Positions 1 to 55,657 of a stretch of DNA of 55,657 nucleotides are shown here, in pieces. The DNA is from Phaeosaccion multiseriatum (lineage: Eukaryota; Protista; Ochrophyta, other classes): assembly GCA_965112735.1 (NCBI GenBank), contig CBCOSG010000004.1, positions 1-55,657 on the forward strand, given 5' to 3'. The notes beneath the pieces are model-generated. The model was not told the origin of the DNA. It did no database searches and saw nothing but the letters and a program-made list of their open reading frames with translations. The position numbers and the translations under genes are program-made. Every line of letters begins with the position of its first letter. The stretch's first letter is position 1.

Positions 1-1651
1 TAAAAAGTTCCAAAATTTGGGCAGAATAATTTTTGTGTACATAATTTATTAAAGTATAAAAAATATTTTTTACATTAGAATCTAGGCTGATATTTGAAAT
101 TTCATTATTAGCCAATTTTTGTAATAATTTTTTAAATTGACTACGGGCTTTAAATTCAGGATTACCTCCTAATAATATATCCGTTCCTCGGCCTGCCATA
201 TTGGTCGAAATAGTTATGGAGTTCAAGCAACCTGCTTGTGCAATAATTTGTGATTCTAATTTAGTAGTTTCGGGTTTAGCATTTAAAAGTTGGTGTGGAA
301 TCTCATACGCGGCCAACAAAAAAGAAAATATCTCAGAATTTTCAATTGTTGTAGTTCCTACAAGAATTGGACGACCTGTTTTATGAATTTCTTTAACTTC
401 TAGACAGATAGCTTTCCATTTACTAAATTGATTAAAATAAATTAAATCTGATAGATCTTTCCGTATAATGGGTCTAAATGTTGGTAAGACGACAACAGCT
501 AAATTATAAGTATTTTCAAATTCAAGTTGCTCAGTTTTAGCTGTTCCAGTCATTCCTGACAATTTAGGATATAAGCGGAATAAATTTTGATATGTAATCG
601 ATGCTAAGGTTTTTGTCTTTTGTAAATTTGTTAATCCTTCTTTTGCTTCAATTGCTTGGTGTAAACCTTCTCCCCATTTTCGTCCTTCCATACTTCTTCC
701 AGTAAATTTATCTATAATAACAACTTCATTATTTTGAACTATATAATCAATATTACGAAGAAATAAGCATTTTGCTCTAATTGCATTTAATATGTAACCG
801 ATCCAAGGATCATTGGTAGTATAAAGATTATCAACTTTCAGTAAAACTTTACTTATATAAAATCCTAATTCTGTTAAACTCGCAGTTTTCGTTTTTTCAT
901 CAAGTTCAAAATGAAGGTTCTCTTTAAACCGTGTTATAAGTTGATCAGCTTTAAAAAATTTATCCAATCTAACTTTGGATAAGGTTGAAATAATTATAGG
1001 TGTTCTGGCTTCATCAATTAGTACTGAGTCAATTTCATCGATAATACAAAAATTGAACCGTCGTTGAGTAATCTCATTCGTTTCTGTTACTAAATTATCT
1101 CTTAGAAAATCAAATCCAATTTCTGTATTAGTAATGTAAGTAATATCACAAAGATAATTTTGTTTCCGTTCAGCTTGTGGCATATTCTCTTTAATTAAGC
1201 CAACCGTTAATCCTAAACATTGATAAATTTTTTGCATCCATTCCATATCCCGCTGTGCTAAATACTCATTTACTGTAATAATATGAACTCCTTCAGTAGA
1301 TAGAGCATTTGTAGCGGCTGGACAACTTGCAACCAAAGTTTTCCCTTCACCAGTTGCCATTTCAGCGATTTTTCCTTCATTAAGAATTAATCCACCAAGT
1401 AATTGAGTATCATAATGTCTTAAGCCTAAAGTTCGTTTAGATGCCTCACGAGTTAAAGCAAAAGTATTAGTAATAATTGAATTTGTAAGTTTGGCATTAT
1501 TTGTCGACATAGTATTTTTTAACAAACCAATCCTTTCCTTAATTTCACTTGGTAAAAGAGTACTAAATTCATTTTCTAGTGCATTAATATTTTGAATAAT
1601 GGGCCGGTAAGTATTCCATAGTTTTTTTTCAGTAGAAAAATGTTGAATCAT
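1..1651 (-). CDS. secA: SecA, 5' part (IR copy, runs off the window start)
   Basis: Reverse complement of 14328-15978; CAT at 1649-1651. Confidence 0.93.
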   Translation of the reverse strand, partial: MIQHFSTEKKLWNTYRPIIQNINALENEFSTLLPSEIKERIGLLKNTMSTNNAKLTNSIITNTFALTREASKRTLGLRHYDTQLLGGLILNEGKIAEMATGEGKTLVASCPAATNALSTEGVHIITVNEYLAQRDMEWMQKIYQCLGLTVGLIKENMPQAERKQNYLCDITYITNTEIGFDFLRDNLVTETNEITQRRFNFCIIDEIDSVLIDEARTPIIISTLSKVRLDKFFKADQLITRFKENLHFELDEKTKTASLTELGFYISKVLLKVDNLYTTNDPWIGYILNAIRAKCLFLRNIDYIVQNNEVVIIDKFTGRSMEGRKWGEGLHQAIEAKEGLTNLQKTKTLASITYQNLFRLYPKLSGMTGTAKTEQLEFENTYNLAVVVLPTFRPIIRKDLSDLIYFNQFSKWKAICLEVKEIHKTGRPILVGTTTIENSEIFSFLLAAYEIPHQLLNAKPETTKLESQIIAQAGCLNSITISTNMAGRGTDILLGGNPEFKARSQFKKLLQKLANNEISNISLDSNVKNIFYTLINYVHKNYSAQILELF

Positions 1652-1801
1652 ACTTGTAATTTTTTATAAATATAAAAAGAAAAAAAAAGACTTTCTAGTA
1701 ATTAAGTAAAGGAAATTAGTCAGAATCGTGAGTCATTTCTATAGATGTTAGTTTGAAAATTATAATAATAAATGTGAGAGGGGGTTTAGTACTCTTTTAA
1801 A

Positions 1802-2170
1802 TTAATAAATACAGTTATAAGCTAATGGACTTTTTAATTTCGATGAAGGACCAGTAAACTCACCTATTATTACATTATTAAATCTTAGTTTTAACCAAGT
1901 AACAAAATTTTTATTGGTAGAAACAAGAGCAATATTATTCGTTAAACATTCTTTTTTTATTGATTGCAGTTCGGGAAGTTCTAAAAATTGAGGACTTGGT
2001 AATAACCAGAAATCTAAACGTTTTTCAATTGAGCGATAATATTCTACCCGTTCCCGTAGTACTTCTTCAAAAGGTTCATGAATTAAAAGAAAATTTTGAC
2101 TCCCTAAAACAAAATAGTATTGACTTTCCATTTTCATAAATTTTAAATAATGCTTACTTATTATAAGCAT
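1802..2170 (-). CDS. ycf54: Ycf54 (Mg-protoporphyrin monomethyl ester cyclase partner)
   Basis: Motifs YYFVLGSQNFL, EPFEEVLRER, DFWL and FVTWLKLR. The true start may be the downstream Met (MESQ). Confidence 0.9.
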   Translation of the reverse strand: MLIISKHYLKFMKMESQYYFVLGSQNFLLIHEPFEEVLRERVEYYRSIEKRLDFWLLPSPQFLELPELQSIKKECLTNNIALVSTNKNFVTWLKLRFNNVIIGEFTGPSSKLKSPLAYNCIY

Positions 2171-2373
2171 TTTTAATCATATTTACCCATTTAATTTATC
2201 TTTTTCTTATTTATTTATTTTTAAGCTTAAACAAAAAATGATTATACTCTGGAGCCTAACTCAATAAAACTTAAAAAAGCAAGACATAGATTTAGTAAAT
2301 TTACTTATTTTATATGTACGGATTTATATTATTTATACTAATATGCAGAATGGTATTATTAAACGTATTAGAA

Positions 2374-2467
2374 ATTGAGTCGAGTTTGGTTAACCTAGTC
2401 CTTCTTTTAAAGTTTGATAAGTAAAAACGCAAATAGATACAATCTCCATATTTTTAATTATTACAAT
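2374..2467 (+). repeat. 94-bp dispersed repeat, also upstream of clpC
   Basis: Matches 34435-34528 with about 4 substitutions; IR copy at 13514-13607. Confidence 0.9.
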
Positions 2468-2496
2468 CAACATAAATAAAAAAATAAACGATATTT

Positions 2497-2601
2497 ATGA
2501 CAGCAAATTTAATAGCCATAGGAATTGGTATAGCAATTGGGATCTCACCATTACGGGATTCCGCATTCGCAAAATTTTTAATTCTCATTACAGGAGGTTA
2601 A
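2497..2601 (+). CDS. 34-aa hydrophobic peptide MTANLIAIGIGIAIGISPLRDSAFAKFLILITGG
   Basis: Manual translation. Aligns without gaps to a 34-aa paralog at 55074-55178. The terminal GGAGG is positioned as an SD for the ATG at 2607. Confidence 0.55.
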   Translation: MTANLIAIGIGIAIGISPLRDSAFAKFLILITGG

Positions 2602-2606
2602 AAATT

Positions 2607-2911
2607 ATGACAATGTTGCATATAATAGAAAGAGGCATGTAGTAAAAAAAGGCCTGCCTTATCTGTTTCCCATTGGAAGAACAGTAAAGATTGCGCAGAC
2701 GGGAATAAATGTGACAAATTCAACAAGTCCTGTAATATTAGCAAAAAATATTACAGTCACTGTTGTTGATTGTTGCTCACCACCACCTGTACGGTTAGCG
2801 GCGCATTGTATTGGAGCGGAGGCTATTATTGCAGCCTCGGTTGTAAATCCGAATCCAATTACATTTGGGTCCGCTATGCATATGCTCGCAGAAATTTATG
2901 AAAAATGTTAA
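2607..2911 (+). pseudogene. ~95-aa Cys-containing ORF, frameshifted near its 5' end
   Basis: The SD/ATG at 2607 is out of frame with the long open frame VVKKGLPYLFPIGRTVKIAQTGINVTNSTSPV...EIYEKC. Paralog at 55180-55440. Confidence 0.6.
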
Positions 2912-2954
2912 TTAACTTAAATTATATTAATTAATATTTTTCATAAATTTCTGC
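2888..2954. terminator. 28-bp-stem hairpin overlapping the ORF 3' end
   Basis: gcagaaatttatgaaaaatgttaattaa pairs with ttaattaatatttttcataaatttctgc (one G-T pair). Confidence 0.7.
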
Positions 2955-3363
2955 TAGATACTCTCAGGCGTACTGGTGCGGATCCCCCTGCCAGGCAAAA
3001 TTGTCTGCATCTCATCGCTAAAGGCTATTTCCTATGGGTGTATGAGCATAAGGGATCTATGCAATGCCCAACCTAAAAATCTATTATGTTAGATTCTAGG
3101 TTAGCATTTTCGCATTATGTTAGGCAGGTAATTAGAACTCTGCTATTTACACAAAGTTTAATCCTGTCTGCTTTTTTCGGCGTCATTACTCGTGTGTATT
3201 TAAACGGCACTATTGTGTAAATAAGTCTTGTAAATTAATACATTATTTAAAAATTCAATTTTTAAAAAATCATTAAAGCAAATAAATATAATAAATTTAT
3301 TTACTTTAATTTTATATATTAGGATTTTTTATATAGTTAGAGAGTTATTAATAGAAAAAATAG

Positions 3364-3435
3364 TCCTCAGTAGCTCAGTGGTAGAGCAATCGGCTGTTAA
3401 CCGATTGGTCGTAGGTTCAAATCCTACCTGGGGAG
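3364..3435 (+). tRNA. trnN: tRNA-Asn(GUU)
   Basis: Cloverleaf; anticodon loop CTGTTAA; GGTTCAAATCC T-arm. Confidence 0.95.
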
Positions 3436-3502
3436 TTTATAGAAATTATAATTTATTTATTAATGTTGTAGAATTTAGATAAATATTAATAAATAAATTT
3501 TC

Positions 3503-4309
3503 ATGGTTTTAACAAATAAATTAATAATTGGGAACAAAGCTTTTGATTCACGTTTAATGTTAGGGACTGGAAAATATAAAGATTTAAAAGAAACAAAAGA
3601 GAGTATTTTACAAAGTAAATGTGAGATTATTACAGTTGCAGTTCGTCGACTTGATTTACAAGGTATAGAAAAAAACTCAAATTTAATTAACTCTTTAAAT
3701 TGGGATAAATTATGGCTACTTCCAAATACTGCAGGGGCAAAAACTGCTGAAGAAGCTATTAGATTAGGATTTTTAGGGAGAGAGATTGCTAAAAAAATTG
3801 GTCAAGTGGATAATAATTTTGTGAAACTTGAAGTTATTTCTGATTCTAAATATTTATTACCTGATCCAATTGGGACTATTAAGGCAGCAAAATTTTTAAT
3901 CAAGAAAGGATTTACAGTTTTACCGTATATTAATGCTGACCCTATGTTGGCTCAACACTTGGAGGATATTGGTTGCTCTACTATTATGCCTTTAGGCTCA
4001 CCCATTGGTTCGGGACAAGGAATTAAAAATTTAACAAATATTAAAATTATTATCGAAAATGCCAGTATACCTGTTATAATTGATGCTGGAATAGGAAGCC
4101 CTAGTGAAGCTGCGCTAGCTATGGAGATTGGTGCTGATGGGGTACTAGTAAATACTTCAATAGCCAAATCTAATAACCCAACTCTAATGGCAAAAGCGAT
4201 GAAAAATGCAGTAAAGGCTGGGTACCAGGGTTATTTAGCTGGTTGTATTAAATCTGAACCTTTTGCACAAGCAAGTTCTCCTATTTATGGAAGTAGCTTT
4301 TTAAATTAA
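3503..4309 (+). CDS. thiG: Thiazole synthase ThiG
   Basis: Motifs [34 protein letters not shown] and DAGIG. Confidence 0.97.
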
Positions 4310-4385
4310 AAAAGAATATAGTACTTCTAGGATATTAAGTTATAAGATTTTACTTTTATATTCAAATAAATTCTGGAGATAAGAA

Positions 4386-4631
4386 ATGTCACATGGTGTA
4401 AAAATATACGATACTTGTATTGGATGCACTCAATGTGTTCGAGCTTGTCCAACCGATGTTTTAGAAATGGTGGAATGGGAAGGTTGTCGAGCATCACAAA
4501 TGGCTTCTGCACCACGGACAGAAGATTGTGTTGGTTGTAAGCGTTGTGAATCAGCTTGCCCTACTGATTTTTTAAGTATTCGAGTTTATTTAGGTGGAGA
4601 AACAACTCGTAGTATGGGCTTAGCTTATTAA
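4386..4631 (+). CDS. psaC: Photosystem I Fe-S subunit PsaC
   Basis: Two CxxCxxCxxxCP motifs; ends TRSMGLAY. Confidence 0.99.
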
Positions 4632-4722
4632 ATTTTTTTCATTAAAGTAAGAACATTCTTTCTTTATAGGATAATAGATAGCTATCATGATAATAGCTAA
4701 ATTCCAATCAATTAATTTATAA

Positions 4723-5646
4723 CTATAAAACCCAACCGTAACTATGTAATCCTTGTCCTAAAAAATTTACTCCTAGGTAACATACCCAAACTACAAAAAA
4801 ACCTAAAGCAGCCAATGCTGCAGGGGCTTCTCCAGTCCATCCTTTAATAATTCGAGCGTGTAAATACGCAGCAAAAATTAACCATGTGATTAAAGCCCAA
4901 GTTTCTTTTGGATCCCAACTCCAATATGAACCCCAAGCCTCGTTAGCCCAAACCGCTCCTGCAATAATGCCTATAGTTAGGCATGGAAAACCAAAACTGA
5001 TAATACGGTAACTTAAACTATCTAAATTAGTTAATAATTTCTTTTTAGAAGAATGCTCAGTAAAAGTAGAGGTTAAATACACTTCCGTAGCTTGAAGTAA
5101 ATTAGATTTTTTTAATGGAATTAATTTTACAGATTTTCTATTTAATTTCTTATTCCGTAAAATTAAAAATAAAATCGATAACAAAGAACCAGTTATTAAT
5201 GTTCCGTAACTTAACATCATTAAACTAACATGCATCATTAACCAATTTGATTGGAGTGCTGGGACTAAAGGGCTAGCTTTTTGCAGCTCTAATGGTAATG
5301 TAAAACTAGCAAAAGTATTAATTAATAATACAACGGGAAGAATAATTGCTCCAATTATTTTATTTTGAGCATTTTTCTCTAATACTATTTGTAAAAACAA
5401 TAAAATACATGATAAAAATATTAATGATTCATAAAGATTACTTAGGGGAAAATATCCATGAAGAACCCAACGACTTCCCAAAAAAATTGATAAAATGAGT
5501 GCAGCAATTTTTGAAGTAATATTTCCTAATCGGTATAGAGAATGAAAATTAGAAAAAACTAAATGAATCCAGTAAGATAACATTGCAGAGAATAAACAAA
5601 CGAAGCTTATATTTATAAATAAATTTTGGTAATTATCGAATAACAT
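4723..5646 (-). CDS. ccsA: Cytochrome c biogenesis protein CcsA
   Basis: WANEAWGSYWSWDPKETW tryptophan-rich motif. Confidence 0.98.
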   Translation of the reverse strand: MLFDNYQNLFINISFVCLFSAMLSYWIHLVFSNFHSLYRLGNITSKIAALILSIFLGSRWVLHGYFPLSNLYESLIFLSCILLFLQIVLEKNAQNKIIGAIILPVVLLINTFASFTLPLELQKASPLVPALQSNWLMMHVSLMMLSYGTLITGSLLSILFLILRNKKLNRKSVKLIPLKKSNLLQATEVYLTSTFTEHSSKKKLLTNLDSLSYRIISFGFPCLTIGIIAGAVWANEAWGSYWSWDPKETWALITWLIFAAYLHARIIKGWTGEAPAALAALGFFVVWVCYLGVNFLGQGLHSYGWVL

Positions 5647-6121
5647 ATGTACAAATTTTATTAATTACTATATTCTATATTATATCATATAATGTACACT
5701 ATAGTAATTAGTAGAAAAAAATAATATGTCTTACGAAAATAAAAAACTAATTACAATATTGCAACAAGGGTTAAAAATTCGAGAAAATATAAAATATAAT
5801 TATTACCTGATCACTGCAAACGGAGGACTGGGACGAATAATTTATAAAGAATAAAAAAAACTGTATCGAATTAAATACATTCTGTATAATCAGTCAAATT
5901 TAATAGCTTTTGGGAAGTTCTACTTAATAAGTTTAAATTGAGCTGGATCTAAACAACAAACTTATCAATATGTTTTAAATAAAAAGGAAAGGTAAGAGAA
6001 AATGAAAAGACTTTGTGATTAGACAAATAAACTCACTTTATAATTTAAACTATGGACAATATAAGGCTTTTAGTATTATTATATATAGGGGAATTTTAGA
6101 TTTATCAACAGAGTTTTTCTT

Positions 6122-6436
6122 ATGAAATATGCTATCATTGAAGCTAGTGGGAAACAATTTTGGGCCGAATCTGGTAGGTTTATTGAATTAAACCACATAC
6201 AACAAGAATCTGGAACCCAACTTTTATTTAACCGAATTTTATTTGCCCGAAATCACGACTCTGTATTTATTGGACAGCCTTATCTAGAGAAAATAAAAAT
6301 AGAAGCAGTGGTAGATAGCAATATTTTAGGTCCAAAAATTATGGTTTATAAAATGAAACCGAAAAAAAAATACAGAAAAAAAATTGGTTATCGTCAAAAA
6401 TTAACACGAATATTTATTGAAACAATTATATATTAA
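6122..6436 (+). CDS. rpl21: Ribosomal protein L21
   Basis: Motifs MKYAIIEASGKQF and KMKPKKKYRKKIGYRQ. Confidence 0.97.
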   Translation: MKYAIIEASGKQFWAESGRFIELNHIQQESGTQLLFNRILFARNHDSVFIGQPYLEKIKIEAVVDSNILGPKIMVYKMKPKKKYRKKIGYRQKLTRIFIETIIY

Positions 6437-6447
6437 AAAAAAACAAT

Positions 6448-6694
6448 ATGGCACATAAAAAAAGGAGCCGGTAGTACAAAAAACGGCCGTGATTCAAAAT
6501 CTAAACGTTTAGGGGTAAAATGTTACCAAAACCATAAAGTAAAAATTGGGAATATTTTAGTAAGACAAAGAGGTTTAACTATTAAACCTGGCCAAAATAT
6601 TGGTGTTGGCAAAGATTTTACATTATATGCTTTAAAAGCAGGTGTAACGATGTACCGAAAAACAAAAACAAAAACTTTAATCTATATTTTATAA
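6448..6694 (+). CDS. rpl27: Ribosomal protein L27 (extra A in a homopolymer at codon 5-6)
   Basis: Reads [24 protein letters not shown]...GNILVRQRG after removing one A; the other IR copy has the correct 6-A run. Confidence 0.9.
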
Positions 6695-6708
6695 ATTTAA
6701 ACTGCTTT

Positions 6709-7800
6709 ATGATAGAAAATAATACTGAAAATAATACCATAGAAAAGTTGTATCCTGATCAACATCTATGAGCTCTAAACTAAATCTTATAATACCAGAA
6801 AGTGCTATCAATTAATAATCTTAAAAAATGGGACCATAGATACAACACTCTATGATTCAGTACGTTGCTAGTACCTATAACAAAATTGAAAGTGGAGCAA
6901 TAAGACTTCCTGCAGAATCATTAAAACAACTCAGAGACTTATTAGATAATGAAGATGTTACACCTGAAGAATTTATTCGTAGAACAAGTGAAATAAGTGT
7001 ATCCGGACATAGTATATTTTGGAAATTAAATCTTATTGTAAAAGATATTTTAAAGTTAACTCTTCAGTTTTGTATCTATTGTCAACATTGGGTCTCACAG
7101 TTTTTACTATTATTATGGGGATTCTTAGTGTAGCTTTAATATGCAAATATATATATATAAGTATTATTATGGAGATTAGGGTCTATTAAATCGGAAAGCT
7201 TTTTATTATAATTATTATACAAAAATATATAGGTAAACCAATTATCAAACAAGTATTACAGATAGACTTATCGCACCTTTGGGGTATTTATTTCCCTTCA
7301 TAGAAGGATGTGATGCTTTTCATTATATGATGACACCCCAATTAGGTTATCTTCAATTCTAATGTTTCCACCTTTTTATAGGAAAACTTGTTTAGAAAGT
7401 GGATACCAAATGACTAGGTGGTTATGCTGGTACTTTTTACCTATTTAATAATTTATGGTGCATTTATAAGAAAGAAATTCCCAGAATCTCGACTAATCCG
7501 ATATCATTTTATGTACGGATTATTTATTAGTAATTTCTTTCGAATCTTGTTTTACCAATAATTTTACCCAAGTTGGTTCCGCTATTATGAGAATCTTGGT
7601 GATATTAATAAACTTATAAGTTTTAGTGTAGTAGGTATGGGCGTTTTATTATGGTATATTGGGCCTGGAGTTTTTCATGCTTTAACAGGAACATATGTAG
7701 GCCAACCCTTCTTTAAGGGATTAATATTGAAATACATCTAATGGATCGTGATTTGATCAAATGGGAAGACGATTTTAAATGGTGGGATAGAAGGTAGTAA
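6709..7800 (+). CDS. Tic20/Ycf60-like protein with N-terminal extension (broken by indels)
   Basis: Fragments DRLIAPLGYLFPFIEG (~7261), IYGAFIRKKFPESRLIRYHFMYGLF (~7450-7525) and FHALTGTY (~7675) appear in Tic20 motif order. Ends are approximate. Confidence 0.55.
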
Positions 7801-7859
7801 ATATTTATTATTTAATACGACTTTCAAATAAATTAAAATTTTATTTGAAAGGTTTATCT

Positions 7860-9275
7860 GAGTTAAGAATAACTATTTTCTGATTTTTCTCATTTAGAAA
7901 CTTCAAATTTGATTTTTGCTCTATTAGTTTTCCCCCCATAAAACAATCCATTTGAACTTTCTAAAAGCCATAATTCAGAAAATAGAAATATAACTTAGAT
8001 AAACCTTGCTAATAAAATTTCAATTTAAATAAAAATCCAGTATATAATAAACAGTTACTTCCTTCTATCCCACCACTTAAATTTGTCAGCCCAGTTGATA
8101 AAATCAATATCCATTAGTTGTAATGAATCTAATATTATCCCTGAAGAAGATATTGTCATTGATATGTTATATTAGATATGAAAATTTCCAGTCTCAGTAT
8201 AGATCTGAATCTCGTCAGAATTTACTACACTAAAACTTATAAATTCCTTTTTGTCACCAAGTATTCTTTGGTGGGTGGTAACCAACTTAACCAAAATTTT
8301 TGATCCTGTAAGTTTCGACCGAACTGGCTAATTGTAGAATCCCCTTATTTTTAATAGTTTTGATTCTAATGCCGGTCACCCCCCAATTTCTGTTCTGATA
8401 AATGCAGTTAAACCATTAGAAACTAATGGTTTAGCATAACCAGATAGTGTTTGAAATCCATTTTCTTTACCTTTTCCTGCTAATAAGGTGGAAATATTAG
8501 AATAAAATTGCCGGATTTTTTTCTTTACTATAAGATACCCATCAAAGTCATTTATGAACGAAATGCTTGTTGTTGAATATATGCTGAATTACCTAGTTTA
8601 GTAATATTTTGAGTATGAAAAATTTCAGTTTTTGGTATAAATTCCTGTGCATTAAATCCATTAATACTACCGATAATACTACCCCCTAAAATACAAATAA
8701 TACTTAGATGAACTATAATCGGACCAATACGCCCAATCAGTCCCTTATAAGCATACACTGTTAGAGATTGTTGAAATATAGAATACTGAAAATCATTAAA
8801 TTTTTTAATTATTATAATTCAAAGCTTTTTAGAATAATTATCAGAATAATTTATATATATAGTTTGCATATTAAATTGACACTAAGCTTTTTTATAAAAA
8901 TAATATCTACTTGAAGCAAATTTTAATAGTACAAAATGGTAGAGTTAACTTGTAAAAAATCTTTTACAACTTATTAAACATAGTCCAAAATATAACTAAC
9001 AACAAAAAAAACCATTAGAGTGTTCTACGTATATATGGTTTAATCCAAAATAAATTATCCAATTGTCTCTGAGAATTTTAATGATTCTGCAAAAAAAATA
9101 TATTTTTAGAGTATATTTCTTGATAAAAGTACTAAACGTACTTTTTCTTGTTCAATAATTGATCCCAATGCACTAAATAAAGCAATTAATGGTATAATAA
9201 GATTTAAAATAGGCTAATTGTAAGTTGTCAGCATACAATTTTTCTATGAAATTTTTTTAACAGTAATATTAACTA
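7860..9275 (-). CDS. ccs1: Cytochrome c biogenesis protein Ccs1 (many apparent indels)
   Basis: Fragments LQLA..LIALFSALGSIIEQEK, YAYKGLIGRIGPIIVHLSII and C-terminal GGKTNRAKIKFE. Ends are approximate. Confidence 0.85.
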
Positions 9276-9291
9276 TAATAAAAGTTTAAAT

Positions 9292-9534
9292 TTATAAAAT
9301 AAACATTAAAGTTTTTGTTTTAATTTTTCGGTACATCCTTACACCTTCTTTTAAAGCTTATAATGTAAAATCTTTGCCAACACCTATTTTTTTGCCGACG
9401 TTTCTTAATTATACCTTTTTGTCCGGTTTTTGTTCCCAATTTTTGCACGGAAACCTGGAAACATTTTACCCCTAAACGTTTAGATTTTGATCACGGCCGT
9501 TTTTTGTACTACCGGCTCCTTTTTTATGTGCCAT
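9292..9534 (-). CDS. rpl27: Ribosomal protein L27 (IR copy, garbled 3' half)
   Basis: Intact [14 protein letters not shown] start, followed by indels. Confidence 0.8.
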
Positions 9535-9545
9535 ATTGTTTTTTT

Positions 9546-9860
9546 TTAATATATAATTGTTTCAATAAATATTCGTGTTAATTTTTGACGATAACCAATT
9601 TTTTTTCTGTATTTTTTTTTCGGTTTCATTTTATAAACCATAATTTTTGGACCTAAAATATTGCTATCTACCACTGCTTCTATTTTTATTTTCTCTAGAT
9701 AAGGCTGTCCAATAAATACAGAGTCGTGATTTCGGGCAAATAAAATTCGGTTAAATAAAAGTTGGGTTCCAGATTCTTGTTGTATGTGGTTTAATTCAAT
9801 AAACCTACCAGATTCGGCCCAAAATTGTTTCCCACTAGCTTCAATGATAGCATATTTCAT
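9546..9860 (-). CDS. rpl21: Ribosomal protein L21 (IR copy)
   Basis: Translation identical to 6122-6436. Confidence 0.97.
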   Translation of the reverse strand: MKYAIIEASGKQFWAESGRFIELNHIQQESGTQLLFNRILFARNHDSVFIGQPYLEKIKIEAVVDSNILGPKIMVYKMKPKKKYRKKIGYRQKLTRIFIETIIY

Positions 9861-34558: not shown

Positions 34559-37536
34559 ATGTTTGATAATTTTAGTGAAGCAACTGTTAGAACTCTCATG
34601 CTGGCACAAACAGAAGGTCGGATAATGAGGGCTGACAAAATAGGTACTGAACATTACCTCATAGGAATTATGGGAGAATCAAAAGGAATGGTGGCAGGAA
34701 TATTAAGAGAAGAGTATGGAGTAGTTCTAAAAGAAATTAGAGTAATGTCCGCGTCATTATTCTTTTCAACATCCAAATTTACAGCGATACATTTGCCTTT
34801 TAGTGTAAGAATGAAATATATCTTTGATAATGCAAAGATTTATGCCGAATACTTTCAACAGAGTTCTATAAACCCGGAACACTTGGTCCTTGCAATGTTA
34901 GCACAAGGACACGGCAATGGTTTAGATCTATTAGAAGCAATGGATGTTGATATTTTTAACTTTTCTAACCAACTTCAAGATGCTACAGCGGAAATGGGGA
35001 TTCAGGAAGTATATTATAAACTGAAGTACGAATATGAAATGCGGGGTGAAATAGCCGATTTTGATCTTCGTGAAAAAATTATACGACCTCCAAATAAAAT
35101 TTTTAAGAGAGCACTGGAATATAAAGAAAAAAAGAAAGAGAAATAAGAGAAAAAATTAGAAAATTAGAAGAAGAAATAGGACGAAAAACAACAATAAAAG
35201 ATCCCGTGGGTGGCGATGAGGATGAGGATGATGATGAATTTGATATATTTTCACTTAGCTTTAATGATAAATATGCATTACGTAAAAATACCTTAAAACA
35301 ATTTACCACAAATTTAACAGAAAAGGCAGAAAATGAAGATGAAGTAATGGATCCAGTTATTGGGAGACGACGAGAAATTTACCGAGTAATGCAAATTTTA
35401 ACACGTCGCCGAAAAAATAATCCAATTCTTTTAGGAGAGGCAGGTGTTGGTAAAACAGCAGTTTCTGAAGGATTAGCACAATCGATTGCAAGTAAAAAAG
35501 CTCCTACAAACCTAGCAGAAAAACAAGTTATTTTACTAAATCTTACCCAGCTTTTAGCTGGCACTAAATACAGAGGAGAATTTGAAGAAAGATTACGACG
35601 TATTATCGATGAAATTACATCGTCACAACTTTATCTTTTAGTTATTGATGAAATTCATACTTTAGTTGGAGCAGGAAATTCTGAGGGCGCTTTAGATGCA
35701 GCAAATATTTTAAAACCTCCCTTAGCGAGAGGTACATTACAATGTATTGGTGCCACAACTCCAAGTGAATATAAACAATCTATCGAAAGAGATTTAGCTT
35801 TAGAACGTCGTTTTCAAGCAGTAACAGTAGCGGAGCCTACTTTAGAAGAAACTATTTTAATATTAGCTGGACTTAGAAAAGATTATGAGGCTTATCATCA
35901 AGTACATATTTCGAATAAGGCTCTTGCTTCTTCAGCCAAATTAAGTGCGCAGTATGTTGCAGATAGATCATTGCCTGATAAAGCAATTGATTTAATGGAT
36001 GAAGCATGTGCAAGAGTTAGAATAAATAACTCAATTCTGCCAAAAGAAATTTATGCTATAGAAATGGATTTGCAACTGGTTTTAGAAAAAAAAATTGAAT
36101 GTATGCGTTTTCAAGATTTTGAAACGGCTATAAAATATAGAAATTATGAAATGAAACTTAGAGAACGAATTTGTGGCCTAGTTGAAGTTCATCAATACGA
36201 TAAAAAAATTGAAAAAATGGTTTCGAAAAGACCCTCGGTTGGAGAAGGTGATGTAGCAAAAATTGTTGCTACTTGGACTGGGATTCCTGTTAATAAAGTT
36301 ACCGAAGACGAAAGAAAAAAATTAATAATGCTAGAACAAATTTTGGGAAAAGAAGTTATTGGCCAAGAAAGAGCTGTTAAAGCAATTTCAAAAGCAATTC
36401 GGAGAGCCCGAACTGGATTACAAAGTACAAATCGACCAATTGCAAGTTTTTTATTTTCCGGACCTACCGGTGTGGGAAAAACAGAATTAACAAAAACTTT
36501 AGCAAGACATTATTTTGGTTCTGAAGATTCTATGGTTAGAATAGATATGTCTGAATATATGGAAAAACATACGGTAGCTAAATTAATTGGTGCTCCTCCT
36601 GGCTATATTGGTTATGGTGAAGGAGGTCAATTAACAGAAGCTGTTAGACGTAGACCATACTCTTTAATACTATTAGATGAAGTTGAAAAAGGTCATCCAG
36701 ATGTATTTAATTTATTACTGCAAATCTTAGAAGATGGTCGTTTAACAGATGCTAAAGGATTATTAGTTAATTTTAAAAACACGATTATTATCCTGACATC
36801 AAATTTAGGCTCATCAGCTATCCAAAAAATGATTGAAAAAGGTCAACTTCAATTCAGATCTGATGGTACAATGGATGATAAAATTTACAAAAAACTATGT
36901 GATACTGTTAACCGAGAATTATTAACATTTTTTAGACCGGAATTTATAAATAGACTCGATGAAACTATTGTTTTTAGACCATTAGCCGAAGGAGATTTAT
37001 TAAAAATTACCCGGATTTTACTTCGACAACTAAATAAAAGACTACAATCCAGTAAAATGGAATTAAAAATAAGTAGTGCTGCAATTGAATTAATAATGCA
37101 TGAAGGATATGAGCCAGCATTTGGTGCCCGACCACTTAGACGAGCTATAACAAGATTATTAGAAGATGAGATTGCAACTTTATATCTAGCTTATTCGAAT
37201 AAAAAAGACAGAGTAAAAGAAGTAGACGATACTCAAGTAAAAGAGCCCGTTACCGACACTAAATATCTAACATACAACCCTGATACAAATATTAGCCCAC
37301 GAAGAGCAAAGGCACGAGCTGAACGACGTAAAGCTCGCTACAAAAAGAAAAAAGAAAGTACAGAAGAAGAAAGATTGAAAGAGAGAAAAAAGAAGAGAAG
37401 ATTAGAAAAAGAACAGGAAATGAAAAAAAGAATTGGCCATAGAGTTATTGTTGACGTAGGCGAAAATAAAACATTAGCAATTAAATTAGAAAAAGAAGAT
37501 CTACCTCTAAACGAAGATAAATTTGAATATCTATAA
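34559..37536 (+). CDS. clpC: ClpC chaperone, split by a -1 frame change at ~35126-35134
   Basis: ORF 34559-35146 holds the Clp N-domain (MFDNFSE, IGTEHYLIG, INPEHLVLA). ORF 35206-37536 holds both AAA modules (GEAGVGKT, GPTGVGKT, RIDMSEY, FGARPLRR). The second frame is open from 35125. Confidence 0.93.
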
Positions 37537-37836
37537 AATAAACAATATATGTTTTATAAATTTATTGTATCTGTAATTAAAATAAATAATCGTTGAAGTA
37601 TTAATATAAAAGGAAGGTAATAAATGTACCGATCTTTTACTTATCATATGGATTAAAGATTATCAATAATAATTTTTATCTTTTAATAATTGGTACTTTG
37701 TTTTAAAAATAAAAATTTAATAAAATGAGACAAAAATTAAGTATACTTTATAAGCTTAGTTTTCTAAATAATAAAAAACTAACTATCTTCGAGTATTTGA
37801 TAAAGTTTATATAAGTAAGTGCCTAACGTATGATTA

Positions 37837-37909
37837 GGCTCTGTAGCTCAGTGGTTAGAGCAGGGGATTCATAAGCCCAAGGTCGCAGGTTCAAATCCCG
37901 CCAGAGCTA
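37837..37909 (+). tRNA. trnM: tRNA-Met(CAU)
   Basis: Cloverleaf; anticodon CAT. Confidence 0.9.
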
Positions 37910-37933
37910 ATATGAATTTTTAAAATTCAATTT

Positions 37934-38022
37934 GGAGAGATGGCTGAGCGGCTTAAAGCGGTAGATTGCTAATCTATTGTACAAAACATTTTGTACCGAG
38001 GGTTCGAATCCCTCTCTCTCCT
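37934..38022 (+). tRNA. trnS: tRNA-Ser(GCU)
   Basis: Starts GGAGAGATGGCTGAG; anticodon GCT; long variable arm. Confidence 0.95.
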
Positions 38023-38068
38023 TTCTTATTAGAAAAGATGTCTACAAATAATAAAATAATTAATCAAT

Positions 38069-38905
38069 ATGAAAAATTGGAAGTTAAAAACCATGAAAAG
38101 AACTAAAGTCGGTAAAAGTGACTTTAGTTTTTCTTCAGTTCTCACAAGTTTCAAAACTTTTAAAAATTATTTAAGTAATGAGAAAGAACAAGATATATTA
38201 GAAGAAATTCGTATTTCTCGCTATCAAAAAATTGTTTTTGTACAATACAGTTTTTTAGTTGTTATTACGTTTCTAATGTTAAATATTGGTACTAAATTAT
38301 TTATTTTTGGTCCGCTTATTGATTATTATTCATATAAACACGAATTTGATATATTTCTCAATTCTTCACAACAATCAAAAGCTTTAAGAGAGCTCCAAAA
38401 CTTTGAAGAAAAATTACGTTTTGATATTTTAATTGGTAAAGAAAAATACTTGTCTATAAAAAGTCTTAATACAAAAATTAAGTTAAAAGCAAATGAATTG
38501 GCCATTCAATATAATAAAGAAACTAAAACCGCTATCAGAAATATTTTTAGTGATACCCTATCAACTATATCTATTATCTTTTTGATTATTAAAAATAAAA
38601 GAAAATTTTTTATTTTAAATTCAGTTATTAATGAAATTTTCTATGGATTGAATGACGTAGCAAAAGCTTTTTTTATTATCTTATTTACAGATCTTTTTGT
38701 AGGCTATCATTCTTCTTATGGTTGGGAAATTATATTAGAAAGTCTTTTTCACCATTTTGGATTATCCCATAATAAAGAATTTATTTTTTTATTTATTGCC
38801 ACTTTTCCTGTTTTTTTAGATACTATTTTTAAATATTGGATATTTCGTTATTTAAATCAAAGTTCTCCATCCGCTGTAGCAACATATAGAACAATGAATA
38901 AATAA
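38069..38905 (+). CDS. cemA: Chloroplast envelope membrane protein CemA
   Basis: Motifs KAFFIILFTDLFVGYHSSYGWE and FIATFPVFLDTIFKYWIFRYLNQSSPSAVATY..MN. Confidence 0.96.
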   Translation: MKNWKLKTMKRTKVGKSDFSFSSVLTSFKTFKNYLSNEKEQDILEEIRISRYQKIVFVQYSFLVVITFLMLNIGTKLFIFGPLIDYYSYKHEFDIFLNSSQQSKALRELQNFEEKLRFDILIGKEKYLSIKSLNTKIKLKANELAIQYNKETKTAIRNIFSDTLSTISIIFLIIKNKRKFFILNSVINEIFYGLNDVAKAFFIILFTDLFVGYHSSYGWEIILESLFHHFGLSHNKEFIFLFIATFPVFLDTIFKYWIFRYLNQSSPSAVATYRTMNK

Positions 38906-38963
38906 TATAATTATAATATTATTGATTCCCATTAATTAAATTTTTTATTACATTACCTACAAT

Positions 38964-39503
38964 ATGAATTTCATCTTTCCTTTAATTTATTCTATTTCAA
39001 CTTTCACATTACTAATATTTTTAGCATTTTATGTTTTTGGTCAGGTTCGTTTGACACAAAAGGTAGAAAAAAAAATAAATAGTTTACAAAAAAGACTAAA
39101 AAACAAACCTACCTCTTATGAAGACCATTACAAATTAGGACAACTTTTTTTAAGAAAAAAACTTTATAATAAAGCTATTGTCTGCTTCAGAAAATCTTTA
39201 CTTTATTGGAATCCAAATGATAAAATCGGTTTAGGTAGTTTATATAATACTTTAGGATTTACTTATTTTACATTAAAAAACTACAAGTACGCTATCTATT
39301 ATTATAAACAGGCTGTTGTTTTACTATCTGACTATTTATTAGCACTAAATAATTTAGGTTTTACTTATGAAAAAATACAAGATTACGAAAAGGCTTACCA
39401 AACTTATAATTTAATACTAGTTTTTAATCCAGAGAATAAGAATATAAAATTACGTTTGTCCTATATAGAAACTAAAAGAAAACTACGACTTGGAGGAAAT
39501 TAA
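38964..39503 (+). CDS. ycf37: TPR protein Ycf37
   Basis: N-terminal TM helix, then TPR motifs YKLGQ, LYNTLGFTY and ALNNLGFTYE. Confidence 0.88.
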   Translation: MNFIFPLIYSISTFTLLIFLAFYVFGQVRLTQKVEKKINSLQKRLKNKPTSYEDHYKLGQLFLRKKLYNKAIVCFRKSLLYWNPNDKIGLGSLYNTLGFTYFTLKNYKYAIYYYKQAVVLLSDYLLALNNLGFTYEKIQDYEKAYQTYNLILVFNPENKNIKLRLSYIETKRKLRLGGN

Positions 39504-39510
39504 TCTTAAG

Positions 39511-39584
39511 TCGGGACGGCAGGATTTGAACCTGCGGCTTCCTACTCCCAAAGCAGACACGCTACCAAACTGCGTTACGTCCCG
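39511..39584 (-). tRNA. trnP: tRNA-Pro(UGG)
   Basis: Starts CGGGACGTAACGCAG; anticodon TGG. Confidence 0.94.
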
Positions 39585-39709
39585 ATAAACAATAATAAGA
39601 TACGAACACAAATGCCGTAATTAAATATTAATCTATACTTTCTATATTTTCTATTTTGATACTATTTAAAATAATAAAACTTATTTATTAGTATTCAAAT
39701 TAAGTATGG

Positions 39710-39780
39710 AGCGGACAGCGGGAATCGAACCCGCATCTTTAGCGTGGAAAGCTAAGGTTTTACCACTAAACTATGTCCGC
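39710..39780 (-). tRNA. trnG: tRNA-Gly(UCC), followed by an encoded CCA
   Basis: Starts GCGGACATAGTTTAGTGGTAAAAC; anticodon TCC. Confidence 0.94.
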
Positions 39781-39865
39781 ATTGATAAGTATTAACAGTG
39801 CTGAGTCTAACGTAAAATCAATAACTCTTTCAAGTAAGCTAAATAACTAAACCAATTGTTTATTA

Positions 39866-40423
39866 TTAAAAACTTTCCAAACCAACATTTAAAAATTTTG
39901 CTAAATCGGAGGCCTCATTCTCCAAATCGGATAATGAACGAGGTTGCTCTGTGGGAGTTAACGGTATCTGACGCTTATCTTTTGTACATAAATAAACTGT
40001 CCGTTTTGGATTAATACCGTCCTGAATTTTAAGTTTGATTGATTTTATATTCAACATAGAATATATTAGCAAAATTTTCCTATTTTTTCCCGGAAATCCA
40101 TTTCTAACAATGCGAATAATATTATTTTGTTTATTGTATTCATTGTATCCGCCCCCGACATCCCAAAAAATAGTCAGACTAATATAAAAACTTAAACTTA
40201 TGGCAATAATCCCATAAAAAGTCATAACAATTCCTTGTGGCAAAAATATAATTTGACTAGTATCTAAAAAAGGTAAAAGCTTAATTTGGTAATAACTAGA
40301 TAAACCAGTAAGAAGGAACCCTAAACCACCTAAAAATAATGCTAATGCCCAAAAATAATTACTAAGACGTCTTGAACCTACAATATTATCTTTTCTAACT
40401 AATTCTGCCGTTTGATTATTCAT
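39866..40423 (-). CDS. ycf4: PSI assembly protein Ycf4
   Basis: Motifs GSRRLSNYFWA, FLPQGIVMTFYG and RNGFPGKNR. Confidence 0.97.
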   Translation of the reverse strand: MNNQTAELVRKDNIVGSRRLSNYFWALALFLGGLGFLLTGLSSYYQIKLLPFLDTSQIIFLPQGIVMTFYGIIAISLSFYISLTIFWDVGGGYNEYNKQNNIIRIVRNGFPGKNRKILLIYSMLNIKSIKLKIQDGINPKRTVYLCTKDKRQIPLTPTEQPRSLSDLENEASDLAKFLNVGLESF

Positions 40424-40511
40424 AAAATTAAGTTCTACAGTAGTTATGTATATAGAGTTAAGTAGATAAAATATTCAATTTTTTAATTCAACTCTGTTAA
40501 AAATAGAAGTT

Positions 40512-40610
40512 TTAAATTAATTTAATAGATTTTAAACTTAAAAATAAACCGGAAGCAAGACTAAAACAAAAAGCCAGAAGTAAAAAATAATTAATTAATA
40601 ATACCACCAT
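40512..40610 (-). CDS. petL: Cytochrome b6f subunit VI
   Basis: MVVLLINYFLLLAFCFSLASGLFLSLKSIKLI. Confidence 0.88.
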   Translation of the reverse strand: MVVLLINYFLLLAFCFSLASGLFLSLKSIKLI

Positions 40611-40940
40611 TAAATTCTCCTAAAAAAAAATTATAACTAATAATATAGTCCTTCACTACTATACTATAATTCTCCTAAAAAAAACAACACCAAGGATAAA
40701 TTTTTCGTGATTTTTCCTTAGAGCAACCTTTCTTTTGTTTTTCTAAATCTAATTTTATTTTTTTCTTTGGTACTTTATCCATTTTTTCATATAGATAGTA
40801 ATGCTTTCAGTAACAATTTCTTTTTCACCAAATTCGAATGGATCTATTTATTTTTAAATTTAAAAGACTCTTTTTTAATAATTATTACCTGCGGAAGACT
40901 TTTATCTTAGTAACTTTTTCAAATACCCAGATTTAAGTTA

Positions 40941-41180
40941 CTAAATTTTCAATAAATTTTTTTTTTTTAATAAATTACTTAAAGTTTTAGTAATTTGAGC
41001 ACCTTGAGATAAGCGGTAGTCTAATTTCGCTTGATTTATATGAAATTCTTTATTGAATGGGTTATAAAACCCTAATTCTTCAATTGCGGCACCATCTCTT
41101 TTTGTTCTAGTATTCATAAGAACAATTCTGTAAAAAGGTTGTTTTTTTCGTCCGACACGTTTTAATCTTAATTTTAACAT
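40941..41180 (-). CDS. rps16: Ribosomal protein S16
   Basis: Motifs MLKLRLKRVGRKKQPFYRIV and EELGFYNP. Confidence 0.97.
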   Translation of the reverse strand: MLKLRLKRVGRKKQPFYRIVLMNTRTKRDGAAIEELGFYNPFNKEFHINQAKLDYRLSQGAQITKTLSNLLKKKNLLKI

Positions 41181-41279
41181 AGGAATAATAAAATAAATAC
41201 ATTTTTATTTTACTTTTTATTTAATAAAACCACAAGACTTTAAATACAATGTAAAAAAATAAATATAAATAGATAGAAT

Positions 41280-41654
41280 TTAAGGCTCATAAGTAAGCGT
41301 TATAGTTTTTAAGATAGTCCGCATAAACTCGAGAATTGTAAAAGCTGTCATTGCTGTGGTATCGATTCCTAAAATTGACGGGGTAAGTCCTCTAAATAAA
41401 TCTACATAAAGATCGCACATATAATTTAAACCAAAAAGTGGCTGTGTAAAAGGGTTTATACCAGGAAACCAAGCTAAGCTATAACGAACAGTTAAAAAAT
41501 ACGAAAGTAAATTTGTACCTAGTATTGCTGTTTTTCGTAAAACTTCTAAACCTACCATCAGAATCGCGTAATAATCTATTTGGGTCCAAAGAGATTGAAA
41601 TGTTTCTTGTAAATTACTCATTAATAAAATATCTATTGAATTTTGGCTTATCAT
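41280..41654 (-). CDS. ycf19: YGGT-family membrane protein Ycf19
   Basis: Motif LAWFPGINPFTQP...DLYVDLFRGLTPSILGID. Confidence 0.88.
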   Translation of the reverse strand: MISQNSIDILLMSNLQETFQSLWTQIDYYAILMVGLEVLRKTAILGTNLLSYFLTVRYSLAWFPGINPFTQPLFGLNYMCDLYVDLFRGLTPSILGIDTTAMTAFTILEFMRTILKTITLTYEP

Positions 41655-41742
41655 ATGTTTATTTAAAAAACTGTTTTTATTAGGTTAAGTAATTTTTTAC
41701 TTTATGTAAATAGGTAAAATTTTTTGAAAGTAATGTTTAACT

Positions 41743-42510
41743 TTATTCCGTTTTCGATAACCATTGATAACCTTTTTTCTCTAATACCTCAGGTAATGTA
41801 GAATCCCCAGTTTTAATTATTTGACCAGACTGCATAACGTGAACAAAATCAGGTCGTATATAATCAAAAATACGTTTATAATGAGTTATTAAAATAACAC
41901 TACGTTTTTCTGTCATTAATTTTTTTATAGCTTCTGCCACAACTCTTAAAGCATCAATATCTAATCCAGAGTCAATTTCATCTAATATTCCTACTTGAGA
42001 GTCAAGTAAAGCAAATTGTAATAATTCATTTCGTTTTTTTTCCCCACCTGAAAAACCTTCATTAATATTTCTATATAAAAATTCAATATTCATGCCTAAC
42101 ATTTCGAGTTTTGTTTTAATTAATGCAAAAAATTCTAATGGACTTAATGGGTTTTCTTTTTTTAATTTCTTTTTTGTATTGTAGATCAATTTAAGAAATT
42201 CTTCATTATTAATACCTGGAATTTCTACTGGATACTGGAAAGCTAAAAATAGACCTTTATGTGATCTTTCTTCAGGACTTAAAAACGTAATATTTTCATC
42301 GTTTAAGTAGATATCACCTTCTAAAACAGTATACGAGGGATGACCAACTAAAACTTTAGATAATGTACTTTTGCCTGATCCATTGGGTCCCATAATTGCA
42401 TGAACTTCGCCGGGATTGACAGTTAAGCTCAAGCCATTTAAAATTTTTAAATTATCAACACTAGCATGTAAATTTTTAATTATTAATAGAGAATTTTCAT
42501 TAGTTACCAT
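41743..42510 (-). CDS. sufC: Fe-S assembly ATPase SufC
   Basis: Motifs GPNGSGKST, FQYPVEIPG, GFSGGEKKRNE and LDEIDSGLD. Confidence 0.98.
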   Translation of the reverse strand: MVTNENSLLIIKNLHASVDNLKILNGLSLTVNPGEVHAIMGPNGSGKSTLSKVLVGHPSYTVLEGDIYLNDENITFLSPEERSHKGLFLAFQYPVEIPGINNEEFLKLIYNTKKKLKKENPLSPLEFFALIKTKLEMLGMNIEFLYRNINEGFSGGEKKRNELLQFALLDSQVGILDEIDSGLDIDALRVVAEAIKKLMTEKRSVILITHYKRIFDYIRPDFVHVMQSGQIIKTGDSTLPEVLEKKGYQWLSKTE

Positions 42511-42511
42511 C

Positions 42512-42514
<3 letters not shown>

Positions 42515-42544
<30 letters not shown>
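42515..42544. repeat. (TAT)n microsatellite
   Basis: About 10 tandem TAT units between sufB and sufC. Confidence 0.85.
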
Positions 42545-42574
42545 TAAGTAATTATTTCTTATTCTGATTTTTAT

Positions 42575-44020
42575 TTAGCCCACTGTATTTTCTAATTTTA
42601 AACTTAATAGTCGATTAGCTTCTAATGCAAATTCCATAGGAAGCTCTGTGAAAACATCATTACAAAATCCACCAATAATTAGACTGATAGCTTCTTCATT
42701 ATTAATTCCTCTTTGAGAGAAATAAAATACTTGCTCTTCTCCAATTTTAGAAGTGGATGCCTCATGTTCAACTTGGGCAGTTGAATTATGCACTTGAATA
42801 TAAGGAAATGTATTTGCTTGGGAATTATTACCGATTAATAAGGAATCACATTGAGAAAAATTTCTACTATTAAAAGCTTTTTGCCCGATTTTAACTAATC
42901 CTCTATAACTATTTTTTGAATGTCCTGTCGAAATTCCTTTCGAAATAATCTGACTTCTTGTTTCAGGTCCAATATGAATCATCTTTGTTCCAGTATCCGC
43001 TTGTTGATAATTTGTAGTTAATGCTACAGAATAAAATTCCCCAATACTCTGTTGACCAACTAAAACACAACTAGGGTATTTCCATGTTACAGCAGAACCT
43101 GTTTCAACTTGTGTCCAGGAAATTTTAGAATTTTTACCTATAGTTAAGCCTCTTTTAGTAACAAAATTATAAATTCCTCCCTCTCCTGACTTATTTCCAG
43201 AATACCAATTTTGGATAGTTGAATACTTAATTTCAGCATTTTCTAATGCTACTAATTCTACAATTGCTGCATGTAATTGGTTAGTTTTATATTCTGGTGC
43301 AGTACAACCTTCTAAATAACTTACATGACTATTTTGTTCTGCAATAATTAATGTTCTTTCAAATTGACCAGCTTCTTCACTATTAATTCTAAAATAAGTA
43401 GAAAGTTCAAGAGGGCAACGGATATTTTTTGGAACATAACAAAAAGAACCGTCAGTAAATACAGCGGAGTTTAATGCTGAAAAAAAATTATCACCCACTG
43501 GAATAACACTGCCTAAGAATTTTTGAATTAAAGTTGGATAAAGTTGTATTGCTTCAGAAATAGAACAAAAAATTACTCCAAATTTTGCTAATTCATCTTT
43601 AAAAGTAGTTGTTATTGAAACGCTATCAAAAACTGCATCAACTGCAACATTGGTCAATCTTTTTTGTTCATTTAAAGAAATTCCTAGTTTTTCAAACGTC
43701 GCTAATAATTCAGGATCTACCTCATCTAAACTATCTAATACTTTTTTATACTTTGGCACAGAATAATAACTAATATCTTGAAAATTTATAGGTTCAATTA
43801 ATAGTCGTGCCCAGTCTGGTTGGTTTAAATTAACCCATCTATCATAAGCACGTAATCTAAACTTTAATACCCATTCGGGTTCTTTTTTTTTTTTCGAAAT
43901 CAATTTAATGACTTCTGCAGTTAAACCTACCGGAATTGTGTCCATTTCAATATTTGTAGAAAAACCATATTTATATTCTTGATTAACTAAATTTGTTAAT
44001 ATTTCATTTGACTCAGCCAT
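42575..44020 (-). CDS. sufB: Fe-S assembly protein SufB
   Basis: Motifs [23 protein letters not shown] and [12 protein letters not shown]. Confidence 0.98.
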
Positions 44021-44160
44021 ATTGTCATCTCCTATAAATTACTTGTCTATTACATATTATACTATAATATATAATTTGAAAGATTAAAAGTCTTATATTC
44101 GACTCTTTAATTATTTTAAAATTAGACAACTTTAATTAATTTAGGTAGCATATTTTTATT

Positions 44161-44232
44161 TGGGTCACCTGGGACTTGAACCCAGAACTATTCAGTTAAA
44201 AGCCGAGTACTCTACCATTGAGTTAGTAACCC
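44161..44232 (-). tRNA. trnK: tRNA-Lys(UUU)
   Basis: Cloverleaf; anticodon TTT. Confidence 0.93.
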
Positions 44233-44433
44233 AGAAGCCTCACGGATAATACACTTTAAACTGATAATCCTGGAAATATTTTAAAAATTGAATAATTTTT
44301 AAAATTACAAATTTAAAATCGGATTACAATCTATATAAGAAAAATTAAAATTTTTGATGATAGGAAAACCAGTAACAAATTATAGATTATTTGCCTGTCA
44401 AAAGCTACTTTTATTTAATAGAATATAAAATTT

Positions 44434-44535
44434 ATGAATACTCAAGTTCTTTTTCAATTGATTGCTGCAGCAACCATTCTTTTGGCTGGACCTGCTGTTA
44501 TAGTTATTGTAGCGTTTAATAAAGGGAACTTATAA
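44434..44535 (+). CDS. ycf12: Psb30 (Ycf12)
   Basis: MNTQVLFQLIAAATILLAGPAVIVIVAFNKGNL. Confidence 0.92.
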   Translation: MNTQVLFQLIAAATILLAGPAVIVIVAFNKGNL

Positions 44536-44563
44536 TTTTAGGTTATTTATTTAAGATCTGGAT

Positions 44564-44890
44564 CTAAAAACTTATTTCTTGTTTATTAGAACTAAATTCA
44601 TTGTCAGTTGTTAGAAATAACATACAATGACATTCTTTTCTTTCTCTCATTGGAACACAAGGACAATTCCAATAAGCTAATTCAATTTCGGCTGGTTTAT
44701 CATCATAGTGACGACAAGGGCATAAAGGAGCACCATATTGATCCTTATGATTAGCTAAACCTTCGATAACAAGTTTCGTAACTGAAAGTTCAGTACAAAA
44801 AAAAGTATTTGTGCGTTTAGCATAAGTTTCTGAGAATTGACGCATGGCTTCTAAGCTATCTGAAGTAATTTGTTGTGTTTTTGAAATCAT
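44564..44890 (-). CDS. ftrB: Ferredoxin-thioredoxin reductase catalytic chain
   Basis: Motifs PLCPCRHY and WNCPCVPMRERKECHCMLF. Confidence 0.97.
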   Translation of the reverse strand: MISKTQQITSDSLEAMRQFSETYAKRTNTFFCTELSVTKLVIEGLANHKDQYGAPLCPCRHYDDKPAEIELAYWNCPCVPMRERKECHCMLFLTTDNEFSSNKQEISF

Positions 44891-44976
44891 GTATATTTAT
44901 CCTATTTGTGTATAGTCTAGACTTGTAGTATTATTTACAAGTTATTTTTTAATTATATTTATTATAATATCACATT

Positions 44977-45087
44977 ATGACAGCTTCATATCTTCCTTCT
45001 ATTTTAGTTCCTTTAGTTGGTATAATTTTTCCAGGGGTTAGTATGGCCTTACTCTTCTTATATATTGAAAAAGACGAAATTCTATAA
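44977..45087 (+). CDS. psaI: Photosystem I subunit VIII
   Basis: [36 protein letters not shown]. Confidence 0.95.
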
Positions 45088-45258
45088 ACTACAGTCATTT
45101 GTTTTATAAAATCCTCTAAATTTATCACAAAAAAAAATAATACTAATAATCATTTATTATTTCATATATTTTAAATTTTTTATTTAAAGATAAACACCAT
45201 CTGTTTATCTATATTTTTGTACCATCCAGTATAAAGTATACTATAGTAAAGTACATTG

Positions 45259-45331
45259 GGGTGTTTAGCTCAGTTGGTAGAGCGTCTGCCTTACAAGCTG
45301 AATGTCACTGGTTCGAGTCCAGTAATACCCA
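45259..45331 (+). tRNA. trnV: tRNA-Val(UAC)
   Basis: Cloverleaf; anticodon TAC. Confidence 0.94.
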
Positions 45332-45354
45332 GATCTTCCTAAATTAAACCCTAA

Positions 45355-45427
45355 GGGTCCATCGTCTAAAGGATTAGGACAGAAACCTTCTAAGTTTCTA
45401 ATGTAGGTTCGAATCCTACTGGACCTA
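45355..45427 (+). tRNA. trnR: tRNA-Arg(UCU)
   Basis: Cloverleaf; anticodon TCT. Confidence 0.94.
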
Positions 45428-45529
45428 ATGTTTTTTATAAGGCTTATGCTGAAGTGATTAGTAATCAAAAAAGCCGCTCAATATACCTGTAATAAAGTAA
45501 AAATACAAAAAAAGATTAAAAATAATCTA

Positions 45530-45841
45530 ATGATTAAAAGAGGTACGACTGTTAGAGTTTTACGAGATACATCTTTCTGGGTGAATAATATTGGTACAGT
45601 TAATATTGTGGAAAGTAATGAAGGTAACACTATAACTTATCCGGTTGTCGTAAAATTTACGACGCCAAATTACGCTGGTAAATTTGCTACAAATTTTGCA
45701 ATGGATGAATTAGAAATAATAGAGTCAAAAGCAGATAAAAAACAAACAGAAAAAAAGATCTCTAACACTAAAGAAGTTCCAGTAGAGAAAGTCGTACCTC
45801 CAATCTCAGATTCTAAAATTAGTAGTACTTCGACAACTTAA
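45530..45841 (+). CDS. psaE: Photosystem I subunit IV with C-terminal extension
   Basis: Motifs MIKRGTTVRVLRDTSFW, YPVVVKF, NYAG and NFAMDEL. Confidence 0.9.
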   Translation: MIKRGTTVRVLRDTSFWVNNIGTVNIVESNEGNTITYPVVVKFTTPNYAGKFATNFAMDELEIIESKADKKQTEKKISNTKEVPVEKVVPPISDSKISSTSTT

Positions 45842-45874
45842 AAAATACCTAACAATTAGAAAGGTTGAAACTTA

Positions 45875-46612
45875 ATGTTAAAAATAGAACAAATAAAAGT
45901 AAATGGACACGCACCGAAATTTAAGGCGGCAGCAGTATTTGATCAAGAAATTGGTACAATCGCTTTAGCAGATTATTTTTTGAAAAAATATGTCCTTTTA
46001 TTTTTTTATCCGTTAAATTTTAGTTTTATTTGTCCTACTGAAATTTTGTCTTTTAGTGATAAGTTTAAGCAATTTGCAAAAATAGATACAGAAATCCTTG
46101 GAATTTCTATCGATAGTAAATTTTCACACTTAGCTTGGCTACAAATTAAACGGAAAAATGCGGGGTTAGGGAATTTAAGCTATCCGTTAGTATCAGATTT
46201 AACGAAACAGATCAGTTCTAAATATAATGTTCTAACCAAAAAAGGTGTTGCGTTACGTGGAATATTTATTTTAGATAAGCAAGGAATACTACAATATTCA
46301 TCTGTTAATAATCTATCTGTTGGTAGAAATATTCCGGAGGTACTAAGAGTATTGAAAGCTATTCAATATGTTCAAAAAAATCCGAACGAGGGCTGTCCAG
46401 CCAATTGGAATGTAGGCAAAAAAACAATTACTCTTGAAATGCTGAAAAAATTTGAAAAACAAAATTATAAATATAATTATACAGTAATGGTACTTCATTT
46501 AGAAGTAACTAAACAATTTCCAATTAAAGAAAATAACTTATTTCAAAACACAACTAATCTAAACAGTAACATTATTATAAAAAAAATTTATAAGCAAAAG
46601 CACACATACTAA
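45875..46612 (+). CDS. ycf42: 2-Cys peroxiredoxin (Ycf42/Bas1)
   Basis: Motifs FFYPLNFSFICPTEI, ALRGIFI, GRNIPEVLR and CPANW. Confidence 0.92.
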   Translation: MLKIEQIKVNGHAPKFKAAAVFDQEIGTIALADYFLKKYVLLFFYPLNFSFICPTEILSFSDKFKQFAKIDTEILGISIDSKFSHLAWLQIKRKNAGLGNLSYPLVSDLTKQISSKYNVLTKKGVALRGIFILDKQGILQYSSVNNLSVGRNIPEVLRVLKAIQYVQKNPNEGCPANWNVGKKTITLEMLKKFEKQNYKYNYTVMVLHLEVTKQFPIKENNLFQNTTNLNSNIIIKKIYKQKHTY

Positions 46613-46761
46613 ATCAGTTACTATAAACACTATTATTAACTTTAGATAAACAAAGTAAATTCATTAAAATATATCATCTGCCAAAATAAAAAAACCTATT
46701 CACTTAATAATTAAATAATATCCTCTACAATCTTCCTATTTTTTAATATATATAAATAAAA

Positions 46762-46956
46762 ATGCCAAAACTTAAAACTCGTAAAGCAGTCGATAAACGC
46801 TTTAAGAAGTTAAAAAACGCTAAATTTATAAGAAGAAAAGCTTTTAAAGGGCACCTTCTTGAAAAAAAATCGCCGAAGCGAAAACAAAATTTGTCCAGAA
46901 AACCTTTAGTATCTACAGCGGACACTAAAGTTATCAGAAAAATATTAATTTACTAA
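46762..46956 (+). CDS. rpl35: Ribosomal protein L35
   Basis: Motifs [15 protein letters not shown] and HLLEKKS. Confidence 0.96.
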
Positions 46957-46979
46957 AATATCTAAAAGAACATTTTATC

Positions 46980-47327
46980 ATGGTTAGAGTAAAGCGTGGC
47001 AGTGTAGCCAGAAAACGCCGCAATAAAATTTTAAAATTAGCAAAAGGATTCCAAGGGGCTCATTCACAAGCATTTCGTACAGCTAATCAACAAGTAATGA
47101 AAAGTCTAATTTATTCTTATAGTGGCCGAAAAGAAAAAAAACGTAAATTTCGACAACTTTGGATAATTAGAATAAATTCCGCAGTTCGCTTGTATGGTTT
47201 AACTTATAGTAAGTTTATTAATAAATTAAAAATCGGTAAAATTTTTTTAAACCGTAAAATGTTGTCTCAATTGGCAATTTTAGACCCAAAAGGGTTTTCT
47301 CAACTATTACAATTAATAACTAAATAA
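46980..47327 (+). CDS. rpl20: Ribosomal protein L20
   Basis: Motifs [17 protein letters not shown] and [10 protein letters not shown]. Confidence 0.98.
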
Positions 47328-47395
47328 ATTAATAATATAAACTTTTTATTAATATTAAAAATTAAATTAAAACATTACAAATAATATTAATACTT

Positions 47396-48223
47396 ATGGA
47401 AACTACATTAAAATTAGGTAGAAAAGGATTGGAGTATATTATTTATAAATATACCCGTTATAATGAAATGTGCCCTGAATTTCGCAAATTAGAATTAAAA
47501 GAATTTTTACAAAAAAATATTTTACAAAACAAGCTTCAAAATAGTATTTCTGATAAAGATAAAGCTAAAAAATTAATTACTGGTATAATTAGTCAAACAA
47601 TAGGTGACGAAGATTTAAATGAGATCTTTGATAAAAACTCAGTAGATAAAATACTCCAGTTAATATTTAATCAAAAAGTAAGAAATAGTGAAAAAGAAAG
47701 AAAAAAAAAACTAACACAACATTACACAATAATAGCGGTAATTGAAAATGAATTGGGCGTTTTAACGCGTTTAACAGGTTTATTTTTCAAAAAAGGCTTT
47801 AAGGTTTCTAGTTTAGCTATTGGGCAAAGCGAAGCAGAAGGTTTTTCGCGTATAACATTTACTTTGGTGGGTAATAAAAAAATATTAAATCAGTTTCTTT
47901 ATCATTTGCAACGTTCCATAAATATTAAAGATATTGTGTATGTAAGTAATAAAAAGCGAATCGAAAGAGAATTATTATTAATAAAGATTAAGGCTTCTAC
48001 AATTGAAAAAAAAAAGCTTAAACATCTAGCACTCCAATATCAATTTAAAATTATTGAAACAGAAAATTTTACCGTAACTTTGGAAATTACAGGGAAACCT
48101 AAAAAAATTAAAGCGCTTTGTTATTTAATTCAAAAGAACTTTAATATTCTTCAAATCGTAAGGACAGGAAAAATAGCTTTATTATGCGGTGATAATAATT
48201 CTTCAATTTCCCAACTACTATAA
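47396..48223 (+). CDS. ilvH: Acetolactate synthase small subunit with long N-terminal extension
   Basis: ACT domain ENELGVLTRLTGLF..GF..SSLAIGQSE..SRIT, then ERELLLIKI and VRTGKIAL. Confidence 0.88.
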   Translation: METTLKLGRKGLEYIIYKYTRYNEMCPEFRKLELKEFLQKNILQNKLQNSISDKDKAKKLITGIISQTIGDEDLNEIFDKNSVDKILQLIFNQKVRNSEKERKKKLTQHYTIIAVIENELGVLTRLTGLFFKKGFKVSSLAIGQSEAEGFSRITFTLVGNKKILNQFLYHLQRSINIKDIVYVSNKKRIERELLLIKIKASTIEKKKLKHLALQYQFKIIETENFTVTLEITGKPKKIKALCYLIQKNFNILQIVRTGKIALLCGDNNSSISQLL

Positions 48224-48338
48224 ACAATATTTTTAATTAATAATATTACATGTGAAAAAATACTGAAAGAAAATCCTTAATTTTAAGATTTACTTTCATA
48301 CTTTTTTTTTAATGTATAATATCTATTTTAATATTCTA

Positions 48339-48821
48339 TTAGAACAACCCTAAAGTAACAGCTTGATTAATTGGCATACAAGCACCAATACCTAACCAAA
48401 TAGAAACAAATGTGCCAATCAAGAATACTGTTGATGCAATAGGACGACGGAATGGATTTTGAAATCCATTAATATTTTCAATAAATGGAACTGTTATTAG
48501 CCCAGCTGGAACAGCAGCCATAGCTAAAACTCCTAAAAGTTTATTAGGTAATACTCTTAATAGATTAAAAGTAGGGAAAAAGTACCATTCAGGTAAAATT
48601 TCTAATGGTGTAGCAAATGGATCTGCTTTCTCACCAAATGATGAAGGTTCCATAACTCCTAATCCGATACAGATTAAAAATGTTCCTAAAATACAAACTG
48701 GGAACATATATAATAAATCATTAGGCCAAGCAGGTTCTCCATAATAGTTGTGACCCATTCCTTTTGATAGTTTTGCTCTTAATTGAACATCGGTCAAATT
48801 TGGTTTTTTTATAACTGACAT
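48339..48821 (-). CDS. petD: Cytochrome b6f subunit IV
   Basis: Motifs [17 protein letters not shown] and ILPEWYF. Confidence 0.99.
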
Positions 48822-48887
48822 AGTTTTTTAATTAATTCTAATAATTTATACGAAACTTACCTTATTTATTTTTTTATGTAGTAAAAT

Positions 48888-49535
48888 TTAAAGAGGTCCA
48901 GAAATGCCTTGTTTACGGATCATTAAAAAGTGTGTTAACATTAGAACAGCTGCTACTAATGGTAAAACAAAAGTATGAGCACTATAAAAACGGGTTAAAG
49001 TAGATTGACCTACACTTGTACCACCTCTTAATACTTGAACTAATAATGGTCCAACAACTGGAATTGCCTCTGGTACCCCTGTCACAATTTTGCAAGCCCA
49101 ATAGCCTACCTGGTCCCATGGTAAAGAATAGCCTGTCACACCAAAAGAAACCGTAGTAACAGCCAAAGTGACTCCTGTAACCCAAGTAAGTTCTCTTGGT
49201 TTTTTAAAACCGCCTGTTAAATAAACACGAAAAACATGTAAAATTAGCATCAGAACCATCATACTAGCAGACCAACGATGAATCGATCTAATTAGCCATC
49301 CAAAGTTTACTTCAGTCATAATATAAGCAACTGAACTAAAAGCTTCACTTACACTAGGTCGGTAATAGAAAGTCATAGCAAAACCTGTAGCAACTTGAAC
49401 TAAAAAACAAGTGAAAACAATACCGCCAAAACAATAGAAAATATTTACATGTGGCGGCACATACTTACCTGCAATATCATCGGCAATTGATTGAATTTCC
49501 AGTCGTTCTTCCAACCAATCATAAACTGCACTCAT
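48888..49535 (-). CDS. petB: Cytochrome b6
   Basis: Motifs [11 protein letters not shown] and [10 protein letters not shown]; ends RKQGISGPL. Confidence 0.99.
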
Positions 49536-49662
49536 TTGTAATATTTCCTTTTTTAAAAAAAAATCTTCTTACAAAATTATTCTTTTTACGAAACAATTTT
49601 ATAATACACAACTAGGCTATTTTTTTTTATAAAACAATTTTAGAATATATAGCTAGGCTATT

Positions 49663-49735
49663 TGCCAGAAACCAGATTCGAACTGGTGACACGAGGATCT
49701 TCAATCCACTGCTCTACCAACTGAGCTATCCCGGC
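49663..49735 (-). tRNA. trnF: tRNA-Phe(GAA)
   Basis: Starts GCCGGGATAGCTCAG; anticodon GAA. Confidence 0.95.
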
Positions 49736-49833
49736 AACCTTGGAACTACTAAGCATACTAATATAATTAGTTATTAATAGTAACTACTTAAAGTATTATT
49801 GCTAATTATAGCATTATCTTTTTTAGTTCAAAC

Positions 49834-49920
49834 AGGAGAGAGTGGGATTCGAACCCACGGAACATTAACAGTTCATCTGATTTCAAATCAGACGCAATCG
49901 ACCAACTCTGCCATCTCTCC
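49834..49920 (-). tRNA. trnS: tRNA-Ser(UGA)
   Basis: Starts GGAGAGATGGCAGAG; anticodon TGA; long variable arm. Confidence 0.95.
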
Positions 49921-49964
49921 TGAATAAAATAAAATAAATATTTTATCTTACTCTATTTTTAATA

Positions 49965-50420
49965 TTAGTGCCAAGGTTCCGGTCTAGGAGGCCGGATTAT
50001 CTTGACAATAACATAAAGGGCTAACCCCATTCCGACCCAATACTCTATAGTATTGCCAGTCTTCCTTAGGGAAATACCTCTAAGTTTTTCAATTCTCGTC
50101 CTCGTATCAGGGACGGTACTACTTGGAGGAACCGAGTTACCCGGTAGTCCATCTCCAGTGGTTGGAGGAACCCAATTGCCCGATGATCCATTTCCAGTGG
50201 TTGGTGGAACTGAATTCTCGGGCGGTATATTTCCCGTACCCGAAGTGGGTGTGATTGCACTCACTACCTGATTACAGGTATAACCCGCTATATAAATAGC
50301 AAATGCCATCACCACCCCTTTTCCCACGTCTTTTAATCGCTCTAACGATTCTTCCGCAGTTAAATTATCCCCGTAGGAAAAGGGATAACCTAAATTTTTC
50401 TTATTATTATCTTTTTCCAT
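49965..50420 (-). CDS. Hypothetical 151-aa membrane protein with 13-aa Pro/Gly/Thr repeats
   Basis: Intact ORF with a strong SD (AAAGGAGG-attaat-ATG), two hydrophobic segments and visibly higher GC than its flanks. Confidence 0.8.
   Translation of the reverse strand: MEKDNNKKNLGYPFSYGDNLTAEESLERLKDVGKGVVMAFAIYIAGYTCNQVVSAITPTSGTGNIPPENSVPPTTGNGSSGNWVPPTTGDGLPGNSVPPSSTVPDTRTRIEKLRGISLRKTGNTIEYWVGMGLALYVIVKIIRPPRPEPWH
50125..50222. repeat. 39-bp imperfect tandem repeat (about 2.5 units)
   Basis: Units of GGAGGAACC...CCATyTCCAGTGGTT encode NSVPPTTGNGSSG / NWVPPTTGDGLPG / NSVPP. Confidence 0.85.
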
Positions 50421-50624
50421 ATTAATCCTCCTTTAAAATATATAGACGCATATCAACATAATTGTACTTATTTGTCAATACCTTATTACATAATATGACA
50501 TAATATAATGGAATAACAAAGTGTACATATAAAAATAATGAAACATATATATATAACAATTAAAGGAGTTGAAAACAACTAATTTTTTATCATAGTATTA
50601 GACCCCCAAGTTTACAATTCGTTT

Positions 50625-51002
50625 TTACTCAGGGTTTTTCCCAATAGGAAACATTTTTGTCCCGACCGGAGTTCTTCCTGCATTTACTTTCTCTGGGAAA
50701 ACCCCATCCAAAGGATGTAAGTGTTGAACTTCACCACTGGGGAAAATTCTATAGATTTTAAAATCAGTAATCTTCATTTTTTTTAGCTGCGCACCCAAAG
50801 CTAAGCATTGTTCTTTACGAGCAAGATATAATAAATTATAACCTAGTAACATTACTGACGAACCTCCCGTGGGCATTTCAAAAGTTTGTTGCTTTTTATT
50901 TTTCCAAGTGATAACGTACTTTTCTTCAATTTCAGCTGACCGCAACCAACCACCTGTATTTCCGCCAAAAATAGGTGAATACATTTTCAAGACAGAAGTC
51001 AT
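50625..51002 (-). CDS. psaD: Photosystem I subunit II
   Basis: Motifs [25 protein letters not shown] and [15 protein letters not shown]. Confidence 0.97.
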
Positions 51003-51099
51003 AATTTTTTTGTGTAAAAAAGTGTATATAATAATGATTTGATAAAGCTTTTAGCTTTTAAACCTCAATTAATTCTATAAAAATTAATTTGAGATGCCC

Positions 51100-51173
51100 T
51101 AGCGGGGAACGGATTCGAACCATTGACCTTCGGATTATGAGCCCAACGAGCTACCATACTGCTCTACCCCGCC
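51100..51173 (-). tRNA. trnfM: tRNA-fMet(CAU)
   Basis: Starts GGCGGGGTAGAGCAG..GGTAGCTCG; GGGCTCATAA anticodon arm. Confidence 0.9.
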
Positions 51174-51252
51174 TTTTGTTATAGGGTCTAATTTATAGGT
51201 TCCAACTTAATATTACTTTATTTATATTTTTTTGTCAAGTGCTAATAATTGC

Positions 51253-51744
51253 TTAAAGAAATTGCAGTAGTATTAAATCAATAACCATAAGATTTAATAG
51301 GGTAAAAAGTAAAAATTTAATGCGTTGTAAAATAGGTAAAACTTGGTATTCTCTAATTATACGGTCGGTAATTAAAATAATTTTAGGTTTAATCCATAAA
51401 CAGCCATCATACCAGCCAGATTCTTCATAAAAGATAGTTGAACTATATAATCGTTGTTCAACATATATCCATGCTAAAAAAATACGCAAAATATAAATAA
51501 TATAAACTAATAAACTAACAAGAATAATAAAAAATATTTTTTTAATAAAATATTGATCTGGGCTGGAAAAAAAAAGAATTGGAATACTCAATAAAACAGA
51601 TAAAAAATAATTAAATTTTAAAACTTTTAGGAATTCAGCCTTTGATAGTCTTACCCAATTAAAAGAAGTCGATTGAATCAATTTTAAATACTCATTTAAG
51701 GGCCGCTGATTTTTTGGAACCGGACAAGATAATTTATAATACAC
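51253..51744 (-). CDS. ycf36: Ycf36 (DUF1230/CGLD27-like)
   Basis: Motifs CPVPKNQRPLNEY and YEESGWYDG..W.KP. Confidence 0.93.
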   Translation of the reverse strand: MYYKLSCPVPKNQRPLNEYLKLIQSTSFNWVRLSKAEFLKVLKFNYFLSVLLSIPILFFSSPDQYFIKKIFFIILVSLLVYIIYILRIFLAWIYVEQRLYSSTIFYEESGWYDGCLWIKPKIILITDRIIREYQVLPILQRIKFLLFTLLNLMVIDLILLQFL

Positions 51745-51871
51745 AGCTACTTGTTATTAAAGAAATAATAAAGACAAAATTATTTAATTTATTAACATTA
51801 AAATATTTTTATCGGTTTTGAAACTAACTAACTAACTAACTAATAAATATTATATTTTACTAGATCTAAAT

Positions 51872-52105
51872 TTAATTATAAATATTGAAAAAACGAGGAG
51901 CACCAATAAATAATGCAAAAAGGAAGTATATTAGAATTAGACCATAAATAACTCTATCAAAAAAAACCTCACTTTCTTTTACAGTATCAAAAATTTGTAA
52001 AGAAGCTAAAAATTCTTGCAAAGTTTGTTGGTCTGGATTTCGAATTAATATAAATATAATTAAACTAAGATTAATAATAAGCCAAAGGATCTGAAAAATT
52101 AGCAT
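51872..52105 (-). CDS. ycf47: SecG-like Ycf47
   Basis: 77 aa with two TM helices (ILIRNP; E..FDRVIYGLI); upstream of ycf36. Confidence 0.7.
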   Translation of the reverse strand: MLIFQILWLIINLSLIIFILIRNPDQQTLQEFLASLQIFDTVKESEVFFDRVIYGLILIYFLFALFIGAPRFFNIYN

Positions 52106-52705
52106 TGGAATTCTCCCACAATAAATAATTATTATATATATTTTAAAAACTCTTGTTAAATGTTAACAGTTTATTATTTATAATAAGAATTTTTTAAGTT
52201 AACTTTAGTCTACAATATTCAGTTTGAAGTGTCAAGTTCAATTAGTATTTAATTAAAAATTTTATACCTAAATAAATTATGTTGTTTTGCAACACTAGTA
52301 TATTGTCAAAATAGACTATAATTTTCAGAATAATATTTTATTGTCCAAGACTCCGTCGTCATAAATCTATTTGACGATAATCAAATATTTTACTGGTAGA
52401 ATAATGTGTAAAACTATACTAATAATACTGAAAATATTATTCATACTATTTAAGTTCTTATAAAAAGTTTCATTCTACTAAAAATGCTTTAGAAAATTAT
52501 TAACATTAATAAAGATAACCTAGGTACTTAATAAATACACAAATTTGCTTTAAAAATTATTATTTATTTAAAAATTTGAAATCTTGTACAGATAAAGATT
52601 ATTATTTAATTAAAGTTTTTTTAATTGATTCTATAAAAATCATACATTATTTTTAAATTTATTGGATAATAAATTTCTAAAATCTAAGTTATCCTTTAAT
52701 AACTA

Positions 52706-52783
52706 AATAATTAAATTTAATTATTTAATTAATTTAATTATTTAATTAATTTAATTATTTTAATTATTTAATTAATTATTAAT
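52706..52783. repeat. AT-only ~17-bp tandem repeat
   Basis: Reiterated aatttaattatttaatt downstream of petM. Confidence 0.75.
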
Positions 52784-52874
52784 ATCCTTGAACTTTTAAT
52801 AATAAAAAACCAAGAAATAAACCCAATAATACCATATTAAAACACGTTACAGCTACTATTATAATTTCTTTCAT
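52779..52874 (-). CDS. petM: Cytochrome b6f subunit PetM
   Basis: MKEIIIVAVTCFNMVLLGLFLGFLLLKVQGY. Confidence 0.92.
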   Translation of the reverse strand: MKEIIIVAVTCFNMVLLGLFLGFLLLKVQGY

Positions 52875-52912
52875 TATAGATCCCTTTTAAATCAATTTTA
52901 TGTTATTTAATT

Positions 52913-53002
52913 TTAAAAACCATTTCTTCCCCAGACAACTAGAGAGAGAGTAAACGTAAATGAAACCATAACCGTTGCCCAACCTAAACTAATAATATCC
53001 AT
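52913..53002 (-). CDS. petN: Cytochrome b6f subunit PetN
   Basis: [29 protein letters not shown]. Confidence 0.95.
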
Positions 53003-53167
53003 AATAATGTTTAATCTAAATCTGTAACTATCTTAAATAACAACTTATAATTATATTATAATTCAAAAACTTGATTAATACTTTTTAATACAAGATATAA
53101 TTTATTATTTCCTAATCACTATAAAATTAACCACTCTTAAATATATATAAAAATTTAGATAAATTTT

Positions 53168-54226
53168 ATGGTAAATTCTATTAAACAAAATACAACAACA
53201 AAATCTATTTCTTCTGAAACATTATTAACCCCACGTTTTTATACGACTGACTTTAATGAAATGGCCAATTTAGATATTTCTTCAAATCATGATGAGATTC
53301 AAGCAATCATTGAAGAATTTCGTTTAGATTATAATCAACATCATTTTATTCGAGATAAAGAATTTTCTAAGTCTTGGGAAGAATTTGATAAAAAAACAAA
53401 AAATCTTTTTATTGAGTTTTTAGAACGTTCATGTACTGCTGAATTTTCAGGATTTTTGCTGTACAAAGAGTTATCTAGAAATTTAAAAAGTATAAATCCT
53501 TTACTAGCTGAAGGTTTTGCTTTTATGTCACGGGATGAAGCGCGACATGCGGGTTTTTTAAATAAAGCTATGAGTGATTTTAACGTAACGTTAGATCTGG
53601 GATTTTTAACTAAAAGTCGAAAATATACTTTTTTTGCACCAAAATTTATATTTTATGCAACATACTTGTCAGAAAAAATAGGTTACTGGCGTTATATTAC
53701 AATTTATAGACACCTAGAAAAAAATCCAGAACATAGAGTTTACCCACTTTTTAGATTTTTCGAGAGTTGGTGTCAAGATGAAAATAGACATGGTGACTTC
53801 TTTGCGGCAGTGTTAAAGTCTCAACCAGAATTATTAACTGGATTAAAAAGCCGGTTATGGTGCCGATTCTTTTTATTGTCAGTCTTTGTAACAATGTATT
53901 TGAACGATCTACAACGTTCTGATTTCTATTCTACAATAGGTCTTGATGCTCGAAAATTTGATATACATGTAATTCATAAAACTAATCAAAGTGCAGGTAG
54001 ATTATTTCCAGTAATATTAGATGTAGAAAATACTAAGTTTTTTACTTACCTAGAAGAGTGCGCACAAATTAATACAAAATTAATTCAACTTGGTCAAGAC
54101 AATAAGCCAAAATTTTTTACTTTATTACTTAAAATTCCATACCTTTTTAAATTATTAATTAATTTAATTAAATTATATTTATTAAAACCAATTAATAGTC
54201 AATTAGATTGGAATAAAGTATATTAA
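53168..54226 (+). CDS. acsF: Mg-protoporphyrin IX monomethyl ester cyclase
   Basis: Motifs [32 protein letters not shown] and DENRHGD. Confidence 0.98.
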
Positions 54227-54444
54227 TAAGTAAATACAAAGACTACTTTTAATTTTTATTATAACGTTTTTAGTCTAATTATTTTTTTATTTTATTTTAT
54301 TTTCGATAAATATATTAAGTATAAAATTAATTTTCACCAACTATCTGGTATATTTAATATCAGATATTTTACAGGCATTGCTTTAATATATATATATACA
54401 CAATTATGGTGTCATGGGAAATTATTATTCGTTAATTTTTTGTA

Positions 54445-54723
54445 GGGGGCGTGGCGGAATGGTAGACGCAACGGACTTATTAACTTGAGCCATTAAAAAA
54501 TTATTTTTTAAGGTAAGTTCTCAAATTCAAGAAATTAAACTCTTTTTATTTGAAGACAAAAAATCTTGAGCCAAAAAATATTTTGCTGAAAAAATATATA
54601 GGTGCAGAGACTCGACGGGAACTACTCATTATAGGTAAAGAAAGAGTCCAATTTAGATAATTATTCTAATTGAAAATCCGTTGTCTAAATATAGACGTGG
54701 GGGTTCAAGTCCCCCCGCCCCCA
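54445..54723 (+). tRNA. trnL: tRNA-Leu(UAA), exons 54445-54478 and 54673-54723
   Basis: Exon 1 ends ...ACGGACTT and exon 2 begins AAAATCCG; joining them restores the UAA anticodon. Confidence 0.93.
54479..54672 (+). other. Group I intron in trnL(UAA)
   Basis: P (AAATTCAAGAAA), Q (AATCTTGAGC), R (GTGCAGAGACTCGACGGG) and S (AAGAAAGAGTCC) elements; terminal G. Confidence 0.92.
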
Positions 54724-55073
54724 AGAAACAAAATCCAAGATACATTAATTATAATAAAATAAAATTATAATATAAAAGTTATAAAACATAAACAAATTTA
54801 CATATAGATACGCAGATTTTAGAGTTTAGTCTATTTGTACATTAGGGTTAGTAAAAATGGATTGAATATTTATGTTTAGAAGTCTGAAAATATCTTCTGA
54901 GAGGTGTATATAAGCGCCTGACGGGATTCTGAAAGATCAGATAAGATTGTATTCTCTTTAATTAAAAGTTGGTCTTAAAATAGGTTTATTATATGGTATT
55001 GAGAAATAAGTAAGATTATATTGCAGACACACATTATATTTTGTTATTCTATAACCTAAAAAACTATTACATT

Positions 55074-55178
55074 ATGTACACGCTTATTTCTATAGCGGTT
55101 GGTATAACATCATCCTGCTCATCGTTAAAACATTCTACCATAATAAACTATATTGTACTCACTACGGGAGGAGGCTAA
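55074..55178 (+). CDS. 34-aa peptide MYTLISIAVGITSSCSSLKHSTIINYIVLTTGGG
   Basis: Paralog of 2497-2601; GGAGGAGG precedes the ATG at 55180. Confidence 0.55.
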   Translation: MYTLISIAVGITSSCSSLKHSTIINYIVLTTGGG

Positions 55179-55179
55179 T

Positions 55180-55440
55180 ATGACACCTATGATTATCAAA
55201 ACAATACTCCCTGGAAGTAGGGGATTTACGTTGTTTAAACGGGGAGTACAAGTATAACCCAGTCATGGTTACAAAAAATATAACTCTGACTGTGCTGGAT
55301 TATTGTTCACCTCTCCAATGAGATTAGTGGTGCATTGTGTTGCCGCAAGTGCAAGTATTATGGCTTCGATCATAAGTCCGAATCCCACAACAATCGGTTG
55401 CGCTTGTCATTTGATTACAGAACTATACAACAATTGCTAA
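55180..55440 (+). pseudogene. Cys-containing ORF paralog with two frame breaks
   Basis: MTPMIIKTILPGSRGFTLFKRGVQV / NPVMVTKNITLTVLDYCSP / PMRLVVHCVAASASIMASIISPNPTTIGCACHLITELYNNC. Confidence 0.65.
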
Positions 55441-55612
55441 CTAAAAAAAAACTAATTTCTTTGAATTAGAAAGTTGGTAAAAATAGTTTTTTGGATTAAA
55501 ATATCCTATTACTAATGTAATGGATATTTTGTGTGATTCCATTTTCTATAGAAGTCCATTAATCAGCCAGTATAATTTTCATCTATTATTAATACTTTTT
55601 TTGAATAGCTAA

Positions 55613-55652
55613 AAAAAAGTATCTACCATTAAAAAAGTATCTACCATTAAAA
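55613..55652. repeat. 18-bp tandem duplication
   Basis: aaaaaagtatctaccatt occurs twice. Confidence 0.8.
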
Positions 55653-55657
55653 ATTAA

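Follow-up and report, generated by a model that had tools for sequence, protein, structure and literature searches.

The two loci described here, at each of which a short ORF is followed closely by a longer one, are in all probability decaying relics of circular plastid plasmids of the pCf1/pCf2 type that were integrated into the plastid genome. As a gene family, the pair is real and conserved; it is common in marine samples and has seemingly gone unannotated. Judging from the reading frames, the large gene is broken in all three copies found here, and in this genome the unit has ceased to function as a pair. The copies are plasmid-integration relics, not plastid genes. The region is ordinary in kind, and the gene pair appears to be an overlooked, conserved part of such plasmids.

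The window, by which we mean the whole stretch of 55,657 nt that was analyzed, is the entire contig C20 of the plastid genome. The assembly contains four or five overlapping plastid contigs (C18-C22), and C18 (108,425 bp) looks like the full plastid circle. Within the window we identified the plastid genes ycf54, thiG, psaC, ccsA, rpl21, secA, psbC/psbD, acsF, petN and petM, together with the rRNA operon and a split clpC. Inverted-repeat arms lie at 1-6462 and 9520-15978, and the repeat extends at least to 19192. Given that the first locus (copy A) lies in the inverted repeat, every feature of it has an identical minus-strand twin in the other arm. The plastid genome thus contains three copies of the gene pair (copy A, its twin and copy B) at two loci (Table 1).

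Table 1. Features at and around the two gene-pair loci (window coordinates unless a locus is named)
Feature	Position	Strand	Basis
94-nt duplicate of the region upstream of the split clpC (34435-34528), 96% identical	2374-2467	+	repeat search
Copy A small ORF, 34 aa, open	2497-2601	+	ORF list, family alignment
Copy A large ORF, pseudogene	2607-2911	+	frame reading and family alignment
Imperfect 17-nt tandem duplication, frame-shifting	2619-2652	+	units 2619-2635 and 2636-2652, 13/17 identical
Near-perfect palindrome, about 30 bp per arm	2885-2957	.	fold: hairpin dG -32 kcal/mol, z -9.75
C-terminal remnant, comprising the last 46 residues, of a Cys-rich family of roughly 135-150 aa	2952-3089	+	family comparison
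Twin of the Cys-rich fragment, other inverted-repeat arm	12892-13029	-	inverted-repeat twin
Copy A twin, identical, other inverted-repeat arm	13070-13484	-	inverted-repeat comparison
Non-coding DNA preceding copy B, with about 71% identity to the DNA ahead of the pair in plasmid-type L008/L009	54818-54893	+	alignment
Copy B small ORF, 34 aa, open but diverged	55074-55178	+	ORF list, family alignment
Copy B large ORF, pseudogene	55180-55440	+	frame reading, tree
Fragment of the roughly 500-aa plasmid ORF, residues 220-253	55518-55619	-	family comparison
GGWCCGATWTTT motif positions	L018:2657-2714, L034:1497-1555, L064:766-823, L008:851-908		motif search

Both of the 34-aa ORFs noted in a first-pass annotation of this DNA, which had overlooked the inverted-repeat twin, are present. 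The copy A peptide retains all of the residues conserved in the family (G-I-G, SPLRDS and ITGG), and the copy B peptide is 36% identical to the family and has SSLK in place of the conserved SPLR. Both peptides end in Thr-Gly-Gly(-Gly), and the terminal glycine codons form a GGAGG ahead of the next ATG in both copies, as that annotation had stated. In copy A, it lies at 2593-2597 within the last codons of the small ORF and the ATG at 2607 follows 9 nt on; in copy B, the corresponding region is GGGAGGAGG at 55166-55174 and the ATG at 55180 follows 5 nt on, and the canonical layout (GGAGG, stop, 1 nt, ATG) is intact. The two peptides had been said to align without gaps. This is correct only when one is offset by one residue, in which case 30 residues align gap-free with a score of 62 against 19.5 +/- 4.0 in 5000 shuffles (z 10.7); in the same register the score is -14, with 4/34 identities, and is no better than that of shuffles. 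The second ORFs also align as described: against shuffles, the 41 C-terminal residues reach z 18.8 and a 19-residue piece from the middle reaches z 11.9. They had been taken to represent a cysteine-containing ORF of about 95 aa, and the conserved sequence is indeed there, but the ORF is intact in neither copy.

The large ORF of copy A has ATG codons at 2607 and 2613 in one frame, which meets a TAG at 2640, and its conserved part is open in another frame (2582-2911), where the earliest start is a GTG at 2711. The 91 conserved residues span 2636-2908 and include every residue that is invariant in the family. Dropping either unit of the 17-nt duplication restores a 93-aa reading that is colinear with the family. 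The large ORF of copy B contains a TAA at 55255 and changes frame near 55247-55257 and 55312-55318, leaving the pieces 55180-55254, 55247-55318 and 55312-55437. The terminal branches of the copies in a maximum-likelihood tree are long, at 0.72 for copy A and 1.23 for copy B against a median of 0.14.

The two copies of the 94-nt repeat each end exactly 30 nt before a start codon, that of the copy A small ORF in one case and that of the N-terminal clpC piece in the other; copying may have occurred in either direction. The best sigma-70-like site of the region lies in this repeat (TTGATA, 18 nt, TACAAT; 2414-2443) and may act as a promoter, and promoter-like sites are no more frequent than in shuffled sequences. 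With its residues conserved and a host upstream region duplicated in front of it, the copy A small ORF could still be expressed and useful alone. The sequencing runs that matched the copy A stretch included no RNA runs, and matching contigs cannot reveal transcripts. The clpC of the window is in two pieces, a 195-aa Clp_N piece and a 776-aa piece (34559-35146 and 35206-37536); in plastid contigs among the environmental loci described below, clpC is undivided (794-933 aa). On the other side of copy A, the palindrome takes in the last eight codons of the large ORF and is followed by the Cys-rich fragment. The Cys-rich family, which has no Pfam match, also adjoins the gene pair in L001, L005 and L007. 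Homology between this neighbor and the large product was considered and ruled out, as profile comparison detected none.

Copy B preserves more of its plasmid context. The fragment of the roughly 500-aa ORF downstream is convergent with the pair, which is the arrangement seen in the circular plasmids. Residues 1-219 of the same ORF lie together with a serine-recombinase pseudogene at C18:96386-97432, 8.6 kb from copy B (C18:106041-106462 corresponds to 55198-55619 of the window). The recombinase (serC) pseudogene at C18:96386-97033 is in line with the copy B plasmid remnant, and the two halves are separated at residue 219/220 of the ORF by a block containing ilvB, rpl19, four tRNAs, psbB and cbbX. 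The plasmid-type layout at copy B and the position of the remainder in C18 indicate that a whole plasmid was inserted and was later split by rearrangement, and by this layout a rearrangement breakpoint lies within plasmid-derived DNA at copy B. A further pseudogene of the roughly 500-aa ORF is found at C18:84763-86063 (C21:18845-20145); it covers residues 3-443, contains many stops and has no adjoining pair. The plastome contains at least two overlapping pseudogenes of this ORF (C18:84763-86063, and C18:97023-97432 plus 106041-106181). The assembly yielded no intact plasmid genes and no free plasmid contigs or circles. Contig C20 itself terminates inside a plasmid-derived fragment, and its final 22 bases (55636-55657), which lie within a short tandem repeat, differ from C18 at the equivalent position. 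An intron-containing trnL probably lies some 350 nt before copy B: 54469-54669 matches a group I intron at E 9e-10, slightly below the Rfam gathering score, and a tRNA 3' end comes after it at about 54700-54725. ARAGORN made no call for this tRNA.

Relatives of the pair are numerous in environmental data. A word search returned 26 proteins, mostly of 93 aa, with E-values down to 1e-33 and 53-71% identity, none of which has a name or Pfam family. A scan of metagenome contigs gave 47 loci, and when profiles were searched exhaustively, 147 clusters (50% identity) were obtained. At about 55 environmental loci, an intact ORF of 31-38 aa lies 1-9 nt upstream of an ORF of 87-99 aa, the commonest spacer being 1 nt. 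The first-pass annotation had asked whether the small ORF is consistently upstream; it is, wherever the large ORF is intact and the sequence reaches far enough upstream, and in all of these cases a GGAGG lies within its last codons. Even in the distant member L068 a small ORF is found upstream, with stop and start overlapping. The small product has a mean hydropathy of 1.1, a hydrophobic core of about 15 residues, a glycine-zipper-like G-x-G-x-x-x-G, an SPLR(N/D)S turn and a C-terminal I-T-G-G. The large product has a conserved Cys-Cys-x-Pro-Pro-Pro motif, a further conserved Cys and a conserved C-terminal Cys. The purifying selection that had been proposed from the two window copies is evident in the family: the dN/dS, calculated by the pairwise Nei-Gojobori method over the 91 pairs formed by 14 distinct gene pairs, was 0.21 for the small ORF (0.20 when the three Shine-Dalgarno codons were removed) and 0.15 for the large ORF.

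In its working form, the pair would consist of two genes on one message, the small one first and the large one second. The last codons of the first gene spell a Shine-Dalgarno sequence for the second gene, whose start usually lies 1 nt past the stop. A Shine-Dalgarno sequence inside the first gene together with the usual 1-nt gap implies that translation of the second gene would be coupled to that of the first. We also considered a programmed +1 frameshift or read-through that would fuse the two ORFs. We rejected it because the spacer varies (1, 3, 4, 5 or 9 nt) and because L005 has two in-frame stops. A natural in-frame fusion, P0027 (L066/L067), is a weak case, as it depends on a run of seven G and is without a start codon. 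In addition, the profile search yielded P0051 (513 aa), a predicted protein in which a degenerate unit similar to the middle part of the large product occurs as seven tandem repeats; it may stem from read-through along a small element present as a concatemer or tandem array. The remaining long profile matches with multiple stretches were chance similarities to InlB B-repeats.

It had been suggested that the small peptide stays intact while the larger ORF decays. In copies A and B the small ORFs are indeed open and the large ones broken, but the argument built on this carries no special weight: the small ORF is shorter by a factor of 2.7, the reverse is seen at other loci, and the copy B peptide has lost SPLR. 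Accordingly, we do not take a small ORF that outlives the large one as a sign of toxin loss; the loci are in varied states. In L021, L029 and L048-L050 the large ORF is broken and the small one open, both ORFs are degenerate in L027, L042/L043, L038 and L051, and an intact large ORF follows an N-terminally cut small ORF at three loci (L012, L022/23 and L032/33).

We clustered all ORFs of the loci to find recurrent neighbors. A protein of roughly 219 aa with Resolvase (E 1.9e-29) and HTH_7 domains occurs in nine loci, and an ORF of 497-500 aa without a family match adjoins this recombinase gene (serC) in 18 loci. The other recurrent neighbors are the Cys-rich family mentioned above and a family of roughly 150 aa. 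The ends of loci L018 and L034 overlap directly by 123 and 111 nt, so these contigs close into circles of roughly 3.15 kb that contain only the recombinase, the roughly 500-aa ORF and the gene pair; L047 is a rotation of the same element. Pairs integrated in plastid contexts lie next to psbA, thiG, clpC, secA or psbD, often with degraded plasmid genes adjoining. The first-pass annotation had proposed a translationally coupled module from a plasmid-like mobile element, which agrees well with the recurrent pairing at 1-9 nt, the linkage to plasmid genes and the circles. It had also recognized no standard plastid gene in the pair. The lack of a Pfam family, the varying positions, the frequent decay and the plasmid-gene linkage bear this out, and in a check against core plastid genes (psb/pet/psa/ycf) no named family and no conserved position was found.

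The pair is not restricted to one backbone. In L016 (585-1508), L065 (1911-2831) and L024 (9886-10810), a gene convergent with the pair encodes a protein of 307 aa that bears Rep-like motifs of the rolling-circle kind and a Walker A site and has no Pfam match at E 0.01. This gene is a pseudogene in the plastid contig L024, and L016 and L065 are small contigs. The pair variants linked to it form the only well-supported clade (99/97) in the tree. Since the pair also occurs on this second, unrelated backbone, its association is not limited to a single plasmid type.

Directly behind the large ORF we found the motif GGWCCGATWTTT in 19 loci. The circular elements carry three copies (+, -, +) within about 60 nt and the integrated loci carry single copies; in L005, the motif stands on both sides of the pair (4496-4507 and 4999-5039). 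In the smallest plasmids, a repeated GGACCGAT-type motif follows the pair immediately. The GGWCCGATWTTT motif is absent from the window, whose copies have lost it. It resembles the res sites of resolvase-type serine recombinases and, in its position behind an ORF, the recombination site of integron gene cassettes, and it is possibly a recombinase site.

The gene content described above is close to that of known diatom plasmids. In pCf1 and pCf2 of Cylindrotheca fusiformis, the ORF217/218 recombinase lies next to ORF482/484 (PMC2873285), and Haslea silbo has serC-bearing plasmids (pHSC1-3 and pHSM1-3), of which pHSC1, at 3534 bp, was described with serC and orf480 only (PMC8070900). These plasmids share with the elements studied here a small circular form (3-4.5 kb in the published cases and roughly 3.15 kb in the environmental ones), a serine recombinase of roughly 217-221 aa beside an ORF of 480-515 aa, and repeated integration into the plastid genome followed by decay to pseudogenes and fragments. 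Pennate diatoms, the dinotom Kryptoperidinium and raphidophytes have been reported to carry integrated remnants in their plastid genomes (PMC2873285, PMC8070900, PMC3971590, PMC9235467). The first-pass annotation had pointed to similar ORFs in diatom plastomes and plasmids, and since the linked gene set matches the published content of pCf1/pCf2 and of the Haslea plasmids, this proved to be a good lead. From size, synteny and the published description, we infer that the roughly 500-aa ORF belongs to the ORF482/484 family. However, the annotation of the published plasmids comprises only the recombinase and ORFs above about 100 aa, and the 35-aa and 93-aa pair is not mentioned in PMC2873285, PMC8070900 or PMC3971590 (a survey with a 100-aa cut-off). 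We predict that the published pCf1, pCf2 and Haslea plasmids carry it.

If the two loci are plasmid relics, the question arises of how often a plasmid was acquired. The first-pass annotation had proposed at least two acquisitions, which the different plasmid-derived neighbors and the overlapping pseudogenes favor; the proposal is unproven, as the maximum-likelihood tree does not separate copies A and B with support. We consider two separate acquisitions likely, because the flanks differ (a Cys-rich fragment at A; a fragment of the roughly 500-aa ORF and plasmid-like upstream DNA at B) and because the two pseudogenes of the roughly 500-aa ORF in the plastome overlap. Both facts count against the alternative that A and B arose from a single integration by internal duplication within the plastid genome, as does the identity of copy A to environmental sequences (up to 64-66%), to which it is closer than to copy B. 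Plastid genomes do move segments, as seen in the 94-nt clpC repeat and in the 8.6-kb block that splits the plasmid, and the lack of tree support for separating A from B would be in keeping with a single integration; nevertheless, we regard it as rather unlikely. It is very improbable that the frame break of copy A is an assembly error and that the large gene is intact in the living alga. Long-read assemblies can contain small indels, and the conserved residues of copy A are all intact. However, the break is a 17-nt insertion and not a homopolymer slip, it is present in four contigs of the assembly, and the same break occurs in contigs from the independent runs X5 and X6, which belong to two other studies and match 2414-2783 and 2478-2628 without a single difference. 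The match across the duplication in these contigs shows that it is no assembly slip.

A different possibility is that plasmids merely spread the pair as cargo of use to the plastid, such as a small complex in the thylakoid or envelope membrane, and that the copy A peptide is still used through the captured clpC upstream region. Within plastid genomes, intact pairs do persist beside degraded plasmid backbone (L005, L024 and L010), every conserved residue is retained in the copy A peptide behind its 96%-identical clpC upstream copy, and the size and hydrophobicity of the peptide are like those of low-molecular-weight photosystem subunits. On the other hand, the only photosystem match, to PsaK in the PDB profiles, has an E-value of 2.3 over 10 residues, the insertion sites vary among the five plastid genes named above, decay is frequent (L021, L027, L029, L042 and L048-L051), and none of the three copies here has an unbroken large gene. 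A smaller target size alone would account for the pair outlasting a 1.5-kb ORF. We therefore consider plastid cargo improbable. That the conserved entity is a DNA or RNA element, such as an origin, a recombination site or a structured RNA, in which the ORFs are incidental, is extremely improbable, even though a conserved repeated motif directly follows the large ORF and the small ORF is constrained in its last three codons by their role as a Shine-Dalgarno sequence. The synonymous differences greatly exceed the non-synonymous ones in both ORFs (pS 0.52-0.57 versus pN 0.17), which already contradicts this idea; frames, lengths and stop positions are constant across 40-98% identity, and Rfam matches were limited to spurious hairpins. 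The dN/dS values indicate that both ORFs are coding and constrained, and a purely DNA-level element is thereby excluded. Integrated plasmid relics remain the reading that we prefer for both loci.

Next, we asked what the pair may do. A Pfam scan of both products and their neighbors found nothing except the resolvase, PADLOC has no family for either product, and PDB sequence profiles gave nothing below E 0.3 for either. A first AlphaFold2 run on the large product with 34 close sequences was unusable (pLDDT 54). With 50 diverse sequences, four helices were predicted (2-29, 34-49, 54-72 and 76-92; pLDDT 79, pTM 0.61), with the other four models at 61-67. The large product is thus predicted to be a generic four-helix protein. 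Foldseek on the PDB, an exhaustive VIA search and the Atlas returned only generic helical matches; the best structural Z of 7.0 and the Z of 4.9 for an immunity protein are both within the chance range for helical proteins. A search of the ESM Atlas by features found only unnamed diatom clusters. The complex prediction for the small and large products, made without alignments, scored 0.00 and carries no weight either way.

The layout of the pair is reminiscent of toxin and bacteriocin operons (class II bacteriocins of the leaderless or two-peptide type; type I toxins, for instance Hok and Fst). Like these, it includes a peptide of about 35 aa, hydrophobic and with a stretch resembling a glycine zipper, and is carried on very small plasmids and on unrelated replicons. 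As in bacteriocin/immunity operons, a helical protein of roughly 90 aa is encoded directly downstream and, as predicted here, is co-translated; the immunity partner of class II bacteriocins is a four-helix bundle of roughly 90-110 aa encoded in the same place. The small product also falls within the size range of type I toxins (hydrophobic peptides under 60 aa). Type II toxin-antitoxin systems do not fit, as the upstream product is a 35-aa hydrophobic peptide and not a DNA-binding antitoxin, and Pfam, PADLOC and the PDB profiles (to E 0.3) gave no family or known toxin fold for the pair. A toxin/antitoxin-like pair, one reading offered in the first-pass annotation, is speculative. The resemblance is, however, one of layout, with no sequence similarity or significant structural similarity, and in contrast to such operons, we saw no antisense RNA and no export or processing genes. 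No promoter or terminator signal on the antisense strand at the pair was above chance. To our knowledge, no system of the toxin or bacteriocin type has been described for plastids.

In the smallest plasmids, the pair is the only content besides a replicase-sized ORF and the resolvase. By analogy with minimal bacterial plasmids, it might therefore serve the plasmid itself, through stable inheritance or addiction, for example with a membrane-active peptide and a protective helical partner. Of the roles considered, we hold this one the most likely, although it is still more doubtful than not, the main alternative being a membrane role that serves the host. It is unlikely, in our estimation, that the pair is a self-contained, portable plasmid-stability module of peptide and protective partner that has been moved among replicons and plastid genomes by site-specific recombination at the GGACCGAT-type motif. 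If true, this would be the first addiction- or cassette-type system described for a plasmid of algal organelles.

Foreign DNA in the plastid genomes of diatoms and raphidophytes is already known, and its content beyond the recombinases is largely anonymous. ORFs under 100 aa are disregarded in most surveys. The pair of 35 aa and 93 aa emerges here as the third constant component of the smallest such plasmids. Annotators thereby gain a marker of plasmid-derived islands, and experimenters a small, defined candidate for whatever retains plasmids in plastids. The proper annotation of the present region is plasmid-derived pseudogenes rather than new plastid genes. How surprising such relics are depends on the identity of the host: plasmids of this type are known only among pennate diatoms (PMC8070900), and plasmid-derived ORFs have been reported in raphidophytes and haptophytes (PMC9235467).

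We also searched prokaryotic and viral collections. Bacterial plasmids (PLSDB) and viral contigs (IMG/VR) contained no relative of the pair. Among GTDB genomes, two short contigs in Bacteroidota MAGs carry the pair together with plasmid genes: L064 (4999 bp), from a Eudoraea MAG, has the plasmid recombinase and the roughly 500-aa ORF, and L065 (3351 bp), from a Saprospiraceae MAG, has the Rep-like gene. Both are probably algal plastid-plasmid DNA that was mis-binned.
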